From: a virus | Strand: one strand, 5' to 3' | IMG/VR virus record: IMGVR_UViG_3300030061_002247 | Span: 1-64,000 of that record | Length of the DNA stretch: 64,000 bases | In this document: positions 1 through 64,000 of the stretch, piece after piece | Layout of the letters: each line of letters opens with the position of its first letter | How positions within the stretch are numbered: position 1 is the stretch's first letter | The notes under the pieces: generated by a model | Databases searched by the model: none | What the model was told of the DNA's origin: nothing | Seen by the model: only the letters and a program-made list of their open reading frames with translations | Made by a program: the position numbers and the translations under genes

Positions 1-2
1 AT

Positions 3-3000
3 GCCACGCCCGGATACACAGTCAGCACACCTTGGTGGTCGTTCATCCACAAGGTCGCTCCAGACGACAGTTCCTCTAACAACTTCAAACATATAGCGCT
101 TCATCGCCCAGATAACTACTACCATATGAAGAGAAGTACCTTCGGAAGTATAGGAGTACAATTAACAATTGCAGGATATCCTTCAATATATCCAAATATA
201 TATTCACATATATTACAAAATACATCTCTAAATGCAAAATGTATAGTGAAAAGTATTCAAAGTACAGCAAATGGGTATAGAACAATCACTGTAGATGACG
301 CAAGTAGATTCCCAGAGACTCCACAATATGCAGAAGTGCTGGAATATACAGATTCTAATGGTATTAGACAGACATTAGCATACACAAGACGCTCAGGATT
401 GCAGTTAAACGCAATTAACAAACCAGATAAACTACAGTCAAACGTCGTTTCTGGGCCATTCTGGGACAATCTAACAGAAGGTACAGTCATTAGATTATCA
501 CAACCATATGACATATACAGTTCCAAGAATGTATTTACAGATACTAATAGTAGTATATTTACAAAAGTACTTTCACAATTAGAAAAAGGTACTAGAGATA
601 CAACTAATTTACATATACCCGATGCATATCTATGTATGTGGAATAGTAATTTGGGAAGACCATATACATTCTACTCAGATAGTTCACGCACTTTCAACAA
701 CCCAACCAGTGATAGGGCTGTGGACAAGAAGCCATACAACAGCCTACCTGAGCATTTCGAGAGCATACACTACCACGATTCGGTGTATGCGATGAGTTTA
801 GGACCTCTATCACTGAGGATTAAGTCTGCTAACCCAGACACGAAAACAGGGGCTTCAGCCACAGGAGCGGCAATAGAGGCACTCTCTGGATACGAGGCGC
901 AAGGCGGTACTACGCTGGATAGCCAGAAGGTGATGTACAGCAAGTTCTGGCCGTGCGGTAGCCGTGGTGGGCCTCTGGTGAGCCGTTTGGACCTATACAC
1001 AGAAGCGAGCGTATCATGGTCAATACCCCGTAAATACGCTGCAAATGACTTCTACTACTGGAAAGACGAGGATGTGGCCAACTCAAGTTACGCCATGGCC
1101 AGCAGTGGTATCACGTTCGATACGATGAGTAGTTCGCATGCTGACAACCGCTACTCATACGGATGGAGGATATCCCTGAGACAGGCGTACAACAAGCCGA
1201 CATACGGCATACTGCCCGGCAGGGGCAAACTGGAGGATGACAATTCCTCAGAGACGCAGTACACCACTGACTATGTTGCAGGACCACTGGTGCACATGCC
1301 TGCCTCCACATGGACGTACATAGGTGGAGATACGTCGCAGTCCAACGTTTCCCTATCAACGACATACGTCGGTATCATGGAGAGGCAGACCAACTTCGCC
1401 GGTATGCTAGCAGCAGACAGACCTGAACACCAAGTGAGATACAGCGAGGGCAGGAGGATGACTAGACCGTTCGGAGCACCGTTAAGGACATTGGTGGCCA
1501 ACAACAACCAAGGCAGGGACTGGTGGGGTGACATACTAGGAAAGGGCGTATACAGCCTCACAGAAGCCACTCAGTACTATCTGGTGGATTGGTGGGGCAA
1601 CGAGCGTGGAGAGGACGTAAGACGTGCTCCAGTGCGTGGATTCGGTATCAGACCAGCATGGGACTGCGGAGACGCATACGAGTATGACAGAACCAACAAC
1701 AGGTCACCCCACGCTAGGGTATTCAACAACGGCAGACCCATATTCGATGTCCTTGGTGTGATGAACTCCTCAGGAGAGAGAAATGGTGACGCACCCAGAT
1801 TGGGCGGTACTCAGTCTCTGAGTGGTAGCAGCACAGAGTTGGTCGATGTATTCGCCCCTACGCACTCCATGAGAGTAGGGGACATGGGCAACGGCAGGGG
1901 AGTGAGATACCCCAGCCAATTCAACGAGGACATACTCACGGAGTTGTCAGAACCTGTGCACTCCACTGGTGTCGTGCTGAGTCACAACACAGCAGAGCCA
2001 CCAGCCGTAACGGGCTTGTTACGCCCCCGTAACGACGTACTGCAAGCCGATGAGATTCCAAGGGGAATCAGCGCCAGACTGGAGATAGCGGAAGACGGTC
2101 TGCTCAAACCAGACGCAGTAGTCAGCGATAGGGTAGAACAGATAGTAGGTACATCACCACACAAGGACGCAATCAGCAGAAGCACTCCTAGGATAGGCAT
2201 CGACGCTGAGAACATGGAGGGTCTTGAGAAGGACCACATAGCAATCAACACAGAGGCACACAGCCTACACACAGACAGAGGAGTAGGGCAGAGGACAGTG
2301 CTGCACGGTGCTCTAATTACAAACAGCCAATCATTAGGTGACTTGGACCTGACGACCGTCACATTCGACGGACACACGAACAGCGTGCTGAGACTCAGCC
2401 ACACCAGCAACGTCAACCCTTTGGGTGGTAGTTACGTGCTGGAGACCAAGAGTTACGGCTCTTTCTTCGATGACACAGGGTGGGGGCTAGATAGCCTATC
2501 TGCTGGTGCAAAGACCACGAACCCGTATCAGAGCACGGAGTTCAACAGGAACACTGTGAAGAACAACCAGAAGGACCAGAGCGTGAAATGGCTGCTACGA
2601 CCCGTCCGTGTCTTGGACAAGCAGCATGTGGAGATGTTCAGACCAGTACCGTCCGTAGCAGGCAACACACCACAACCTGCATCTAACTTCTTCAGGGCAT
2701 CCGCTGGTGGTAAGTACGGTCTGTTCACATACGAGACACCCACACCTAGAGTGGCGACAGGCAACTTCCCAAGGAGCACAGCACCAGACACCAACGGACC
2801 ATACGTACCTGTGGTGTACATCAGCAACAGCAGCGCTACCACACCCACATCCAAAGGGCCTAAGATACTAGGAACAGAAACCACAGGTTTCGACAAGACC
2901 ACAATAACAAGTCCAGTGACTAGGATGATAATGAGCGAGAACACCCTACAGCACTACAGGGCAGATGCATCTAGAAGGAGACAGATAGAGGAATCCAACC

Positions 3001-3119
3001 AGATAGTGAGGAGACTGGACTACAGCGTCAAGCCAAGATTCAGCCAGTCTCTACACCCTAAGGGGCACAAAGGTGATGTGTCTTTCAACGTGAGTGACCA
3101 CAGTGGTGATGCAGCATGA
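3..3119 (+). CDS. Large virion/tail structural protein, 5'-truncated by the window edge
   Basis: The frame of ORF 126..3119 is open back to position 3 with no stop. Over 1000 aa, first gene of a coupled + strand operon ending in tail fibres. No diagnostic motif recognised. Confidence 0.55.
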   Translation, partial: ATPGYTVSTPWWSFIHKVAPDDSSSNNFKHIALHRPDNYYHMKRSTFGSIGVQLTIAGYPSIYPNIYSHILQNTSLNAKCIVKSIQSTANGYRTITVDDASRFPETPQYAEVLEYTDSNGIRQTLAYTRRSGLQLNAINKPDKLQSNVVSGPFWDNLTEGTVIRLSQPYDIYSSKNVFTDTNSSIFTKVLSQLEKGTRDTTNLHIPDAYLCMWNSNLGRPYTFYSDSSRTFNNPTSDRAVDKKPYNSLPEHFESIHYHDSVYAMSLGPLSLRIKSANPDTKTGASATGAAIEALSGYEAQGGTTLDSQKVMYSKFWPCGSRGGPLVSRLDLYTEASVSWSIPRKYAANDFYYWKDEDVANSSYAMASSGITFDTMSSSHADNRYSYGWRISLRQAYNKPTYGILPGRGKLEDDNSSETQYTTDYVAGPLVHMPASTWTYIGGDTSQSNVSLSTTYVGIMERQTNFAGMLAADRPEHQVRYSEGRRMTRPFGAPLRTLVANNNQGRDWWGDILGKGVYSLTEATQYYLVDWWGNERGEDVRRAPVRGFGIRPAWDCGDAYEYDRTNNRSPHARVFNNGRPIFDVLGVMNSSGERNGDAPRLGGTQSLSGSSTELVDVFAPTHSMRVGDMGNGRGVRYPSQFNEDILTELSEPVHSTGVVLSHNTAEPPAVTGLLRPRNDVLQADEIPRGISARLEIAEDGLLKPDAVVSDRVEQIVGTSPHKDAISRSTPRIGIDAENMEGLEKDHIAINTEAHSLHTDRGVGQRTVLHGALITNSQSLGDLDLTTVTFDGHTNSVLRLSHTSNVNPLGGSYVLETKSYGSFFDDTGWGLDSLSAGAKTTNPYQSTEFNRNTVKNNQKDQSVKWLLRPVRVLDKQHVEMFRPVPSVAGNTPQPASNFFRASAGGKYGLFTYETPTPRVATGNFPRSTAPDTNGPYVPVVYISNSSATTPTSKGPKILGTETTGFDKTTITSPVTRMIMSENTLQHYRADASRRRQIEESNQIVRRLDYSVKPRFSQSLHPKGHKGDVSFNVSDHSGDAA

Positions 3120-4552
3120 CCAAACTACTAGCGAGCACAGGTAAGTTCACTGACACAGTGAACGAGGCGATGAAACATGTCAGGAAACCAGTGTTCGTAG
3201 ACAATGCGGTGCACCACGCTCTAGTTGAATCACAAGCAGATTACAAACACAAGGTGACCATAGAGAACAGGAACAACGCTACATACAACGTATTCAGCGA
3301 GAAGAGGTACGAGTTGGTTGAGGGTGAGGCATCAGTGCAACTCTCACATGTTAGTGTGCCCGGACATACCAGCACATCAGCACCATTCTATGAGAGTGGT
3401 GTGATATCAACCACCTCGACCCTACCTACGTTGATGTACAACGGTGATGATACATCTGACAGACTCACCTTATCTACAGCAGAATCATCTAACCAAGGAG
3501 TCAGAATCAACTTGAAGAACATGAAGGGAAGAAGCCTCAAAGACATAGGCTTCCAAGGTGGAACAGTTCACCTAGGAGACCCTATTGATGTTGGCTTAAG
3601 AACCAGCGATTTGGCAATGAAACTGGGAACAGATATAGCATCCACTCTAACGTCTGTGCAGATAGGCTCGTTGAGACACGCAGCCAACACTAACAGCGCT
3701 AGGAGAAAGCACACCAGCAAGTTCCTAGCAGAAGACTTCTACAATGTGACTCTCATATCAGCGTTGAAGTTCACCTCACGTCATGATGGCAACATCATTC
3801 ACTTCGACAGATTCGCCAATCTGATGTACACACCATTCACATTCACGACAGCCACTAGATTCCTTGATGAGACTCTAAGACAAGGTAACGAAGAAACCAA
3901 CCCGTCCTCGCACAACGAGAACAGAATATCAATACAAGGTGTGCCCTTAGCAAAGAACGAGAGCGCATCAGTCATAGTTGATGATGCTGAGAGACAACAG
4001 GGCAAGTTCGACACTGATGTGCAGGAGACAGTCACACCAATCTTCGATGCAACAGTGAAGACCAACGCTGCTGCTAAGAAAGTCGCTAGGCAGATATTGA
4101 AGGCCAACTCCCTAGAGCAAGGCTCATTGAGAAGCAGCGGTCACCCAGACGCTTGGGACTTGAGACCCGGAAAGGTCGTATCCTACAAGGGGGAGAAGAA
4201 ACTAATCACAGAGTCCAGACACACCCTGTCATCCAGACTATCAGACATGAACTTCATATCAGTGCAGACTGGTATAGAAGGTGTATTACAAGGTATCAGT
4301 GAGGGTATGGTATCATCATCTTCGGGTGACAACCCGGATACGATAAGCCAACAGGTCGAGAGAAATCTATCTCTGTTCTCATCATTTGAAATATCCACTA
4401 TTCCCATAATAACCGTAAGAGTTGTAGAAAGCCTCAATTCCAAGTTTGCAATCGGCAAGGCTGCTGGGAGGGCCACTATAGGGAAAGCAGGGACTACTAA
4501 GGTGATTGGAATGTCAAAGTTTAGCGAAGTGAGCGTAAGAGGTGGAGAGTAA
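3116..4552 (+). CDS. Putative tail/baseplate hub-like structural protein
   Basis: 478 aa with ATGA overlap to the upstream gene. C-terminal AKKVARQILK...WDLRPGKVV...ITESRH resembles tail hub proteins. Context supports a tail role. Confidence 0.45.
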   Translation: MTKLLASTGKFTDTVNEAMKHVRKPVFVDNAVHHALVESQADYKHKVTIENRNNATYNVFSEKRYELVEGEASVQLSHVSVPGHTSTSAPFYESGVISTTSTLPTLMYNGDDTSDRLTLSTAESSNQGVRINLKNMKGRSLKDIGFQGGTVHLGDPIDVGLRTSDLAMKLGTDIASTLTSVQIGSLRHAANTNSARRKHTSKFLAEDFYNVTLISALKFTSRHDGNIIHFDRFANLMYTPFTFTTATRFLDETLRQGNEETNPSSHNENRISIQGVPLAKNESASVIVDDAERQQGKFDTDVQETVTPIFDATVKTNAAAKKVARQILKANSLEQGSLRSSGHPDAWDLRPGKVVSYKGEKKLITESRHTLSSRLSDMNFISVQTGIEGVLQGISEGMVSSSSGDNPDTISQQVERNLSLFSSFEISTIPIITVRVVESLNSKFAIGKAAGRATIGKAGTTKVIGMSKFSEVSVRGGE

Positions 4553-4896
4553 TGCCAGCAAGTGATTACATGAAGAGATTGATGCTAGATACGATAGCGT
4601 CTAACATCAATGAGATGATACTAGGATTCGACGGCACACCCGCAACAGCGTCAGACGGTGCTGCTGGAAGACCGGCTGTCACAATCACACCAACGGTGAC
4701 TGTGATAGATGACTCCACTTTGATGGTCGAGGGTACTCTCGGAACGGAACATTCTTTCTCCGAACCCCTCAAGGAGGTATTCATACAGTTGAGGGGCACG
4801 AGCGATTTCGTTCCTGTCTCACGACATGTGATAAGCCCGGTGACCAAGACGAGTGGAAATGAAGTGAAGATTCAATTATTGATAGAGGTGAGGTAA
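4552..4896 (+). CDS. Small baseplate/tail-fibre attachment protein
   Basis: 114 aa beta-rich protein (LGFDGTPA...LKEVFI...PVTKTS) directly before the fibre genes; TAATG coupling. Confidence 0.45.
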   Translation: MPASDYMKRLMLDTIASNINEMILGFDGTPATASDGAAGRPAVTITPTVTVIDDSTLMVEGTLGTEHSFSEPLKEVFIQLRGTSDFVPVSRHVISPVTKTSGNEVKIQLLIEVR

Positions 4897-7682
4897 TGGG
4901 AACGACAGGCAATCCACTTTCAGGACATACAGCGGCTAACTACAACACGTCATTGAGTGCAAGTCTAGGGAGAGCAGTTGATGGTCTGAGAGATGGCGAC
5001 CAGATACTATCAGCATCATTCACCAACATATTGGAGGGCGTACACGGCAATGGGATACTCATGCTTGAGGGAGGTGCAGTCAGCGGCACTAACAGGAACA
5101 ACCCGGACTTCCTGCCCGGAGCAGTGACGAAGCACGACACCAACGCACATCAAATCAAGATACAAGGTGGATATGTGATACTAGATGGGGCTATGTACGA
5201 GTTCGCTGATGGTTACGACACTGATGGAACTCCAGATGACATCACGATAGACCTCACTTCCGGCAGTGCTAACAAAACAGGGACTACCAATACCCTGACC
5301 AATGGCAAGGAGTGCTTGTTCACCATATTCGTGAACGCCAATGACTCTAGTAGCACCAAGCACATCAGATTTCAACAGAGCAGTCTAGTCGATACTGGGA
5401 CTGGTGTGTACCCCTCATCACCCAACACCTATCTCATAGATGACGGTACTAACACATCGGTCAAGGATACTGTAGTCCTAGCAACTGTGAGAGCCATATT
5501 CGAGACAGGTACGGTCGCTGCTGCTAATACCTTAGCCATAAGAATCACAGAGATAAACGACAAGCGGGTCTTTCTCAAACCATCACCGATGTTCATCACT
5601 CCCCTCACCAAGGGCATACCGAAGAACAAGGACTCTGCCAACTCAATCAACAGCCACACTGACCTAGATGCACTACACACAGAGGGTGGTGACTTCTCCA
5701 ACTCACCATTCGGTGCGATATGGATGTCACACTCCACAGACAAGGTGACCGGTGGTGGAACTAGACTGGGCGACGTGGGAGATGACGTGCTCTTCTTCGC
5801 ATCACATGAGTCAGACGGCACAGCAAAGACACTGAGGCTCGCTCCTGACAGGATATACACAGGCACGCCCTCTGGTGTCAATCACTTCACGCACGACGGT
5901 CCTAACATCTTCATCATCGCACCAAGCGCCTCTGGGTGCACACTCAACCCAGACAACACCAGTAACGAGTTCGCACCCGGCTCGATAGTGTACATCAGGA
6001 ACACCAACGCATCGAGCGGTCACCCAGTCAACTTCGACACAATTGGTGGTAGTGCTCTGGATTACCAAGTGCAAGGCGGGCAAAGTGCCATCATCATTCG
6101 CAACAACAGCAGTAGCAACCCCAAGTGGTCCGTTCTCATCAACGCATCAACCAGCGGCACTGGTGCTGTCAGCGCATTGAACGACGCAACTGCGAACGAG
6201 TTGGTGACTGTCGGTAGTACGACAACCGAATTAGATGCACAGTCTCTCCTCACTTTCGCTAGTGCTACACTCAACGTTGGTGCTTCTGGCAACGGCGCTG
6301 ACCTGCTGCTACACTCAGCCACAGCCAATAACGTCGGCGCTAAGTGGACACACGACGACGCTACCAACGGCTCACTGGTACTAGGGGCGAATGACTACGG
6401 AATAGACTTCAAGGCATTCGGGGATACCGCTTCCAAGTTCATACACTGGGATGCATCCACTGACACCTTCTTCGTGACATCGAACTTGGACATAGACGGT
6501 CCTGTGACTGTCGGTGTGGATGACACTGGCTACGATGTCAAGTTCTTCGGTGCTACCTCTGGCTCTTACATGCTATGGGATGAGAGTCAGGATGACCTCA
6601 TACTGGGTGGCGCTGCTAGATTGGGCATAGGAGACACCGCTCCGGGCACGCAGTTGCAGATAACGGCAGACGGCCCTATAATCACACTCAAGAACAGCGT
6701 GGCTGAGAACAACGATGGTGGTGCTGAGAGCACCATAATCTTCGAGGACCACACAAACGCACATCTATCACAAATACAGGGCAGTCACGATGGCTCTGCC
6801 GACGATACCAAGGGTAAACTCATCCTGAGCACCCACAACGGTACATCACTCACCACTGCTCTCACCATAAACTCAGCGCAGAAGACCACGCTCGCTGGTG
6901 AGGTGGTGATTGGTGGTGACCTCACAGTCAACGGCACTACCACTACAATCAACAGCACCACCATGACCACCGACAACATAATCCTCACTCTTGGTGGAGA
7001 TACCGCTCCCGGTAGCAATGACTCTAAGGACAAGGGCATTGAGTTCAGATACTTTGACTCACAAGCCAGAATAGGATTCTTCGGATATGACGAGGACGCT
7101 GCTAACTTCACTTTCCTGACTGCTGCTACCAACTCCTCTAACGTGTTCAGCGGCACTAAAGGCACAATCAACGCCCATCTCACTGGCAACATGTCAGGCG
7201 GAACTGTATCCGCCACAACAATAGCAGGCACAGGCGATTTGACGATAGACACCGATACACTGTTTGTGGATGTCAGTGAGGATAAGGTGGGTATCAATCA
7301 AGCAACACCACTGACCCAACTACAGATAGACAAGGTAGGTGTTGAGAGCGTCACACTCACAGGCTCATCGACATCCGACGCAGTTCACACTCTATTCACG
7401 AGAACGCAGTTCAGAGGCTGCAAACTGTTCATATCAACAAAGACGACAGGCGATGACACCGGGTTCGAGTTCACAGAGGTGGCATTCACACACAACGGTC
7501 AGAGTGGTGGGTCGGTGTACAGAACAGCATACGCCACGGTGAATCACGGTGCTGATGTCGTTGGAACTCACACCATAGACATAAACGGGGATAACGTCAG
7601 ATTGACCCTGAACTACAACCAGATAGGCGGAGTGGACAAGAACTTCACAACAGAGATAGCATGGATAGGGATGGCAGCATAA
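4896..7682 (+). CDS. Tail fibre/adhesin protein 1
   Basis: 928 aa, G/T/S/D-rich; contains RLGIGDTAP/KVGINQATP repeats and a GDLTVNGTTTTINS motif typical of marine viral fibres. Confidence 0.7.
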   Translation: MGTTGNPLSGHTAANYNTSLSASLGRAVDGLRDGDQILSASFTNILEGVHGNGILMLEGGAVSGTNRNNPDFLPGAVTKHDTNAHQIKIQGGYVILDGAMYEFADGYDTDGTPDDITIDLTSGSANKTGTTNTLTNGKECLFTIFVNANDSSSTKHIRFQQSSLVDTGTGVYPSSPNTYLIDDGTNTSVKDTVVLATVRAIFETGTVAAANTLAIRITEINDKRVFLKPSPMFITPLTKGIPKNKDSANSINSHTDLDALHTEGGDFSNSPFGAIWMSHSTDKVTGGGTRLGDVGDDVLFFASHESDGTAKTLRLAPDRIYTGTPSGVNHFTHDGPNIFIIAPSASGCTLNPDNTSNEFAPGSIVYIRNTNASSGHPVNFDTIGGSALDYQVQGGQSAIIIRNNSSSNPKWSVLINASTSGTGAVSALNDATANELVTVGSTTTELDAQSLLTFASATLNVGASGNGADLLLHSATANNVGAKWTHDDATNGSLVLGANDYGIDFKAFGDTASKFIHWDASTDTFFVTSNLDIDGPVTVGVDDTGYDVKFFGATSGSYMLWDESQDDLILGGAARLGIGDTAPGTQLQITADGPIITLKNSVAENNDGGAESTIIFEDHTNAHLSQIQGSHDGSADDTKGKLILSTHNGTSLTTALTINSAQKTTLAGEVVIGGDLTVNGTTTTINSTTMTTDNIILTLGGDTAPGSNDSKDKGIEFRYFDSQARIGFFGYDEDAANFTFLTAATNSSNVFSGTKGTINAHLTGNMSGGTVSATTIAGTGDLTIDTDTLFVDVSEDKVGINQATPLTQLQIDKVGVESVTLTGSSTSDAVHTLFTRTQFRGCKLFISTKTTGDDTGFEFTEVAFTHNGQSGGSVYRTAYATVNHGADVVGTHTIDINGDNVRLTLNYNQIGGVDKNFTTEIAWIGMAA

Positions 7683-7690
7683 GGAGGTGA
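7683..7690 (+). promoter_or_regulatory. Shine-Dalgarno site GGAGGTGA
   Basis: GGAGGTGA lies 4 nt before the ATG at 7695 and matches the archaeal/bacterial anti-SD complement. Confidence 0.7.
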
Positions 7691-7694
7691 ATGA

Positions 7695-10600
7695 ATGGCA
7701 GAGAAAGATTTTCGTGTAAGGAAGGGATTGGTAGTCGATGGTACGTCGAGCGCAACTAGCGTTGCTGTGACGACAGGAAACGTGGTAGTAGCGGCTGGAA
7801 CGATAGGACTGACCGACGGGCTGCTCCTGAGCACAGTGGCAGGCTCACCCAACGTATCCAAGATAACATCCCAACCCACTAACGGTAATATACACATAGA
7901 GCCTAACGGTGATGGAGACATAGTTCTCGTCACCGACAATCTAGATGTAACTGGCGACTCGATGAAAATCAGCATCAAGGACAATGTTGCTGCTGCTCTT
8001 GATATTACAGAGGCAAGTAATTCCTACCTCAAGTTCACAACCACTAACGGTAGTGACGAAGCCGATTCGGGCCTGATAACATTCGGCAAGGACAGCACCT
8101 TCGCCAGCACCAACATACACAACTTAGGTACTGTGAGTGCGGCTACGTCAATCACCTCTACTGCTTTCGTAGGTCCTTTAACAGGAGATGTAACAGGAAA
8201 CGTAACAGGAAACGTAGATGGTATAATCGGTGGGACTTCACCTGCTGCTGGTTCGTTCACCAGCCTCGACGTGGATAATGGAGATATAACCAACGTCGGT
8301 GACATAGACGCTGACAGCATCAGCGTCGCAGATGCCACTGCTGGTCTTAACATTGATTTCAGTGGTGCTAACACTGGCACTGCAAAGATTACGCTAAAAG
8401 ACGCCGCTGCTGATGCATTGAGTATCACTGATGGGTCTGCTGACTTTATGGTCTTCAACACAGACGGAGAGACAATCACCTTCGGGAAGAACAGCACGTT
8501 CGCTGGCACTACTATCGCTGACTTGGGAACAGTTACCACAGCCGATATCAACAGCGGTACTATAGACGGGACTACAATAGGTGGTTCTGCACAAGCAGCC
8601 GCAACAGTTACCGTATTCAAAGCGAAAAACACTGGCTACATCTCCAGAGTAAATGCACTGCAAAACACAACTAGATTCCAAGTAGATGGTTTGGATACCG
8701 GTGCTGGTGCTGGTGCTGGTACAAGTCCCAGTAGCAGCAGTACAGCAGCATATGCTGAGGCTAGACTCTTTTCAGATTTGAAGGGAGACGATTACGTCAG
8801 TCAATGGAATGACTACAGCGGGATGTCTGGTACTCTAATCATAGACAACGCAGATGACGTACCTGAGGTAGGTCAAGGTACGGTCCTCACTATAGGAGAC
8901 ACTGGTGGTACTGGTGACTCTTGGGCCATGGGTCGCATGCTTCTCAGTTCTAACTCTGATTTCACCATAGGATACTACCCCAAACCATATGAGGATATAG
9001 GATACAAGAACTCATCGACCAATGCACCTAACGTCTTCAACCCGTTTAGAGCCGCACAGAGCGTCTTCAAGATTGAGAAAACCGGTGACGTGACTCTCAA
9101 GGGCATAAAGGGGGATACTGTTGACGGCTCTACGGCAGCACACATATTCAATCCCGTATCACTGAAGTTCCAAGGGGTGGACAGTGGAGGTACTACACGA
9201 TTCACAGGTTTCACCATTCCATCACAACTAGCAGCATCCAACAGCATCTACACTCTGCCTGATGCATATCCGTCCGGTAGCAGCAAGGTTCTGCAATCTA
9301 CTACCAGTGGTGCGCTCTCTTGGGTATCAGCGTCAGGCACTGTATCAGCCCTGAACAGCCAATTAGAGAACAGGCTAGTCACGATGGGTAGCGACACCAC
9401 TCAGTTGGATGGTGAGGCCAAGGCCACTCTCGACGGGCACAAGATGCTGCTAGGTGAGCAATCTGGCTCAGGAGAAACCACCTCAGCCGAATCCGACCCT
9501 CACCTGCACATCGTCAGAAGGCAAAATGTAGACATAGGGTCTGGTCTTGGGAGTCAGATTCTAGGTGCTAAGATACAAGCAATAGACGTAGCAGACGGAC
9601 ACAACGCATCGCATGGTGTCTCTGTCACTGGTCTCAACGTATCAGCGTTGCAGACTAATACCGCTGGAGGCACTTCAGCCACATCCAAGGCTCTCCAACT
9701 ATCAGCGACCGGTTCTACGAATAACTATGCCATATACTCGTCTGCCGGTGATGCGTACTTCCAGTCTTCTGTGGATAACACTCCACCTCAATTGACTCTC
9801 GCTCACATCTTCAACGACACAAGCGGTCCTGTGATGAACTTCCTACTGGACAAGGGTTCGGCAGGTACTGATGATGATGTGCTCGGTCAGATACTCTTCA
9901 AGGGGGATGATTCCGACCAGAACACCACGACATATGCTGCTATCAAGGCTGATGTGGCAAACGCCGCTTCTGGTAGTGAAGAAGGAAGGCTCACATTCCA
10001 GATGGCGCAGCAGTCTGATGGCAGCCTCATCGACGTGATGGTCATAGATGGCGGTGACCTAGCAAACGGCACTCATTCCAAGGTGGTAATCAAGGGAGAC
10101 TTGCAGGTCGATGGTGACACTACCACGGTGAACACAGCCGTCTTGGAAGTAGAGGACCTCAATATCACCGTAGCGAAGAATGCGGCTAATGCTGCTGCTG
10201 CTAACGGTGCTGGGCTGACAGTAGCCGGTGCTAGTGCCACGCTTATCTATGCCAGTTCAGGAGATAGATGGAACTTCAACAAGGACCTGAGCGTAGCAGG
10301 TGCTCTCTCGGCTGACACTTCATTTACTCTAGATAGCACTACGATATCGACTGCTGAGATAGCAGTGCTAGATGGTATTGCTCTCTCCAGTAATGTTCCT
10401 ACTGGTGCGGTCACTGCTGACAAGGCCTTGACTGTTGACGCTAACAAGGACCTCAACGACTCATCCAACCACCTCAGAGACGTGAGGATGAGAAACCTCA
10501 CATCTACTGGTTCTGTCACATCCACCCAGTTCTCCTCTGATTACGGAGACATCAAGACGGTGCAGGTAGCCTCAGGTCAGATAGCCATCGGTGCTTCTGT

Positions 10601-10907
10601 CACTGTCGGTACGATAGACACCACAGCGTACAGAGGTGCTGAGGTGCTAACTACGGTGTACAACACGACAGACAATACGACAGACCTATTCAAGACAGTC
10701 GTGATGTGGGATGGGCATGATACTCAAATACAGGCAGACGATAAGGTGCACTACACCAACTACGCAGTACTCTCCTCTGGTGATGTAGCCAGCGGAGACA
10801 TAAGTGCAGTAAGAGACGGAACTGACATAGATGTCAATTTCACCTCCTCTGCCGACAGTGCTGACACGTTTATCATACGTGCTCAATTAATACTATTAGA
10901 TATATGA
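7695..10907 (+). CDS. Tail fibre/adhesin protein 2
   Basis: 1070 aa; GDVTGNVTGNV and GDLQVDGDTTTVN motifs; C-terminal domain similar to that of fibre 1. Confidence 0.7.
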   Translation: MAEKDFRVRKGLVVDGTSSATSVAVTTGNVVVAAGTIGLTDGLLLSTVAGSPNVSKITSQPTNGNIHIEPNGDGDIVLVTDNLDVTGDSMKISIKDNVAAALDITEASNSYLKFTTTNGSDEADSGLITFGKDSTFASTNIHNLGTVSAATSITSTAFVGPLTGDVTGNVTGNVDGIIGGTSPAAGSFTSLDVDNGDITNVGDIDADSISVADATAGLNIDFSGANTGTAKITLKDAAADALSITDGSADFMVFNTDGETITFGKNSTFAGTTIADLGTVTTADINSGTIDGTTIGGSAQAAATVTVFKAKNTGYISRVNALQNTTRFQVDGLDTGAGAGAGTSPSSSSTAAYAEARLFSDLKGDDYVSQWNDYSGMSGTLIIDNADDVPEVGQGTVLTIGDTGGTGDSWAMGRMLLSSNSDFTIGYYPKPYEDIGYKNSSTNAPNVFNPFRAAQSVFKIEKTGDVTLKGIKGDTVDGSTAAHIFNPVSLKFQGVDSGGTTRFTGFTIPSQLAASNSIYTLPDAYPSGSSKVLQSTTSGALSWVSASGTVSALNSQLENRLVTMGSDTTQLDGEAKATLDGHKMLLGEQSGSGETTSAESDPHLHIVRRQNVDIGSGLGSQILGAKIQAIDVADGHNASHGVSVTGLNVSALQTNTAGGTSATSKALQLSATGSTNNYAIYSSAGDAYFQSSVDNTPPQLTLAHIFNDTSGPVMNFLLDKGSAGTDDDVLGQILFKGDDSDQNTTTYAAIKADVANAASGSEEGRLTFQMAQQSDGSLIDVMVIDGGDLANGTHSKVVIKGDLQVDGDTTTVNTAVLEVEDLNITVAKNAANAAAANGAGLTVAGASATLIYASSGDRWNFNKDLSVAGALSADTSFTLDSTTISTAEIAVLDGIALSSNVPTGAVTADKALTVDANKDLNDSSNHLRDVRMRNLTSTGSVTSTQFSSDYGDIKTVQVASGQIAIGASVTVGTIDTTAYRGAEVLTTVYNTTDNTTDLFKTVVMWDGHDTQIQADDKVHYTNYAVLSSGDVASGDISAVRDGTDIDVNFTSSADSADTFIIRAQLILLDI

Positions 10908-10932
10908 TGGAAAGTGAAATCATGGTGAGGAA

Positions 10933-13900
10933 ATGGCAGAGAAAACATTCAGGGTAAAGAAAGGACTAGACGTAGAAGGACCTAACAAGGACTCCTCGAT
11001 AATAGACGGTGTACTCACTCTAGGCACTATCGGTAACATCAGCGGTGCATCTAGTTCGATACTGGCAATCAACTCGCTCGGCTCTGTCAACATCAATCTC
11101 GACACCAACACCAACGATACTAACAGCGTCTTCAAGATAAAGGAAGATGGGACAGACTTCTTCACCATGGACAACGATGGTAATATCACTATTGTGGGCG
11201 ACTTATCTTTGGGTGAAAGTAAGAAAATATACTTCAAATCCCCAGACACATACATCTATGCAGATACAGACTCATCCGAGGATTTGCACATAGGCTCAGA
11301 TGGGCATATAGAATTAGAGCCTGATAACGATTTACTAATTAAGGCAGGTAGTACCGAATACGTTAGATTCGATGGTAGTGAACAAAGAGTCGGTATAGGC
11401 ACGACAAGTCCTAGTTCAGCACTTCATGTCTTAGGAACAGATGCCATTCTAACTGTTGAAGACGCCTCGATAGGCATTGAAACACTTAGCAGGACTATGG
11501 CTGGAATAGACTTGATTTCAGCAGGTATGAACAGTGGTGCTTCCAAATACGGTACTGCACTCAAGTTCCTATCCTCAGACCCTCAACTAACGACAGAGAA
11601 TCCCAAGTTCTTAGCGGCTATTGTTCCAAGGGCCACAGAAACCTATTCGGCTGATACTGATGGTGGGATGGCGTTAGATTTCGCAGTCACAGACGATAAC
11701 CCCGGAACAACCAACGTCCCTTCTGTTGCTATGACGATAGACCATACAGGTAAAGTGGGGATTGGCGAGGCATCCCCATCCTATGACCTTCACGTAGTCG
11801 GTAGTGGATACTTCACAGACGACTTGATGGTGGGAAGCACTTCTCCCAACAAGATTACCCTGAACGGGAACGACCTTTACGTTGAGGGTCAGTTCGAGGC
11901 TGCGGGCACAGCCGGTTCGCACATCTACTCACTCGCTCTCGGTACGGCAACACCAACAGCGTCTTCAGAAGGTAAGTTCGAGACTTCAGGGGATGTCAAA
12001 GCGGGTTCGATGACAATCGGTGGACATACCTTCGATGACATAGACATAGGCACTGAGTTCGTGGATGCTGACGACCACATAATGTCATCCGGCGCAATCA
12101 AGGAGAAGATAGAGAGTTACAACTACCTAGCGAGCGTTGACATAAGCGCCAATACCAACCTAGCAGTGTCCTCACCGATAACACTGACTGGTGATACAGT
12201 GGGTCTGGACGACCCGATAAATCTGACTGAACTGACAGAATCAACGGATGCCACTGATGATAAGATTCTGCTTTGGGACGAGTCTGCCTCTTCATGGAAG
12301 TACATGACACTGGACAATCTCCAAGACTCGATAGACACCACAGCCTCAGGAGGCGCTTCTGCTCTGGATGGACTCACTGATGTTCTCATATCCGACAATT
12401 CGCTCTTCATCAACAACTTCGGTAGTGCACCCACCACAGGTACGTTGAGCACTGCCTCTGATAACTTGGCGATAGGTGATGCTGCCTTAAATAGTATAAC
12501 ATCGGGTGACCAAAACCTAGCGCTAGGATACCAAGCACTGACAGGAATAACGACTGGTGGCAACAACATAGGTCTAGGACCTTCTGCTGGGGCACAAGCC
12601 ACTGCTGGTATCACTGAATCGGTATTCATAGGAAACGGCGCTGGTTTCAGAATGGATGGAGATTACAACATAGCCCTAGGAACTGACTCGATGAAGGGGT
12701 CTTCCACCAACACCAACAACACCGGAGCAAACAACGTCGGCATAGGATACCTCGCACTCTTCGACATCACTTCCGCTGATAGGAACGTTGCTATAGGATA
12801 CGCACCTTTGCAGAACGCCACTACGGGTGGATACAACGTCGCAATAGGAAACAACACACTGGGCAGCATCACAACAGGTAGTGGCAACGTAGCAATAGGC
12901 AGTGGCACAGCAGACTTGCTCACCGATGGTGTAAGCAACGTAGCCATAGGCGCTGCGATGGGTGATGTTCATACTGGTGTAGATTACAATGTAGCGTTAG
13001 GATACCGAGCAGGACAATATCTGGGAAGCGGTGACAACGTTGCCATTGGTAAAGATGCCTTAGTAGGCTCATCAACGGCTACTGACAACACAGGCACTAG
13101 AAACGTGGCTATCGGAAAGAATGCGATGGATGAAATCACATCAGGTAGTGACAACGTTGCCATTGGTTTCAATGCGGCTGGCTCTTTCACTTCCTCCGCT
13201 AACTCTGTGGCGGTTGGTAGGGAAGCACTCAGTACCATCACCTCAGGCACAGCGAATACCGCTGTGGGGTATCAGGCTGGTAAGAACCTGACAGGCACAG
13301 GTAACGTAGCATTCGGACCTCAAGCCCTGCTCGGCCTGACATCAGGCACGATAAACGGGGGGTACAACATAGCAATGGGATACCAACCGATGTGGGAGAT
13401 ACAAACAGGGGACAAGAACCTCGCCATAGGTTTCGAGGCGATGCAGATGATTAGGACTGGCACTTCTAACATAGCAGTCGGCAATGAGACTATGAAGGAG
13501 GTAGATGATGGCGCTGACTACAATATCACGCTTGGATACCAAGCAGGGTACTACATCGGAAACAACGACAACGTAGCGATAGGATACCGAGCGATGAAAG
13601 GCTCTACGAGTTCAGGAAGCAATACGGGGAGCAAGAACATAGCGATAGGCTATACCGCAATGGAGTCCTACACCACAGCCACGGATAACGTAGCGATAGG
13701 TAGGAACGCACTTGGGGATGTCACCACTGGTAGCAACAACATAGCGATTGGGGAGCACGCTTTATCCGCAACAGACGGGGCTAGTGCTCATAACATAATG
13801 ATGGGGTACTTCGCTGGTACTAACTTGAAAGGTGGAGTAAACGTAGGTATAGGAAGCAATGCCCTTGCGGGTTCTGCAACCGTAGCAGACAACATAGGGA

Positions 13901-16900
13901 CGTACAACGTCGGTATCGGTCACTTCAACCTGTCAGTCATAACATCGGGTGACGATAACATAGGGATTGGGCAACTCGCTCTGAGAAATGTGTCCTCTGG
14001 TAATCAGAACATAGGCATAGGGCACGATGCGGGCACTGACATCACCACAGGCTCAGGGAACATCCTCATCGGCAAGGACTCAGGTCACAACATCGTTGAT
14101 GGTAGTTACAACGTGCTCATCGGTGAGGATGCTGGACAAAACATAACATCGGGTGATGACAACCTGATACTCCACGCAGGTGATAACTCAGCAGACGCAC
14201 CATCGAGTGCCACTGCTGACAGGCAGTTGAGGATAAGCAGCGGTAGCCATGTGTGGTTCTACGGGTATGATGGAAACCTGTATCTTGGTAGGAATTATCT
14301 CAGGCGATTCCCCGCTTCCGGTACAGACGCCCCCGGCTCTGACCTTGAGATAGGGGGTTCTGCTGGAACTGGCGCTGGGGTTGGTGGAGACATAAAATTA
14401 CAATACTCACCTGCTGGTTCAACCGGTGACACCAACAACGCTCATGTAGATGCTATAACGATTAGCGGTGCGACTGGTGATGTCACCATTCACAAGAATC
14501 TAATCGTGAGTGGCTCAACCACCACACTCAACACAGCAACCATGACTGTTGAAGACCATAACATAGTTCTCGGTAGTGGAAACGCAACTGCTGAGGTTGT
14601 GGATGGTACTGGCCTAACACTGGAGGGAGGGTCAGGAGACGACATCACATTCCAATACAACACGACAGACAACAGGATGGAACTGAAGCACGGCACTGCC
14701 TTTGAGGATTTCAAGGCAGGAACTGTGACAGGTACGTTCGTAGGCGATGTGACAGGCAATGTGAGTGGCACTGCTGCGACTGTCACAGGTGCGGCACAAT
14801 CAGCAATTACTTCTCTTGGAACTCTTACTGCTCTTACAGGTGGAACAGGGGATTTAATTTGGGATACAAATACTTTAGTTGTAGATTCTTCCACAAATCG
14901 GGTCGGAATAGGCACTACGAGTCCTGCATCCAAGTTAGAGGTAGTTGCTGCCCTTGCTCCATCATCTGCAACTCAATTCACATACGCTGAGACATTGAAG
15001 TTGGATGTAGCAGACAGTGGCACTGCCGAAGGTCCATCAATCAGATTCAGACATGGTGCGACCAGTGACCACAACGCTGCTGACTATCTGTTTCAAGTGA
15101 TGGGTGATGGTGGTAGTTCGGTATCTCACGAATACTCCTTCAACTATGGATGGAAGAAGTGGCATCACACCTCCGGCGCAGATGGCTTCAAGCCAGTAAT
15201 GAGATTCAGGGGGGCAGGAGACTCCGGTGCTGGTGGAACGCAATATGGAGAGATTATTCTAACTTCAACCGCTACTGCATGGGATGTCTATGATGGAACA
15301 CATACAGGTCTTGAGCCTTCTACATACAATAATCAGATAAAGTTGAGTGGTGGTGAAACATCTTACATCAACAATGGACAGAACTTCGGTATAGGCACTA
15401 CAAGTCCCGACCAACTGCTTCATGTCGTAGGTTCTTCCAATGACGATACTGTTGCGCTCTTCTCGACCGCAGGGGGGACTGGTGGTAGCACACAGGGTAC
15501 GGTTCACATCGGTCTGAGCCATTTTAGTAGCGATGCCAACCCCTCGGTGAGAATAGGGGCGGAGGAAAACGGAACAGGTAGTTATCAAGCAGCCATGACC
15601 TTCGGAACTAGGAGTGCGACTTCCGATGCCGCACCTGCTGAGAGGATGAGAATAACCCATGATGGCAAGGTCGGAATAGGCACAGCGAGTCCCGACTATA
15701 CACTAGACGTAGCAGGTAATATCGGTGTAGACCAGTACATCTACCATAATGGAGATGCTGATACTTACATCAACATGGGTGCTGATGATTTCAGAATAGT
15801 TTGTGGTAATGACTTGGCATTACATTATGATGAATCAAGTACTTCTGTTATGCATTTATCGTACAATGGAGAAGCAGACGTAAACATTGGTAATGGTCAC
15901 TTCTTCTTCGGAGGTTCACAAGGTTCGTATGATACTATGATGGCAATAGGTAGTACTACTCCTAAAGCGTTACTCGATGTAACTGCTACCAATAACCCCA
16001 CTATCTTACTCAATGCTAGAGACGCTAGTTATGCTGCTGATGACAAGATAGGCTCTCTGTTGTTCTACAACAATGAGGACTCATCGGGAGAGACAGGTAG
16101 TAGGATAGGTGCTGGTGTTAGGTTTGTCGCTACTGATGCGTATGGAAGAGGCAGGTTAGAATTGACCGCAGGGACAAGCAGCCCTATGAGCAGTTACAAT
16201 AGCACAGAAGATTATACAGACAATTCGATAGCACGTTTGTCAATCTTGACTACTAATGGTAATATCGGAATAGGCACTACGACTCCTGATGCGGCTTTAG
16301 ATATTGAACAGGCTGATGGGGCGGTTCACGGTTTGAAGGTGTATAGGAATGATTCAAGCACGTCTACCCCATTGGTCTATTTGCACGATGATAGCGTATA
16401 TGTGGATAATCCTACTCTTCATGTGAAGAACGATAGAACAGACCAATATGGATATGCGGCTGTCTTTGAAGGGAATGTCGGAATAGGTGATACAACCCCT
16501 TCCTTCCCATTAGAAATTAGAGCCGCTTCAACTTTTAATACAGTTAATGGTCACATCATGCTCACAGGTGACAGTGCTAATAACGGAGAAGGTCCACAAA
16601 TAGTATTTTCAGAAAGTGGTAGTGGTAGTAGTTTTGCTGGTGCTTATATTGGTCATGTAAGAACTGGTAGTAATAGTACAGGAGACTTAGTTTTTGCTAC
16701 AAGAGCAACAGGTGGGGATGATACCACAGTACCGACTGAGAGAATGCGTATTTTGTCTGATGGTAAGGTCGGAATAGGCTCTACAAACCCTCTGAATAAA
16801 TTGGTTGTTGCTCATAGTGCTGCCGATGGCGATAACGGAATGATGATTGTCAGAGTAGATTCAACAACAGCCGACGGCGACCTTCTTGGCGGTATCGGTT

Positions 16901-18396
16901 TTGATTCAAGTGATGGTAATGCACCAAGCAGCGTACTTGAGGCATCTGCTGGTATAGCGGCCTACGCAGCAGAAGACCATAGCACAGGTGACAAGGGCGG
17001 TCATTTGACATTCTTCACTTCACCTACCAACCAAGATGATGATACTACCTCTATTGAGAGAATGAGATTAACCTCCGAGGGATTCTTCGGTATAGGCACT
17101 ACAAGTCCCGGCGAGAAACTTCATGTTTCGGGAGGCAACGTCACTTTAGATGCAGGATATTACTACAACTTCAGGGACAGAAGCGACCTCGGTATGAAGG
17201 AAGACGATTATTCGATTTCTATAATGGCTCCTGAAGAGGTGTATATTCAGATAGATTCCAACAGCAATAACAGCGATAACACATTCTTTGCCGTTCAGAA
17301 AGATGGTAATGCAGTCGGAGGTGGGACTGAACTCTTCCGTGTCCATGAGAATGGTAATGTCGGAATAGGCATTGCGAGTCCCGTTCCGAAACTCCACGTC
17401 TACGCAAACAACACCACCACCAATCAGACGACCTCCGGTGCTGCAAGTATCACAATCGAGAACGATGGTACAGGTGACGCTGCCCTCAACTTCCTACTAA
17501 CGTCTGTGCAAAGATGGATGGTAGGAATTGACAACAGTGACTCTGACAAGTTCAAGATAGAAACAGGGGCTACTTCCCTTGGTACAGGAGCAGCACTCAC
17601 AATAGCGACCAATGGAGATATGGGAATCAATCAGACAAGCCCCGCTGCACTGCTACACCTCAAAGGCACTGAGGACTCATGGGACAAGCACATCAGGTTG
17701 GAGAACCACGACACCAGTGACTACGGTGCTATCGTGCAGGACAGCCAAGGTATGAAGTTCAGAGTCTTCAGCGATGGTGATGACTTCTACTTCAGAGACA
17801 ACGACAACAACACACTACTTCAGATTCAAGACGGTGCGGGTATCAAGTTCAACAACGCATACGAGTTCCCTACATCAGATGGAAACAACGGAGAAGTCTT
17901 AACAACAAATGGTAGTGGTACTCTTTCCTTTGCTTCGGCAGGTGGCTCTTCCACAGATTCGTTTATGATTTTCGGTGAGGAGTCAGACGACTATCTTGGC
18001 CCTGCTTCGGCAGGTAACTCAAACGGATTTTCATTCTCATATGGTAACGGGGCGCAGAACACTACCAAGTCATCAAGCGGTGCGGATTTCGGTATACCTC
18101 TAGGATGCGATTGTACCCTTAAGGCACTATACATTCACTTTGGTAACAAAAACTCTAGGACAAGTAGCACCAATATGAGTATAGATATATTCAAGAATCA
18201 ATCGGGACTAAATGACCCGATGACAGGTAACGCTAGTGGTAGTGGTGGTAATGCATTCGTCATGTCTAAGACTAACTACGATATTGATTTTGATGAGGGA
18301 GACACTTTCAACGTAAGAGTGGAATCACCGACCAGTTATTCTACCGCTACGCAAATTGGTCCTGCAAGAATGACGGCATATTTTGAGAGGAGATGA
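10933..18396 (+). CDS. Giant tail fibre/adhesin with YadA-head-like NxAIGxxA repeats and many GNVGIGTxxP modules
   Basis: 2487 aa; dozens of N(V/I)A(I/L)GxxA repeats (about 12460-14170) and more than 10 VGIGTxxP repeats. Confidence 0.8.
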   Translation: MAEKTFRVKKGLDVEGPNKDSSIIDGVLTLGTIGNISGASSSILAINSLGSVNINLDTNTNDTNSVFKIKEDGTDFFTMDNDGNITIVGDLSLGESKKIYFKSPDTYIYADTDSSEDLHIGSDGHIELEPDNDLLIKAGSTEYVRFDGSEQRVGIGTTSPSSALHVLGTDAILTVEDASIGIETLSRTMAGIDLISAGMNSGASKYGTALKFLSSDPQLTTENPKFLAAIVPRATETYSADTDGGMALDFAVTDDNPGTTNVPSVAMTIDHTGKVGIGEASPSYDLHVVGSGYFTDDLMVGSTSPNKITLNGNDLYVEGQFEAAGTAGSHIYSLALGTATPTASSEGKFETSGDVKAGSMTIGGHTFDDIDIGTEFVDADDHIMSSGAIKEKIESYNYLASVDISANTNLAVSSPITLTGDTVGLDDPINLTELTESTDATDDKILLWDESASSWKYMTLDNLQDSIDTTASGGASALDGLTDVLISDNSLFINNFGSAPTTGTLSTASDNLAIGDAALNSITSGDQNLALGYQALTGITTGGNNIGLGPSAGAQATAGITESVFIGNGAGFRMDGDYNIALGTDSMKGSSTNTNNTGANNVGIGYLALFDITSADRNVAIGYAPLQNATTGGYNVAIGNNTLGSITTGSGNVAIGSGTADLLTDGVSNVAIGAAMGDVHTGVDYNVALGYRAGQYLGSGDNVAIGKDALVGSSTATDNTGTRNVAIGKNAMDEITSGSDNVAIGFNAAGSFTSSANSVAVGREALSTITSGTANTAVGYQAGKNLTGTGNVAFGPQALLGLTSGTINGGYNIAMGYQPMWEIQTGDKNLAIGFEAMQMIRTGTSNIAVGNETMKEVDDGADYNITLGYQAGYYIGNNDNVAIGYRAMKGSTSSGSNTGSKNIAIGYTAMESYTTATDNVAIGRNALGDVTTGSNNIAIGEHALSATDGASAHNIMMGYFAGTNLKGGVNVGIGSNALAGSATVADNIGTYNVGIGHFNLSVITSGDDNIGIGQLALRNVSSGNQNIGIGHDAGTDITTGSGNILIGKDSGHNIVDGSYNVLIGEDAGQNITSGDDNLILHAGDNSADAPSSATADRQLRISSGSHVWFYGYDGNLYLGRNYLRRFPASGTDAPGSDLEIGGSAGTGAGVGGDIKLQYSPAGSTGDTNNAHVDAITISGATGDVTIHKNLIVSGSTTTLNTATMTVEDHNIVLGSGNATAEVVDGTGLTLEGGSGDDITFQYNTTDNRMELKHGTAFEDFKAGTVTGTFVGDVTGNVSGTAATVTGAAQSAITSLGTLTALTGGTGDLIWDTNTLVVDSSTNRVGIGTTSPASKLEVVAALAPSSATQFTYAETLKLDVADSGTAEGPSIRFRHGATSDHNAADYLFQVMGDGGSSVSHEYSFNYGWKKWHHTSGADGFKPVMRFRGAGDSGAGGTQYGEIILTSTATAWDVYDGTHTGLEPSTYNNQIKLSGGETSYINNGQNFGIGTTSPDQLLHVVGSSNDDTVALFSTAGGTGGSTQGTVHIGLSHFSSDANPSVRIGAEENGTGSYQAAMTFGTRSATSDAAPAERMRITHDGKVGIGTASPDYTLDVAGNIGVDQYIYHNGDADTYINMGADDFRIVCGNDLALHYDESSTSVMHLSYNGEADVNIGNGHFFFGGSQGSYDTMMAIGSTTPKALLDVTATNNPTILLNARDASYAADDKIGSLLFYNNEDSSGETGSRIGAGVRFVATDAYGRGRLELTAGTSSPMSSYNSTEDYTDNSIARLSILTTNGNIGIGTTTPDAALDIEQADGAVHGLKVYRNDSSTSTPLVYLHDDSVYVDNPTLHVKNDRTDQYGYAAVFEGNVGIGDTTPSFPLEIRAASTFNTVNGHIMLTGDSANNGEGPQIVFSESGSGSSFAGAYIGHVRTGSNSTGDLVFATRATGGDDTTVPTERMRILSDGKVGIGSTNPLNKLVVAHSAADGDNGMMIVRVDSTTADGDLLGGIGFDSSDGNAPSSVLEASAGIAAYAAEDHSTGDKGGHLTFFTSPTNQDDDTTSIERMRLTSEGFFGIGTTSPGEKLHVSGGNVTLDAGYYYNFRDRSDLGMKEDDYSISIMAPEEVYIQIDSNSNNSDNTFFAVQKDGNAVGGGTELFRVHENGNVGIGIASPVPKLHVYANNTTTNQTTSGAASITIENDGTGDAALNFLLTSVQRWMVGIDNSDSDKFKIETGATSLGTGAALTIATNGDMGINQTSPAALLHLKGTEDSWDKHIRLENHDTSDYGAIVQDSQGMKFRVFSDGDDFYFRDNDNNTLLQIQDGAGIKFNNAYEFPTSDGNNGEVLTTNGSGTLSFASAGGSSTDSFMIFGEESDDYLGPASAGNSNGFSFSYGNGAQNTTKSSSGADFGIPLGCDCTLKALYIHFGNKNSRTSSTNMSIDIFKNQSGLNDPMTGNASGSGGNAFVMSKTNYDIDFDEGDTFNVRVESPTSYSTATQIGPARMTAYFERR
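12460..14170 (+). repeat. Coding tandem repeat, about 14 aa period (N-x-A-I-G-x-x-A-x-x-x-x-T-x), beta-roll
   Basis: Seen in translation, e.g. DNLAIGDAALNSITSG, RNVAIGYAPLQNATTG, DNVAIGRNALGDVTTG. Confidence 0.85.
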
Positions 18397-18734
18397 TAAT
18401 TATGGGAGAGAATGTATGGAGCACAGTAGATGGAACGACTTGTAGAGCAAGCGACGTAATTATGAGTGTGGAACACTCTTATGATAAATTAAGGGCTTGT
18501 AGAGATTCTATAATAGAAAAATACGTAGACTACTACCAATCCAAACCACTACTGTACAATTCTCTCACAGATGCACAGAAAACAGAGTTAGGAGAATACA
18601 GACAGGCCCTGTTGGACTTACCTGCTACTGTGCTAGCAGCGGAGGGAAATGTCGTTATAACAGACTTGCCGGATTACTTTCCCGCACAACCTAGTTGGAT
18701 GAGTAGTCACCCTAATGGAATAATTCACACTTAG
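18393..18734 (+). CDS. Tail fibre assembly chaperone-like protein
   Basis: LRACRD...EYRQALLDLP...FPAQPSW matches the phage tail assembly chaperone pattern (R..R...YRQALRDLP...P..P); follows the fibre gene. Confidence 0.7.
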   Translation: MIIMGENVWSTVDGTTCRASDVIMSVEHSYDKLRACRDSIIEKYVDYYQSKPLLYNSLTDAQKTELGEYRQALLDLPATVLAAEGNVVITDLPDYFPAQPSWMSSHPNGIIHT

Positions 18735-19582
18735 ATTAAGACTCCTAGTCTTGTCATTATCTTCTCCAGTCTAGTTTGACTGTATGAGTGTGCTAGGTTG
18801 TATGCATATTCACCTGTTGATGTTAGCCTGTCCACGTGTATGTTCTCCTCTATCGGTATGCCATTGGACAATGCCCATGACACCAAAGACTCCGTTCTCA
18901 GATTACCCTGTGCTGAATCCACGGAGAAGCAACCGCCTAACCCACCTACAGAGCAGTCAAACTGTCTGATACCTGAGTCATAGGCAGCCTTGATGTATTC
19001 TGCACTATCTTCATTCACATGTAGATGTATACTCAGATTATCTGTAATCCTTCTTGCCTTCCTACACAAAGATGTAATGCTTTTGATAGTTGCATTACTA
19101 TCTGTATCACATAGCACAATACATTTTGATATGTCTTTTCCCCACTTTACACAGTCTAAAACGGCTTTTCTAGATACACCCTGACTAAATGCACAACTAA
19201 TGTACAACCTATTTATTGGTATATCCTTGCATTTATTTTGATATATACTCATTATATTTTGATATGTATTTTTTTGATTTGATTTATTGAAATCATCATC
19301 GGGGCTTATCACAACATTCACACTCTCAAGACCTAGTTCTATCGCTCTATCGAAGCCCTTCTCATTCACAACCAACAGGTCTCCACCTGTCTTCCTGTAG
19401 AGTTTACCACTTTCTCTCATTGGTAGTATAGAGGGGTGTACTAGACTACCTACCTCTATGTCCTCTATACCCGCACTCTTCAGTTTCTTGATTAGTTTGA
19501 TTTTCTTCCTCAGGGGAATGGCTCTTGGTAGACCCTGCAAACCATCTCTAGGACTCACCTCGTACAGGGATATAGCATTCAT
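18731..19582 (-). CDS. hmgL: Hydroxymethylglutaryl-CoA lyase-like protein (DRE-TIM metallolyase)
   Basis: EVSPRDGLQ, IEVGS, HLH metal motif, FDCSVGGLGGC and GNLRTE are all HMG-CoA lyase signatures. Confidence 0.85.
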   Translation of the reverse strand: MNAISLYEVSPRDGLQGLPRAIPLRKKIKLIKKLKSAGIEDIEVGSLVHPSILPMRESGKLYRKTGGDLLVVNEKGFDRAIELGLESVNVVISPDDDFNKSNQKNTYQNIMSIYQNKCKDIPINRLYISCAFSQGVSRKAVLDCVKWGKDISKCIVLCDTDSNATIKSITSLCRKARRITDNLSIHLHVNEDSAEYIKAAYDSGIRQFDCSVGGLGGCFSVDSAQGNLRTESLVSWALSNGIPIEENIHVDRLTSTGEYAYNLAHSYSQTRLEKIMTRLGVLI

Positions 19583-19716
19583 TCACTATCCCTACTAGAC
19601 CATACAAAATAGATGAGCAAACTTGTTGTAGCCAGTAAAAGCAAGGGGAATCCTAACGGTATCTCTATTTCCATGTCATTAACTACGCTGTCTATCACAC
19701 GTTGGTCAACAATCAT
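19579..19716 (-). CDS. Small membrane protein (45 aa, not in ORF track)
   Basis: MIVDQRVIDSVVNDMEIEIPLGFPLLLLATTSLLIYFVWSSRDSE; ATGA-coupled to the HMGL gene; one hydrophobic stretch. Confidence 0.5.
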   Translation of the reverse strand: MIVDQRVIDSVVNDMEIEIPLGFPLLLLATTSLLIYFVWSSRDSE

Positions 19717-19851
19717 TCTTCATCCCAATCCTCAAAAATCTCATTCATACATCTGATAAACATTGCAGTCTTACTATATCTTTTCATATCAATTCACACC
19801 TCCACCAATTAAATCTACTACTTGTCTTAACTTTTCTTAAACTCAAATCCA

Positions 19852-20208
19852 TCAATATCCCAACTCGAACTTACTCGGTTTCTTCATCTCACGAATCTGC
19901 TGTGCTGCGAATCTTATCTTCTGAGTACTGTGTAGATGCCAGAATGAGTCCTTGTCTACCTTGAACTCTTTTTCTATTAGTTGACATAATTCGTATCTTG
20001 AGGAGGTTTGGAGGTCTTTGTCTATCTTCAGACCGAGTACTTCTTTGACCTCGTCTTCAGTGTATTTTACCCTCTTGTCTAACCACACATACACTTGCCC
20101 CATTACACTCATGAGTTTTCGTGCAAACCATCGCCACAACATACTGGTGTAGATTCTACACCGACAGTAAATTATTGTTTCGTCTTCCTGTATGCCGAGT
20201 CCTGCCAA
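19852..20208 (-). CDS. Hypothetical protein
   Basis: ORF on the operon strand; the true start is probably an internal Met (MLWRWF). Confidence 0.5.
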   Translation of the reverse strand: MAGLGIQEDETIIYCRCRIYTSMLWRWFARKLMSVMGQVYVWLDKRVKYTEDEVKEVLGLKIDKDLQTSSRYELCQLIEKEFKVDKDSFWHLHSTQKIRFAAQQIREMKKPSKFELGY

Positions 20209-20347
20209 AAGTTACCACATTGCTTGCATTGCCAAAGGTTGATTCTTCTCTTTTCACCGTCTTGATAGCGAGCGTTGAGTCTTCTCGGAATATGCTTGTG
20301 ACCACAAGCACGACAAGTGACGTTCAGTTTGTCCAGTAGTCTTCCCA

Positions 20348-21853
20348 TTATTCCACAGGTCTCCTACCAACGATATCATCTATCCTTAGTAGGGCAGTAG
20401 TGACTTCTGTCGCACTAAGCACAGCCTGCTTGATTAGTTTGGTAGGCTCGAACACACCAGCATCCTTCATGTTGGTAATACCACCATCAGTTACATTAGG
20501 ACCATAGTACAGGTTACCGCTCTGTATCTCGTGCCTCATTGCTAGCACCACATCCAATGGGTCGTGTCCTGCGTTCTCCGCTATGGTAGCAGGAATAATC
20601 TCTAGAGCGTCTGCAAAGGCTTCTATGGCCATCTGAGGCCTTCCACCCACACTAGCACCGTGATTCCTCAGATAAGAGGCCATAGCCACGAACGATGAGC
20701 CTCCCCCTGCAACCACCTTCCCGTCTTCCTTGACGAGACTGACTACACCTAGTGCGTCATCGAAACCTCTCTCTACCTCATCCAGAGTAGACTGGGTAGC
20801 CCCTCTCAGGACCAGAGTGGATTGGTCGCTCTCAACAATAGACTCCACGAATATGTACTGTACGTCATTGTGCTTCTGTCTAGATATCTTGACGAAGGCC
20901 GAGGCTTCTAGTTCCTCAGGGGTCTGTGCCACGCTGATGCCCAAGCATCCTCTCAGTGCCTTCATCACACTCTCAGGTACTCTTCTCACCACACCTATGC
21001 CGTTCTTTCTCAAATACGCACATACGTGGTCATGTACACCATCTCTGACGAATACTACACCCTTGCCTTCCATCTTCATCACGATGTGCTGTGCACGCTC
21101 AAGCAGGTTGTCCCTACCTGACTTCTGAAACTGCGAGTAGTCTGCTGCATTCAGTTGAACCTGTACGTTCTCCTTGCTCTTCTCCTCCTCAAGCCCTGTG
21201 TTGAGCAGAAGGATGTTGGTCTCGTCATCCAAGTCGTAGTCTAGAACGAAGTCCTTACTGACGATGACACCGTTGAACAGGTAGGATTCCTCGATGCTGC
21301 CACCGGGTAGGCTGACGACTCTAACCTTGTCCACATCACCAGCAGCCATGACTGCATCCACACAGAGAGTGCTTACGATATCAGTAGCAGCCTCTACGGT
21401 CTTACCAGTGATTGCTGTCTTGGCTATATCGTGTAGAACCTCATTGCCTGTGTTCAGTGACACCTCACTGTTCAGGTAGTCTATTGCCATTTGTGATGCC
21501 TCACGATATCCCCTGCATATCACATTGGGATGCAGTCCCTTCTCGAACAGCATCTCACTATTCGACAGTAGTTGACCTGCTAGCACCACGGTGCTGGTAG
21601 TACCGTCGTAGCAGATGGTCTCCTGTGTCTTTGATATCTCTATCATCATCTTACCACCGGGGTGTGCTACGTCTAACTCACGTAGAATGGTAGCACCATC
21701 GTTGGTCACTATCACGTTCCCAGCACCGTCTACCATCATCTTGTCCATACCCATTGGTCCTAGGGTAGTACGTACAGTCTCGACAATAGCCTTGGCTGCC
21801 CGTATATTCATCACTTGTGCGTTGTTTGTCTTATCATTATCGGTCATTTCCAA
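20348..21853 (-). CDS. ths: Group II chaperonin (thermosome subunit)
   Basis: TLGPMGMDKM, TNDGATILRE, YDGTTS (GDGTTT variant), LRGAT..LDEVERGFDDAL, AENAGHDP, LLRIDD. Confidence 0.95.
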   Translation of the reverse strand: MEMTDNDKTNNAQVMNIRAAKAIVETVRTTLGPMGMDKMMVDGAGNVIVTNDGATILRELDVAHPGGKMMIEISKTQETICYDGTTSTVVLAGQLLSNSEMLFEKGLHPNVICRGYREASQMAIDYLNSEVSLNTGNEVLHDIAKTAITGKTVEAATDIVSTLCVDAVMAAGDVDKVRVVSLPGGSIEESYLFNGVIVSKDFVLDYDLDDETNILLLNTGLEEEKSKENVQVQLNAADYSQFQKSGRDNLLERAQHIVMKMEGKGVVFVRDGVHDHVCAYLRKNGIGVVRRVPESVMKALRGCLGISVAQTPEELEASAFVKISRQKHNDVQYIFVESIVESDQSTLVLRGATQSTLDEVERGFDDALGVVSLVKEDGKVVAGGGSSFVAMASYLRNHGASVGGRPQMAIEAFADALEIIPATIAENAGHDPLDVVLAMRHEIQSGNLYYGPNVTDGGITNMKDAGVFEPTKLIKQAVLSATEVTTALLRIDDIVGRRPVE

Positions 21854-22461
21854 TTCACCTCTATCTCTATCTCTTTTCCTGTATCCAAGGAAAGTGACTT
21901 TACTACACCATACTCAGTGCCATACTTGTACAACTCGTATGTTAGTTGTGCATCTTTCAAGCAGTACTCCGCTACCTGATTGTAATTACCCAAAGCCCAT
22001 TGCTCAGGTGCATCTATACTCTGCATTATCTTACCCTCTTTCAGAGTACATTTTGAAAGTACATCTAATGATGTGACTATTCTATCTGATAATATCTTAG
22101 ATGCTTTTGAAACTAGGTTCTTGGTATCTATTATTGTATCTGAACTCTTGGCCATAACATCACCAGCAGCCCAGCAGTCTAGCGAATCTCTAATTACAGG
22201 TAGGTCGAAACCAATTATGTTGTGACCTAGTACTTTACCACCTTTCTCTATATGTTCCGATATATGATTACCTATATCTGATGCATGTAATGGGAGTACA
22301 TTCACGTTTTCTAATTGTATATTTTTATTACTAAACAAAGTACCTTGAGTACCATCCCAAGTTGCAATCACACTTGTCTTGAATAGGTTCTTGTTGTCCC
22401 ATCCACCAATGTCCCAAGAGTAGTTCTCGGTTTCTATATCTAGAGAAAGTATGTCACTCAT
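21844..22461 (-). CDS. DEDDy/RNase H-like 3'-5' exonuclease
   Basis: ExoI LDIET, ExoII GHNIIGFDL, ExoIII YCLKD. Confidence 0.85.
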   Translation of the reverse strand: MSDILSLDIETENYSWDIGGWDNKNLFKTSVIATWDGTQGTLFSNKNIQLENVNVLPLHASDIGNHISEHIEKGGKVLGHNIIGFDLPVIRDSLDCWAAGDVMAKSSDTIIDTKNLVSKASKILSDRIVTSLDVLSKCTLKEGKIMQSIDAPEQWALGNYNQVAEYCLKDAQLTYELYKYGTEYGVVKSLSLDTGKEIEIEVNWK

Positions 22462-23854
22462 CGTTTGCGCCCTCTTTCATTCGGAGATACACTACCTTGT
22501 TCTCCTTTACGGTGTCGAACATGTCTTTGGCATACTTACCAAAGTGATTCCAACCAGTGCCTCTGGTGACCGAGTTGAGTTTCATGTAAGTCTGTATCAC
22601 GTTGTTCTTCCTGTGCCATCCTGCTCCTCTGGAGTCATCGAAGTCTACAGCATCTGTGTTCTGATACGCTATAGCGAATCTCTTCTTGTATTCTGATACC
22701 TCTGTCTTCTTGTAACCGACCTCGACCTCATCCTCTAGCCATAGAATCAGATTCTTCGTTAAGTCGTATAGGATGTCCTTAGCCATGTCAACATGCTCAC
22801 CCGTAACTTCCCATGATTCATCTAGCATTGCCATGTGTGTCGCAAAGATGACTGTGTAGTTCTCAACAGCAGGCATGAATGAAGCCACCACGTCACCGAT
22901 ACCCGGTCCTAGACCGTCTAGTAGAGAGTAGTAGTCCTCTATGGAGTCATACGCAGCAGCGTAGAAGTCATCTCCTGCTGTGAACATCTGATGCATGTGA
23001 GACTGTAGCAGTTCCTCTTGGTCGTACCTGTTCATGGTATCCCAGTCTGAGAAAGATGTCTCACTGATGTTGAGTAGTCTGTCTCTCACTCTCTTGGTCA
23101 GCCCCTTGAAGTAGTCCACTATGTCATCGTGCTCGACAGACAACTTGGGTATCTTCTTGAATGCCATTTCCATCCTTTTCATACTCACGCCCATCCTCTT
23201 GTCGGTATCCCAGTCTGCCCAGTACAGCAGAACCCTCTGGAAGATACCCTTGGTCAGAACGTACTCCTTGACACCCTTCGGTGGGAAGGTGGTAATCCAC
23301 ATAGACACCAGAGACTCGGTTTCTATCCTGCCTGCCTTGGTGTGTTTCACGAGTATGTTGTTGTTGCTGCCTACGGGGTTGCAGGCAGACTGTAGATACA
23401 ACACGGTCTCCTGACTGTGCTTGTTGGGGTTGAGAATGATTGAACCCTCATCGAAGTTGAGTGCTTTACGCCCATCTAACAGTCCCTCTTTGAGATGCTT
23501 TACAGTTTCACCGTCAACAATCTCCTCTTCCCAACCACCTATGAGTGCAGCGTCAGTCCCTGTGGTGTACATCTCAGTAGGTATCTCTGCCTCTCTACAG
23601 ATGTCACCTATGAACTCCCAAGACACAGACTTCCCAGACCTGCTTGGTTGAATCCAGAACACGTGCACACGTGGGTCTAGGTGTGACGAACCCCAAGGTA
23701 TCCTCACGAACGGTACAGCAACCTGCCCTTGTAGAAAGAAGAAGGAAAGCATTCCGGGTATATCGTTCTCCATTGATGTCTGCCTGAAGTGTTCCAAGTA
23801 CCCCTTGAACAGAGGGAACTTCTGCACTGCCTGATACTCTGAGTAGTGACGCAT
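22454..23854 (-). CDS. Divergent MCM-like AAA+ ATPase, putative replicative helicase
   Basis: HVFWIQPSRSGKS (Walker A), TDAALIGG, GLL, LNFDEG (Walker B), FQRVLL; possible C-terminal winged helix; replication cluster context. Confidence 0.65.
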   Translation of the reverse strand: MRHYSEYQAVQKFPLFKGYLEHFRQTSMENDIPGMLSFFFLQGQVAVPFVRIPWGSSHLDPRVHVFWIQPSRSGKSVSWEFIGDICREAEIPTEMYTTGTDAALIGGWEEEIVDGETVKHLKEGLLDGRKALNFDEGSIILNPNKHSQETVLYLQSACNPVGSNNNILVKHTKAGRIETESLVSMWITTFPPKGVKEYVLTKGIFQRVLLYWADWDTDKRMGVSMKRMEMAFKKIPKLSVEHDDIVDYFKGLTKRVRDRLLNISETSFSDWDTMNRYDQEELLQSHMHQMFTAGDDFYAAAYDSIEDYYSLLDGLGPGIGDVVASFMPAVENYTVIFATHMAMLDESWEVTGEHVDMAKDILYDLTKNLILWLEDEVEVGYKKTEVSEYKKRFAIAYQNTDAVDFDDSRGAGWHRKNNVIQTYMKLNSVTRGTGWNHFGKYAKDMFDTVKENKVVYLRMKEGANDE

Positions 23855-23915
23855 GAGTGACCCCAGATGGGGTCAGTACTTAATACATACTATGTATATA
23901 CAAGACAGTCGTACA

Positions 23916-24620
23916 TTAGACACGTCTTTTCACCTTTCTCTCTACTACCATCTTCTCCTCGGATGTCAGAGCCTGCACTATTCTACCACGCAGTACATCA
24001 CCTAGACCCTTTATTTTCTTCAGAGATTCAGGGAAGCACATCTCCTCTATGCTTCCGCACTGCTCTAGAATCCTGTCAGCCATGTCCTTGCCTATACCGG
24101 GTATTGCCAATAGCATGTCGGCTCTGATGTCGTTTGATGCCACTCTTCTTATTGTCCTAGCACCATGACTGGATGCTGGTTTGTGCAACTTATTGTGGAG
24201 TTTGGTGATGAAAAGAGCAGCCTCACTTACGTTGGGTGTGTAGAACACCTGACAATCAAAGTCACTCATGATGCGTGCTATAGTACCAGTCAACTCATTC
24301 TGTATTCTAGTGTATGTGACCTTCTTACCAGTCTTCTTGGCTATAGCCACGTACTTGTCTATCCCACCGTGTATCACTAGGAAGAATCGTGGGTAGTTGA
24401 TGTCCATGTTTTCCAGTTGTCTCCATAGATGACCACTGTGACTAGATAGGAAGAGGTCATTGATACTCTTGGCCTCAACACAAGCCTCACCTAGTAGATA
24501 GTCTCCCACCACTAGCGGTTTTCTTATCACAGACAAACCAGCCTTCTCAGCCTTGCGTAGCACTGAATCGCACAACACTCCACGTTCGTTGCTGTCCACA
24601 ATCATAGCAGGTCTTCTCAT
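23916..24620 (-). CDS. xpf: ERCC4/XPF structure-specific endonuclease with HhH motifs
   Basis: IVDSNE, VGDYL..CVEAKSINDL (ERKxxxD variant), IPGIG and IKGLG HhH motifs. Confidence 0.9.
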   Translation of the reverse strand: MRRPAMIVDSNERGVLCDSVLRKAEKAGLSVIRKPLVVGDYLLGEACVEAKSINDLFLSSHSGHLWRQLENMDINYPRFFLVIHGGIDKYVAIAKKTGKKVTYTRIQNELTGTIARIMSDFDCQVFYTPNVSEAALFITKLHNKLHKPASSHGARTIRRVASNDIRADMLLAIPGIGKDMADRILEQCGSIEEMCFPESLKKIKGLGDVLRGRIVQALTSEEKMVVERKVKRRV

Positions 24621-24835
24621 TCTCTTTCCCTCCTAGCATGTATCTTACACAGTTTCTTAGATGTACCTGTTATTCTGAAACAACACCGAGTGCCTGTCTT
24701 TGTGATAGCATGACACCTATACTCATTTGGTGGATGTGTGAAACAATGCTGACACAGGTTGGTGAAGGTTTTTCTATTACCATTCCTACTAGGTAGTTTC
24801 TTCTCACACTCCTTACATATTCTTTTGGTATTCAT
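24617..24835 (-). CDS. Small zinc-finger protein
   Basis: CKEC, CQHC and CHAITKTGTRC...LCKIH motifs. Confidence 0.6.
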   Translation of the reverse strand: MNTKRICKECEKKLPSRNGNRKTFTNLCQHCFTHPPNEYRCHAITKTGTRCCFRITGTSKKLCKIHARRERE

Positions 24836-25942
24836 TCAATCATCCTCCGCTGTCCCATCATAGTATCTACATCTTCCAGTGCAGATACCGTCGTGTATTA
24901 ACGTGCGACAGGTGGCTGGAATATATCCGTTGTTACCTCCACTGCCTATCACTATACTCTTTACTTGATGTCTAGTGACTGATGGATTGAAGTCAACCCA
25001 TTCTTGAGCCTCTATGATATTAACAATCTGATTGATGTGAGTTTGCTTCTCCTCCAATGAGGGATACTCAGGTGGGAAGAACCATCTCAGTCTACCCGCT
25101 AGATATGATGCGAAGTGAACCCTAGCCTTGTGTGTGGGGTTACCACCACCCATCGCTGATTGTGCTAGGCATGGTAGGATAATCATATTGTCAATTGCTA
25201 GTTCCGGTAGGTCGATGTTCTTGTACTCCTTCCCCTTGAACTTCTTGCCTCTCTTTCTGATTTGCAGTTTGATAGTATCAGTGCCATGCTTGATGAAGCC
25301 AGAGCGTGACTCCTGTGACATCTCTATGAGGTCATCATGGTTGCAAGTCATCACCTCATGAGATGTGAGTGGTATTGTCCAGCAGCCTCTTCTACTGTTG
25401 TAGGAGTTAGGTATCCTAATCATACCAGCAGTATCGAAGGCGACAGTAGGGTCGTTGCAGTACAGGTCTAACTTCTTGTGCCAGTCAGAGAGGAGGACTC
25501 TCCCTGCTTCCTTGACCATGGCCACGTCGTACCCTGTGGAGGGTGTGTGGGTTTTGCTAAGTGGTATCCAGAAATGAAAACCACCACCACTAAACCAAAT
25601 ATAGTGGATTTTGTTGCTGCTTTTTAAATAAGTGTGGAGGTCACGCACTTGCTTTTGCATCTCATCAAACGGTACATCCTCTCCTTTCTTCCTGAAGTTC
25701 TTGCAATCAAAGTCACATACGAAGTGTCTGATGATTGGTGTGTTGTAATCAACTCTGTGGTTTCGAGGTGGGGTCAGGCTTCTGTATCCATACGCAGTGA
25801 AGTATACATTACCACTCCCGTTCTTTCCTCTCCAATAACTCTCAAGTTCATCGGAGTTCTTCACGAGTCTCCTGAAACCCTTGTTTCCATCAGAGTTCAA
25901 TTCAAGAACTTCTCTTGGGAAGTCCAGTGTGATGAAACTCAT
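24836..25942 (-). CDS. priS: Archaeo-eukaryotic primase, PriS catalytic domain fused to PriL-like Fe-S C-terminal domain
   Basis: CDFD (motif I), FSGGGFHFW (motif II), IRIPNS; C-terminal LPCL...THKAR...ATCRTL..GICTGRC cysteine cluster. Confidence 0.88.
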   Translation of the reverse strand: MSFITLDFPREVLELNSDGNKGFRRLVKNSDELESYWRGKNGSGNVYFTAYGYRSLTPPRNHRVDYNTPIIRHFVCDFDCKNFRKKGEDVPFDEMQKQVRDLHTYLKSSNKIHYIWFSGGGFHFWIPLSKTHTPSTGYDVAMVKEAGRVLLSDWHKKLDLYCNDPTVAFDTAGMIRIPNSYNSRRGCWTIPLTSHEVMTCNHDDLIEMSQESRSGFIKHGTDTIKLQIRKRGKKFKGKEYKNIDLPELAIDNMIILPCLAQSAMGGGNPTHKARVHFASYLAGRLRWFFPPEYPSLEEKQTHINQIVNIIEAQEWVDFNPSVTRHQVKSIVIGSGGNNGYIPATCRTLIHDGICTGRCRYYDGTAEDD

Positions 25943-25943
25943 C

Positions 25944-26297
25944 CTAATCCTTCTGCCTTAGGTGTTCCATCTTCACTTCAATATCATCAATCAAATGTCC
26001 AACAATCCTCCCAATGTCGGGATTGTTCAGTAGGGTTCTATTGATTGCTATATCTAGATAATCATACTTCTCATCTTCAGGGGGTTGAATCCCTATGTCA
26101 CCATACTCATGTAGTGTAGTCTGTCTGCTTAATGATATAGTATAATTATCTCTACCTATCATTTTCACATTCACATTCACATTCACGTATGGTACTAATC
26201 TAGATATTACCCCTGTCAAGACTTTCTCTAGCATTCTCTGGCAGTTTCTCCTCTCTTCGTTATCTTCTCTGTTCATTCTAACTCCTCCAATGTCCAC
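25944..26297 (-). CDS. Hypothetical protein
   Basis: ORF in the coupled operon; probable start at MNRED. Confidence 0.5.
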   Translation of the reverse strand: MDIGGVRMNREDNEERRNCQRMLEKVLTGVISRLVPYVNVNVNVKMIGRDNYTISLSRQTTLHEYGDIGIQPPEDEKYDYLDIAINRTLLNNPDIGRIVGHLIDDIEVKMEHLRQKD

Positions 26298-27250
26298 GCA
26301 GGGCAGATATCAAGAAAATCGCACCAAGAGCACTTAAACTCGTTTCTGCTTGCGGGGAATGACTTATCCAAGTGGGCCTTGACTAACTTCTTCAGCCTTC
26401 GCTCCACTACTGCTGGGGTATTTCTGGCACTTCTGTCATTGACAGACTGGTAATCCCAGTGCTTACCATCGCCTTGATTGATGTCTCCTCCGGGGAACTC
26501 CCATCCCCAATGTGTGATGGGGAGGAACTCACCATGTGGGCTGTTCTCTAGCATCATCTTGTAGAACTGCATCTCTGCTCTCATGTCAGATGACTTCCTA
26601 GTCTTCCACTTGCCGGTCTTCAACTCCATCAGAGCGAAACCCCCTTCTCCATCCTCGAATATCCTGTCGATGAAACCACGCATGTGTATAGGAATACTCA
26701 CGGTTTCCCCATCATCTGTCTTTACTTCCACGACTCTTGACCCATGTACCTCTGCCTCATTACCAGCAGGAAACCAATTCTCTCCGTCACAGGCTAGCAG
26801 TCTATTGAATTGCCAATCGACCCAAGCGATAATCTGCTCAGGCTCACCATACTGATACGGTTCAGGCGGTGTAGGTATGACAGAGTGCATCAAGTCCCTA
26901 GCCTTCTCTGTCTCTCCCTTACCTAAGAGTTCCATGACATCATCATAGTATTCGTACATCTTCTCAAAGAAGTACTCGGTGAAGTCGTGTACGTTGTTTC
27001 CTCTAACGTGATGGTCCTTCTCTTCCGTGGGTAGTTTCATTATGTTCTGGAACTCATACTGCTTTGCACAGAAACCGAACGTACCTAGACTGCTCTTAGT
27101 CACTCTAAGTATTTGCTCCACACCATCAACCACCATACCGGGTTGCCAAGCATATGTACTCTTACTGTATGACTCAAGTAGGTCTTCAAAGGGATAGTCG
27201 TCCCTCTCAGTCCTGTCTACCTTTATGTCCTCATTGGGATTGTACCTCAT
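26273..27250 (-). CDS. PD-(D/E)XK Cas4/AddB-like exonuclease
   Basis: N-terminal C (FCAKQY), GNNVH, RGFIDRI, MELKTG, QFY, C-terminal CSWCDFLDIC (4-Cys Fe-S staple). Start reassigned to MRYNP at 27250. Confidence 0.88.
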   Translation of the reverse strand: MRYNPNEDIKVDRTERDDYPFEDLLESYSKSTYAWQPGMVVDGVEQILRVTKSSLGTFGFCAKQYEFQNIMKLPTEEKDHHVRGNNVHDFTEYFFEKMYEYYDDVMELLGKGETEKARDLMHSVIPTPPEPYQYGEPEQIIAWVDWQFNRLLACDGENWFPAGNEAEVHGSRVVEVKTDDGETVSIPIHMRGFIDRIFEDGEGGFALMELKTGKWKTRKSSDMRAEMQFYKMMLENSPHGEFLPITHWGWEFPGGDINQGDGKHWDYQSVNDRSARNTPAVVERRLKKLVKAHLDKSFPASRNEFKCSWCDFLDICPAWTLEELE

Positions 27251-27372
27251 TCTCCACACCCCTCGCATCTAAATTGTGAGAATGGTCTTTGACAGTTGGG
27301 ACACATAGGTGTACCTTTCACCATGTGTGTGCTAGTGAGTCCCTGCCACCCGCAGTTGCATTTCGATATCAT
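27247..27372 (-). CDS. Cys-rich zinc-binding microprotein (41 aa, not in ORF track)
   Basis: MISKCNCGW...MCPNCQ...CEGCGE; ATGA-coupled to the Cas4-like gene. Confidence 0.5.
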   Translation of the reverse strand: MISKCNCGWQGLTSTHMVKGTPMCPNCQRPFSQFRCEGCGE

Positions 27373-27500
27373 CATATCCACCCGAATAGTTTCGCTAACA
27401 CTAGCACTGAGAGTACGGTGTTCAAAGTAGCCGCTATCGTTCGATAGAGAGCCAACTCACCAAAGTGTTTCTGACTCCATTTCTCTACTTCATCACTCAT
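27372..27500 (-). CDS. Small membrane protein (42 aa, not in ORF track)
   Basis: MSDEVEKWSQKHFGELALYRTIAATLNTVLSVLVLAKLFGWI; abuts both neighbours. Confidence 0.5.
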   Translation of the reverse strand: MSDEVEKWSQKHFGELALYRTIAATLNTVLSVLVLAKLFGWI

Positions 27501-27838
27501 CACTCTTCCTCCTGTGAAATATACTCAACTGATGCATTACATGAAGAACAATGCAAATGTGTCACTATACCTTCTTCATCCATCAGGTCTTCTTTATCAT
27601 AGTCTGCCTGCCAGATTAGTTTACCACCGCACCACCAACAGACATCTCTTCTAGGATACTGGTTTCTCTCTATGATTTTTTGTAAGTAGACACTCAAATC
27701 CATGGCCTCTTCCTGTGCGTGAGTCAACCACTCCAACGTGGTGAGAGGAGCGGTCTCCATAGTCACCCCATACTTCTCCTTGCCTACCGCTGCTCTTCCT
27801 TGTATCTTCTCGCAAACCTCATCTTCTATTCTACTCAT
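27500..27838 (-). CDS. All-alpha NTP pyrophosphohydrolase-like (MazG-type) domain plus Zn ribbon
   Basis: RAAVGKEKYG...WLTHAQEEAMDLSVY (EExxD), then CWWC...CSSC. Confidence 0.5.
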   Translation of the reverse strand: MSRIEDEVCEKIQGRAAVGKEKYGVTMETAPLTTLEWLTHAQEEAMDLSVYLQKIIERNQYPRRDVCWWCGGKLIWQADYDKEDLMDEEGIVTHLHCSSCNASVEYISQEEE

Positions 27839-27966
27839 TTGTATTTCATCTCCCTTATTTCTTTTTGATACCATTTCTTTGCACAGTAGTCACAGAGTCC
27901 AAGTGTCTTGCCAAATGTACCCTCCATCTTTTCACCACACTTTGAACAATACTCATACTCAGCCAT
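27835..27966 (-). CDS. Zn-ribbon microprotein (43 aa, not in ORF track)
   Basis: MAEYEYCSKCGEK...LCDYCAKK; fills the gap between polB and the next gene with overlaps. Confidence 0.5.
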   Translation of the reverse strand: MAEYEYCSKCGEKMEGTFGKTLGLCDYCAKKWYQKEIREMKYK

Positions 27967-30347
27967 CACCACTCCTCCGGTAGACTACCTGATAGAGAGT
28001 CCAACTTCCATTCCATAGTGCTGTACACTGACTCTAGTTTCTTGTGTATCATCTTCTCTGTGATTGTCTCGTAGTCGATGTCAAACTCATCTATCTCGGA
28101 TGGGTCTCTGAAAGCAACTACCTCTGCCCACATTGACTTCCTCTTACTGAACTCAATTTGGTTAGGCATTGATTCAGGAGTTCTGGATATGTATACCCAC
28201 TGTGCTCCGTCTCCGGGTTTGAATGGTTCATCAGGCTGCATGTTATCATTGTAGTACTTCGCCGCTCTAACAGCCATTGGTACTACTGTTGTGTATTGAT
28301 GGAACGGTTTCTTGACTCTACCGAAGGTAGCCACATCCTCTATGTTCACAGTACCATCCTTAAGAGAATTGACTATCGGTCTGATTGCTGCGTTTACCTC
28401 ATCCTCAGAAGCACCTGTCCCTATTAGATTGAACGCTATGTCTTGCACCTTTTTGGTGATAGGAGCAGCGTTGGCTGCCTTCAACTCGAAACCTGTGACC
28501 TTCATCTTACCTTTCTCAGACTCAGGCCAAGTCTTGATACCGAAGTATCTGTTCTTGGTCTTGGTGCTAATCCAATAGTCGAAGTAAGCCTCCAACTCAA
28601 CATCAAGATAAGGCATGTCCAACTTCTCCTGAGCAGATTTGGTTAGGTGCTTTGCTAGTGCCTCGGCTTCATCGAACGGCACTTGTATGAATGCAGAGTC
28701 AGTGTGTCCGTACAGGGCAATGTGTCCCTGCTCCTCACTCTCTGACATTAGGAACTTGATACTCTCCCTACCTCTGTAGGTGATGGTCTTTCCAATGTCT
28801 AGGTCAGACCACATGCCCCCTATCTTTCGCATGGAAACCATACCGTAGAGAGCGTTGACTGCAACCTTGGTAGCAGTCTGTAACATGTCATATCCCAGTT
28901 TCTCATCCGGGTCAGTCGCTTCGTACATCTTCTTCTTGTACTCCTTTCTCAGAGCCAGCATCTCGACAACGACGCTAGGCAGAAGGCCTTGTTTGGTTTG
29001 CTCCCAGTGTGTTCCATTACCCACTGATTTAATCCCCTCACCACCATGTCTCCTCTTGGTCTCCCATGATAGGTTATCACTGAGTATGATGTTAGGATAG
29101 AGTGACGCATAGTCTACGAGAGCAACACCCTCGTGTCTCCCATACTTGGGGTCTGGAATGAAAGCAGCCTGTAGTTCCTCTCTTGAGTTGGCCCTACCTG
29201 ATGGTGCTTTCTTGTCTGTCCTTCGTGCAATCAATCCCCTGAAGTATCTAGTCACCTTGTTGGTGCTTGGGAAAGCCACGCCACACAACTGCTGCATGGC
29301 TAGGTGGAAGTCGATTGCGTGTAGTTTCTCATCAACGTCTCTGAGTAGAGTGGTGTCCACCAGACAGTAGTCAACGAACTCATCGAAGTACTCTCTCCAA
29401 CCATTGTGCACAGTCATTCCCTCTATCCTGTTAGTGAGTTTCTCACCCAGTTCCAGTCTCTGTGCTACCCAGTCTAGTTTCCTGCTAGACATCTGTCCTC
29501 TACCTGACTTCTGCCAGATGGACTCAAAACCACTACCAGTCATACCACGAGCCGCACTGTCGTATACCAGACGACCCCTCAGTGGTTGTGCAGTGTCATC
29601 ATAGAAACCCTGACCACCCTCTCTCAAGGGAGTCATGTAATGCAGAGGGCTTAGTCTGTTCATATCCTCTAGCCTTCTGACCAAGTGTGGAAGGTCAGCC
29701 CAATTACCAGCGTGTGCTACCAGTATGTCTGGGTTGCAGGCATCTAAGTACTGGAGGAAGCCCTCGTGCATGGCTGCCTCGCTCCCATACAGATGCAACA
29801 CATAACCACCATGTCTGTCTATCCAATCAGTGGAGAAGTATTGCACTCCCTCCTTCCATGCGAATACCACAGGATGGTCTTCAAAGGTATCAACCACAGC
29901 CATGACTGTGGTGAAGTCTTCTTGGACATCCCACTCCAAGTCATAGTACCATATGCGTGGTATGAACTCAGGTATACCGTCTGGGTATCTGTTGATGATG
30001 TACTGGTCTCTGTAGTCTAGGTCAGCCTCATAGGTATCTATCCTATCCTTGATGTTCCATAGGTTATCCGGTGAAGTGGTTGTCATCTTGATGAGTGGCA
30101 CACCGTCAATACCCTCAGCCTCTTCATCGAAGTGGAACTCAGTGCCTTGGAAGTCTGCACATACCCTTGACTGCAATCTCGGATTGATGTCTTTCCTGAC
30201 CCAGCAGAACGGTTTGATGTAATCATCATCCTCAGATGTAATTATCCTCTCTTTCAATACACCATCCGCACCTCTAGTGCGTTCGTATATGTGAGGCAAC
30301 TCGGTCCTGTCGAAGTCAGGATGAAACCAATCCACTATCATGCTCAT
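27966..30347 (-). CDS. polB: Family B DNA polymerase with 3'-5' exonuclease
   Basis: YYDLEW, HAGNWAD and YCLVD exonuclease motifs; DYASLYPNI, KVAVNALYG, YGHTDS, KNRY. Start reassigned to the ATGA overlap at 30347. Confidence 0.97.
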   Translation of the reverse strand: MSMIVDWFHPDFDRTELPHIYERTRGADGVLKERIITSEDDDYIKPFCWVRKDINPRLQSRVCADFQGTEFHFDEEAEGIDGVPLIKMTTTSPDNLWNIKDRIDTYEADLDYRDQYIINRYPDGIPEFIPRIWYYDLEWDVQEDFTTVMAVVDTFEDHPVVFAWKEGVQYFSTDWIDRHGGYVLHLYGSEAAMHEGFLQYLDACNPDILVAHAGNWADLPHLVRRLEDMNRLSPLHYMTPLREGGQGFYDDTAQPLRGRLVYDSAARGMTGSGFESIWQKSGRGQMSSRKLDWVAQRLELGEKLTNRIEGMTVHNGWREYFDEFVDYCLVDTTLLRDVDEKLHAIDFHLAMQQLCGVAFPSTNKVTRYFRGLIARRTDKKAPSGRANSREELQAAFIPDPKYGRHEGVALVDYASLYPNIILSDNLSWETKRRHGGEGIKSVGNGTHWEQTKQGLLPSVVVEMLALRKEYKKKMYEATDPDEKLGYDMLQTATKVAVNALYGMVSMRKIGGMWSDLDIGKTITYRGRESIKFLMSESEEQGHIALYGHTDSAFIQVPFDEAEALAKHLTKSAQEKLDMPYLDVELEAYFDYWISTKTKNRYFGIKTWPESEKGKMKVTGFELKAANAAPITKKVQDIAFNLIGTGASEDEVNAAIRPIVNSLKDGTVNIEDVATFGRVKKPFHQYTTVVPMAVRAAKYYNDNMQPDEPFKPGDGAQWVYISRTPESMPNQIEFSKRKSMWAEVVAFRDPSEIDEFDIDYETITEKMIHKKLESVYSTMEWKLDSLSGSLPEEW

Positions 30348-31093
30348 GCCTCGTTCTTGATAACGAGGAAACTGTTGTCTTGTTGAATGAACAAGAAGGT
30401 GTTTTCCCCCATATGCAGAACGGCACTCCCCTCGTCTAGAAGAGATGTACAGTCCATCAGCCACTTCCCGAACTTAGATTCAAACCTCTGGTTCGGGCCT
30501 TCTACATCTGTCAACTCGATGTCGATTGTCAATTGCATAGTGCCTTGTTTGCCTGCCCTGAGGAAGAACTCATTCTCCTCTGGGTGTAAAGATATCATGA
30601 AGTTAGGATATGCGAAGAAGTTCTTGAAACTAGATACCGACTTCAGGTTGGTTATGTCTATCGTTCCATGAGCCTCTAACTGCTTGTCCTTGTATGTGGT
30701 GAACATGCTCTTCTCCGTCTGCTTGAGAATCTTCTCAACGAACGGGACTTTGGAATAACTGTTGATGCTACTCATAGTGGGTACTTTCAAGGTCATGGAG
30801 TCGCACTTGACTGTGAGTTGCTTACCCATGTCCTGTTGGGTGAATACTACCTTAGCACCCTTGGCCTTCTTACAGAACTGCACCACCTTCTTCAGGTCGG
30901 ATATCCCTAGGTTGCCCTCACTCTTGACATCATCATGTGGTACTAACATGTGCCTGCGTAGGTAATGCGTGTCGTATGCGATAGTACCAGTCAACCTAGC
31001 ACCCGCTACCATCACCAGCAGGTCTTCCACATTCTCACCAAACGATGAGAGGAAGGCTAACGCCTTCTTCCTATCAAGAGTCACGTGTGTCAT
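30344..31093 (-). CDS. Divergent PCNA-like sliding clamp
   Basis: About 250 aa with a two-domain alpha/beta pattern (ISDLKKVVQFCK; FGKWLMDC..L), adjacent to polB, with RFC nearby. Sequence signature is weak. Confidence 0.55.
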   Translation of the reverse strand: MTHVTLDRKKALAFLSSFGENVEDLLVMVAGARLTGTIAYDTHYLRRHMLVPHDDVKSEGNLGISDLKKVVQFCKKAKGAKVVFTQQDMGKQLTVKCDSMTLKVPTMSSINSYSKVPFVEKILKQTEKSMFTTYKDKQLEAHGTIDITNLKSVSSFKNFFAYPNFMISLHPEENEFFLRAGKQGTMQLTIDIELTDVEGPNQRFESKFGKWLMDCTSLLDEGSAVLHMGENTFLFIQQDNSFLVIKNEA

Positions 31094-31094
31094 A

Positions 31095-32111
31095 TCACAG
31101 ACTTCCATCGTATAGTTCAGGTAGTCCAAGGAAGACAGCGGGCTTACCCACTTCAGTCACTAAGACTGTCCTCTTCTGTCCCTGTAGTTGTGCGTTGGTC
31201 TTACACTTATCGAACGTAGCAGTGTACTCACTCTTGACTAACTTACCTGTCTCGTCATCATAAGAGTCTTCCCTGTTCATAGTGATAATCTGGAATACGA
31301 AGTTGTTGCTTGCCTTCTCCCAATCAGGCCTCCACTTAGCCGCTTCCTCGTTCTTTCCGAAAGAGTAGTTGGTAATCCTAAGATGGGTTTCCCAGAAGAT
31401 ACGTACACCTTGTTTCACTAACCCTTTACATACAGCAGTTAGTTGATGGAATCTAGTTTTACGGATGGCCCAATCCCACTGGTGGCCCACCTTCTTGTTC
31501 CAGTCTGCACTGTCGATACCATCCTTAGCCAGATTCAAATCAACGATACGCATGTTGTTTACACACACGCTGTCCCACAAATCCACACCAGTGATGTGCA
31601 CTCCCCATAGTCGAGGCCCATCATAGTCAGGTGCGTTCTGGTCCTTCGCTCTCTGCAAGGCGAACTGCATAATCTTCATGACACGGTTGTGAGTCTCTGG
31701 ATAATCATAAGCAGTCCTATCATTGGTCTGCATGACCCAAGTATCCCAACACCTAATGCGGTCATTGTCTGGATAGAAGGCACTCGCTGATGCTGAGCCA
31801 CCTCCATCGAAGTCTAGAATCTCAAGGGTATCTCCCCTCTTGGTTGCTTCCTCGTCTTTGGTGAATGCGTCAAGCACGATGGCCGACTTACCAGTGTTCT
31901 CGTGTCCAGCAATACCCACGAACATGTGGGTCTTGGGTCTGTTCTGATGCAGGTTAGTCAACTCAGCCCTCAGGTCTGCGAAGGCATCCATGTGAGCCTT
32001 CTTCGGTTGCTGAGTCATGGTTGCCTGTTGCATCGGCTGCGGTGTGTTCTGTAGTTCTAGTGGTGTGTCTTTCGACGCTTCCATCGCTTTTGCTTTACCG
32101 AATCCTGCCAT
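31095..32111 (-). CDS. RecA-superfamily/Sak4-like (AAA_24) ATPase, recombination protein
   Basis: Walker A GHENTGKS, ILDFDGG, IFWETH, C-terminal FDKCK. Confidence 0.7.
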   Translation of the reverse strand: MAGFGKAKAMEASKDTPLELQNTPQPMQQATMTQQPKKAHMDAFADLRAELTNLHQNRPKTHMFVGIAGHENTGKSAIVLDAFTKDEEATKRGDTLEILDFDGGGSASASAFYPDNDRIRCWDTWVMQTNDRTAYDYPETHNRVMKIMQFALQRAKDQNAPDYDGPRLWGVHITGVDLWDSVCVNNMRIVDLNLAKDGIDSADWNKKVGHQWDWAIRKTRFHQLTAVCKGLVKQGVRIFWETHLRITNYSFGKNEEAAKWRPDWEKASNNFVFQIITMNREDSYDDETGKLVKSEYTATFDKCKTNAQLQGQKRTVLVTEVGKPAVFLGLPELYDGSL

Positions 32112-32371
32112 CAGTCCTCACTTTCCACTTGTTGTTGAGAAGGACCTTGTATCTCAAGTAAGTCTCTCTGTAGTTGTTGGAGACTTACATTGACACCGTT
32201 CACGAATGTCTCTAGCAGCCTGATAATAATCAGTCTGTTAGCAGATTGTGCTTGTATCTGCTGTGCTGCTTCAGAGATTCTCTGTGCTTCGGCTGTCACC
32301 TGAGCCAACTGTTCTTTCAGTTCTGCGTTCATCGTTTCTACTTCTTTCTTACTCATTTTCTTTTCAGTCAT
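32111..32371 (-). CDS. Coiled-coil hypothetical protein
   Basis: Q/E/A-rich heptad pattern. Confidence 0.55.
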   Translation of the reverse strand: MTEKKMSKKEVETMNAELKEQLAQVTAEAQRISEAAQQIQAQSANRLIIIRLLETFVNGVNVSLQQLQRDLLEIQGPSQQQVESED

Positions 32372-32376
32372 TTACA

Positions 32377-33753
32377 TCACTCCTGTTTGTCTTCTTCGTC
32401 TTTCGACTTGGACTCTTCTCCTATGAACTGGGACATGTTGGTGTTACCACCCTGTGTCCTCTTTCGTATTCTTCTTGGGTCTGCGTAGATACCAAAGACA
32501 TTCATCTTAGGACTCTCTACACCATCCCTCACACTCATACCTATTCTTCCAATCACGATGATTGATGACTTCTCAGCCCAAGGTATTTCCTCATCGCCTT
32601 TTCTAGCGACGAATGGATTCGAGTTGTCATGGCATGCTCCGCTAATCCAACATGATACCTCTGCCTGTGGTTTCTCACCGTATTGGCTTTGCAGGGATAT
32701 GTTGGTTAGGTTGAGGCTGAAGTTTCTCCCAGACTCATCATACGCACTCTCCCTACCTTCTGTGGATAGTCTGCTCACACTGCCCTTTGTGAACACAATA
32801 GGGCCTGCTCTTCCAGTCTCACCGTTTATCTCGAAGGTTCTGCTACCTGTTGCATAGGCATCACTCAATGACTCAAGCGGTACATACAACTGATGGAACA
32901 AGTCGGATGCTAGGAACTTGTGTGGGTGAAGGAACTTTACCTCATCCTCATCCACGAAGTCCGTAGTGTACTCGATGTTCTCATGGAATCCTATACCAGT
33001 GCCAAGCACATCCCTGAAAGCCTCTGCTGCCTCTGGGTTAGGTGGCCTTACCTGTATTCTACATGGGTCTCCAACTTTCACGTGCATATCAGATGAATCT
33101 CCTAATGCATCAACTCTCCATAGTTTGATGTCCTTGTCGAACTCATTCTCATGGTTGCCCAAGAAGTAGTAGTTCCTACCTAGTAGTGAAGGATACATGG
33201 GTCGCCCTGTTGTCCTTCCCATGAGACAGATGTACTTCCCGTCTATCCTGATACCCATTGAAGGCTCATCTTCGATAGGGTCGTTAGTATCTACAACACC
33301 ATTGGCAGTTCGTATACCCCAGAAGTTACCCTGATGGAAATACTCACCAACGACACCGTTGTCTACTGCTTCCTTGTTGTTCATGACGAACTCTCTAGTT
33401 GCCCTGCTGACCATACCGCCCCTGCGGTCTGTCTTCTTAGCATCGACACCTACGAAGCATCCGACGAAGGGAACTGTGTTAGCCCCGCCACCTACTGTGC
33501 TTCGCCTCAACTGGATAAAGCACTGCTCTGCCCAGTCAATGAGTAAGTCCTCATCCTCTTCCATCCAGTCTTCACATGCATGTTCGCTTTCAATGAAAGA
33601 TAGGAAGTGCTTGATTACATCAGGCAACTTGTCTCCTGTTCTCTCTGCGTGCTTCTGCATGCGTTCTAGGACTCCCTCTGGTAGAGCCAGTGGATTGTCA
33701 CTTGCATTCTCGGTTACTGCGTCATACTCATATTCATTGTTTTCATCATTCAT
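32377..33753 (-). CDS. Putative ssDNA-binding (RPA/OB-fold-like) protein
   Basis: 458 aa; OB-like C-terminus (KGSVSRL...VSCWI...IIVIGRI...MNVFGIY) with acidic tail; lies between the recombinase and RFC. Confidence 0.45.
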   Translation of the reverse strand: MNDENNEYEYDAVTENASDNPLALPEGVLERMQKHAERTGDKLPDVIKHFLSFIESEHACEDWMEEDEDLLIDWAEQCFIQLRRSTVGGGANTVPFVGCFVGVDAKKTDRRGGMVSRATREFVMNNKEAVDNGVVGEYFHQGNFWGIRTANGVVDTNDPIEDEPSMGIRIDGKYICLMGRTTGRPMYPSLLGRNYYFLGNHENEFDKDIKLWRVDALGDSSDMHVKVGDPCRIQVRPPNPEAAEAFRDVLGTGIGFHENIEYTTDFVDEDEVKFLHPHKFLASDLFHQLYVPLESLSDAYATGSRTFEINGETGRAGPIVFTKGSVSRLSTEGRESAYDESGRNFSLNLTNISLQSQYGEKPQAEVSCWISGACHDNSNPFVARKGDEEIPWAEKSSIIVIGRIGMSVRDGVESPKMNVFGIYADPRRIRKRTQGGNTNMSQFIGEESKSKDEEDKQE

Positions 33754-33879
33754 GTTTCTTCATCTCCTTTATCTCATTAAGGACTGCCTTCATCGTTATG
33801 TTCAGGTTGTCTATGCTGACTTGTATGCCAAGTAGACCACCTTGTATCGTTCTATCTAGTTCTTCTATTACACCACTAT

Positions 33880-34833
33880 TCATTGTTTCACTTCCTTTCT
33901 TAATCTCGCTACGAAGTAGTCGAGGAATGCTTGGTCGCTGTCAGGCCATTCGTATATGTGTGTCATCATATCACCGTATACAGATAGCACTGTCCAGACT
34001 TTATCATCTTCATCCATGTTGAACAGGGATGATAGATTCTGATAGAAGGAACGCATCACGAAGAACCTGTCCCTTCCATTGGAAACTGCCTTGTGGAATT
34101 GAATACGCATGTCCATCCACTCGTCTGTCAAAGCAGACAGGGCGGCTTGGCTCGGCCCACTGAAGTCACTCACCCTGTCCTTCAGGGCATGCATGTCATG
34201 CATGTGTAGTGATTCCAACACACCTACTGCTGACCTCAAGTCCCCACCCATGTAGGTGACGAGCCTTGGGAAGTAGTCCTTCCACACATCGAGAACACGC
34301 TCAGGCACTCCACACTTCTGACACACGTTGGTCAGATGCTTCGCACCCTCTTCACTGTCAACTGCCTTGAACTTGTACACCACACACCTGCTCTTGATGG
34401 CAGGTCGTATCTTACTCTCATCATTGGCTGTGAATATGAATAGGCAGTTCTCTGTGCTGTTCTCTATAATCTGCCTCAATGCGTCCTGTGCGGCAGGAGT
34501 CAAACCATCAGCCTCATCAAGAAGGATGACCTTCCTGTCTGCCATGTATGGGCTAGTCTGTGCTGCCTGCTTCAGGAACACACGAATGAACTCGATGCCC
34601 CTCTCATCACTGGCGTTGCACTCATAGTAATCACAGTCTATCGCTCTGTCTAGCATCTGTCTGGCAATCACACGAGCCGCTGTGGTCTTACCCACACCAC
34701 TCTGACCAACGAAGAGCAAGGAGTCTGGATAGGAGTCGTTCGCTTTCCAGTTCAAGGCATCCTTGGTGAATGCCTGCTGTCCCACTATGTCTTCAAACTC
34801 GGTGGGTCTACCAATCTCATTCCACGACTTCAT
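33880..34833 (-). CDS. rfcS: Replication factor C small subunit (clamp loader)
   Basis: WNEIGRPTEFEDIVGQ, GQSGVGKTT, NASDERGI, ILLDEAD, AQDALR, IKSRC, GDLR. Confidence 0.95.
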   Translation of the reverse strand: MKSWNEIGRPTEFEDIVGQQAFTKDALNWKANDSYPDSLLFVGQSGVGKTTAARVIARQMLDRAIDCDYYECNASDERGIEFIRVFLKQAAQTSPYMADRKVILLDEADGLTPAAQDALRQIIENSTENCLFIFTANDESKIRPAIKSRCVVYKFKAVDSEEGAKHLTNVCQKCGVPERVLDVWKDYFPRLVTYMGGDLRSAVGVLESLHMHDMHALKDRVSDFSGPSQAALSALTDEWMDMRIQFHKAVSNGRDRFFVMRSFYQNLSSLFNMDEDDKVWTVLSVYGDMMTHIYEWPDSDQAFLDYFVARLRKEVKQ

Positions 34834-35264
34834 ACACTATTCCTCTCTTGTTCCTTTATATGAGAAAGCCCCTCATCCGCTTTTTTGACCCATTCTACGA
34901 AGGCCTCGTAGTCTCTTGGTGGTGGGTTGTCAATCACCCACTTCAGAGATAGGTAGCCTTCCTTGTCCACCAGCCTATCCTCTAACTTGAAGTGACCTAT
35001 CATAGTCATCCACTTGTTCACCTCGTCTGCTCTGCTCATCTTCTCACGGTAGGGTAAATCGAATCTCTCCAATACCTCGTTCAGAAAAAGAAAACGATTT
35101 TCAGTTTCACTTTGTTGTTGCTTTATATGTGAACGAAATGAGATGGAACGTAGTACCCTGAATCCATTTGTGGATGAGGCACTCTTCTGGATGCTGAAGT
35201 TGAACTTCAAATCAGCACACAGAAAGCCTAAACCAAACCAGAAATTATCAGGATGTAATGTCAT
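34830..35264 (-). CDS. Degenerate LAGLIDADG-fold protein
   Basis: WFGLGFLCADLKFNFSIQK....GFRVLRSISF parallels the I-CreI-type YLAGFVDGDGS..AQI.....K.QL.L.F pattern. Start uncertain (35264-35309). Confidence 0.45.
   Translation of the reverse strand: MTLHPDNFWFGLGFLCADLKFNFSIQKSASSTNGFRVLRSISFRSHIKQQQSETENRFLFLNEVLERFDLPYREKMSRADEVNKWMTMIGHFKLEDRLVDKEGYLSLKWVIDNPPPRDYEAFVEWVKKADEGLSHIKEQERNSV
34850..34870 (-). promoter_or_regulatory. Conserved viral TATA promoter motif, copy 1 (GGCTTTCTCATATAAAGGAAC)
   Basis: Ends 16 nt upstream of the rfcS ATG; one of 7 near-identical copies. Confidence 0.8.
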
Positions 35265-35268
35265 TGTA

Positions 35269-36678
35269 TCAACTCGCATGTATGAAATCGACGTATTGAG
35301 TAACGTCACTCATACCCAAGTCGTCTCTTGTTGAGACGACAAGGGCATCTGGGATTGACAGTGGGTCTTTCAATATACTGGGTACAACCACCTCTATCGG
35401 TATGATAATCTCGTCTGGTATGTCTTCCCAATCCTTGCTGGGAATGATAGTGCATAGTCTGTCCACCATACCTCGTATCGAGTTCTTCACATCACTGACG
35501 ACATCAACATCGCCCACCACGATGAAGTCATCATAACCATCAACACACGAGAGTCTTACAGACAAGGTGTCCTGTATATTTCTTACAGAGTGAAGTCTGA
35601 GAATCATCTTGGATAAGGATGACATCATAACGTAGCCACCAAACTCCAGTGGTTTGTATTCACCTATTTCTGGGAATCTTATAGCCTCATCATCTTTGAG
35701 ACTGCTAATTAGGTCAGCCATACTATCTATACGTGTTGGCTGGTGTACAACTACAGGTGTGTCTTTCGTATGCTCCTGTAGTTTAGCCAGTCTCTCTTCA
35801 AGAGTGAGCGTGTGGTATCTTGGGAAGATGGCATCGAACACGTGTATGTTGTTGCCGTCAGTCACTGTCTCCAATATCATAGGGGTGTCTGGAAGCCACG
35901 ACGAGTCAGGTGCTTGTCCGTTGGATACAATCTTTCCACTCCTGTCTCTCCAGATGAAGCGAACTCCATCCTGTTCTCTAATCACATACAACATCTTAGT
36001 CGAACCCTTGTTGGGTATTCTTTGGTATTGAGAGTTATTAAACTCAACAAGTTTGTCTATGGAATCATGTGGGTGAAAGGGTAGATACCTTCTAGGTGAT
36101 AGAGCCAGATTAGGTTCTTCATACCATCTGTCTGGTATGTCTAGACCCTGAGGGTCTTGGAATATCAAATGAATAAGTTCTGTGGCATCCTTCAGAGACG
36201 CATGTCTCTTCATCACATCAGCGTGGATGCCCTTGCTGATGCCTAGGTGTATCACGAACGCTCGTGATGTGATTGGTGGTTTGTTGGCTAAGACATGAGA
36301 CCAGAACAGTCTGGCCTCAATCTCATCCATCTTGTGTGCTGTGTCTAGCACCTTGACTGCATTCATGGATAGGCTCTCCATCATCCTAAACGCATCCTTG
36401 ACTGACCAGCCTTGTGACGTGCTGGCGTTGCTCTCCTGTGCGAGTGTGAGTGCTAGGTCGTTCTCACCTAACACATCCATGACCACATCAATGAACACGC
36501 CTACCTCTTCAGCGAAAAGCGATGCTAGTCCGTTCTTCGTCAGTAGTGCCTTCTGTGGATAAAGTAGTCTGTAAAAATCTTGGGCCGAGTTTTCATTCTC
36601 TATCTTCGAGAGCACATCTCTCTTGTTGCTTCCCTGCCTAAGTGACTCGTATAGTCTAGAGGCCTTCAGGAAGTTCAT
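35269..36678 (-). CDS. ATP-dependent DNA ligase-like protein, catalytic KxDG not visible
   Basis: Ligase-like N-terminal DBD (DLALTLA; MDEIEARLFW), IHVFDAI, LTLEERLAKL, OB-like C-terminus ending RDDLG. No KxDG motif found. Confidence 0.6.
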   Translation of the reverse strand: MNFLKASRLYESLRQGSNKRDVLSKIENENSAQDFYRLLYPQKALLTKNGLASLFAEEVGVFIDVVMDVLGENDLALTLAQESNASTSQGWSVKDAFRMMESLSMNAVKVLDTAHKMDEIEARLFWSHVLANKPPITSRAFVIHLGISKGIHADVMKRHASLKDATELIHLIFQDPQGLDIPDRWYEEPNLALSPRRYLPFHPHDSIDKLVEFNNSQYQRIPNKGSTKMLYVIREQDGVRFIWRDRSGKIVSNGQAPDSSWLPDTPMILETVTDGNNIHVFDAIFPRYHTLTLEERLAKLQEHTKDTPVVVHQPTRIDSMADLISSLKDDEAIRFPEIGEYKPLEFGGYVMMSSLSKMILRLHSVRNIQDTLSVRLSCVDGYDDFIVVGDVDVVSDVKNSIRGMVDRLCTIIPSKDWEDIPDEIIIPIEVVVPSILKDPLSIPDALVVSTRDDLGMSDVTQYVDFIHAS

Positions 36679-37052
36679 CCCAACACCTTGGTTATCAACT
36701 CTTGAAACTGCGATGACCATTCTCTGGGCCTCGGTTGAGTGCCTATCCCCAATGCCTCTTTGGTCTTGGTGGCTATCCCTCTGGAAGTCACCTTAACTCC
36801 AATCTTCTTGGACACGATGTATATGCAATCAACGAACAACGCATGTGGTGTTCTCCTGCAATCCCAGTGGGGATGCTTCTGCACCTCGTTCTGCAATAGT
36901 TCAGCGAGCACAATTACCTTCAGTGGTAGTTCAAGCGAAGCGGCAATCTTTCTCTTGCCATCATCGACGTGTGTCTCGTATGTCTGCTTGACTATCTGAG
37001 ACTTACCGATTACCTGTTCTGGTTTCCCACCCTCGTTTGCCATCTCCATCAC
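36675..37052 (-). CDS. TFIIB/TFB cyclin-repeat-like protein
   Basis: IAASLELPLKVIVLAELL......RRTPHALFVDCIYIVSKK......SRGIA matches the TFB repeat (L.LP..V...A..I.....GR.P....AA.IY.A.R......L..IA). Confidence 0.65.
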   Translation of the reverse strand: MMEMANEGGKPEQVIGKSQIVKQTYETHVDDGKRKIAASLELPLKVIVLAELLQNEVQKHPHWDCRRTPHALFVDCIYIVSKKIGVKVTSRGIATKTKEALGIGTQPRPREWSSQFQELITKVLG

Positions 37053-37381
37053 TCCTGTTCATCATCCTCACTCCTCAGTAGTTCACTCACCTTGTTGCCC
37101 ATGGCGTAGTACACATCTGCCCCATCACCATCCTTCATCACGACTCTCGCTCCGCAGTTGGTGCAATACAGTGGTATCTCGAACACATCGGATATGTTTC
37201 CCTGCACCCCACCATTCGGTGACATGTCACTCACATTACCCATACCTAACTGCCAACTGTGACCGGCTTCCATGCATTGCTCCAACTTCTGGAGTGTGTC
37301 TTTCAGGTTAGCCAGTTTCTGACCTTCCTCAATCATCTTCCTTGCCTGTTCCTCAATCTGCCTTATTCTGTCCTCAATCAT
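37049..37381 (-). CDS. Hypothetical Zn-binding protein
   Basis: Coiled coil, then C...GHSW...CTNCG. Confidence 0.55.
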   Translation of the reverse strand: MIEDRIRQIEEQARKMIEEGQKLANLKDTLQKLEQCMEAGHSWQLGMGNVSDMSPNGGVQGNISDVFEIPLYCTNCGARVVMKDGDGADVYYAMGNKVSELLRSEDDEQE

Positions 37382-37590
37382 CTTTCACAACTCCATACCT
37401 GATTCTGAAAGACAATAGCGTCTTCTGCTTTCATAGGCTTGGATGTGAATATCGTTCCATTAGACATGTGAATGTCCAGTATGGTATGCTTCTTCAGATA
37501 CTTCGACTCTACTGTGTGTGTCACTGCTGACACGTCAGCCAATCTAATACTCGTATTACCCGATGTGGTTTCTATACTCAAGTGATTCAT
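37378..37590 (-). CDS. Hypothetical protein
   Basis: Coupled ORF, 70 aa. Confidence 0.5.
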   Translation of the reverse strand: MNHLSIETTSGNTSIRLADVSAVTHTVESKYLKKHTILDIHMSNGTIFTSKPMKAEDAIVFQNQVWSCER

Positions 37591-37720
37591 TCCTCATCCT
37601 CCAATAACATCTCAGCCACAGAAAAGGCCGTCAGTATTTTCAGGTGTGCTTCCAACAGTTGTATGATGCGGTCGAGTTTCCGCTCTACTGCTGTCTCGTG
37701 TCTGTCGAACTTTCCTGCTC

Positions 37721-37978
37721 TCATTCTTCAGCAACTCCTACCTTGTGTGGGTGATGGTTGGTGACTACGTAGTGTAGTATGTCGATGATTGCATTCATCT
37801 CTGCTATGTCCACGTCATCATCGTAGTTAGCAGTACCATCGTGGTACTTGTCATCCTCCTCATCGGGGTACTGAGTATACTTCTCGATGTACTCCTCGTA
37901 GAAGTCCTCATCATGCTCCGCTATCGCCTTGATTATGGTCTGACCTATTTTCAGTCTGCTCTGCTCTTTACTTAACAT
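37721..37978 (-). CDS. Acidic hypothetical protein
   Basis: D/E-rich, 85 aa, coupled. Confidence 0.55.
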   Translation of the reverse strand: MLSKEQSRLKIGQTIIKAIAEHDEDFYEEYIEKYTQYPDEEDDKYHDGTANYDDDVDIAEMNAIIDILHYVVTNHHPHKVGVAEE

Positions 37979-38283
37979 TCAGACCACCCATCCTCATCTA
38001 TACCATCATCACTCCAGTTCACTCCTCTCAGGAGTTCTAGGATTCTGCTGTAAGGTACTCTCAGGTAGTTGGTTCTACCACAGTCATCACACTCTACTTC
38101 GATGCACGCTATTGGCTCATCCAACTTCTTACCGTTCTTCCAACCCTCGACATCTACGATACCCTCGTCTGTAATAGACCAGTTCTCATGCTCGCAGTTC
38201 CAGTACCTCTCTTCCTGTGCGGCTTCCCACGCAGCGTCTGCCCTGTATTCATCTCTTTCATCTTGTTCTCTTTCACTCATCAT
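37972..38283 (-). CDS. Acidic Zn-binding hypothetical protein
   Basis: CEHENW...CDDCG; first gene after promoter copy 2. Confidence 0.6.
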   Translation of the reverse strand: MMSEREQDERDEYRADAAWEAAQEERYWNCEHENWSITDEGIVDVEGWKNGKKLDEPIACIEVECDDCGRTNYLRVPYSRILELLRGVNWSDDGIDEDGWSEC

Positions 38284-38582
38284 ACTGATTTCACACCTCT
38301 CCTATGTTGTTCCTTTATATGAGGAAGCCTATAATCGGCTAAAAAAAGACCATTCCCTCTAGTCGTTATTTCCTCTATCTCATGCTCCTCTACAGGCTCT
38401 GCTTTCGGTTTGCTCTTGCTGGCCTTCCTGACATATGGAGTGAGTGTGTTTCGCCTGTATTGCTCTCTCCACATCACCTGTATGCACTCATCACACAACC
38501 TACCATCCTTCGCTGCTTTCTCACTAGGCTCTTTGTAGATAGCACCACAGAGAGTCTTGTCTAAGATTCGGAAGTGAATCAT
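38280..38582 (-). CDS. Hypothetical Zn-binding protein
   Basis: H..TLCG...LCDEC motif. Confidence 0.55.
   Translation of the reverse strand: MIHFRILDKTLCGAIYKEPSEKAAKDGRLCDECIQVMWREQYRRNTLTPYVRKASKSKPKAEPVEEHEIEEITTRGNGLFLADYRLPHIKEQHRRGVKSV
38309..38329 (-). promoter_or_regulatory. Conserved TATA promoter motif, copy 2
   Basis: + strand reads GTTCCTTTATATGAGGAAGCC. Confidence 0.8.
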
Positions 38583-38818
38583 TTCTCTTTCTCCTTGTAT
38601 TCAGGATGTTCTGGCTTCAACCTATGTCGTCTTCTATCTTTCATGTTCTCAAGCAACAGGAGCACGTTCTTCGCACCTGAATCCCAACGCTTGCCTGTCA
38701 CCTTGTCGTCAACCATAATCTGCTTCAAAGACTCTAGGTCTACGGTCTCAATTAATTCATTCAATATCTCAAACTCAACATGAGATACACTTGTCGCTCT
38801 TTCTTCTTTCACTTTCAC
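38579..38818 (-). CDS. Hypothetical protein
   Basis: 79 aa, preceded by a GGAGAGGTG SD-like site. Confidence 0.55.
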   Translation of the reverse strand: MKVKEERATSVSHVEFEILNELIETVDLESLKQIMVDDKVTGKRWDSGAKNVLLLLENMKDRRRHRLKPEHPEYKEKEK

Positions 38819-38909
38819 CTCTCCTTTTCATTTTGTTGTTGCCTTATAACTGTAGTTTGGGTAGTTCATATACTCTCGATGTTTTTCACTTTCATAAAAT
38901 CAGGAAAAC

Positions 38910-39194
38910 CTAAGCCACATTTTTTTCGGGCTGTCTTTCCTTCTGTTCCTGCTCATCATCATACTCGCTGATGAAGTCAACAAGTCTGGGTATGAGTTCC
39001 CTCACTTGCTCTGCTGTTAGTCTGACTCCGTGTCGTGTGTGTTGGTTCTTTCCATCTTGGACATTCATGATTCTGAAGTCCAACCAAACCTTGTCGTAAT
39101 AGTCAACACGCCTAACGGCAACGTCTCCTTTGCCGTCTTTCCATTTTCCTTCCATGCTCACTGAACGCCAGACGTGCTCTTCGCCCATCTTCAC
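38910..39194 (-). CDS. PC4/p15-like ssDNA-binding protein
   Basis: VAVRRVDYYDKVWLDFRIM....TRHGVRLTAEQVREL fits the PC4 signature (V.V..FKG...DIR......KGI.L..EQ...L). Confidence 0.75.
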   Translation of the reverse strand: MKMGEEHVWRSVSMEGKWKDGKGDVAVRRVDYYDKVWLDFRIMNVQDGKNQHTRHGVRLTAEQVRELIPRLVDFISEYDDEQEQKERQPEKNVA

Positions 39195-39913
39195 TCCTCC
39201 TCGTCAGCGAGACCCCATCTCTCAACACTCATGCAGTACGTACCCCACATCCATGAGGGAACACGCTCGCCTGTGTCTGGGTCTTTGCTTCCAAGCACTA
39301 CCCCTAACTCAGGGTTATCGGCATCAGCCATCTCGACCATCTGCTTTCTTGTCATGCATTGTCTCAATGTTCCGTCGCTGTTGACGAATCTCATGAATAG
39401 GTAATCACCAGCAAGAAGATGGAAATCATCTGGGTCTATCTTAGTGACATGCCCACACGAGCATGGTAGGTCGTAAGCCCATACCTCAACCTCGTGTGTG
39501 TTGCCATCCTCAAGTAGAATCTCCTGCTCTCCCTCGAAACTAGGGCGAGCCTTCTCCAATTCCAGTTCGGCTAGTTTGTGCCCACATTCAACACACGCCC
39601 AAGACTTCGCTATCTCCATCCTGTGTGCAGTCTCCTGTGCGTAGGCCTCCTCGGATGACGCAGGTGGGTCGTATTCCACCTCATCACCCATGACCATGTT
39701 TATTCCAACACTCATCATGATTGTTGCAAACCTCATGTGGTTCTCCTGAACTGTGGGATGATTCATCATGCGAATCACCTTCCAACTGTCGTCAGTTACC
39801 TTCTGGTATGTCAGTCCCGTTCCCTCTGGACTCCACACACCACCGATACCCATGTTATCGAAGTGCTCCTTAGCCCATGTCTTCATCTCTTCATTTATCT
39901 CAAACTCACTCAT
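39191..39913 (-). CDS. Hypothetical protein with Zn ribbon
   Basis: CVECG...CSCG; 240 aa. Confidence 0.6.
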   Translation of the reverse strand: MSEFEINEEMKTWAKEHFDNMGIGGVWSPEGTGLTYQKVTDDSWKVIRMMNHPTVQENHMRFATIMMSVGINMVMGDEVEYDPPASSEEAYAQETAHRMEIAKSWACVECGHKLAELELEKARPSFEGEQEILLEDGNTHEVEVWAYDLPCSCGHVTKIDPDDFHLLAGDYLFMRFVNSDGTLRQCMTRKQMVEMADADNPELGVVLGSKDPDTGERVPSWMWGTYCMSVERWGLADEEE

Positions 39914-40214
39914 CTCTTACATCTCCTGTGTTTTCCTGTTCCACCAACTGCTCGCATTCCCAGCAAGGAAATAAACTGTGCGTGTCGGTAATTACAACCA
40001 CACTTCCGTCTTGTATATCACTCTTACACAAGGGACAACATCCCAATACCTGTTTGGCAGGCATGGCCGCAAGTACCTCACGTTCCTTGTCCTTGTAGGT
40101 GATGTACATCACTTCCTCACACAGTTCGGCTATCTCTCCCATGCCATTCACAAACTTCCCATAAGGAAGAAAGGACTTCGTGGTCAGAGTGGATTCAACG
40201 TACCTCTCAGTCAT
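39906..40214 (-). CDS. Hypothetical Zn-finger protein
   Basis: CPLC...CWEC. Confidence 0.55.
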   Translation of the reverse strand: MTERYVESTLTTKSFLPYGKFVNGMGEIAELCEEVMYITYKDKEREVLAAMPAKQVLGCCPLCKSDIQDGSVVVITDTHSLFPCWECEQLVEQENTGDVRDE

Positions 40215-40337
40215 TGTGCATCACATCCATGTGTTTTGTGTGGTGACGGTAGGGATGTATAAACAAACGAACGATTTCCGATGACTGCTTGGTGTAGTCC
40301 CCGCCACCACGAGACTACAGCAATCATAGAATGTGAA

Positions 40338-40913
40338 TTAGAACAGGTAAACATCGTCACCGCCCTCTGGTATATCTGTGTCAACAAGGTCTTCTACAAC
40401 ATGCCCGCCCATCAATTCTGAGAGTGTCTTTATCCACTCGTCCTTATCGAAGTACGGTATGTCTGGGCACTTCTTGTCTGCGAAAGCCTTCGCATCATCC
40501 AACTCCCAGAATCCCTTCTTGACACCATCGAATACTATGCCAATCAGAATCCTCTGATTGTTCTCTATCTCTTCCTCCTCAACCTTACAGTATATCTTCT
40601 TGACCATAGGGTCAGGGTTCAGATTGTAGGAAAGGCCACGTGCAAATGACAGGGGTATGTTCTCCCTCTCACTCACGTTGCTGTAGAGAATCTCCCAACC
40701 TATGTCATCCATGGTATCGACTTGGCTCAACATGGCCGAGTCCATGACGTACATGGAATGCATGTGAGCAGTGTCGTGTGCCTCATTGTGTATGCGTTCC
40801 TTGGCCTTGTTCCTCATCCTTGTATACTCTACGGCCTCTTCAGGTATTGGTGTGTCGTTCACCTTTTCTGCAACACCTTGGAGTATGTCGTATATGTTCT
40901 GAGTCGTAATCAT
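40338..40913 (-). CDS. Hypothetical protein
   Basis: 191 aa coupled ORF. Confidence 0.6.
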   Translation of the reverse strand: MITTQNIYDILQGVAEKVNDTPIPEEAVEYTRMRNKAKERIHNEAHDTAHMHSMYVMDSAMLSQVDTMDDIGWEILYSNVSERENIPLSFARGLSYNLNPDPMVKKIYCKVEEEEIENNQRILIGIVFDGVKKGFWELDDAKAFADKKCPDIPYFDKDEWIKTLSELMGGHVVEDLVDTDIPEGGDDVYLF

Positions 40914-41533
40914 TCGACCACTACCTCTGCTTCCTGTGTCACAATGCTCTCCCCTATGAGTTCGGGGTTAAGAATTGCATTGGTCACAGGTACGGCTTCA
41001 ACACGTATCTGTTGCCTACCGGACATCTTGGTCATAGTCAAATCATTGATTTGTGATGATATCTCATCCACCAGTTTAGCATGCTTCGCATACTTGTCCT
41101 TCCAGTGCTTGGCTAGGTCTTTGTCTGTGCTGATAGACATCTCAAGTCCTTCCTTCAGTGCTTCAGCAATACGTGTGTATGCCGCTTTACCCAGTGGGCC
41201 TGCTGTGTCTGAATCCGCAGGTACTAGCATACCCACGAGCATGTCCAACAGGATGTTCCTCTGAAGGCTCAGAGGCACTTTCATCGGTATCCTCTGCTCC
41301 CATCCGGCTTCCTTCCTGTACCCATGTCCCTGTGTCCTACCACCTGTGTGTGGCTCTGTCTGCACCATGACGGTCGAACCTGTCATCATGTCCATGACCA
41401 TTATCTCAGGGTCACTGAAGTACTCCTCACTATCATCATAGCGAGCCTTCTCCGCTTTCGTTATTATCGCTCCCAGTGATGCGAGTGCCTTACCCACACC
41501 ATCTGTCCATTCCATCTGCTCTGCTTGTTTCAT
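40910..41533 (-). CDS. Hypothetical protein
   Basis: 207 aa; starts 16 nt after promoter copy 3. Confidence 0.65.
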   Translation of the reverse strand: MKQAEQMEWTDGVGKALASLGAIITKAEKARYDDSEEYFSDPEIMVMDMMTGSTVMVQTEPHTGGRTQGHGYRKEAGWEQRIPMKVPLSLQRNILLDMLVGMLVPADSDTAGPLGKAAYTRIAEALKEGLEMSISTDKDLAKHWKDKYAKHAKLVDEISSQINDLTMTKMSGRQQIRVEAVPVTNAILNPELIGESIVTQEAEVVVE

Positions 41534-41549
41534 ACATCTCTCCTCTCTT

Positions 41550-41570
41550 GTTCCTTTATATGAGGAAGCC
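41550..41570 (-). promoter_or_regulatory. Conserved TATA promoter motif, copy 3
   Basis: GTTCCTTTATATGAGGAAGCC; flank TCCTCTCTT and ATG spacing are identical to copy 1. Confidence 0.85.
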
Positions 41571-41641
41571 TACAACTATCGCACTTCCCCCTTCGGTCGT
41601 GCCCCCAGTGCACCTTAGCCCCACACCATCTGCATGAGAGC

Positions 41642-42031
41642 CTATTCCTCACCTTGCATCATCTCCTTCATCTTCTCGTTGTAGAAGGGGTTGTCCACAA
41701 TCCTGATATCATCAAACACAATCTGCTTGAAGTTCACTGTCTCACCATAGACATACGACGCACCCTCGTCGGGAACGCCTAGCATCTCGGTCATCTTAGG
41801 CGAGTGGTCTACACCCAGACTCATGTCATCGGGGTTAGCCGTGAATGGAATCAGGACAACCTTTTCTGCATCTCGTCTGGTAAAGCAAATCCACCTCGCA
41901 CATGCTTCTAGGTTAGTCGAGCAATACACCTCACCGAAGCGTGGTTGTATGCCGTTGCCTAGTATGCTTGTCAGGTTCTCATACGGACTAGCGTGCCAAT
42001 ACACCTGTGTCTTACTCATGATATCACACAT
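41642..42031 (-). CDS. ADP-ribosyltransferase-fold protein (H-type, Tpt1/DarT-like)
   Basis: YWHASPYENLTSILGNGIQP...VYCSTNLEAC...SYVYGETV matches the LYHxT...SI...GL.P...VYLS pattern. Confidence 0.6.
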   Translation of the reverse strand: MCDIMSKTQVYWHASPYENLTSILGNGIQPRFGEVYCSTNLEACARWICFTRRDAEKVVLIPFTANPDDMSLGVDHSPKMTEMLGVPDEGASYVYGETVNFKQIVFDDIRIVDNPFYNEKMKEMMQGEE

Positions 42032-42286
42032 CCATCTCTAGGCGGGCTTCTGTGTTGACCACCACTCATGTGTCCACCACATTTACTACATCTCCACATC
42101 GCTCCGACCACATATCTTTTACCTCTCAGGTATCGAATAGTGTCACCTTTTCTCCAGTCACACTTACTCATGATACCTGCTCCTTGATTCGCTCCCAAGC
42201 ATCGCTCCAATCACCAATGTTGCTACCTTCTTTTTCTTCAAATCGCTTGATGATATTTCTGATACGCCTTATCCTGTACTCATGAT

Positions 42287-42793
42287 TCATACTGTCACCC
42301 CCATCCACCAGTCAGGCGGGCTTGTGTGTCTGTAATGCACACCGCCTGCACTGTGTATCTTGCTGTGGTAATAGGCACGGTACGCCTGTACTGCATCCTC
42401 GTGTTTGAACTCGTCAGGCATGGCCTGAGCGAACGGTGTCATCTCCTCTCCAACATATGGCATCATATGCGACATCTGATGGATTGGGCTTTGACACGCA
42501 TGAACCTTACCGAACCTTTTCTTGTACTCTCGACACAATGAGATGGCATGATTGGCTAACCAAAGGAAGTTAGTATCGCTATCTCCTGCCCAGAGGGTAC
42601 ATGGATGCCGAGCGTAGCCACCCTTGTACGGGCTGCCACTCTTAGTCAATGGCATTTGCTCATCGGTAGCACCCCACCTACGTAGGGCTGATGCCATCAT
42701 CTGTGCTGACTCAGTGACCATCTTCGGTACTCGCACACAATCCATCGCCTGTGCTGCCTTCTCTGGGTCTGCATCCAACACGAATATGTTCAT
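42287..42793 (-). CDS. Pyrimidine-dimer DNA glycosylase-like protein (DenV/Pyr_excise family)
   Basis: MNIFVLD..P..AA......VPKM..ESAQM, HPCTLW, EY.KRFGKVH, TPFAQAMPDE, AYRAYY, PDW. Confidence 0.8.
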   Translation of the reverse strand: MNIFVLDADPEKAAQAMDCVRVPKMVTESAQMMASALRRWGATDEQMPLTKSGSPYKGGYARHPCTLWAGDSDTNFLWLANHAISLCREYKKRFGKVHACQSPIHQMSHMMPYVGEEMTPFAQAMPDEFKHEDAVQAYRAYYHSKIHSAGGVHYRHTSPPDWWMGVTV

Positions 42794-43014
42794 GCTGTCA
42801 CCTCGTCTATGGCCTCAGAGATGTCTGTGTCCTCACGCATGTATGTCAGGATAGTCGCTTTCAGGTTTAGGTTTTCTAGAATCCTCCACATGGTAGCATA
42901 CTCCTTAGCCATCTTACGCCAGTCCTCAATGTCCTCACGTAGTGTCTCCAGTTCTGCTTCCAGTTCTCTAGCACGCTTCTTGGCTATGGCTAAGGCTATG
43001 TGTGTCCCACTCAT
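42790..43014 (-). CDS. Coiled-coil hypothetical protein
   Basis: Coupled 74 aa ORF. Confidence 0.5.
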   Translation of the reverse strand: MSGTHIALAIAKKRARELEAELETLREDIEDWRKMAKEYATMWRILENLNLKATILTYMREDTDISEAIDEVTA

Positions 43015-43201
43015 TCCTCCTCACCTCGTATCTCATCGATAACCTCCTGTTGCTCTCGGATGGCTTGTAGCACATGCTTAGGAACAATAGGGTCTGTTAG
43101 TTTCGTATGATAGATGAGTCTACGCAAGTCCTGCATCCCCTGAAGCCTGCCTTCCTCGTATGTCAGGAACTCGTCTGCCTCTGTCAGGCTATCTGCATAA
43201 C

Positions 43202-43387
43202 TCATTCTACCACCTTCTCTTTGCCTATCTCTTGGCCACAAGCGGAGCAGTAAGACATACCATCTTTCGCACCTATGTGTCCATGAGGCCCAAAGCCAGC
43301 GTTGCACCACTCCTTACCCTTGTGTGTATCAAACACAGGAGAGCACCGCATGCCGTCAGGCTTGTACTGGTATCTCGCTACCTTCAT
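43202..43387 (-). CDS. Small Cys/His-rich protein
   Basis: 61 aa with CSACG; ATGA-coupled. Confidence 0.45.
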   Translation of the reverse strand: MKVARYQYKPDGMRCSPVFDTHKGKEWCNAGFGPHGHIGAKDGMSYCSACGQEIGKEKVVE

Positions 43388-43812
43388 TCGTCATCACTCC
43401 CGAACAGTTGCACATCGTATGTCCCATCGGCATCGACCGTGGTCATTGATGCGAAGGGAGCATCGAACATGCTCATCTGCATGACTCGCTCACGGATGTG
43501 TGTCGGGCAGTCTGTGGTAGCACCCTCATCATCGTGGCCTAGCAACAGGAAGTCACCGTGCATTGACAACACACTCCCAAGGGGCATGTTGCACATCTCT
43601 GCGATGAACTCACGAGCGATTGGATTGAGGGGCAGTTCACGTAGCCTGCCTTCCTCGTTCCCAATCAAGTCCCATGTCTGCTTGACACCGTTGAGGGTGA
43701 TGTCATCACCCCCAGTCAATGCGTATTCGATGTTCCCGCCTACGGCTGACTGCATGTCGCTTAGGCCGTCTACAGAAATCGGTTCGACTTTCCCGTTGGT
43801 GCGAATCAACAC
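43384..43812 (-). CDS. DUF3846-like protein
   Basis: LSDMQSAVGGNIE...GNEEGRLRELPLNPIA...HGDFLLLG. Confidence 0.75.
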   Translation of the reverse strand: MLIRTNGKVEPISVDGLSDMQSAVGGNIEYALTGGDDITLNGVKQTWDLIGNEEGRLRELPLNPIAREFIAEMCNMPLGSVLSMHGDFLLLGHDDEGATTDCPTHIRERVMQMSMFDAPFASMTTVDADGTYDVQLFGSDDE

Positions 43813-43823
43813 GCCTGAGTTGC

Positions 43824-45041
43824 TCAGAGTGTCACCCCCATTGCTTCCATAGGGGTGACGTACTCGTTCAAATCCACAACACCGGATACAACATCCGACA
43901 TGAGTTTGTGGACTGCATGTAGTCGTGTGTCAAGAGCACCGATTGCTAGGGCACTTCCTGTAAGGACAGCGTTGCCCTTACCGCTCAGTGTATTAGCACC
44001 GCTCCATGTAGGCTTGTGTGTTAGAACACCAGTGAGTACGTTGTAGGCATGGTATGCCGTACCGATTGCCTCACCCTCTACCTTCACGAAGTCAGCCTCA
44101 GGTCTGTTCCAACCCATGAGTGCCGCACGGAATCCATAGCCTCTGGATATGGAGTAGTCCACGACGGTATCAGTCTGCTTGTTTATCATGGGCGTTGCTT
44201 GAGGCAGGGAGAGAATCTTTCTCTCTCGTGCCGCAACTAGAAGTTTGCCGAACAGGTCGTTGTCCATCCCGAAGGAAGTCATCGACTCAACAAGTTCGAG
44301 TTGCTCCACAACGTCTTCAATCATACCCGCAATCGAGTTGCTGAACTTGGCGAAGTCAATTGAGCCGACACCGTTCTTCGTGTGTCTCAAACTCGCTAGG
44401 TTCTTGGTCGATGTAGCAACCATACCATTGGTACAGGCAAGTCTCTCTGCAACTCCGTTGATTTTCAGAGAACCGCTACCGTCAAGGCTGTTGTGAATAG
44501 ACACACCATACCTGTACAAGTCTCCAACGTGTGTGAGTTCCGACTTCTCGTTAGCAACTACGTTGATGTCCATTCGTGCTTTCTTACCGAAGTCATAGGC
44601 TGTTATCTTGAAGTCCCATCCCTTCTCATTGCAGTGCATTGCCAATGGAGCAAACACTTCTGGGTAAGACACACCTGCGTATCTCTTGGAGACCGCACCT
44701 AGTATAGCACCAACAGGTTGCTTCTCTGTCCTGACCTTGGGGTTCATTATTATGAACAGGTTGTTCTCACCGTTGTACGCATCTGTTACTGTGTACAGTC
44801 CGTCATCCACACCTGAGTCCTCAGGATGTTGGTCAACGTTCACCACAGCAGGCAACACGTAGGGTTTGAAGTCCCAGTCACAGACTGTCTTAGTCCTACC
44901 ACCTTTGGTCAAGAAGGCAAAGCCTTCTCCTTCGTGAACTTGCATAGCACCACTAGCAATAGTGTGCGTATCCCAGTTCGGGCTTTCGTCATCGTTCGTC
45001 ATATCGTTTGTATCAATGTTCATATCCATATCAATCACCAT
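43824..45041 (-). CDS. DUF932/DUF945-like phage/plasmid protein
   Basis: LGAVSKRY, HNSLDGSGSL, RLACTNGM, RHT, TAYHAYNVLT. Confidence 0.8.
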   Translation of the reverse strand: MVIDMDMNIDTNDMTNDDESPNWDTHTIASGAMQVHEGEGFAFLTKGGRTKTVCDWDFKPYVLPAVVNVDQHPEDSGVDDGLYTVTDAYNGENNLFIIMNPKVRTEKQPVGAILGAVSKRYAGVSYPEVFAPLAMHCNEKGWDFKITAYDFGKKARMDINVVANEKSELTHVGDLYRYGVSIHNSLDGSGSLKINGVAERLACTNGMVATSTKNLASLRHTKNGVGSIDFAKFSNSIAGMIEDVVEQLELVESMTSFGMDNDLFGKLLVAARERKILSLPQATPMINKQTDTVVDYSISRGYGFRAALMGWNRPEADFVKVEGEAIGTAYHAYNVLTGVLTHKPTWSGANTLSGKGNAVLTGSALAIGALDTRLHAVHKLMSDVVSGVVDLNEYVTPMEAMGVTL

Positions 45042-47161
45042 TCCTCTGTTGTTCCTTTATATGAGGAAGCCCCTTTCCCACCGATGAAATCGGTTAGCAT
45101 GCTCGCAGGAATCTCACCTGCATCCACCATGCTCGTTAGCAACTCTGTTGCCAAGGCCTTCCTCTGTTCCTTCTCTCCACCATCCAGTATCCCTTTGACC
45201 ACATCTCTCTTCTGAGAGACGATGCGAGAGAACCTCTCGTCAATCGTGTTGGAGACGCATAGGTAGACTGCGTGAACAACACTCGCATCCTGACCTATCC
45301 TATTCACTCTGTCCTCCGCCTGTTCCTCTACGGCAGGAGTCCACTCACGTTCCACGAACACAACCGTGTCTGCTTTGGTGAGTGTTATTCCCATGTTGGC
45401 CGACAGTATGTTAGCAACCAACACGTCTACGTTCCCTGCTTGGAAGTCCTCGATTATGGCCTGCCTCTTCTGTGCATTGACACCACCTTCGATGACTGCA
45501 ACACGCAGGAACTCAGGGTTGAACGTGTCCACTACTCGTTTCAACACATCTCTGTGATGAGTGTAAACGATGACGGGCTTGCCTGTCTGCTCGTGGTACT
45601 GAGCCACCCACTCACAGGCCGATTTCACCTTGAGCATCCCACAGTGATGCCTCAGACTCGTGAGCATGTTCAACACGAATCCCGCAGGGAGTGTGTTGTT
45701 CTGCTTGTGTTGCCTGTACTCATCCAACCAACCAGACTGCAAGGTCTGGTATGACTTGACCCCAGATGCCGAAGGCTCGACTGCGAAGTCCTGCCTTATC
45801 TTGTCAGGCAGTTCCTCCATGACCTCCTTCTTCAGTCTGCGAAGCACGAAGTCCCTACTCACAGTGTGTAGTTCTTTCTCGTTGGAAGAGCCACGTGTGT
45901 CCCAACCGAACCCGTTGTGATATGCATCGCAGTACCTCTGAACATACTTGAGCCATGACGGGAAGTCAACTGGTCTGAGCAGGTTCAGCGTGGTGAAGTA
46001 CTCCTCAGGCCGACTGGTTATGGCAGTGCCACTGAGACAGAGTACACTCTGTGTCTGCTTCCCTATGTTGAGACAGGCCTGTGTCCTCTTGGCTGTCTTG
46101 TTCTTCAGGAAGTGAGACTCGTCGAACACACACAGGTTGAATCCCCTGTCCATGAGTTGCTCCTCTCTCTTGCCCATCAAGTCATAGTTCACTATGGTGA
46201 AGTCAGCATCTGCTATCTCACCCTTGAAGCCGTTGACCACCTCGACACTCACGTCTTTGAGCCACGTGTCAATCTCCTTAGCCCAGTTGTACTTGACACT
46301 GGAGGGACAGACCACAAGCACAGGCCATAGTTCCCTGTGAAGGGATGCGTATGCTATCGCTTGGATGGTCTTGCCTATCCCCATGTCGTCCCCGATGAGG
46401 CATCTCCCACCTGCAAGTTCAGCGAAGCGAACACCCACGTATTGGAAGGGGTACAACTCGCAACCATCGTTGAAGGTTTCAGACAACCTCTTCTGCATCT
46501 CGTCAACCGTATGTGCGTTTGTCAACTCGACTGCACTGCTGATTGCTACACGCTCCGCATGTTTGGTGATGTACATCTGAACATCCTCAAGTTCGCTCAC
46601 TACTGTGGCCAGTGGCTCGTAGACATCCTCTAGTCTCTTGACTAGGAATCCTGCTTGCTTTATCGGTATCATCCAACGCTTGTTGTCTTTGTCCCACTTC
46701 CTGTTAGGGATGCCCTTGACAATCTCCTTGACCTCATCCCTCAGGGATGCATCCCTGATGAAAGGCCACTCCAATGCCAACGCACCATCCACGATGTATG
46801 CTGAACACTTGCTCGCAGTACTCGTGTTTGAAGGGGCGGATGCTATGTGCTCGGTGATGGGTGAACTATCGTAGCCGAACCTCTCAAAGATGGAAGCAGT
46901 GACCTGCAACACATCCCTGTCGAAACGCACGCTCCATGTGTTGTTGCTCCACTTGACGTTGTAGAATCCCTCAAGGGACTTCAACTCATTCTTCATGGCG
47001 TTGTTTATCTCAGGGTTGTATGGGAAGGACAGTGCAACACGCTTCGCCTGTCTTGGATACCTACGCTGTGTGTCGTTCTTCGTGTAGTACGTCTCTGTGT
47101 ACATGTCTGCCTTAAGAGTCAAGTTCCCACCTCTCGTGTACATTCTCTCCATCCTCAACAC
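45035..47161 (-). CDS. SNF2-family helicase, SMARCAL1/HARP-like
   Basis: GDDMGIGKT, VVCP, DESH, LSGT, LRRLKKEV, QAEDRVNRIGQ; two N-terminal HARP-like repeats (FPYNPEI..KW; WPF..VK.IPNRKWD..KRW). Start uncertain. Confidence 0.9.
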   Translation of the reverse strand: MLRMERMYTRGGNLTLKADMYTETYYTKNDTQRRYPRQAKRVALSFPYNPEINNAMKNELKSLEGFYNVKWSNNTWSVRFDRDVLQVTASIFERFGYDSSPITEHIASAPSNTSTASKCSAYIVDGALALEWPFIRDASLRDEVKEIVKGIPNRKWDKDNKRWMIPIKQAGFLVKRLEDVYEPLATVVSELEDVQMYITKHAERVAISSAVELTNAHTVDEMQKRLSETFNDGCELYPFQYVGVRFAELAGGRCLIGDDMGIGKTIQAIAYASLHRELWPVLVVCPSSVKYNWAKEIDTWLKDVSVEVVNGFKGEIADADFTIVNYDLMGKREEQLMDRGFNLCVFDESHFLKNKTAKRTQACLNIGKQTQSVLCLSGTAITSRPEEYFTTLNLLRPVDFPSWLKYVQRYCDAYHNGFGWDTRGSSNEKELHTVSRDFVLRRLKKEVMEELPDKIRQDFAVEPSASGVKSYQTLQSGWLDEYRQHKQNNTLPAGFVLNMLTSLRHHCGMLKVKSACEWVAQYHEQTGKPVIVYTHHRDVLKRVVDTFNPEFLRVAVIEGGVNAQKRQAIIEDFQAGNVDVLVANILSANMGITLTKADTVVFVEREWTPAVEEQAEDRVNRIGQDASVVHAVYLCVSNTIDERFSRIVSQKRDVVKGILDGGEKEQRKALATELLTSMVDAGEIPASMLTDFIGGKGASSYKGTTEEW
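45051..45071 (-). promoter_or_regulatory. Conserved TATA promoter motif, copy 4
   Basis: GTTCCTTTATATGAGGAAGCC inside the 3' end of the SNF2 gene. Confidence 0.8.
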
Positions 47162-47585
47162 GCATGATTAGAACGTCATCCTCACGCATGCCTGTTGGAA
47201 CACGCTTGGGGTCAAGCATGCGTTTGATGGCATCCCTGACGAAGCCCGTCCTATCCTTGCCATGCAAGCAGTGGAAGAACACTGGTGCGTCTTGTGCCAG
47301 TGTCAGTATCAACTGAGCAGTGTCACGAATGTAGTCCTCATCCCTGACGTAGTTCTTCTTCCCGTAGGGATTCTCGATGTGTCTGACAATCCTGCTGACA
47401 TACACTGTACGTGAGTTGTTGTCAATCCATTTACCTGCTCTCCTGTCAAGGGACACGACTGTATCTATCCGCTCCGTGTTCAACATGCGATGTGTGTCAT
47501 CACCCTCGATGAACTTCTTTCCATCAGCACAGAAAACGTTGTGTGTAATTTTCATGTATCCAAGACCTATGTATCTGTGTGTCAT
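47112..47585 (-). CDS. Protein-tyrosine/dual-specificity phosphatase (CX5R)
   Basis: IDTVVSL, PVFFHCLHGKDRTG. Confidence 0.85.
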   Translation of the reverse strand: MTHRYIGLGYMKITHNVFCADGKKFIEGDDTHRMLNTERIDTVVSLDRRAGKWIDNNSRTVYVSRIVRHIENPYGKKNYVRDEDYIRDTAQLILTLAQDAPVFFHCLHGKDRTGFVRDAIKRMLDPKRVPTGMREDDVLIMRVEDGENVHERWELDS

Positions 47586-48163
47586 TCTTCCTCACTCTCC
47601 TCTTCTTCGTAGCATCCCCAACATACCATAACACCGTAGTACTCACAGTACTCAAGGTTGAAGTCGTGACACTCACAATTCCCACACAAGTTGTCTGCGT
47701 ACTGCCTGTCTTTGACTCCGTTGAGTTCGACCCAACCACAACTGTGATTGGTTGTCTCCAGAGTTGGCTCTGTGTTGAACACCGCACCTAGGCTAGTGAT
47801 GCTACCATAACCTGACATCTGTTCAGGACACACGCACTCCACAGGCACGATTGCCAACATACCTGCGTCAACAGGCAAGGACACCTTAGTGCCTGAGTCA
47901 TCTTCCAAGTGGAAGTCCCACGTGTTATCACCACCGGGTGATGCGTGACACTCGATGTCGTATGTTCGACCGTTCACTTCCCACTTGAGTGTGCCGTAGT
48001 AGTCCTTGTGCTTCTTGTATCCGTCTAGTTTGAACACCTTGTCACAGAACTCGCTCCATCTCCTGTCGGCAATCACGTAGCATGGGTCTCCCACGTAGAA
48101 CTCGTAGTCCTTGTAATCCACGTGTGTCTCTCTGTCTGCGTATGATGGGATACTCATGTTCAT
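47582..48163 (-). CDS. Conserved phage hypothetical protein (YVGDPCY...VDAG family)
   Basis: Motifs FYVGDPCYV and PVDAGMLAIVP; start reassigned to the ATGA overlap. Confidence 0.6.
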   Translation of the reverse strand: MNMSIPSYADRETHVDYKDYEFYVGDPCYVIADRRWSEFCDKVFKLDGYKKHKDYYGTLKWEVNGRTYDIECHASPGGDNTWDFHLEDDSGTKVSLPVDAGMLAIVPVECVCPEQMSGYGSITSLGAVFNTEPTLETTNHSCGWVELNGVKDRQYADNLCGNCECHDFNLEYCEYYGVMVCWGCYEEEESEEE

Positions 48164-48633
48164 TCCTCCTCCTGTGTATCCAATGCGGATATGTTGTCGT
48201 CTGTCTCTTGATGCTGTGCCGTAGCCATCGCATCTCCCTTGTTCATGGTTACAACACACTCGCCTTGCTTGGCGTAGTCAAACACCTGTGTCACTGTGGG
48301 ACTTGGGTTCACACCCAAGAGGCAACCCTTCTCGTGATTCAAAGGCTCGCCGTGTATCAGCAACGCATTCGTGTTGTCATCGAACTCGACCGCATCCATC
48401 TGTATGTAGAAGTGGCTTCCCTTACTCGCTCCGCTCTCCAATATCGGCTCTTGCTCACGTAGCCAGTCAATCACAACTTGCGGTGCTCTCAACTCGTTCG
48501 CATATCCATACTCACGGTTCACGTTGATGCTCCCCAGTATCTGAATATGCATCGCATACTCACTGTTGTACTCCGTTCTCACTTGCATTCTCTTCATTAT
48601 TCCATTTCCATTCGTTTGTTCATTCATGTTCAT
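48160..48633 (-). CDS. Hypothetical protein
   Basis: 157 aa, first gene after promoter copy 5. Confidence 0.6.
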   Translation of the reverse strand: MNMNEQTNGNGIMKRMQVRTEYNSEYAMHIQILGSINVNREYGYANELRAPQVVIDWLREQEPILESGASKGSHFYIQMDAVEFDDNTNALLIHGEPLNHEKGCLLGVNPSPTVTQVFDYAKQGECVVTMNKGDAMATAQHQETDDNISALDTQEEE

Positions 48634-49712
48634 TCACTCTCCTGTTTCTTGTCTTGTTCCTTTATATGAGGAAGGTCAACCTTACCCACACCTACGTCTG
48701 TTACATCTATCATGTTGGAACTCCCACATGTGATGCACGGTATCTCACCGTTGCTGTCTCTCTCTATATTCGACCCTACGACTTCCTGAGCATCGCAATT
48801 GAGACACTCGAATATCCTATCGTCCACGTCTGTTAGTTCACTATCATCTTTCCTTGACCACCCAGTCTCGGTATACTCCCAGTCATCGAACTCGTCGTCA
48901 TCCTCAAGGGAATCGTTCACCTGTTTGTATATGCTCTGCGTGTTGATACTCGCATAGTGGTTGCCCCACCCTCCTGAGTATCCACTCCACTTGTTGGATG
49001 ACACACGTGAGTCTCCAACAGGCAAGCCACACACATCAGCGATGTACTGTTGCTGACTCGATGCCTCGACCTCATGGACACACATGTGTTCCCTGACCCA
49101 ATCAATCAACTGACCTGCATCCTTCCATGTGTGTTGGGACTCAGGCAGTAGGTAGTGAGCAAGGATAGCCAACTGCACACCAGTCCTACCATGTCCACCC
49201 ATGCACTGGCAAGAGACAGTCTTGACACCCTTGGTGTAGATGTCCTCAACAAGTGCGAGCCAGAACTCACGACCCAATCCCGTAGGGATGGAGTAGTCCG
49301 GCCAGTCGATGCTGAACACAGCAGTCATGCTGTCAGACACCTGCGTGTTGGATGCCTTCCAACCCTCAGGGAAATCATGGTCACCACTCTTGAGATACCT
49401 GTGTCCCTTAGACACAATCTCACTTGGGCCAATTGCAACATCCGGTAGTGGGTTCATCAACCACCAACCACCTTGACGGCTTGAGCCACCACCGTAGACC
49501 TCGATACCCTCAGGTGTTGTGAACACAAGCACGTTGCCTGTATGACATCCGTTCTTGGATACATACGTGTGTCCCTTGGACTTGGGCTTGTGCTTGCCAC
49601 AGTAGTCACCGACCTTCGGTGCGTCATTCTGGCATGTCTCGTGTTTGCATATCTTTCTCTGTTTCATCTTCTCATCTCCGTTCTTACCTGTAAGGTACTT
49701 CTTCCATTTCAT
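48630..49712 (-). CDS. Dual-specificity (CDKN3/Cdc14-like) phosphatase with flanking Zn-binding domains
   Basis: IDWPDYSIP (WPD loop), CQCMGGHGRTG (CX5R), VEASSQQQYI (Q loop); C-terminal CLNC...CITC. Confidence 0.85.
   Translation of the reverse strand: MKWKKYLTGKNGDEKMKQRKICKHETCQNDAPKVGDYCGKHKPKSKGHTYVSKNGCHTGNVLVFTTPEGIEVYGGGSSRQGGWWLMNPLPDVAIGPSEIVSKGHRYLKSGDHDFPEGWKASNTQVSDSMTAVFSIDWPDYSIPTGLGREFWLALVEDIYTKGVKTVSCQCMGGHGRTGVQLAILAHYLLPESQHTWKDAGQLIDWVREHMCVHEVEASSQQQYIADVCGLPVGDSRVSSNKWSGYSGGWGNHYASINTQSIYKQVNDSLEDDDEFDDWEYTETGWSRKDDSELTDVDDRIFECLNCDAQEVVGSNIERDSNGEIPCITCGSSNMIDVTDVGVGKVDLPHIKEQDKKQESE
48656..48676 (-). promoter_or_regulatory. Conserved TATA promoter motif, copy 5
   Basis: GTTCCTTTATATGAGGAAGGT. 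Confidence 0.8.
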
Positions 49713-52066
49713 TGTTTCATCTCCTGTGCCAGTTTCAATGCGTTCATGTATGTCACGAACTCATTCGTTTCTAATTCGTACACGAGTTTGGCATACACGT
49801 GTTCGACTTCTTCCCATGTCCCTGCTTCTACGTGGTGACACATGTCAGCAATCAACACAGGTAGTTCCCAGTCAGTGTTAGCGACTGCCTCCTTAGCCTT
49901 CTTGACCACATCTGATTCGACCTTGACAACCTGTGTCTGTTGCTTCCCAAGTAGGAACACGTCGTATGTGTTGGAAGGCACAGACGTGTTGGTCTGCACA
50001 CTCAACTTCTTGATGTGGCTGGCATCGTAGTGGTCTGACCCATGTCCCGTAGGGATGTAAGACTCATGGCCAGTCTTGTTGTACTGGTGGTTCGAGTCAC
50101 CATGGAACATGTGTGTCAAGTCACCGTTCTCGTTCCACTTGTCAAGGACAACCTGAACATCCTCAGGTGCATCCGTGTGTTTGAACACGTGATTCTTCCT
50201 GAAGTACGAAGGACTCTTGCCGAAGAAGCCAAGCACATCCCCCCAGAGGATGTTGCATTCCTGTGCGTTTGTCTCAACACGGTCGTTCACTATGTCCATT
50301 GCAATCATGTATGAGTGAAGGGCATGTCTCATCTCACCCTCTTGGTAGCCGAGTGTTCCAGCAGTGAAGTGAATCATCGTGTCACTACCGAACTTGTTCA
50401 GCAACCCACCGTTGTTATGCTGTGCATTCTCCAAGGCATTGACTGCTTCGACCAGTTCCTTACCCACGTCTTCCAACTCGTCAGCGGATGCTTGCATGAG
50501 TTGGTGTATGAGTGTTGCAACACGAGCACCTTTCTCCGCTCCGTCGCCCCACTTCGGCCCACCGTAGGCTGATGACCAACCGGTCTTGTACTCGTCATGC
50601 ATGTATGTCAGAAGGTACGATGCCTGTTCCCAATCCACGATTACGTCTCTCATCCATCGGTGGTATGGCCTTCGACTGTTCGGCATCCCAACCCCATTGG
50701 GCATGTCCCAATCGGACATGGGTTCAACACCCATGAACGAGTTGACTGCCAGTGGTATGGTGACTCGGTAGTTCTTCTTCTGTGACCTAGCATGTCTCAT
50801 CTCTCCAACAGTCGCACCGATTGTTGCTTTGACAATCCATGCACAGAACACACCACCAAGGAACGCACTGAGTTCAGGGTCGTTGCAAGGCTGACCCATC
50901 CACTGATGGAAGAACGTAGACAGGGCTGACTGCTTCCTGTTCCAATGTGCATTGCCGTATGTTACCCCATCCCTGAACGCACTGACGTGTTGCCAAGGGT
51001 TGTATGGATTGGCAACGAAGTCACCGTCGTTGTTCTGAATGACCCATCCTGAGGCAACCTCAGTCCATGTGTCTCCAACACACACCTCGTCTGTTATGAC
51101 ATACGGGATACCATGTGTCCGACAGTGTGCGTTGATGTGACTCAGTAGTGAGCCGTTAGGCTCTACTACAACGAAGCCATCAGGACAAAGTTCCTTTGTG
51201 ATGTTCTCCTCAAGCCACTGGACTTGTTCAAGTCCAGTCATGACCACAGTCTCAGTCACCACTACATCCCCATCGGGGATAGAGCCGTTGATGCTGACTC
51301 CTTCCGGTGGTGTTCCAATCTGTATGTGTTCGTCACACCCACGTATCTGTGTGAGTATTGACTTGACCGAGTTGATGTACTCGTCATCCCACTGCCTGTT
51401 GTGATGCTCAACATCGTTGAACACCATCTCAATCTCATGCTTGTTGGTATCGTATATGTGTCCACTTCCAGTGCTCATCTTGACGAGTGCTTGTTCAAAC
51501 ACACGATGCTTCTCTGATAGCGGGAACATCAGAGATGTACCTGCGTCAGAGTAGTTAGTCCCGGCAGTCACTCCGTCGTGACCCTCACCGAATACAACAT
51601 ACATGTTCGGAGCAAGGACACACGAGGCAATCGCTGGTTGGTAAGGCTGAACAATCAAGCATCCCTCAGGGTCGTGTTCCAACATGACTGCCTGTAGGTG
51701 CTGAATCGTCTTGACGATAGCATTCTTGTGGTTGACACACCTAGTGCTTTCCAACACACCGTGTCTTGGATTGAGAGGACAAGTCCTCACGAAGATATCA
51801 GTGTCCACTGATATGCTAGACTCACACCACTTGACAACTTCCCAAGGGTCATCGTCAACCAACACGTAGAGCGTCTTGGGAACACGGTAGCCTGCGTAAG
51901 ACTTGCCGAAGTCCACGTAGTGGTCAAGGGCTATCGCTTTCTGCGATTTGACCAATGGCATCCTGTGTGTGTTCCATGTATCCATGTCCGTGTATGTCTT
52001 ATGTTCGTCGTTCATCTCAATCACCTGTGTGTTCTTTTCCATGTTCATCATCTTCTCAATACTCAT
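49709..52066 (-). CDS. PEP-utiliser-like phosphotransferase: ATP-grasp-like N-terminus, phospho-His swivel domain, unknown C-terminal domain
   Basis: GYRVPKT, IFVRTC, LIVQPY, GVTAG, EIEMV and LTQIR resemble the PPDK/PEP-synthase nucleotide-binding domain. VVVEPNGSLLSHINAHCRTHGIP matches GG.TSHAAI.AR..GIP. Confidence 0.7.
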   Translation of the reverse strand: MSIEKMMNMEKNTQVIEMNDEHKTYTDMDTWNTHRMPLVKSQKAIALDHYVDFGKSYAGYRVPKTLYVLVDDDPWEVVKWCESSISVDTDIFVRTCPLNPRHGVLESTRCVNHKNAIVKTIQHLQAVMLEHDPEGCLIVQPYQPAIASCVLAPNMYVVFGEGHDGVTAGTNYSDAGTSLMFPLSEKHRVFEQALVKMSTGSGHIYDTNKHEIEMVFNDVEHHNRQWDDEYINSVKSILTQIRGCDEHIQIGTPPEGVSINGSIPDGDVVVTETVVMTGLEQVQWLEENITKELCPDGFVVVEPNGSLLSHINAHCRTHGIPYVITDEVCVGDTWTEVASGWVIQNNDGDFVANPYNPWQHVSAFRDGVTYGNAHWNRKQSALSTFFHQWMGQPCNDPELSAFLGGVFCAWIVKATIGATVGEMRHARSQKKNYRVTIPLAVNSFMGVEPMSDWDMPNGVGMPNSRRPYHRWMRDVIVDWEQASYLLTYMHDEYKTGWSSAYGGPKWGDGAEKGARVATLIHQLMQASADELEDVGKELVEAVNALENAQHNNGGLLNKFGSDTMIHFTAGTLGYQEGEMRHALHSYMIAMDIVNDRVETNAQECNILWGDVLGFFGKSPSYFRKNHVFKHTDAPEDVQVVLDKWNENGDLTHMFHGDSNHQYNKTGHESYIPTGHGSDHYDASHIKKLSVQTNTSVPSNTYDVFLLGKQQTQVVKVESDVVKKAKEAVANTDWELPVLIADMCHHVEAGTWEEVEHVYAKLVYELETNEFVTYMNALKLAQEMKQ

Positions 52067-52950
52067 TCCTCTTCACTCTCCTGTGTTGGAACTGCGAGAC
52101 CGGCTATGCCAGCCAGTGCCCTTTCCTTGGCTGTCTCAATCGCAAGTATGTTGGTAAACACACTCGCTCCGAATTGCTTCACCTGTGTGTTGCCAACCTT
52201 GACCTTCTCAATCTGCTCATCGAAGGACATGCCCTGAGTGTCAATCAAGTAGTCACTCTTGAGTGTAGCAACGAAGTCATCGGCCTTAGCCAACGGGTGT
52301 GTGTCCCATTGCATGTAAAGCATCTCCTCGAAGTGGCTCTCAATGGTCTTCCTCAGCAACGCATGTATGTCAAGCCCTGCGAGTCTCTCAGTCAGTTTCG
52401 TGTTGTAACTCTCAAGGTCATGCTTGTTGTCGTTCATCTCAGCAACTTTGTTGTTGTCTTCCGCTGACAACTTGTCCATCTTTGCCTTAGGCAAAGCAGT
52501 CAACACGTGGTTGTACCAATCCGTGAGTGTTGCATTGTCCATGTTGACAGCACCACCACCGAACAAGTCCGAGTTCACATAGAACTGGTTGTCTTGGATT
52601 GTCGAAGCCAATCCCTTTGCGTAGTAGTTGTAACTCTTGTGTGTGAATTGCTTCTTCGACATTCTCCATCTCCTACCGAACGGATGCTTGTTCTGGTAGT
52701 AAAACGTGAAGCAGTGACCACTGTGGTCAACGAACCACTTCAAACATGCATCTATGTCAGACACAGACATGTTGTGCTCCGCCATCTTGTTGGCTAGCGA
52801 AGCAGGTCTGAAGTAAATCCCAACATGAGTAAGGAACTCACCTATGTGTGTTGGGACATCAATCCACTTCATCTTTTCCACTTCAGTGGAGAACTCCACT
52901 CCAACCCACGAGTGTTTGGATGAAGTCAACATGCGTTCGTTGTTACTCAT
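52063..52950 (-). CDS. Hypothetical protein
   Basis: 295 aa coupled ORF. Confidence 0.65.
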   Translation of the reverse strand: MSNNERMLTSSKHSWVGVEFSTEVEKMKWIDVPTHIGEFLTHVGIYFRPASLANKMAEHNMSVSDIDACLKWFVDHSGHCFTFYYQNKHPFGRRWRMSKKQFTHKSYNYYAKGLASTIQDNQFYVNSDLFGGGAVNMDNATLTDWYNHVLTALPKAKMDKLSAEDNNKVAEMNDNKHDLESYNTKLTERLAGLDIHALLRKTIESHFEEMLYMQWDTHPLAKADDFVATLKSDYLIDTQGMSFDEQIEKVKVGNTQVKQFGASVFTNILAIETAKERALAGIAGLAVPTQESEEE

Positions 52951-53243
52951 TGAACCACCTCTTCATCATCGACTACAACATAGTCGTGTTTGTCAAGTAG
53001 GAATCCCAAGGGATTCTCCGGGTTGTCTCCTTCGGCATCCAAGACAAACACGAGTCCTCTGGACTCCCAGTTCGGTTGATTGATTGCATCAATCGCCGTG
53101 TATGTTTTGGTCTCCGACAGAGACAATCGACTTCCCAACAGACGGAAGTCAGACCTCGGTCTAACAACAAACGTGTTGGGATATCTAGGGCTTTCGCTGG
53201 TTGGGCTTCTTTCGTTTTTGTTTACACTGATTACCATCGGCAT
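52947..53243 (-). CDS. Hypothetical protein
   Basis: 98 aa; starts 15 nt after promoter copy 6. Confidence 0.6.
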   Translation of the reverse strand: MPMVISVNKNERSPTSESPRYPNTFVVRPRSDFRLLGSRLSLSETKTYTAIDAINQPNWESRGLVFVLDAEGDNPENPLGFLLDKHDYVVVDDEEVVQ

Positions 53244-53258
53244 CGTGACTTCTATTAT

Positions 53259-53279
53259 GTTCCTTTATATGAGAAAGCC
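53259..53279 (-). promoter_or_regulatory. Conserved TATA promoter motif, copy 6
   Basis: GTTCCTTTATATGAGAAAGCC, identical to copy 1. Confidence 0.85.
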
Positions 53280-53806
53280 ACGAAGTTGATTCTATTGCAT
53301 GAGTGTTAAACGATTCCAATCATACGTGTTGGCAATTCCCTTCCTGCGTGCGAGTTGATGTGTCTCGTGTTCAACAGTCCGATGATTCATTCATACAATA
53401 TACATGTGTCTAAGAATACAACTTTCATTGTAGTCTCTACATATATGTATGTACAGTCTATTGTATAGACAATACAGTTAGACAGTTAGACAGTTATACC
53501 AAAGGTATCCAACACACAGGAAAGGCAACACGTATTCACGTATACGTATATGTACAGATGGATACCAACATGTGTTCAACACACGTATGTGTTAGGGAAG
53601 AAGCCTAAGCCGAAGGCTAGGCCTTGATAAGCCAAACAACTGGGAGGCTATGCCTCTCGGAAGTTTGACGTTTTTTTTGGGGGGTAACCTGTGTGTGTTC
53701 TGACACGTGGGAGCACAGGTTGGTTGACATGCTGAGGAGCGAGTCGTTAGACTCACTCCCCAACACTTACGTATGTTCCGAACACTTGCATGTTGGAATC
53801 TTTGAT

Positions 53807-54604
53807 TCAAGCGAAGATGGAGTCATGGACTCCAACGAGCACTGCAAGTTCTTTCTTGCTCCTACCTTTGGTAGGGATGTCTCTGGAATCAGCCTTGAAC
53901 TCCCATTGGGAGTGGTTGCTTCCTTCCCAGTCTGCTTTTAGCAGTGTGGCTTCTCTCTTCTTGCCGTTGATAACGGCAGTCAAGGTGACAGTACCTTTGG
54001 GTACTGCTTTCTTGACCTTGGAAGCCTTCGGCTCTGCTTTGGAAGCCTTTGGCTTAGGGTCAAGTTTGCCGTTCTCATCGAAGAGTTCCTCTTCCTTAGG
54101 TGTGAGTTTAGCCTTCGGCTTTGCTTTCTTGGAAGCCTTAGGCTTCCTAGCCTTCTTGGTTGTCTTCTTCTGAGGCTTTGCCTCAGGTTCAGCCTCAGCC
54201 TCAATAGCCTCTTCGAGGATATTGTCGTAAGCCATCTTCCTTAGGGAAGAGTAGTACTTACTAACCCCGTTAGGGTTAGTAGCAGAAAGCAACTCAGAGA
54301 GTTGGCTATCTTTCAGAGACTTGATGTTTACATCCTTCAGGATGTAGAGACCAGTGGTAGTACCACTGGTAACCTTGCCAGTCTTAGGACAAGTACTTGT
54401 CCAGTCTCTTGGCTTCTGTCGATACGTTAGTATCGCTTTAGCAAAAGCCCTAAGGCTTTTTCTGCTGTACTGAACACCTTTGGTGTTCCTTGACAGAGTA
54501 GACAATGAGTCTACTCTGAGAGTACAGACCGAAGGTCTGTCTGAGTTCCCTAGGAACTCGGCGGTCGTCTTTATGCATTTCAGGATGTCAGATTTCTTGG
54601 CCAT
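53807..54604 (-). CDS. Lysine-rich, histone H1-like basic protein; first gene of the - strand arm
   Basis: KPQKKTTKKARKPKASKKAKPKAK and repeated PKASK; starts about 16 nt after promoter copy 7. Confidence 0.65.
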   Translation of the reverse strand: MAKKSDILKCIKTTAEFLGNSDRPSVCTLRVDSLSTLSRNTKGVQYSRKSLRAFAKAILTYRQKPRDWTSTCPKTGKVTSGTTTGLYILKDVNIKSLKDSQLSELLSATNPNGVSKYYSSLRKMAYDNILEEAIEAEAEPEAKPQKKTTKKARKPKASKKAKPKAKLTPKEEELFDENGKLDPKPKASKAEPKASKVKKAVPKGTVTLTAVINGKKREATLLKADWEGSNHSQWEFKADSRDIPTKGRSKKELAVLVGVHDSIFA

Positions 54605-54620
54605 CGACTCTCATGTGTTG

Positions 54621-54641
54621 AGCCTTTATATGAGGAAGACC
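54621..54641 (-). promoter_or_regulatory. Conserved TATA promoter motif, copy 7 (variant)
   Basis: AGCCTTTATATGAGGAAGACC; the core CCTTTATATGAGGAAG is conserved. Confidence 0.75.
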
Positions 54642-54724
54642 AAGGCCAAACGTTCCGTTCCTTGGAACGGTACGTTCGTGTATGTACATACATGTGTTGG
54701 CTAACTTGTTAGCCCAGTGGCCTA

Positions 54725-54810
54725 GTTAATTGCACCCCGAAAACAGTTAATCGCAGGGTTAATCGCAGGGTTAATCGCCGGAGGCGATGTTAATCGCAAC
54801 GGTTAATCGC
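54725..54810 (+). repeat. GTTAATCGC direct repeats (5 perfect, 1 variant), iteron-like
   Basis: Copies at 54725 (GTTAATTGC), 54746, 54758, 54770, 54789 and 54802. Confidence 0.9.
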
Positions 54811-54839
54811 ATCTTTTAGTCCCACACAGCGCTGCACCA

Positions 54840-54873
54840 TTTTTTCGGTGGGAGGCCCTTTCCCGAAAAAAAA
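54840..54873. terminator. T-tract/A-tract flanked imperfect inverted repeat (terminator-like or unwinding element)
   Basis: TTTTTTCGG-(14 nt)-CCGAAAAAAAA followed by further A tracts. Confidence 0.4.
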
Positions 54874-55247
54874 TTACAGAAAAAAATCAATAATCCAGCC
54901 CCCCTCCCCTCTACCGTGTTGGCAGGAGGCGTTGTCCATAATAGCATGGCTGCACGCATTGGCAAGTCGTCTGTCAGCACGCCCCTCGACCAAGCGTGGA
55001 CTGTGTAGGAGGCGTACTCATGAAGATGCCCAAGATGCATTACAACCAAGGCGGTATGTACTGGCCAGAGAGTAAGAACATACAAGTAGAATGCGAGTAA
55101 TCCTTTATCGTGGCCGGTGTCATCTGTTTGTCATCTCTCTACCTGTTCCAAAATTGACAAAACTCTTTCATGTTTCATAAAGCAGGTGGCATTGGCCACA
55201 CCTAAAAGCCAGCAACGGTTTTATCCTGACCCCCCTTGCGCTTGGGC

Positions 55248-55802
55248 ATGGGTGCATTCGACTCCGCATGGTCACTTCTCAAAAACTTCGATGAGGAGAT
55301 GGACGAATATCGAAGGGTGATGGATGCTCCACCACCAAGGAGAACACCACAGATGGATGATGACCCATTCAGGATGAAACAGCCTGATATGAGTGCCCAG
55401 ATAGAACAGATTCTTGCCGAGATTCAGCGTAGAGAAGGTAGGAAAAACCCTGATTTTCATCACCAAGACTACGATTCGGTCTTTTATAGAAACAAATATG
55501 ACCGAGAAAATCCACAGGATAATCAACTCCTGAACACCACAAGACCTCAGATGAAAGACAGAATGGGGGCTCTACGAGCAGAAATGGAAAGAAGAGCCAG
55601 AAAAAGAGGGTCTCCTGTAGTAGGTGATTCTGCCCCACCAGAAGCAAAAGGTCCTCAACCAATGGGAGCACCGGAGTCTTTCAGTGCTCCAGAGGGCATG
55701 ACTAACGAGGAATATGGTATTATCGACCAGCCGGACAGTAAGTACACCAAAGAACTACAGGGGCAAGCGCTTCAAGACTACATTAAACAAAGGTTTGGTT
55801 GA
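55248..55802 (+). CDS. Leader-family protein (MGAFDSAWSLLK)
   Basis: Start reassigned to ATG 55248; a TTTTAT box lies about 28 nt upstream. Confidence 0.7.
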   Translation: MGAFDSAWSLLKNFDEEMDEYRRVMDAPPPRRTPQMDDDPFRMKQPDMSAQIEQILAEIQRREGRKNPDFHHQDYDSVFYRNKYDRENPQDNQLLNTTRPQMKDRMGALRAEMERRARKRGSPVVGDSAPPEAKGPQPMGAPESFSAPEGMTNEEYGIIDQPDSKYTKELQGQALQDYIKQRFG

Positions 55803-55804
55803 AT

Positions 55805-56134
55805 ATGAGTGTTTTTGACTCTGCATGGTCCTTACTCAAGATGGGTAGGCGTAGTGGAAACAACAGGAGAGGTCAACAAGTCTCCAATCAGAGGCGTTTC
55901 AGAAGACCAATGCAGTTACCACCAGAAGTCATGGAGGTACTAAGTCCTGAGACAAAGGCTAATCTTGAGAGCATGAAACAAAGTGACCCAGAGGCATATA
56001 ACAAGTATCTGATTGAATTGTCTATGGGCTTTAGAGCAAGCCCTCCTCGTAACAGCATGATGCCAGACCCCGGTCAGAGTCAGGTTCGCATACCATACGA
56101 CCCACAAAATGAATCAGGGGTTGAAGGGCAATGA
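55805..56134 (+). CDS. Leader-family protein (MSVFDSAWSLLK), Arg-rich
   Basis: Shared N-terminal motif. Confidence 0.7.
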   Translation: MSVFDSAWSLLKMGRRSGNNRRGQQVSNQRRFRRPMQLPPEVMEVLSPETKANLESMKQSDPEAYNKYLIELSMGFRASPPRNSMMPDPGQSQVRIPYDPQNESGVEGQ

Positions 56135-56628
56135 GTGCTTTCGACAAGGCTTGGTCCTCTCTTCTCATTAAGGGTACGGTTGATGCCATCATGGATGCTG
56201 CATCGTCTCCCGCTTTAGTAACACACGAAGACCACAAAAGAAGAAGTCAAGAAATACACCAGATTCTTGAGGATATAGCGAATCAGCACGGCATTACTAC
56301 GGCTGATATCCATAGACATATAGACCTGTCAGGTCATCCTGATGACCCTAGCGATGCAGTGTATGATGATGTGGCTAGACGAAGGGAAGAGTGGGAGCAG
56401 CAGAATGGAAAGACAAACTGGCCGGGGTACTACGTGACCCATGAGGGCATAGGACCAGACCCCGAACTCAGGCGTGCTGCTGATGAGTGGGAACAAAACT
56501 TCGACCATCCCGGTGGAGACGACCACTTGGAATCGCTTGGTATACGAGAACAGATAAGAAATGCGATGTATGAAATATCAGGACCTGAGTATGATGCTAA
56601 TTACCAACAGAGGATGGGTCAGCAATGA
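56131..56628 (+). CDS. Leader-family protein (MSAFDKAWSSLLIK), acidic/His-rich
   Basis: Shared motif; ATGA coupling. Confidence 0.7.
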   Translation: MSAFDKAWSSLLIKGTVDAIMDAASSPALVTHEDHKRRSQEIHQILEDIANQHGITTADIHRHIDLSGHPDDPSDAVYDDVARRREEWEQQNGKTNWPGYYVTHEGIGPDPELRRAADEWEQNFDHPGGDDHLESLGIREQIRNAMYEISGPEYDANYQQRMGQQ

Positions 56629-56903
56629 GCGCTTTCGACAAGTCTTGGTCGGTTCTGAAGAACCTAGCGCCCACTTCACCCTCTGACCCGATGGGCACAC
56701 GAGCGATAGACTCGATGTTCTGCCAGAGTTGCAAGCAGGGCCTCAATCCGGGCAGTCCACAGTGCGAAAACTGCGGTGCACCTACTGGAAACAGCATGAG
56801 AAACGTCATGGGAGACGGAAATATGCACTCACCGGGGCAGCAGTCCATGATTGAGAGAGCGAGACAGGCCATGGAAGCGCAGAAAAGGTCAGAGGGACAG
56901 TAA
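56625..56903 (+). CDS. Leader-family protein (MSAFDKSWSVLK) with Zn ribbon
   Basis: Shared motif; CQSC...CENC. Confidence 0.7.
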   Translation: MSAFDKSWSVLKNLAPTSPSDPMGTRAIDSMFCQSCKQGLNPGSPQCENCGAPTGNSMRNVMGDGNMHSPGQQSMIERARQAMEAQKRSEGQ

Positions 56904-57008
56904 CCAACTGATACCGAACAGCAAAACCATCGTTGCTAGCCCCATCTTGATTACCAAATCAATCACTACCATTCTAAAACTGTTAAAAATCGCTTCGCTA
57001 ATGCCCAT
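56889..57008 (-). CDS. Possible small membrane protein (39 aa, not in ORF track)
   Basis: MGISEAIFNSFRMVVIDLVIKMGLATMVLLFGISWLLSL; fills an otherwise empty gap. Confidence 0.4.
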   Translation of the reverse strand: MGISEAIFNSFRMVVIDLVIKMGLATMVLLFGISWLLSL

Positions 57009-57084
57009 AACTTACGATTCATCGAGCAAAAGACGGTCTTTTAACTAAACCCTTATTAAAGCAGCACCATACATAGTATTCCCG

Positions 57085-57276
57085 ATGACAGTATCCGAGA
57101 GCGCCTTCGCTGCGGCGTGGCTTCTACTCAAGCATCAGGAGAATGGTGTCGATTTTTCCTCGAAAGAGGACCAATTCATCACTGGGACTATCCTCAAGAT
57201 GATGAACTCCGACGATTTGAGGCTTCAAGAGGAAGCAGGCATGCTTTACGCACGCTATAAGGTCATGAAATCCTAA
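57085..57276 (+). CDS. Leader-family protein (SAFAAAWLLLK)
   Basis: Shared motif; a CTTATTAA box lies about 30 nt upstream. Confidence 0.65.
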   Translation: MTVSESAFAAAWLLLKHQENGVDFSSKEDQFITGTILKMMNSDDLRLQEEAGMLYARYKVMKS

Positions 57277-57623
57277 GAACGAGTGGTTGTGCTTCCAGTG
57301 GAAGCCCCTGACATCATTCTTTGACGTGCTTCTTGCTCCATTCTGGCTGTATCCTGCTGATTTCGGGCTGCGGCCTCTTGTAGGCTACCCATTGCCTGTC
57401 CCATCGGACTTTCCTTCGCCGCATCCAAAGTTTCCTTCATTTCCTTGCCTTTATCGGCTAAATTAGCCATATTTTGCCCAATTTTCGAGTTTTTGGCCGC
57501 TACACCGACTTTTTTAGCGGATTGTAGGCCTTTTGAGCCTAATTTCGCTGCTGCCGGGCCTACTCTGGCCAATCCAGCGACTAGAGCCGGGAGAAACTTC
57601 TCAATGTCGTAATCCGACTCCAT
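57273..57623 (-). CDS. Ala/Lys-rich amphipathic protein, inverted within the cluster
   Basis: MESDYDIEK-FLPALVAGLARVGPAAAKLG...; helical, low complexity. Confidence 0.6.
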   Translation of the reverse strand: MESDYDIEKFLPALVAGLARVGPAAAKLGSKGLQSAKKVGVAAKNSKIGQNMANLADKGKEMKETLDAAKESPMGQAMGSLQEAAARNQQDTARMEQEARQRMMSGASTGSTTTRS

Positions 57624-57676
57624 AACACGTCGGAGAAGCAGAAACTAATTATGGTGTCGCCTTATACGCCGCTAGC

Positions 57677-57916
57677 ATGGGGTTTGAGTTCGATTTGGCG
57701 TTCGAGTCACTCAAGAAGGGTCAATTCGGGATGAAAGGCTCTCAATATATCTCAAATCGACCAAAAGCGAAGGCGAAAGCCAAGGTTCAGCGTCTAGCGA
57801 GAAAGACGAAGAACCGAAAGACGAAGGCTCGCTACAAACGCAACCTAGATAGGGGTAACACACGTCCGAGGATGCGTAGGCAGACAGGCCTAGTCAGAAT
57901 ATCCAGAAGGAGATAG
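57677..57916 (+). CDS. Highly basic leader-family protein (FEFDLAFESLKK)
   Basis: K/R-rich body with a variant leader. Confidence 0.65.
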   Translation: MGFEFDLAFESLKKGQFGMKGSQYISNRPKAKAKAKVQRLARKTKNRKTKARYKRNLDRGNTRPRMRRQTGLVRISRRR

Positions 57917-57921
57917 ATAAA

Positions 57922-58467
57922 ATGAATGCATTCGACACAGCATGGACACTACTCAAAGCAGACAAAGAGAAGTGCCCTTCATGCAATATGTCGAAATCAG
58001 AGTGCATGACTCATAAAATGGGCTGCGGCGGTGAGATGAAGAAGGCATATGTGATGAGAAAAGCCGCTTTCAGACTAAAATACGACTACAACACACTCAG
58101 GAAATCGTACAGAGATGAGTACGAGGACTACTCGGATGGCCCTCCAATGGGTGAGTTCGATATGGCTCAGGCCGTATCCGACCACAATGACGGGATGATT
58201 TTCGATGACCACATGCCTAGGAACGAGAAAGAGAAACAGATACTACACCACTACATGAACAAACTGAATGTTATTCCGGGTTTGACAGCAGAGGAGCAGG
58301 GATTGGATGATGATGACCACCAAATGGCCAGCGATGTGGCTCAAGAGTACTTCGTAGAGCACATGAGGGAAATGGAAGCCATGAACTCAGGCGTTACCGG
58401 TAGAGACAGCGCACCGTCGAAAGTAGGAGTCTCCTCCCCTCAGATACCAGAGCAGCGTAATCAGTGA
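57922..58467 (+). CDS. Leader-family protein (MNAFDTAWTLLK)
   Basis: Shared motif; CPSC...C...C. Confidence 0.7.
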   Translation: MNAFDTAWTLLKADKEKCPSCNMSKSECMTHKMGCGGEMKKAYVMRKAAFRLKYDYNTLRKSYRDEYEDYSDGPPMGEFDMAQAVSDHNDGMIFDDHMPRNEKEKQILHHYMNKLNVIPGLTAEEQGLDDDDHQMASDVAQEYFVEHMREMEAMNSGVTGRDSAPSKVGVSSPQIPEQRNQ

Positions 58468-59111
58468 TGTGTATGAAGGACAAGGGCAAGAAAGCAGGGA
58501 TGACACTGGTTATCGCTGTCGGCCCTAAGATGCCCAAGAAACCCACTGAGACCTCGAAACCAGACGAGAAGGCCATGAAGAAGGCTTTTGATGTTGCTTG
58601 GGGTGTAGTTAAGGCTATTCCAGAGGCAAATAGTAGGTTTTCTCAACAAAATTTGGGAGAACTACCTCATACAATGGGTACATCTTCGGCAGAACCTCTT
58701 CAATCATTCAATGTGGATGATAAATTGGACTTAGAAAACGATTTGAATGAAGGAAGGGCACAATATATGGATGAAGATATGGGTGACCGGAATTTTAGAG
58801 GAAACATTGCCGCAGATTACAGACCTCAAGGTGCAAATGAAGGTAACGAAGAGTATTACAGAGGACTTTTAGAGGAAATGCTACGAGGAAAAATCTCAGG
58901 AAGAAAGGATATGGCCCATGACCCTGAGATGTTACGAGATTACGACCAAAGACAGGGTGAGTTAATGGATAACGAAAGAACATCAGTACTTGCAGAGGGT
59001 ATGGAACCACCAATGCCTCAATCTCAACCTCAATCTGGTGAAATAGGTATAATGTCACCAAGAAATGTTAGAAGATTTAACCGAGGTATGGGTCCTTCAA
59101 CCCCGTTTTAG
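58464..59111 (+). CDS. Protein with an internal leader motif (AFDVAWGVVK)
   Basis: Motif at 58584-58613. Confidence 0.65.
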   Translation: MMCMKDKGKKAGMTLVIAVGPKMPKKPTETSKPDEKAMKKAFDVAWGVVKAIPEANSRFSQQNLGELPHTMGTSSAEPLQSFNVDDKLDLENDLNEGRAQYMDEDMGDRNFRGNIAADYRPQGANEGNEEYYRGLLEEMLRGKISGRKDMAHDPEMLRDYDQRQGELMDNERTSVLAEGMEPPMPQSQPQSGEIGIMSPRNVRRFNRGMGPSTPF

Positions 59112-59119
59112 GGGATTTT

Positions 59120-59896
59120 ATGACTAGACAGACCGAATTAGGTGAATATCACCCTGATTTTCCCAGTAGCCTCGGTCCAGTCAATGAGTATCACGGCACA
59201 ATCGACATGCAGGGCGTTCTCGACCAAGGTATCAGGGGTGGAAACCCGAAAACACGCTCGAAACACTACGTTCCACCCAGCCTAAGGAATGAGGATAGGG
59301 TGTCCTACACCACTGACAATCCAGACCTCGCACGCCAGTTCGCATTGGAAAGGGCCAAAAAGTTCGGCCTGCCTGAGAGCAGCGTGGGTGTAGTAGGCGT
59401 GAGGGGCGGAGGACTGGCTAACCCAGTCCTACAACCAGAGCCTAGCGGTGGTATTTTCAGTGGTACTGAAAGTAATGTCAGGAGTGGAGGCATTCCTAGG
59501 GCCAATCTAGCCCCTATGACGATGAAATCAGACGCTTACGTGCAAGTCACAGCGACTTGTGACTGCTGTTCACCCTCCACACAGGCGTTCGGCACTCTAG
59601 TTGAGGACTATTTCGAGAAGGCCAAGAAGAAATCCAAGCCTTTCCACGGCTACAATCCCAATAGACACCACAAGAAGGGAGGTCTGAATGCGAAAGGTCG
59701 AGCCAAAGCGAAGAGAGAAACAGGTGCAAACCTCAAACCTCCTGTCACTACCAAGCCATCCAAACTCAAACCCGGAAGCAAGAAGGCGAAAAGAAGGAAA
59801 TCCTTCTGCGCTCGCATGGGTGGCAGTAAAGGACCTACGAGCAAGGATGGTAAACTAACCCCGAAAGGTGCAGCATTGAAGAGGTGGAATTGTTGA
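59120..59896 (+). CDS. ART-fold-like domain fused to a DUF6321-like basic domain
   Basis: EYHGT....VLDQGI...VSYTTDNPDLARQFA (ART-like); KGGLNAKGRA...LKPPV...RRKSFCARMGG...ALKRWNC (DUF6321-like, from recall). Confidence 0.6.
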   Translation: MTRQTELGEYHPDFPSSLGPVNEYHGTIDMQGVLDQGIRGGNPKTRSKHYVPPSLRNEDRVSYTTDNPDLARQFALERAKKFGLPESSVGVVGVRGGGLANPVLQPEPSGGIFSGTESNVRSGGIPRANLAPMTMKSDAYVQVTATCDCCSPSTQAFGTLVEDYFEKAKKKSKPFHGYNPNRHHKKGGLNAKGRAKAKRETGANLKPPVTTKPSKLKPGSKKAKRRKSFCARMGGSKGPTSKDGKLTPKGAALKRWNC

Positions 59897-60060
59897 AAAA
59901 GGACAAATGTTGTTGTGGTGCTACTAAGAATAATCCATGTAAATGCATGGAGTTAGGCAAACAATGCTCCATGACTCCACCTCGCTGCCCATGTTACAAA
60001 TTGCTGTATGCACAGAAAAAAGCCGCTGACAAACTAACCAAAATGGTGGGTGTCATATGA
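59893..60060 (+). CDS. Cys-rich microprotein (55 aa, TTG start, not in ORF track)
   Basis: KKDKCCCGATKNNPCKCMELGKQCSMTPPRCPCYK; overlaps both neighbours by 4 nt. Confidence 0.55.
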   Translation: MKKDKCCCGATKNNPCKCMELGKQCSMTPPRCPCYKLLYAQKKAADKLTKMVGVI

Positions 60061-60248
60061 TAGATTCTTGTGGTTGTGGTCACTGCGTCGGCATGGATGG
60101 TGCATGGGACACACTCGAAAAGAAACTCTGTCCAGCAGGTAAAGCCGCTGCAAAGAGGAAGTTCAAGGTCTATCCGTCTGCCTATGCTAATGGATGGGCT
60201 GTACAGTATTGCCGGGGAAAGTTTCGAGGGAAAGGTAAGAAGAAATGA
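60057..60248 (+). CDS. Small basic phage protein (YPSAYA motif, DUF5872-like)
   Basis: AKRKFKVYPSAYANGWAVQ, preceded by MDGAWDTLEK. Confidence 0.6.
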   Translation: MIDSCGCGHCVGMDGAWDTLEKKLCPAGKAAAKRKFKVYPSAYANGWAVQYCRGKFRGKGKKK

Positions 60249-60811
60249 GTACCGATTCAAACTCCCGCTGCACTTGCCACAATACGTTGGTGGTAAAGAA
60301 CCTGAACCGATGGTTCAAGGAGAAGTGGGTAGACGTATCGAGAAAGGACAAGGATGGGAAACACCCACCATGCGGAAGGGGGAAAGCAAAATTGTCTGGA
60401 AAAGGATACCCGAAGTGCAGGCCGTCGGTGAAAGTTTCAGGCGAAACTCCAAAGACTTCTGGTTCGATGTCAAGTGGACAAAAAAGAGCAGCCACAAAGC
60501 GAAAAAGAGCCAAGAAACAGGGGATTGGTGGGAAGCCGACGATTGTTAAGGGTGTAGCAGTCCTCAAAGCGAGAGAGTTGTCCCCAGAAGCCCAACGTCA
60601 TAAGAAGGAATATGACACAAAGTACGAGTCTAGCCCTGAGCGTGTGAAGTACCGTGAAGAACTCAATAGGGAAAGAAGACGACGAGGCATCTACGGGTCT
60701 CACAACCGTAAGGATGTCAGTCACACACAAGGTGGGAGGCTCACGTTAGAGGGGGAGCATGCGAACAGGGCTAGACACTTCAAAAATAGAGGCACTTTAC
60801 GGGTAGTTTAG
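60245..60811 (+). CDS. Basic phage protein (WFKEKWVD, DUF5872-like) fused to an HNH-like C-terminus
   Basis: LNRWFKEKWVDV...CG...YPKCRP; C-terminal KDVSH.....L......NRAR. Confidence 0.6.
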   Translation: MSTDSNSRCTCHNTLVVKNLNRWFKEKWVDVSRKDKDGKHPPCGRGKAKLSGKGYPKCRPSVKVSGETPKTSGSMSSGQKRAATKRKRAKKQGIGGKPTIVKGVAVLKARELSPEAQRHKKEYDTKYESSPERVKYREELNRERRRRGIYGSHNRKDVSHTQGGRLTLEGEHANRARHFKNRGTLRVV

Positions 60812-60864
60812 TACAGAAGGCTTATGATAGCCACCCTCGTGGGGTCTTTCTAGAGGTCACTAAG

Positions 60865-61503
60865 ATGAGCAGACAAGACCCCAGCGATAAATCAGAAATG
60901 AGACTGACAGGATTGATACTAACTCAGTCGGCTCTAGTGGGAGTTGCAATAGGCATCTACGATGCTGGATTGTGGCTACCCGGAGGAACAGGAGCGAGCG
61001 AATACGTCAACGGAATGACATATGCTATGGGGGCATTGGCAATTCAGATTCTAGCATATTACTTGTTCAAGATGTTCTTTGAGGAGCAAATGCAAGAGAG
61101 AGTCAGAATGTCGGAAATGCAAAGACAGAGAGACTACCGCTTCAGAGAGCAGCAATTCAGTTACGACCAGCGTAGAGCAGACATGGAACTACGTATGCAG
61201 GAGATGACATTAGAGAAAGAACTGCTTTGGATGCAACAAAATCCCGGTAAGATGCCACCTTCAATGATGTCAAACAGCCAGTCTGGTATTTCAGGTCTAG
61301 GTGTTGACCTATTCAACACATCAAAACCACCACAACACACAGCAAATGTTACTGCTCCTCAGAGTTTTGGCTTAGACTCCCTCGCAGACGAGATGCTACA
61401 AGAAACTGTTATTCCACCTAGAGACATTTCTAGTCAAACTATACGTTTGAAGAAGGATGGAACGCCAGACCTTAGATATACGAAGGGTAGTGGCAAGGTC
61501 TGA
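60865..61503 (+). CDS. Two-TM membrane protein with coiled coil
   Basis: Hydrophobic LILTQSALVGVAIGIY and YAMGALAIQILAYYLF segments, followed by an E/Q/R helix. Confidence 0.7.
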   Translation: MSRQDPSDKSEMRLTGLILTQSALVGVAIGIYDAGLWLPGGTGASEYVNGMTYAMGALAIQILAYYLFKMFFEEQMQERVRMSEMQRQRDYRFREQQFSYDQRRADMELRMQEMTLEKELLWMQQNPGKMPPSMMSNSQSGISGLGVDLFNTSKPPQHTANVTAPQSFGLDSLADEMLQETVIPPRDISSQTIRLKKDGTPDLRYTKGSGKV

Positions 61504-61763
61504 TGGGTAGAATATTCAAGACACCTAAAGACGACTCGGTGGAGGAAACTCTACGGGCAATGCACCTCGCAAACACGGTTGACAACACATACGAATGGGG
61601 GGTTGGTTGGCTCAGGACAATTCTTGCATCTTTCGGTGCTGCTTTAGCAGTCAGTGCAATGGAGTCTTACACAGATTTCACTCTATGGGGTTGGACAGTC
61701 GAATGGTCATATCAACAAATTGAGGGCTTTGCTGATTGGCTATACTCTAAACTCCCTAATTAG
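61503..61763 (+). CDS. Small membrane protein
   Basis: WGVGWLRTILASFGAALAVSAM; Trp-rich. Confidence 0.65.
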   Translation: MGRIFKTPKDDSVEETLRAMHLANTVDNTYEWGVGWLRTILASFGAALAVSAMESYTDFTLWGWTVEWSYQQIEGFADWLYSKLPN

Positions 61764-61772
61764 GTGAGATGA

Positions 61773-62486
61773 ATGGTAGGTGGAGGAAGCGTACTCGTCG
61801 GTGTAGCCATATACGGACAACACCTCTACAATGCATGGAAACCGAGAAAAGTCGGTATTTACGGCACAAGCATGGTTGGGAAGACCACATTAGACCGCTA
61901 CATGACCACACCCGGTGAGATGGAAGAGATATCAGAGGATGATAGAACAGAACACTTCAAACTAATCACTAGATACATGTTGCCCAAACCGACTAGGAAG
62001 AGAATATCTTGGCAGGGCGAAAAGAGAGTGGTATACTCCGCAGACATAGGCGGGCAAGAGAGGTTCTGGAATCTGTGGATTGACGATATGGTGTCCAGAC
62101 AGGTGGAGTGCGTCATGTACGTGTTCGATGACAGGGCTTTTGCTGGTGGACCTGAGGGTGCAGAGCAAGTTGCCGGTTTCAAGTACCTTGTAGATAGGCT
62201 CATCCAGAGAGATTACAGATACAGAACCCTCAGAAGCAGATGGAAGGGAAAGAAGTACACACCTAGGATGCTAATGTTGGTGGCTAATAAAGCGGATAGG
62301 TTCTTTGACAAGAAGGCTGCTGAACTCTGGCAGCAGAACAGAATAGGCGAACACAAGATATTCGACCCGTTCCGAGATGACCTGATTAGATTGCAGAAAG
62401 CGAGGCTTCCCACAAAGCGTGCTTTCATGGCTACTCGTGTGGGTTGGAACGTCGAACCAACCCTAGTAGAACTCTTGACCTCTTGA
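61773..62486 (+). CDS. Ras-superfamily small GTPase (Arf/Rab-like)
   Basis: G1 GTSMVGKTT, G2 RT, G3 DIGGQERF..LW, hydrophobic strand VMYVFD, G4 VANKAD, G5-like MAT..GWNV. Confidence 0.88.
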   Translation: MVGGGSVLVGVAIYGQHLYNAWKPRKVGIYGTSMVGKTTLDRYMTTPGEMEEISEDDRTEHFKLITRYMLPKPTRKRISWQGEKRVVYSADIGGQERFWNLWIDDMVSRQVECVMYVFDDRAFAGGPEGAEQVAGFKYLVDRLIQRDYRYRTLRSRWKGKKYTPRMLMLVANKADRFFDKKAAELWQQNRIGEHKIFDPFRDDLIRLQKARLPTKRAFMATRVGWNVEPTLVELLTS

Positions 62487-62521
62487 GTGACCTTTTTGAT
62501 GTAGTAGGGTGTGCGACCTCT

Positions 62522-62707
62522 ATGGCTAAGGGTAAGACCACCACCACTCTCGTTCCAACAGGAGGGGGTAGTAATTCACTTAGGACTACCATTCCCATGT
62601 GGATTGTGCAGCAATTTGGTATGACTGCTGGTAGCAAGGTAGAATGGCGATTATCTGCCGAAAATGGGCAAATGTCTATTCATGTGACTCCTGCGGAGGG
62701 TGAGTGA
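62522..62707 (+). CDS. AbrB/SpoVT/MazE-type DNA-binding protein
   Basis: SNSLRTTIPMWIVQQFGMTAGSKVEW matches the S..VTIP..I....GL..GD.VEW pattern. Start reassigned to 62522. Confidence 0.8.
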   Translation: MAKGKTTTTLVPTGGGSNSLRTTIPMWIVQQFGMTAGSKVEWRLSAENGQMSIHVTPAEGE

Positions 62708-63738
62708 TGGTAGGCGGCCTTTTAGACGTACCCGACAATATGTATCGCACAATAACGAGAACTCCGGTGCAAAACCAGAGTCTAAGCAACTTAAATGACG
62801 CAGCGATGCAGATGATGGCTCAACAAGGCAACCCACAATTCAATCAAGCGGCTATAATGGAACAGGCCATTGCACAGCAGCAGATGCAGCAGATAGCGGT
62901 TCAGAAGAATCTCGAAGTCCCGAAAGTAAACTTCTATCCTTCTAATCACCCAGACCCAAGAAAGGCTAGAAGAAAGGACATCAAACAAGCATACAGACTA
63001 CTCAAACCCACAAAGAGGACTCTTGTAGACCCAAGAAGGTGGTTAGGTAGTCCATACAGATACACCAAAGACAGCGGTGTTTGTGTGGTAGACGGCTGCA
63101 ACGTCAAAGAACTAATCGAGCATGACAACCTATATTCGAGAATCACAGACGAAGAGACAGGAAGAAGCCTTTGGGAGATGTACTGGCAGAACCCAATCTC
63201 AGGACAGACCGAGGCATTCTTAGCAAGAAGCGGTGTGACTAGCGGTAAGACTCTCAAGGGAACATACTGCCCTGAGCATCTCCATCTCTACCACCTACTC
63301 TGCAAATGGGAGTCTGCTGAGGAGAAGGAGAATGAAATGAGACCAAGCAGATTCAGAGACAAAATGAAGAAAGGAGTCAGTCTAGTCACTATTCCAGTTT
63401 CCTCATTGCAATCGACCGAGCAGAAAGCACCAGACCTAGTTCAGAAGTACGAGCCTTTCTTCCAAGAGATAGAGAAGGACTCCAATAGAACAAGAGGTAT
63501 CAACGTCTGGCACATTCCTAACCCAGAGACCGGTAGCAACGACATCACCATGGTGCAATTCGACATGAGAATGTTCCATAAAGAGGCTCAAGAGCAGCAA
63601 TTGGCTGCACAACAGGCATTCAACACCGTTCTCAACCAACAGGCTCAAACCTTGAACCCCGCTCCGACTATGCAAGCACCGCCCCCGATAGTGCCTACGA
63701 TAGCAACAACAGCAAATCCAGCAGAGGTGATACAGTGA
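62704..63738 (+). CDS. Gln-rich hypothetical protein with possible Zn site
   Basis: Q-rich ends; CVVDGC...YCPEH. Confidence 0.65.
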   Translation: MMVGGLLDVPDNMYRTITRTPVQNQSLSNLNDAAMQMMAQQGNPQFNQAAIMEQAIAQQQMQQIAVQKNLEVPKVNFYPSNHPDPRKARRKDIKQAYRLLKPTKRTLVDPRRWLGSPYRYTKDSGVCVVDGCNVKELIEHDNLYSRITDEETGRSLWEMYWQNPISGQTEAFLARSGVTSGKTLKGTYCPEHLHLYHLLCKWESAEEKENEMRPSRFRDKMKKGVSLVTIPVSSLQSTEQKAPDLVQKYEPFFQEIEKDSNRTRGINVWHIPNPETGSNDITMVQFDMRMFHKEAQEQQLAAQQAFNTVLNQQAQTLNPAPTMQAPPPIVPTIATTANPAEVIQ

Positions 63739-64000
63739 CATTAGGATTATCTAATCTAGGAGGTCAACAATCGTCATCCACTCTCAGTTTAGGCGCTAGC
63801 CAGTCTAATGCTTTCGGCCAACAGCCTATGCAAAACGGGTATGCTCCTAATGCATACGGTACTTCTCCCTTGATGGGTGGCATTCTAGGGGGTGCAGGCA
63901 TATCCCCCCAACAATACAACGCTCCAGTAGCCCCTCCTTCGGAGACTCAGATTCTAGCCTCGATGCTTGGCACAATCCAACCGATTGACAAGTTCATCGT
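63735..64000 (+). CDS. Low-complexity G/Q/S/P protein, 3'-truncated by the window edge
   Basis: GTG start overlapping the upstream stop; frame open to the window end (MTLGLSNLGGQQSS...). Confidence 0.55.
   Translation, partial: MTLGLSNLGGQQSSSTLSLGASQSNAFGQQPMQNGYAPNAYGTSPLMGGILGGAGISPQQYNAPVAPPSETQILASMLGTIQPIDKFI

Follow-up and report, generated by a model that had tools for sequence, protein, structure and literature searches.

A conserved viral gene packed with short perfect inverted repeats beside an iteron element

The window analysed here is the first 64,000 nt of the IMG/VR record IMGVR_UViG_3300030061_002247, a virus record of 82.9 kb with an estimated completeness of 77%. Judged from its gene content, the virus looks like a magrovirus-like, archaeal-type marine virus. 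Profile matches include DNA_pol_B, Cpn60_TCP1 (thermosome, 8e-131) and an SNF2 helicase, the best polymerase matches are haloarchaeal tailed viruses, and tail and structural proteins are among the PHROG matches. Group A magroviruses are described as tailed viruses of about 100 kb with a thermosome subunit, an SNF2 helicase and a family B polymerase nearest to that of haloviruses (Philosof et al. 2017, PMC5434244), and the genes by which group A is recognized are found in this virus. The locus of interest lies where the minus-strand genes meet the plus-strand genes, and its features are collected in Table 1. A gene dense in hairpins heads the replication module, and the non-coding spacer downstream of it is strongly conserved among relatives. 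Upstream of the gene stands a TATA-like motif that occurs in seven copies, all on the minus strand, against 1.45 expected (none of 100 shuffles reached seven).

Table 1. Features of the hairpin locus, in coordinates of the window
Feature	Position	Strand	Remarks
Hairpin gene, 265 aa	53807..54604	-	21 perfect hairpins of at least 6 bp, 31 of at least 5 bp
Three perfect 7-bp hairpins (starts 54655, 54679, 54699)	54655..54714		Between iterons and TATA-like motif
TATA-like motif TCATATAAAGG, putative promoter	54623..54633	-	Ends 18 nt before the ATG of the hairpin gene
Next copy of TATA-like motif	53262..53272	-	Ends 18 nt before the ATG of a 98-aa ORF (52947-53243)
Six iterons GTTAATCGC, one mismatched, three at 12-bp spacing	54725..54810	+	Sharp right edge of the hairpin zone
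A/T-tract element: T6CGG ... CCGA8 inverted repeat, then A7 run	54840..54886		Between iterons and first plus-strand gene
Non-coding spacer downstream of the hairpin gene	53244..53806		Weaker hairpin enrichment; many CAACAC-type words
Downstream genes	49709..53243	-	Lower but raised hairpin load (synonymous shuffles)

The 265-aa ORF is a real gene, as indicated by 77 homologues of its product and an N-terminal domain folded by AlphaFold2 at pLDDT 90. The product consists of this folded domain (residues 1-138), a disordered Lys/Pro/Ala/Glu linker (140-202) and a C-terminal part modeled by AlphaFold2 as a beta-hairpin followed by a helix-extended-helix motif. No family was matched in Pfam, PHROGs or NCBIfam, the ESM Atlas gave no usable match, and Foldseek gave none at E up to 0.001 (full model against PDB, N-terminal model against BFVD). 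A wide VIA-align search with the N-terminal domain reached a best Z of 3.4. With the same tool, the C-terminal 45 residues resembled SAP/LEM/Rho-N folds at a best Z of 5.4 (rmsd 1.8), a weak score by the guidance of the tool (Z <8), and several SAP matches of the motif scored Z 3.0-4.3. For this modeled C-terminus, the SAP/LEM/Rho-N likeness is a hint only.

Genes seldom contain perfect inverted repeats, since the same bases would have to serve both the structure and the protein sequence. Scanned for perfect stems of at least 5 bp with loops of at most 6 nt, positions 53438-54714 contain 52, 31 and 18 stems of at least 5, 6 and 7 bp, against means of 7.5, 1.95 and 0.53 and maxima of 15, 6 and 4 in 300 dinucleotide shuffles. 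The ORF itself holds 31, 21 and 15 perfect stems at these thresholds; 1000 synonymous-codon shuffles gave means of 8.65, 2.68 and 0.92 (maxima 19, 9 and 5), and codon-order shuffles gave 4.4, 1.1 and 0.3. Loss of the hairpins under synonymous shuffling, proposed as a check in the earlier note, is clear for stems of at least 7 bp (from 15 to a mean of 0.92). The hairpins also reach into both non-coding flanks. The 120 nt upstream of the ATG contain three stems of at least 7 bp against 0.03 expected, and the array extends beyond the promoter-like motif. The downstream spacer holds 17 stems of at least 5 bp (3.5 expected), 7 of at least 6 bp (1.1 expected) and none of at least 7 bp, and one hairpin straddles the stop codon (53796-53808). 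The exceptional local density reported by the earlier note is evident in 1-kb bins 53 and 54, with 6 and 14 stems of at least 7 bp where the 82.9-kb record has about 1 per kb. One gene carries seven times the expected load, compared with 0-3 times for most others and more for a few small genes, and short-loop repeats are mildly in excess genome-wide. The hairpin array is far beyond chance.

Most of the detail in the earlier note agrees with the scan. Twenty-six of its 28 listed starts match scan stems, the other two (54023 and 54110) being 4-bp stems, and the scattered outliers at 52481, 52716 and 53002 are present as well. The start at 54649 corresponds to the scan stem at 54655, with an outer extension that is imperfect. 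Of the range of 4-13 bp given for the stems, the upper limit holds when a mismatch is tolerated; perfect stems reach at most 10 bp in this array and 11 bp among relatives. Perfect-stem hairpins take up 54% of the coding bases of the gene, and their starts have no codon-phase preference (8, 7 and 6 across the three phases). Folding is far above shuffles on both strands (DNA z -13.4, RNA z -10.6). Among 160 distinct hairpins, the closing pair is 5'-C...G-3' in 114, compared with 30% among all stem pairs, and the effective loop is 3 nt in 101 and 4 nt in 47, preferences that point to real folding. Loops are A-rich on the sense strand (52%, background 33%). Hairpin density reaches 31 per kb in the conserved folded N-terminal domain and about 21 per kb elsewhere.

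It is symmetry rather than a motif that is conserved, as had been observed at the outset. The stem sequences differ and form no single repeat family, direct repeats being limited to the iterons, three GGAAGCCTTNGGCT units in the Lys/Pro/Ala linker and the promoter-like motif; the KPKA codons of the linker fail to account for the hairpins, again in line with the first description. An origin as copies of a mobile palindromic repeat (REP/BIME, MITE or the in-frame palindromic elements of the Rickettsia type) would suit those lineage-specific insertions that are palindromic and in frame. It was rejected as next to inconceivable, since the stems share no sequence and elsewhere in the same genome the region matches only one stretch of 31 nt at 87% identity. 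Palindromic operators of a dimeric regulator were likewise rejected, as about 30 unrelated stem sequences cannot be the sites of one protein. Symmetry-guided placement of archaeal histones was also set aside: the spacing is irregular by eye, and perfect base-by-base symmetry would not be needed.

Relatives of the locus were sought in two collections, with 2 loci found in viral_contigs and 28 in metagenomes; blastn of 52000-56500 and tblastn of the protein against a phage collection gave no match. Duplicates were removed before counting (L009, on the same contig as L003; L010, with the CDS of L003; L020 and L021, equal to L019). The distant clade (L027-L032) was kept separate from the main-clade covariation counts, and L017, truncated at a contig end, was used in the stem counts, the position comparison and the stem-variant comparison and left out of alignment A3. 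All 23 main-clade orthologue CDS (L003-L026) contain 13-20 stems of at least 7 bp, compared with about 1 in synonymous shuffles, and 18-25 of at least 6 bp, and the hairpins stand at matching alignment columns in the 23 loci at protein identities down to about 40%. In every long locus, the zone begins at the iterons and fades downstream, the opposite side of the iterons being bare. The iteron layout is kept in L004, L024 and L030, with the same or a diverged iteron word, and the A/T-tract element is conserved there. The distant clade shares this architecture of iterons and hairpin zone and retains the gene, but with only 2-5 long stems, so that neither the protein nor the locus depends on a dense array. 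The earlier note named two outcomes that would refute it, similar hairpin density in synonymous shuffles and orthologues that keep the protein but lose the symmetry; neither was obtained, the 23 main-clade loci having kept both protein and hairpins, although the distant clade has the protein with few long stems. As a control, the first 100 kb of the 102.3-kb record of HVTV-1, a cultured halovirus that ties for best polymerase match, showed no hairpin-dense zone (at most 3 stems of at least 7 bp per kb); the feature is thus no general property of archaeal tailed viruses whose polymerase is related.

Covariation was assessed in 20 aligned sequences and 157 pairs. Paired cells amounted to 87.8%, falling to 32-43% when partners were slid. 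Fifty-six pairs had changed on both sides, against 14-23 with slid partners and 27.9 after shuffling, a value of 56 being reached by none of 500 shuffles; cells with two-sided changes numbered 156 (19-41 slid). Single hairpins exist as 6-8 distinct perfect stems, with the encoded amino acids shifting along. Stem arms change jointly even at the cost of an amino acid change, and loops drift. Two-arm changes among relatives are also seen in the hairpins at 54655 and 54699. Lineage-specific insertions are perfect palindromes, both in frame and upstream of the promoter-like motif, and some hairpins are replaced by shifted ones in relatives. It is virtually certain that the hairpins are real and maintained. 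More than half of a conserved gene is hairpin, and the hairpins outlast the amino acids, with the protein changing so that the stems stay perfect.

The pairing itself bears on the molecule in which the hairpins matter. Among 2891 stem cells read on the sense strand, 2469 are Watson-Crick, 69 are G:T and 112 are A:C. The ratio of G:T to A:C is that predicted by base composition, and helix ends give the same result; only Watson-Crick pairs are kept, and wobble is not favored on either strand. Strict Watson-Crick pairing, hairpins upstream of the TATA-like motif and the sharp stop at the iterons together suggest that the structure is probably DNA-level rather than mRNA-level, and the same three observations point to probable templated correction from arm to arm and a possible tie to the adjacent origin-like element. 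The earlier proposal of a structural DNA element agrees with this pairing, strict and strand-symmetric, and with the reach of the element past the promoter-like motif. In the mRNA, the hairpins could instead fold in the first transcript of the leftward operon, where resistance to ribonucleases or RNA-guided defense, or a slowing of ribosomes, are suggested roles; slowed translation could, for example, let a nascent DNA-binding protein act in cis on the nearby iterons. The dense zone closely matches one transcription unit and tails off downstream, the sense RNA folds well (the z of -10.6 above), and its loops are A-rich like those of structured RNAs. Contigs from four RNA libraries (X15, X16, X17 and X19) partly cover the gene, the spacer and the iterons, although they are strandless, DNA carry-over is possible and the gaps between them carry no meaning. 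If transcription began farther upstream, at the iterons or close to them, as it may, the RNA would contain all the hairpins. However, real RNA helices use G:U freely and here it is tolerated no more than A:C, three co-varying hairpins lie upstream of the TATA-like motif, and the antisense strand is by construction equally symmetric, so that nothing favors the sense strand. An Rfam 15 scan of both strands of 52000-56000 gave no match at E up to 1. An mRNA-level structure is thus quite unlikely, and the 'nuclease-resistant first mRNA' offered by the earlier note is disfavored by the lack of G:U tolerance and by the upstream hairpins. Stabilization of an R-loop was rejected; the hairpins would be present in the RNA as well, and those upstream would fall outside the transcript.

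A literature search returned no account of such a feature in viruses, and the main texts of two magrovirus papers contain no occurrence of hairpin, palindrom- or inverted repeat. The nearest published parallel is the set of coding palindromes of Nematomorpha mitochondria, described in 2019 as perfect inverted repeats, present in perfect form or absent, in which both arms are coding (PMC6649704). Their arms are reported to reach 284 bp, to occur in many genes and to be gained and lost between species, and arm conversion or template switching is weighed by the authors as the means of maintenance (PMC6649704). The present array shares with them the perfect inverted repeats inside functional coding sequence with both arms coding, and the stems that are perfect or absent, with wobble no commoner than base composition predicts. 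It differs in that long scattered arms are replaced by stems of 5-11 bp, about 20-30 of them within one 0.8-kb viral gene and its flanks, at positions fixed across the virus family and in an array that starts at an iteron element. As to gain and loss, positions are mostly fixed in the main clade, with some shifted replacements, and stems are few in the distant clade. Template-switch (quasipalindrome) mutation (PMC8794818, PMC8604942, PMC5941160) would explain multi-base 'compensatory' changes in one step, perfect stems and palindromic insertions, and template switching has been described as making and keeping perfect stems (Monttinen and Loytynoja 2022, PMC8794818). As a general mechanism, it does not explain an array in a single gene or the stable positions and number of its hairpins. 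Its signature, an inverted loop, was found in 4 of 77 core pairs as a reverse complement (two of these being trivial one-base cases), with one further pair reverse-only and one complement-only, a signal too weak to serve as evidence.

The same mechanism could leave hairpins that serve no function, as self-perpetuating coding palindromes that are the burden of a locally single-stranded or error-prone zone. A short inverted repeat would be born by fold-back or template-switch synthesis; it could not decay, because arm-to-arm conversion would erase mismatches, and it could not be deleted, because it sits in a gene. This would fit stems that are either perfect or missing, without an excess of wobble pairs or of nearly perfect intermediates, the lineage-specificity of the palindromic insertions, the turnover of hairpins by shifted replacements, a ratchet-like load that is low in the distant clade and high in the main clade, and the mild genome-wide surplus of short-loop repeats; the same argument has been made for coding palindromes (PMC6649704). 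On the other hand, positions and numbers are very stable (the same columns, and the 18-25 stems of at least 6 bp in all 23 CDS), the closing pair and loop size are strongly biased to the most stable forms, the seven-fold load falls on one gene with most others at 0-3-fold, and the boundary at the iterons is sharp. Hairpin density is also highest in the most constrained domain of the protein, and the N-terminal domain is not the expected place for a tolerated by-product. A functionless array is fairly unlikely in this form, and whether the array is adaptive rather than a by-product is an evenly balanced question. If it maintains itself as a by-product, it would be a viral counterpart of the Nematomorpha oddity with a likely local cause. 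The locus offers a natural test bed for whether 'compensatory' changes arise by one templated event or by two selected point mutations.

Plasmids P1, F and pSC101 carry a rep gene beside their iterons. The locus resembles iteron replicons in its tandem 9-12-bp iterons, an adjacent A/T-rich tract, a neighboring gene for a probable DNA-binding protein and a strand switch; the six iterons with their A/T-rich neighbor are features of iteron-type origins. An iteron origin with a kilobase of position-conserved mini-hairpins, whether next to its unwinding element or substituting for it, is not known, and in this the locus, with its putative origin role, differs from them. The suggestion in the earlier note that the array might mark an origin finds support in its position directly against iterons and an A/T-tract element such as origins have. 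The case for an origin is drawn from features of the sequence, namely the iterons with their A/T tracts, the switch of strand and a minimum of GC skew near 52-55 kb. That minimum coincides with the switch in gene orientation and is therefore not independent evidence. A bidirectional origin should expose both sides, so hairpins on the gene side only are a point against it. With only 6-11 bp, the stems would not easily extrude as cruciforms, and a single-stranded state must therefore be assumed.

The following sequence of events can be proposed. The zone would often be single-stranded, most likely as replication starts at the neighboring iterons and opens or displaces DNA toward the gene, and each repeat would then snap into a hairpin. 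During copying or repair across a hairpin, one arm would template the other, by template switching or by mismatch correction within the hairpin, which would keep the stems perfect and yield 'compensatory' changes in one step. At the single-stranded stage, the hairpins would probably be useful, as a means to hold origin-proximal DNA open, as priming or loading sites or as strand protection, and the protein would evolve within the limits that they set. The array is described as some 25-30 inverted repeats with stems of 6-11 bp and effective loops of 3-4 nt, able to form mini-hairpins in single-stranded DNA of either strand beside the iterons, with an origin-linked mechanism that is plausible at somewhat short of even chance. 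A link of the array itself to an origin is conceivable, the balance leaning slightly against it. It is a more doubtful proposition that about 25 position-fixed mini-hairpins in single-stranded DNA constitute a functional unwinding, loading or priming zone at the replication start of this virus family. If the part concerning the replication start is true, it would be the first cis-acting replication element for magroviruses, which are abundant uncultured archaeal viruses of the ocean. With a functional 'structure code' of this sort, the origin would have an architecture of a new kind, and dual coding would be taken to an extreme. The locus could also serve as a test bed for DNA secondary structure as a selected genomic signal in a double-stranded DNA virus.

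Hairpins that are active only in single-stranded or strongly supercoiled DNA are known from the promoters of the N4 virion RNA polymerase, the complementary-strand origins of M13 and G4 and the plasmid sso and Frpo elements. The N4 promoter hairpins have stems of 5-7 bp and 3-nt loops, and the hairpins here are similarly short, with stem and loop sizes like those of N4. The known signals consist of one to three non-coding hairpins of conserved sequence, whereas this array has dozens, set within a gene and sharing no conserved sequence. On this point the comparison with N4 hairpin promoters made in the earlier note fails, since stems and loops differ between hairpins and drift between relatives. 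No virion RNA polymerase gene was identified within the 64-kb window, and the only PHROG matches of the largest ORF (2487 aa) are to tail and structural families. The hairpins could also be a landing pad for a structure-specific protein, possibly the product of the gene itself, in a nucleoprotein complex or as a decoy for host nucleases. The Lys-rich disordered linker, the helix-extended-helix in the C-terminal 45 residues that resembles SAP/LEM/Rho-N domains (Z 5.4) and the position of the gene beside iterons, like rep genes, would suit such a role, but the C-terminal fold match is below Z 8, the N-terminal domain is without a match (best Z 3.4) and stems this short make poor cruciforms; a landing pad is highly improbable.

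Iterons are also found at terminase-binding sites, and the hairpin zone could in that case lie next to a physical end of the genome, the iterons being the packaging site. Folding would take place on resection or as the DNA enters the cell, and the zone would serve as a telomere-like guard or to pause injection of the first-entering DNA. One sharp edge with an opposite gradient fits a one-way process from a fixed cut, and magroviruses are reported as terminally redundant linear genomes (PMC5434244). Against this, the three virus records are linear fragments without end repeats, the contig of one relative breaks off 214 bp beyond the gene and its opposite end does not carry the continuation, and terminal redundancy deduced from overlapping contig ends suggests permuted rather than fixed ends. 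In T5, the injection-stop region named in the earlier note is a non-coding group of inverted and direct repeats, located within the terminal repeat at an end of the genome that has been mapped. The locus resembles it as a repeat cluster at a special genome position, but the element here is a conserved coding gene known from linear fragments, and a genome end is very unlikely. The gradient itself can be followed into the downstream genes, three of which contain 4, 4 and 12 hairpins against synonymous-shuffle means of 0.5, 1.7 and 4.1. Some of these hairpins (for example, at 53078, 52480, 51266 and 51217) are kept or co-vary in relatives.

Closely spaced inverted repeats are concentrated in and around a single 265-aa ORF of the virus record, referred to here as the hairpin gene. 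Of the 28 hairpin starts listed in the earlier note, 26 were recovered in our scan as perfect stems of at least 5 bp, and the other two were 4-bp stems. Across the array interval, 52, 31 and 18 stems of at least 5, 6 and 7 bp were counted, compared with means of 7.5, 1.95 and 0.53 in dinucleotide shuffles. The view that codon repeats do not explain the hairpins was borne out: the ORF holds 31, 21 and 15 such stems and loses them in synonymous-codon shuffles (n = 1000; means 8.65, 2.68 and 0.92; maxima 19, 9 and 5). Perfect-stem hairpins take in 54% of its coding bases, with no preference for codon phase. The 120 nt of non-coding DNA 5' of the ATG contain three stems of at least 7 bp (0.03 expected), and the 563-bp spacer 3' of the gene is moderately enriched. 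In a per-gene scan of the whole record, the hairpin gene had 21 stems of at least 6 bp versus 2.8 expected, the three genes downstream of it showed a 2- to 7-fold excess, and most others 0- to 3-fold. Folding on either strand of the region far exceeds that of shuffles. A mobile repeat family was considered and rejected, as the array stems do not form a repeat family, and Rfam returned no known RNA family for the region (52000-56000).

Coordinates of the hairpin array and of other features in the window
Feature	Position	Strand
Structural genes	1-18.4 kb; 55.2 kb onwards	plus
Feature in AT-rich first kb	185-215 and 404-419	
Replication-gene block	18.7-54.6 kb	minus
368-aa protein	24836-25942	minus
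TCATATAAAGG copies	34853, 38312, 41553, 45054, 48659, 53262, 54623	minus
785-aa protein	49709-52066	minus
10-bp stem in 785-aa protein gene	51217	
Array interval	53438-54714	
Stretch with two hairpins in spacer	53560-53684	plus
T8 run	53671-53678	plus
G6 run	53679-53684	plus
Hairpin gene (265-aa ORF)	53807-54604	minus
Three hairpins upstream of motif	54655-54714	
Six iterons	54725-54810	
20-codon ORF	54946-55008	plus
Tagged small proteins	55248-60122	plus

Thirty related loci were compared. Retention of the hairpins among orthologues was confirmed for the main clade (L003-L026), in which all 23 orthologous CDS, down to about 40% protein identity, have 13-20 stems of at least 7 bp against about one in their own synonymous shuffles; it held only in part for the six CDS of the distant clade (L027-L032), with 2-5 such stems versus 0.1-0.4 in shuffles. 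In the codon alignment, hairpins occupy identical columns across orthologues, and a single site can carry up to eight different perfect stems among relatives, in agreement with the proposal that symmetry rather than a motif is conserved. Loops drift freely, and encoded amino acids change along with the stems. Covariation was assessed in a MAFFT alignment of 20 sequences using 157 pairs from reference hairpins. Of the alignment cells, 87.8% were paired, compared with 32-43% when partners were slid and 81.4% when shuffled, the reference structure from one aligned sequence favouring this percentage and not the two-sided changes. Changes on both sides were found for 56 pairs (slid, 14-23; shuffled, 27.9, with 0 of 500 reaching 56) and in 156 cells (slid, 19-41; shuffled, 48.4). 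Lineage-specific palindromic insertions are a further source of hairpins: the window and some relatives share a 17-codon in-frame insert made up mostly of two perfect palindromes, and in other relatives further palindromic inserts lie 5' of the promoter-like motif. In the distant clade, the homologues are shorter (192-229 aa), lacking most of the Lys-rich linker; L030 has a different iteron word (GTTTAAC type), a longer leader and GGAGG about 8 nt 5' of the ATG.

Of 2891 cells, 2469 were Watson-Crick, 69 G:T and 112 A:C on the sense strand. The ratio of G:T to A:C matches the base-composition prediction, likewise at helix ends (26 versus 34 of 169), and wobble is not favoured. Selected RNA helices normally accept G:U; the pairing rule here is therefore strict complementarity, the same on both strands. 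The closing pair is 5'-C...G-3' in 114 of 160 distinct hairpins, compared with 30% of all stem pairs, and effective loops measure 3 nt in 101 and 4 nt in 47 of them. Such closing pairs and 3-4-nt loops are the most stable choices, and actual folding seems to matter. The array also appears to extend past the apparent transcript, with three hairpins upstream of a copy of the TATA-like motif TCATATAAAGG, two of which (54655 and 54699) co-vary; this transcript limit is one predicted from the motif, which weighs against a DNA-only reading. The A-rich loops of the sense strand and the coincidence of the dense part of the array with one gene likewise count against it. Contigs from RNA libraries overlap parts of the locus, showing neither strand nor transcription.

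Stems that are either perfect or absent, multi-base changes in two arms and palindromic inserts would be one-step products of template switching or intra-hairpin correction. Template switching is reported to yield perfect stems and compensatory changes in one step (PMC8794818), and one-step arm conversion has been discussed for coding palindromes (PMC6649704). Loop-inversion signatures of template switching were few, too few to count. Because arm-to-arm copying needs folded DNA, the DNA would often have to be single-stranded, and the local cause could be the adjoining iterons and A/T tracts, an element resembling a replication origin or packaging site. Given such a single-stranded state and the adjoining origin-like iterons, we favour a DNA-level array, in which hairpins would form when origin-proximal DNA opens or is displaced and arm-to-arm copying would keep the stems perfect. 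This DNA-level array may be under selection or may be a self-perpetuating by-product. Selection is suggested by the stable number and positions of hairpins among orthologues, by a density that peaks where the protein is most constrained (31 per kb in that domain versus about 21 per kb) and by optimal closing pairs and loop sizes; the low hairpin load of the distant clade, the turnover of individual hairpins among relatives and a mild excess of short-loop inverted repeats across the whole genome point to a by-product. The closest published parallel lies in the coding palindromes of Nematomorpha mitochondria, which have in common with the array perfect repeats within genes, a perfect-or-absent state and a proposed conversion mechanism, but differ in arm length, scatter over many genes, and frequent gain and loss. 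The suggested parallel with N4-type hairpin promoters was rejected because no sequence is conserved among the hairpins. Literature searches, and look-ups of terms in the main text of two magrovirus papers, turned up no description of such an array.

The six iterons form a sharp edge of the hairpin zone, which fades downstream, and the plus-strand genes beyond them show no enrichment. The locus order (tagged plus-strand genes, A/T-tract inverted repeat, six iterons, palindromes, TATA-like motif, gene, conserved spacer) is shared by close relatives and the distant clade. The TATA-like motif has seven exact copies versus 1.45 expected, and the two that were checked (53262 and 54623) each have their end 18 nt upstream of an ATG, that of the next gene and that of the hairpin gene, respectively; if it is an archaeal TATA box, leaders would be very short or absent. 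In the spacer, two hairpins are followed by the T8 and G6 runs in a stretch near-identical in loci L004 and L024. Archaeal transcription usually terminates at an oligo-T run, so this stretch could specify a small RNA on the plus strand, antisense to the operon. On the plus strand, a series of small proteins, unrelated in other respects, has a common N-terminal AFDxAWxLLK-like tag; the arrangement is repeated in L030, where proteins on the divergent strand start with AFDNAW, AFSEAW and VFNEAW. The 20-codon ORF begins like the relatives' first plus-strand gene, carries the start of the tag (...LDQAWTV) and then stops, and the same start in L004 continues via ...FDQAWSLL, as far as translated by eye, so the first tagged member looks truncated in this genome. 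Elsewhere, the 785-aa protein gene has 12 stems of at least 6 bp versus 4.1 expected, including a 10-bp stem identical in five of six relatives compared; the protein had no Pfam, PHROG or NCBIfam match. The first kb is AT-rich (GC 0.42), with 15 stems of at least 5 bp, among them two adjoining AATATAT-type palindromes, and two overlapping iteron-like words that each have a single mismatch; it may contain a second regulatory or iteron-like site.

The hairpin ORF is a real gene, whose protein has 77 homologues (97-39% identity) in public metagenome collections and none in the phage collection; their alignments show many invariant residues and whole-codon indels. Runs containing the stretch are labelled marine or seawater. 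AlphaFold2 modelled residues 1-138 confidently (pLDDT 90, pTM 0.82) as an N-terminal domain without match in family and fold searches, followed by a disordered Lys/Pro/Ala/Glu linker (140-202) and a small C-terminal domain. In the model, the last 45 residues weakly resemble the helix-extended-helix motifs of SAP, LEM and Rho-N (Z 5.4, rmsd 1.8), a hint of likeness to nucleic-acid-binding motifs rather than of family membership.

The virus record is linear (82,877 bp, an estimated 77% complete, its first 64 kb covered by the window), and related records are fragments. The record encodes tail and structural proteins and, in addition, a DNA polymerase of family B, a group II chaperonin (Cpn60_TCP1, 8e-131), an SNF2 helicase and a PD-(D/E)XK nuclease. 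The best polymerase matches in the phage collection come from tailed viruses of haloarchaea (about 24% identity); the cultured halovirus HVTV-1 had no comparable hairpin zone in the first 100 kb scanned, and none of the cultured viruses examined provides a model. Group A magroviruses, which have been assigned to marine group II archaea, are described as measuring about 100 kb and encoding a thermosome and SNF2 (PMC5434244). Judged from its predicted genes, the record has this published profile, and an archaeal host is therefore likely. A 368-aa protein weakly matches PriL, the archaeal primase regulatory subunit (E 3e-4, far below the family cut-off), and would suit the archaeo-eukaryotic primase reported for magroviruses.

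Follow-up and report, generated by a model that had tools for sequence, protein, structure and literature searches.

Genes and features of the locus

The stretch of DNA analysed here (the window, 64,000 bases) is the first part of an 82,877-base viral record, and at its 3' end a series of closely set genes runs from a promoter-like leader to a gene that crosses the window boundary (Table 1). Successive genes overlap by 4 bases or are separated by gaps of 10–54 bases. A sequence-only reading of the window had called this arrangement an operon, with which the close spacing agrees, but that spacing is also the sole basis for the term.

Table 1. Coordinates of the leader and genes of the GTPase cassette.
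Feature	Coordinates	Strand	Description
Promoter-like leader	60821..60864	+	TATA-like CTTATGAT, short CCAC..GTGG inverted repeat, GAGGT Shine-Dalgarno-like word, then ATG of gene A
Gene A	60865..61503	+	ORF, 212 aa, membrane protein
Gene B	61503..61763	+	ORF, 86 aa; start overlaps stop of A
Gene C (GTPase)	61773..62486	+	ORF, 237 aa
AbrB/SpoVT-like gene	62444..62707	+	Small putative DNA-binding protein; start TTG 62444, or ATG 62522 (61 aa)
Gene D	62704..63738	+	ORF, 344 aa; Gln-rich ends, conserved core
Gene E	63735..64000 in window; ends at base 64376 of full record	+	ORF, 213 aa

The motif in the leader, searched in a loose form, has a single intergenic occurrence in the whole record, and 26 of the 70 distinct upstream regions from group-A-like loci contain it, with no occurrence in shuffled or coding controls. 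From these sequence features the leader may be a promoter. The two genes that follow encode the 2-TM protein and the small TM protein that had been described upstream of the GTPase, and hydropathy analysis bears out both descriptions. Gene A has two N-terminal hydrophobic segments (Kyte-Doolittle 19-residue peaks at residues 14–32, 1.71, and 54–72, 1.55), then a helical tail rich in Arg, Glu and Gln, a stretch of low complexity and, at the C-terminus, the motif KKDGTPDLRY; it matched no Pfam family, and its atlas look-alikes are viral hypothetical clusters only. The N-terminus of gene B is soluble and conserved (RIFKTPKDDSVEETLRAMH...); a single hydrophobic segment (residues 34–52, 1.45) and a Trp-rich acidic tail follow.

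The two genes at the 3' end had been characterized as Q/G/P-rich and of low complexity. This is accurate for their Gln-rich parts, but gene D has in addition a conserved core with a Cys/His cluster (C127, C132 ... C189, H192), in which alignment A3 shows no variation at C127, G131, T187, Y188 and C189 and almost none at H192. Gene D had no match in Pfam, PHROG, NCBIfam or the PDB sequences, and its product is a putative zinc-binding partner of the GTPase. Gene E combines a Gln/Gly/Pro/Met/Asn-rich N-terminus with a conserved helical domain in its centre (..LQTLSAENI..) and a C-terminus rich in Gly; no Pfam, PHROG or NCBIfam family was matched, the Pfam scan covering the fragment within the window. 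Just beyond the window end lies a gene for an 89-aa 2-TM protein (64373–64642 of the full record), and a helix-turn-helix (HTH) protein, recognized by a weak match, flanks the cassette.

The gene between the GTPase and gene D had been taken for an AbrB-type regulator. Weak matches agree with this, to Pfam PF04014 (MazE_antitoxin; E 8.5e-4) and to the PDB sequence 7d2n_E ('AbrB/MazE/SpoVT family', E 0.026), but the Pfam score lies below the cut-off (19.7 versus 24.7 bits) and the gene falls outside the conserved core of the cassette. Counterparts were found by tblastn at 74 of 80 group-A-like loci, and the gene is absent between the GTPase and gene D in loci L092, L167 and L170. It is a lineage-specific insertion, present in just one of three lineage sets.

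The GTPase and its relatives

Gene C encodes a small GTPase with intact G1 (GTSMVGKT, residues 31–38), G3 (DIGGQ, 91–95, followed by ERFWNLW) and G4 (NKAD, 172–175) motifs, as the sequence-only reading had stated. G1, DxxG and NKxD are kept in all 134 distinct GTPases from related loci, and the recurrence of G1 and NKxD in every one of these proteins indicates that the motifs are not due to chance. Among close homologues G1 is present in 120 of 121, and one distant representative has NKAL for G4. D91 and G94 are invariant in alignment A2, and T59 in alignment A1. The catalytic glutamine that had been pointed out is present in this protein but is not conserved in the family: of the 134 locus proteins, 96 have Q directly after DxxG, 34 have E, 3 have H and one has D, and in two distant branches the residue is A or F. 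Because this glutamine is often replaced, GTP hydrolysis in some members may follow a different mechanism or may not occur.

The predicted structure (pLDDT 89.5, pTM 0.87) has the small-GTPase G-domain fold of a six-stranded sheet and five helices, and the protein is predicted to bind GTP as a switch and may hydrolyse it. In the model an N-terminal helix (residues 2–22) directly precedes beta-1, which bears out the hydrophobic N-terminus noted earlier. The helix is Gly/Ala/Val-rich, and in 12 members its hydrophobic moment ranges from 0.22 to 0.50 and its mean hydrophobicity from 0.08 to 0.66. No 19-residue Kyte-Doolittle peak in the GTPase reaches 1.2, and the helix is therefore hydrophobic or amphipathic rather than a classic transmembrane segment. 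The protein is basic (pI 9.7) and carries two basic family-specific inserts, in which K76, R77, R149 and R151 are invariant and R75 nearly so (alignment A1).

Profile libraries placed the protein in no established family. The window GTPase exceeded no Pfam or NCBIfam cut-off (Roc, 18 bits versus 27; TIGR00231, 14.6 versus 42.5) and had no match to Pfam Arf (PF00025) at E up to 1. When 26 family members were scanned, 6 matched PF00025, all below the cut-off (best E 0.0048), and none reached any Pfam cut-off, either in the table of first members or by E-value. Genome G001 has 40 PF00025 matches, and the viral copy mis-binned in it is not one of them. Searched with a profile, the PDB sequences gave the Asgard protein GerdArfR1 (8oun_A, E 8.4e-7) as the best match, followed by Arl8 and Arl10 (2e-4 to 5e-4), with Rab33B and KRas weaker than the Arf-family matches.

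Structural comparison pointed the same way. Foldseek with the GTPase model returned at least 500 small-GTPase matches at E 1e-3 or better, and its E-value ranking did not separate the subfamilies. Realignment of this list with VIA-align placed Arf-family structures in the top 19 rows (Z 17.8–16.1, rmsd mostly 2.4–2.8, 158–164 residues), followed by Rag, Rab and SRbeta at Z 15.8–15.0; Arf proteins toggle their interswitch on going from the GDP to the GTP form, and here the close matches are all GTP-form entries and the model is a single predicted state. A structure search independent of Foldseek gave Arf6 (Z 17.3), Sar1 (17.1) and SRbeta (16.4). When the family HMM was run against the small GTPases of one Asgard genome, 29 in all, the top four rows included the three proteins of that genome that fit the Arf model best (26.4, 26.2 and 23.1 bits), and the other rows with a Ras or Rab label scored at most 14.5 bits. 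Profile, Z-ranked alignment and motif thus support a position nearest the Arf/Arl/Sar1/SRbeta branch. Of the Arf/Rab-like affinity proposed at the outset, the Arf part is upheld and the Rab part is not.

In a maximum-likelihood tree of 41 rows, built without eukaryotic sequences, the viral proteins form a distinct clade (100/100), whose long branch stands apart from the Asgard Arf group (90/87). A phylogeny with Asgard GTPases had been suggested as a check: in this one a clade of virus and Arf is neither supported nor rejected by the AU test, joining the two at a cost of 1.06 lnL (p 0.325). The sequence-only reading had also linked the gene to the origin of the Ras superfamily; in this tree the long viral branch may lie nearer to the Asgard Arf-like or to the Ras/Rab-like proteins.

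Distribution and conservation of the cassette

Among 1.84 billion representatives, a profile HMM search recovered 82 proteins of this family and no cellular homologue of the GTPase. Nine of the representative clusters were looked up, and none of their contigs exceeds 104,477 bases; the longest contig carrying a close homologue has 150,014 bases. A scan of 185,579 species genomes gave only 3 matches, on 8–16 kb contigs in unrelated bins, whereas in IMG/VR two GTPase sub-families are carried by 172 and 375 contigs. Members have diverged to about 22–35% identity with the same neighbours kept. These comparisons support the view that the family is virus-specific and probably old, rather than a recent capture from a host.

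Conserved neighbours were counted at 145 loci with sufficient flanking sequence, from three divergent virus lineages. A counterpart of gene A with a TM segment is in the same position at all 145 loci, a counterpart of gene B at 134 of 145 by position and TM filter (79 of 80 by tblastn), a gene D counterpart with the Cys...Cys...CxxH pattern directly 3' of the GTPase at 141, and a gene E counterpart after D likewise at 141. Gene order is identical in three lineages whose GTPases are 31–35% identical to the window GTPase, and the expected synteny across related viruses was thus found, membrane-protein neighbours included. Genes A and B, the GTPase, D and E appear from these comparisons to be a five-gene cassette inherited as a block. 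The block also shifts its genomic position as one unit: in L092 its neighbours are a 453-aa ORF, read by eye as a capsid gene, on one side and large ORFs, read by eye as tail genes, on the other, and in L167 and L170 it follows a 511–553-aa ORF, read as a thermosome gene by likeness to the Cpn60 gene of the window. We found no description of this GTPase cassette in the searchable literature.

The thermosome, PolB, RFC-like ATPase and SNF2 helicase genes are all on the - strand of this genome. Thermosome and SNF2 are among the group A magrovirus traits given in the accessible part of PMC5434244, and on that basis we assign the virus as group-A-like. The cassette heads the + strand block, adjoining many small genes without an assigned function; terminase lies downstream of it, terminase and portal are on the same strand block, and the cassette is positioned in the late-strand gene block. 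Metatranscriptome contigs from one library (85–99% alike) fall in 27 of the 30 bins into which positions 55000–64000 were divided, and one of them bridges the junction of gene B and the GTPase gene; DNA carry-over could produce either result, and we take these contigs as a weak hint of cassette expression.

We are highly confident of the following reading taken as a whole: that the source is a tailed virus, a magrovirus of the group-A-like kind, whose hosts are the abundant oceanic archaea of Marine Group II/Poseidoniales, and that gene C encodes a Ras-superfamily GTP-binding switch from a virus-specific, sequence-isolated family nearest Arf/Arl/Sar1/SRbeta, at the core of a five-gene block.

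Proposed function of the cassette

Our best guess, held with somewhat less than even confidence, is that the cassette encodes a GTP-controlled membrane module for late-stage egress. In its GTP form the GTPase would attach to the host cytoplasmic membrane through its N-terminal hydrophobic helix and basic inserts, beside A, a 2-TM protein whose long, charged tail would lie in the cytoplasm, and B, the small 1-TM protein. The gene D product would serve as a regulator or effector, possibly with a GAP-like role, and late in infection the assembly would remodel or breach the membrane, allowing virions to exit. The link to membranes comes from the hydrophobic segments in A and B, the basic inserts of the GTPase and the helix before its first strand. 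Because that helix is only moderately amphipathic and no TM segment is predicted, we infer membrane binding by the GTPase from its relatives. In agreement with what the sequence-only reading had given as established, the accessible part of a review treats the egress machinery of archaeal tailed viruses as uncharacterised, and the cassette is a candidate for how magroviruses act on or break through the host membrane. The features of the cassette are equally compatible with membrane processes other than egress.

Pfam and PHROG scans, including those of genes A, B, D and the gene E fragment, detected neither a lytic enzyme nor any known holin family. Holins are very diverse, and the missing match for A and B consequently decides nothing. 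It is conceivable, although we think it unlikely, that the GTPase acts as a timer or checkpoint, reading the GTP/GDP state or an assembly signal and gating pores that the small membrane proteins (A, B and the 2-TM protein downstream) would form, much as a holin/antiholin clock does, without deforming the membrane itself, and in group A perhaps also acting on transcription through the AbrB-like and HTH proteins. B and the 89-aa protein have the size and layout of phage holins, the cassette of this lineage contains an AbrB-like gene and has a weakly matched HTH protein beside it, and the Q/E/H variation at the catalytic position would be expected if switching, and not work, were selected. Against this stand the absence of a holin-family match in Pfam or PHROG and the absence of the AbrB-like gene from two of three lineages, by which a transcriptional link is no core feature.

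About as improbable is that the cassette bends host membrane into vesicles or a membrane platform, for replication or assembly sites or for spread by vesicles, and so would be the viral counterpart of ArvA in Euryarchaeota or of the Arf/Sar1 coats. The nearest solved relatives are indeed the vesicle-forming Arf and Sar1, but no coat-like protein was detected, and to our knowledge tailed viruses have no membrane requirement for replication or assembly. In the ArvA system, according to the accessible part of PMC10927574, the GTPase is encoded beside a Zn-ribbon protein, and here a Cys/His protein follows the GTPase; however, A, B, D and the gene E fragment had no match to DUF2073, DUF2072 or any other family at E up to 1.

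We attach still less probability to superinfection exclusion or host take-over, which the sequence-only reading had offered as an alternative and in which a membrane-bound switch would alter the cell surface or entry route, or interfere with a host GTPase pathway. Membrane proteins together with a switch protein, at the head of a strand block beside many small genes of unassigned function, would suit such a role, but there was no PADLOC match, and exclusion genes are usually variable accessory genes, whereas this is a fixed five-gene block across lineages (141–145 of 145 loci). Comparably improbable is a role in the virion or its assembly, in which some of the products (A, B and E) would be packaged or would work at the capsid or the tail, perhaps inserting segments into the membrane as ejection or pilot proteins, and the GTPase would be an assembly factor. 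Such a role fits the site in L092, since the cassette there lies between ORFs read by eye as head and tail genes, and the strand block shared here with terminase and portal; yet the cassette relocates as a unit apart from head and tail genes, and we know of no small GTPase that is part of a tailed-virus virion. Finally, that the gene was recently captured from a host, has no special role and stands among chance neighbours, the circumstance named beforehand as counting against a membrane module, is extremely improbable and contradicted by the profile search, the species-genome scan, the divergence with neighbours retained and the 145-locus counts, although some JGI records label relatives 'GTPase SAR1 family protein', which we take to be a generic small-GTPase label.

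Comparison with known systems

The viral GTPase shares its Ras-like fold with the Arf family (Arf1/Arf6, Arl1/3/6/8, Sar1 and Asgard ArfR), which gave the best Z values, and as in that family the N-terminal helix of its model stands directly before beta-1. The viral switch II word DIGGQERFWNLW is similar to that of Arl8, with whose chains the profile search aligns it. The match to 8oun_A spans the region from the N-terminal helix to the P-loop and switch II; Asgard ArfR structures comprise GerdArfR1 (8OUN/8OUM) and HodArfR1 (8OUK), and the defining feature of Arf proteins is an N-terminal amphipathic helix that binds membrane upon GTP loading (10.1101/2024.02.28.582541). The viral GTPase differs from Arf proteins in having about 55 more residues, an extended interswitch and a basic insert at residues 145–165. 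It scores below the Pfam Arf cut-off, its helix is only moderately amphipathic, its family does not conserve the glutamine, the tree does not place it inside the Asgard Arf clade, and the virus that encodes it is tailed and has a non-Asgard archaeal host. SRbeta, an Arf-like GTPase, is anchored to the membrane by a hydrophobic segment at its N-terminus, and two of its structures align with the viral model (2fh5_B, Z 16.4; 5ck3_D, 15.0); in contrast to SRbeta, only 1 of 26 viral members matched Pfam SRPRB, weakly (E 0.089), and the Pfam scan found no SRalpha-like (SRX/longin) partner among the cassette neighbours.

ArvA is described in the accessible part of PMC10927574 as a euryarchaeal small GTPase that has an N-terminal amphipathic helix and drives vesicle formation, and whose Zn-ribbon neighbour is a proposed GAP; ArvB is DUF2073 and ArvC DUF2072. 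Set beside it by that description, the viral protein is likewise a GTPase of the archaeal world with an N-terminal helix and small partners, one of them putatively zinc-binding. We rejected the cassette as an arvABC operon because neither DUF occurs in the neighbours scanned, and the lack of cellular relatives in an exhaustive profile search argues against a captured arvA or other close kinship with ArvA.

Phage holin lysis cassettes resemble this one in that small membrane proteins are encoded together in a late region near packaging genes, but no holin or endolysin family was matched here in Pfam or PHROG. We know of no GTPase in any described lysis cassette. For Poseidoniales viruses, holin-like genes have been proposed in Adrikavirales and not in Magrovirales, according to the accessible part of PMC11706807.

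The Rab, Ras and Ran GTPases of giant viruses (Nucleocytoviricota) are likewise virus-encoded members of the Ras superfamily, and among the 50 BFVD matches listed, 49 name giant viruses and one is unnamed. Giant-virus GTPases are close copies of eukaryotic host families, whereas the family described here is sequence-isolated, comes from an archaeal virus and is accompanied by conserved partner genes of its own.

Organization and conservation of the GTPase cassette

The GTPase lies in a tightly packed row of open reading frames (60865-64000, + strand) that forms a five-gene block of about 3.5 kb, a size that can be expressed. The sequence-only reading had described a GTPase grouped with membrane and Gln-rich proteins and had proposed synteny across related viruses as a check, and the grouping held: A, B, D and E are kept around the GTPase in three lineage sets, as tallied by position and feature over 145 loci with enough flanking sequence.

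Features of the cassette and of other regions discussed (positions beyond 64000 are those of the full 82,877-base record)
Feature	Position	Strand	Description
HMGL-like ORF	18731-19582	-	283 aa; end of the - strand block; Pfam HMGL-like match (E 8.2e-15)
DUF6321 gene	59120-59896	+	Upstream of cassette; DUF6321 (E 7.7e-16), phrog_10346 and phrog_4689
DUF5872 gene	60245-60811	+	Directly upstream of cassette; DUF5872 (E 3.7e-10), phrog_6437 and phrog_23735
Leader	60821-60864		Before gene A
Gene A	60865-61503	+	212 aa; hydropathy peaks at residues 14-32 and 54-72
Gene B	61503-61763	+	86 aa; hydropathy peak at residues 34-52; start overlaps stop of A
GTPase	61773-62486	+	237 aa; pI 9.7; no hydropathy peak
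GTPase residue 95	62055-62057		Residue after DxxG
AbrB-like small ORF	62444 or 62522 to 62707	+	
Gene D	62704-63738	+	344 aa
Gene E	63735-64376	+	Truncated by window end at 64000
89-aa protein	64373-64642		Directly after E, past window end; hydrophobic segments KD 2.86 and 1.75

Loci retaining each cassette gene, by lineage set
Lineage set	Loci	A	B	D	E
Group-A-like (the window's own)	79	79	77	76	76
Second sub-family	62	62	56	61	61
Third sub-family	4	4	1 (small ORF present, mostly failing the hydropathy filter)	4	4

Among 80 group-A-like loci searched by tblastn with the window's own proteins, all 80 have a counterpart of D, 79 one of A, 79 one of B, 74 one of the AbrB-like ORF and 55 one of E, with order and strand constant throughout. 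The row is also retained in two distant sub-families, as judged from the ORFs of three loci (L092, L167 and L170) whose GTPases are 31-35% identical to that of the window. There, the GTPase is preceded by a transmembrane protein with a charged tail and then a small protein of 72-79 residues, and is followed by a protein of 226-258 residues carrying the pattern C..C ... GTYC.xH and then by a Gln/Met/Gly-rich protein. None of these three loci has an AbrB gene between the GTPase and D, and the AbrB-type regulator, previously counted as a cassette member, does not belong to the block as conserved across lineages. The genomic site of the cassette varies, being upstream of the terminase in the window, between ORFs that look, by eye, like capsid and tail genes in L092, and after an ORF read by eye as a thermosome gene in L167 and L170; despite this, its internal gene order is constant.

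Within gene D, residues C127, G131, T187, Y188 and C189 are invariant and H192 is nearly so. No relatives of D were detected in Pfam, PHROGs, NCBIfam or PDB sequences (a profile of D gave 0 PDB matches), PHROGs likewise returned no match for the GTPase, B or E, and the best score in an atlas look-up of D, 0.77, serves as a lead only. The same look-up with A gave viral hypothetical clusters only. The best-conserved stretch of B is its N-terminal 40 residues, and a complex prediction pairing the GTPase (A2) with full-length B (A4), made without control runs, gave no answer (score 0.00, mark 0.32) and counts neither for nor against a contact.

The 89-residue protein directly after E is predicted from its two hydrophobic segments to be a third, lineage-specific membrane protein of the cassette. 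ORFs of 82-84 residues with two transmembrane segments likewise follow E in two relatives (L017 and L083), and L092 has no such ORF after E.

The leader before gene A contains a TATA-like CTTATGAT / CTTAAGAT word, GACC with the inverted repeat CCAC..GTGG, and GAGGTCA a few bases 5' of the ATG. Comparable leaders precede gene A in relatives including L003, L008, L010, L021, L055 and L058. A loose form of the pattern has a single intergenic site in the 82,877-base record, and of 70 distinct upstream regions in the group-A-like set 26 contain the leader, against 0 of the controls. The two other lineages lack it, their cassettes having no intergenic leader. Judged by its motifs, this element could be a cassette-specific promoter plus operator.

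The products of the DUF6321 and DUF5872 genes upstream are both basic and rich in Lys and Arg. Among relatives these two genes differ in order and in fusion state, and the homologue of the DUF5872 gene in L002 encodes 342 residues. Read by eye, the cassette proteins lack an AFDxAWxLLK-like N-terminal tag, and the stretch ..LYNAWKPRK.. of the GTPase departs from the spacing of such a tag.

A faint indication of expression came from one marine metatranscriptome library (X20), the sole RNA run with a small share of words (0.09). Its contigs were 85-99% like the region 55000-64000 and touched 27 of 30 bins, the other three carrying no evidential weight; they come from related strains, bear on neither the level, strand nor ends of transcripts, and could include DNA carry-over. 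One of these contigs, of 361 bases, spans the B-GTPase junction, and another, of 4,728 bases, begins near 59666 and tracks the region with interruptions.

Kind and ancestry of the GTPase

The GTPase carries the motifs GTSMVGKT, DIGGQ and NKAD. In 134 distinct locus proteins, the position after DxxG is occupied by Q (96), E (34), H (3) or D (1); two distant representatives have A or F there. Among 121 homologues at least 71% identical to the window's protein, residue 95 is Q in 67 vs E in 50, and one sub-family has His at this position; the alternation of Q and E at the canonical catalytic position sits within an otherwise highly conserved switch II. Sar1 has His in place of the catalytic Gln, and the Q61E variant of Ras still hydrolyses GTP; by analogy, most of the residue-95 variants may remain competent for hydrolysis. 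Two inserts relative to Arf contain basic residues (K76, R77, R149 and R151 invariant, R75 nearly so). The N-terminal helix (residues 2-22) is rich in Gly, Ala and Val and moderately amphipathic across 12 diverse members; an amphipathic helix at this end is the Arf-defining feature according to the 2024 preprint that solved 8OUN.

Curated models hardly recognize the protein. The only Pfam match was Roc (18 bits vs a cut-off of 27) and the only NCBIfam match TIGR00231 (14.6 bits vs 42.5); PADLOC gave no relevant match, tblastn against the INPHARED phages gave none, and single-sequence phmmer found 0 matches among PDB sequences at E values up to 10. By sequence, the GTPase is placed outside the curated Arf family.

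An AlphaFold2 model from a shallow alignment (A1) was poor (pLDDT 63.0) and was set aside, and a 26-row alignment that included distant representatives gave pLDDT 89.5 and pTM 0.87. With E values of about 1e-8, no fewer than 500 Ras-superfamily chains matched the model in Foldseek, which did not tell the subfamilies apart. When this list was re-ranked by VIA-align, the first 19 rows were Arf-family entries, led by Arl8b (Z 17.8) and Arf6 (17.6), then Arl1, Arf1, Arl3, Arl6, GerdArfR1 (17.1) and HodArfR1 (16.6), and followed by an Asgard Rag-like protein (15.8), Rab6/Rab5 (15.6) and SRbeta (15.0). A search of 48,161 representatives, independent of Foldseek, was headed by Arf6 (17.3), Sar1 (17.1) and SRbeta (16.4), with Rag, G-alpha and Rabs each at 14.5 or below. 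A family profile run against PDB sequences had as its best match GerdArfR1 (8oun_A, E 8.4e-7), partly within the region from the N-terminal helix to the P-loop, with Arl8/Arl10 next. Rows for RecA and EF3 in that search were discounted as P-loop-only matches of 17-49 residues.

In an independent sequence comparison with 29 distinct small GTPases of an Asgard genome (G001), the viral HMM scored the three proteins that best match the Arf model in that genome at 26.4, 26.2 and 23.1 bits and one ambiguous protein at 24.1 bits, with all others at 14.5 or below. These rankings favour the Arf half of the earlier "Arf/Rab-like" label. The Rab half was dropped, as Rab entries fall below Arf, Sar1 and SRbeta in the Foldseek-independent search, below Arf entries in VIA-align, and below Arl8 in the family-profile search. 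The phylogenetic check that had been proposed was run with Asgard proteins: in a maximum-likelihood tree with 12 viral members and 29 Asgard proteins, the viral family is one clade (100/100) on a long branch, which attaches between the Arf-like and the Ras/Rab-like proteins at a node that is not resolved. Constraining the viral family to group with Arf lowers the log-likelihood by 1.06 units (p-AU 0.325). On profile and modelled-fold evidence, we read the GTPase as one that probably works and looks like the Arf/Sar/SRbeta type.

Distribution and source virus

A word-indexed protein search returned 495 relatives of the GTPase, and the best 120 of the 495 are 71-86% identical to it and all come from marine metagenomes; a few relatives carry the JGI name "GTPase SAR1 family protein". 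When a profile built from 24 relatives was run against all 1.84 billion representatives, no more than 82 proteins, including many fragments, matched at E 1e-3 or better. Clusters were looked up for nine full-length representatives: the four with the largest contigs reach 59-104 kb, which is virus-sized, and the others are on short contigs. IMG/VR contains 172 contigs with the window's GTPase sub-family and 375 with the second sub-family, which is 31% identical to the window's; query P0131 gave no pattern match in IMG/VR.

A scan of one genome per species across 185,579 species yielded three copies, on contigs of 8,011, 8,767 and 16,435 bases (L081, L082 and L083) from bins labelled Promethearchaeati (Asgard), Maricaulis and Parvibaculum. 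Because these copies are 69-72% identical to the window's GTPase, we read the contigs as probable mis-binned magrovirus contigs carrying the cassette. Surveys of eukaryote-like proteins could mistake a viral copy in an Asgard-labelled bin for an Arf-like gene of Asgard archaea.

The virus record is linear, 82,877 bases long and rated 77% complete, and the window covers its bases 1-64000. Its - strand block encodes a group II chaperonin (Cpn60_TCP1, E 8.4e-131), a family B DNA polymerase, an SNF2 helicase, an RFC-like ATPase and a PD-(D/E)XK nuclease; the large terminase (phrog_38, E 3.7e-63) and portal (phrog_18178, E 6.3e-64) are on the + strand downstream of the cassette. Sections of Philosof et al. 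2017 (PMC5434244) list the thermosome subunit as a trait of magrovirus groups A and D, and the SNF2 helicase as one of group A. Set against these traits, the chaperonin and SNF2 helicase identify the source, by gene content, as a group-A-like magrovirus, a virus of Marine Group II / Poseidoniales archaea. The HMGL-like ORF (18731-19582) is possibly an auxiliary metabolic gene of the magrovirus.

Possible function in virus egress

Arf, Sar1 and SRbeta all act at membranes via an N-terminal hydrophobic element. Two or three small membrane proteins accompany the viral GTPase, and the cassette shares its strand with the packaging genes. Because its nearest GTPases act at membranes, and given these accompanying membrane proteins and the packaging strand, we tentatively rank first a role of the cassette as a GTP-switched membrane module for egress. 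Below egress we rank four other readings of the block: a timer or regulator, a system for vesicles or a compartment, an exclusion system, and a source of virion proteins.

A more specific form of the egress proposal can be outlined. The Arf/Sar-like GTPase would be recruited by its own membrane receptors, A and B, would be controlled by the cassette's own zinc protein, D, and would open or remodel the membrane of the archaeal cell to let virions out. That the cassette is such a self-contained, virus-encoded and GTP-switched membrane machine, with all of these parts acting as described, seems to us doubtful. If true, it would be the first defined egress system for tailed archaeal viruses and, among prokaryotic viruses in general, the first case of lysis or egress based on a small GTPase; it would also show that Arf-type membrane switching is not confined to Asgard archaea and eukaryotes but exists as an old viral lineage too. 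The conserved five-gene block with its recognizable GTP switch offers a concrete, testable candidate for the egress step. With it, the range of membrane-anchored GTPases of the Arf/Sar type would also take in viruses whose archaeal hosts are not Asgard, which bears on the spread of such switches before eukaryotes.

The word "GTPase" is absent from the main texts of PMC5434244, PMC11706807, PMC10160649 and PMC8651126, whose supplementary gene tables may list one, and among the papers listed on the GTPases of archaeal viruses, Poseidoniales and Marine Group II viruses, judged by titles and abstract starts, none deals with a magrovirus GTPase. The cassette is without description in the searchable literature (main texts). 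According to a review, the system through which tailed archaeal viruses disrupt the envelope has players that are "completely uncharacterized" (PMC10791045), and sections of Prabhu et al. 2025 (PMC11706807) propose holin-like genes for Adrikavirales only, not Magrovirales. The known system for comparison is that of ArvA, described in sections of Mills et al. 2024 (PMC10927574) as a small GTPase of Euryarchaeota that has an amphipathic helix at its N-terminus and drives vesicle formation together with two proteins of its operon; for one of these, a Zn-ribbon protein, a role as GAP is proposed. The partners of the viral GTPase match neither ArvA-partner domain, and in this the cassette differs from the ArvA system.
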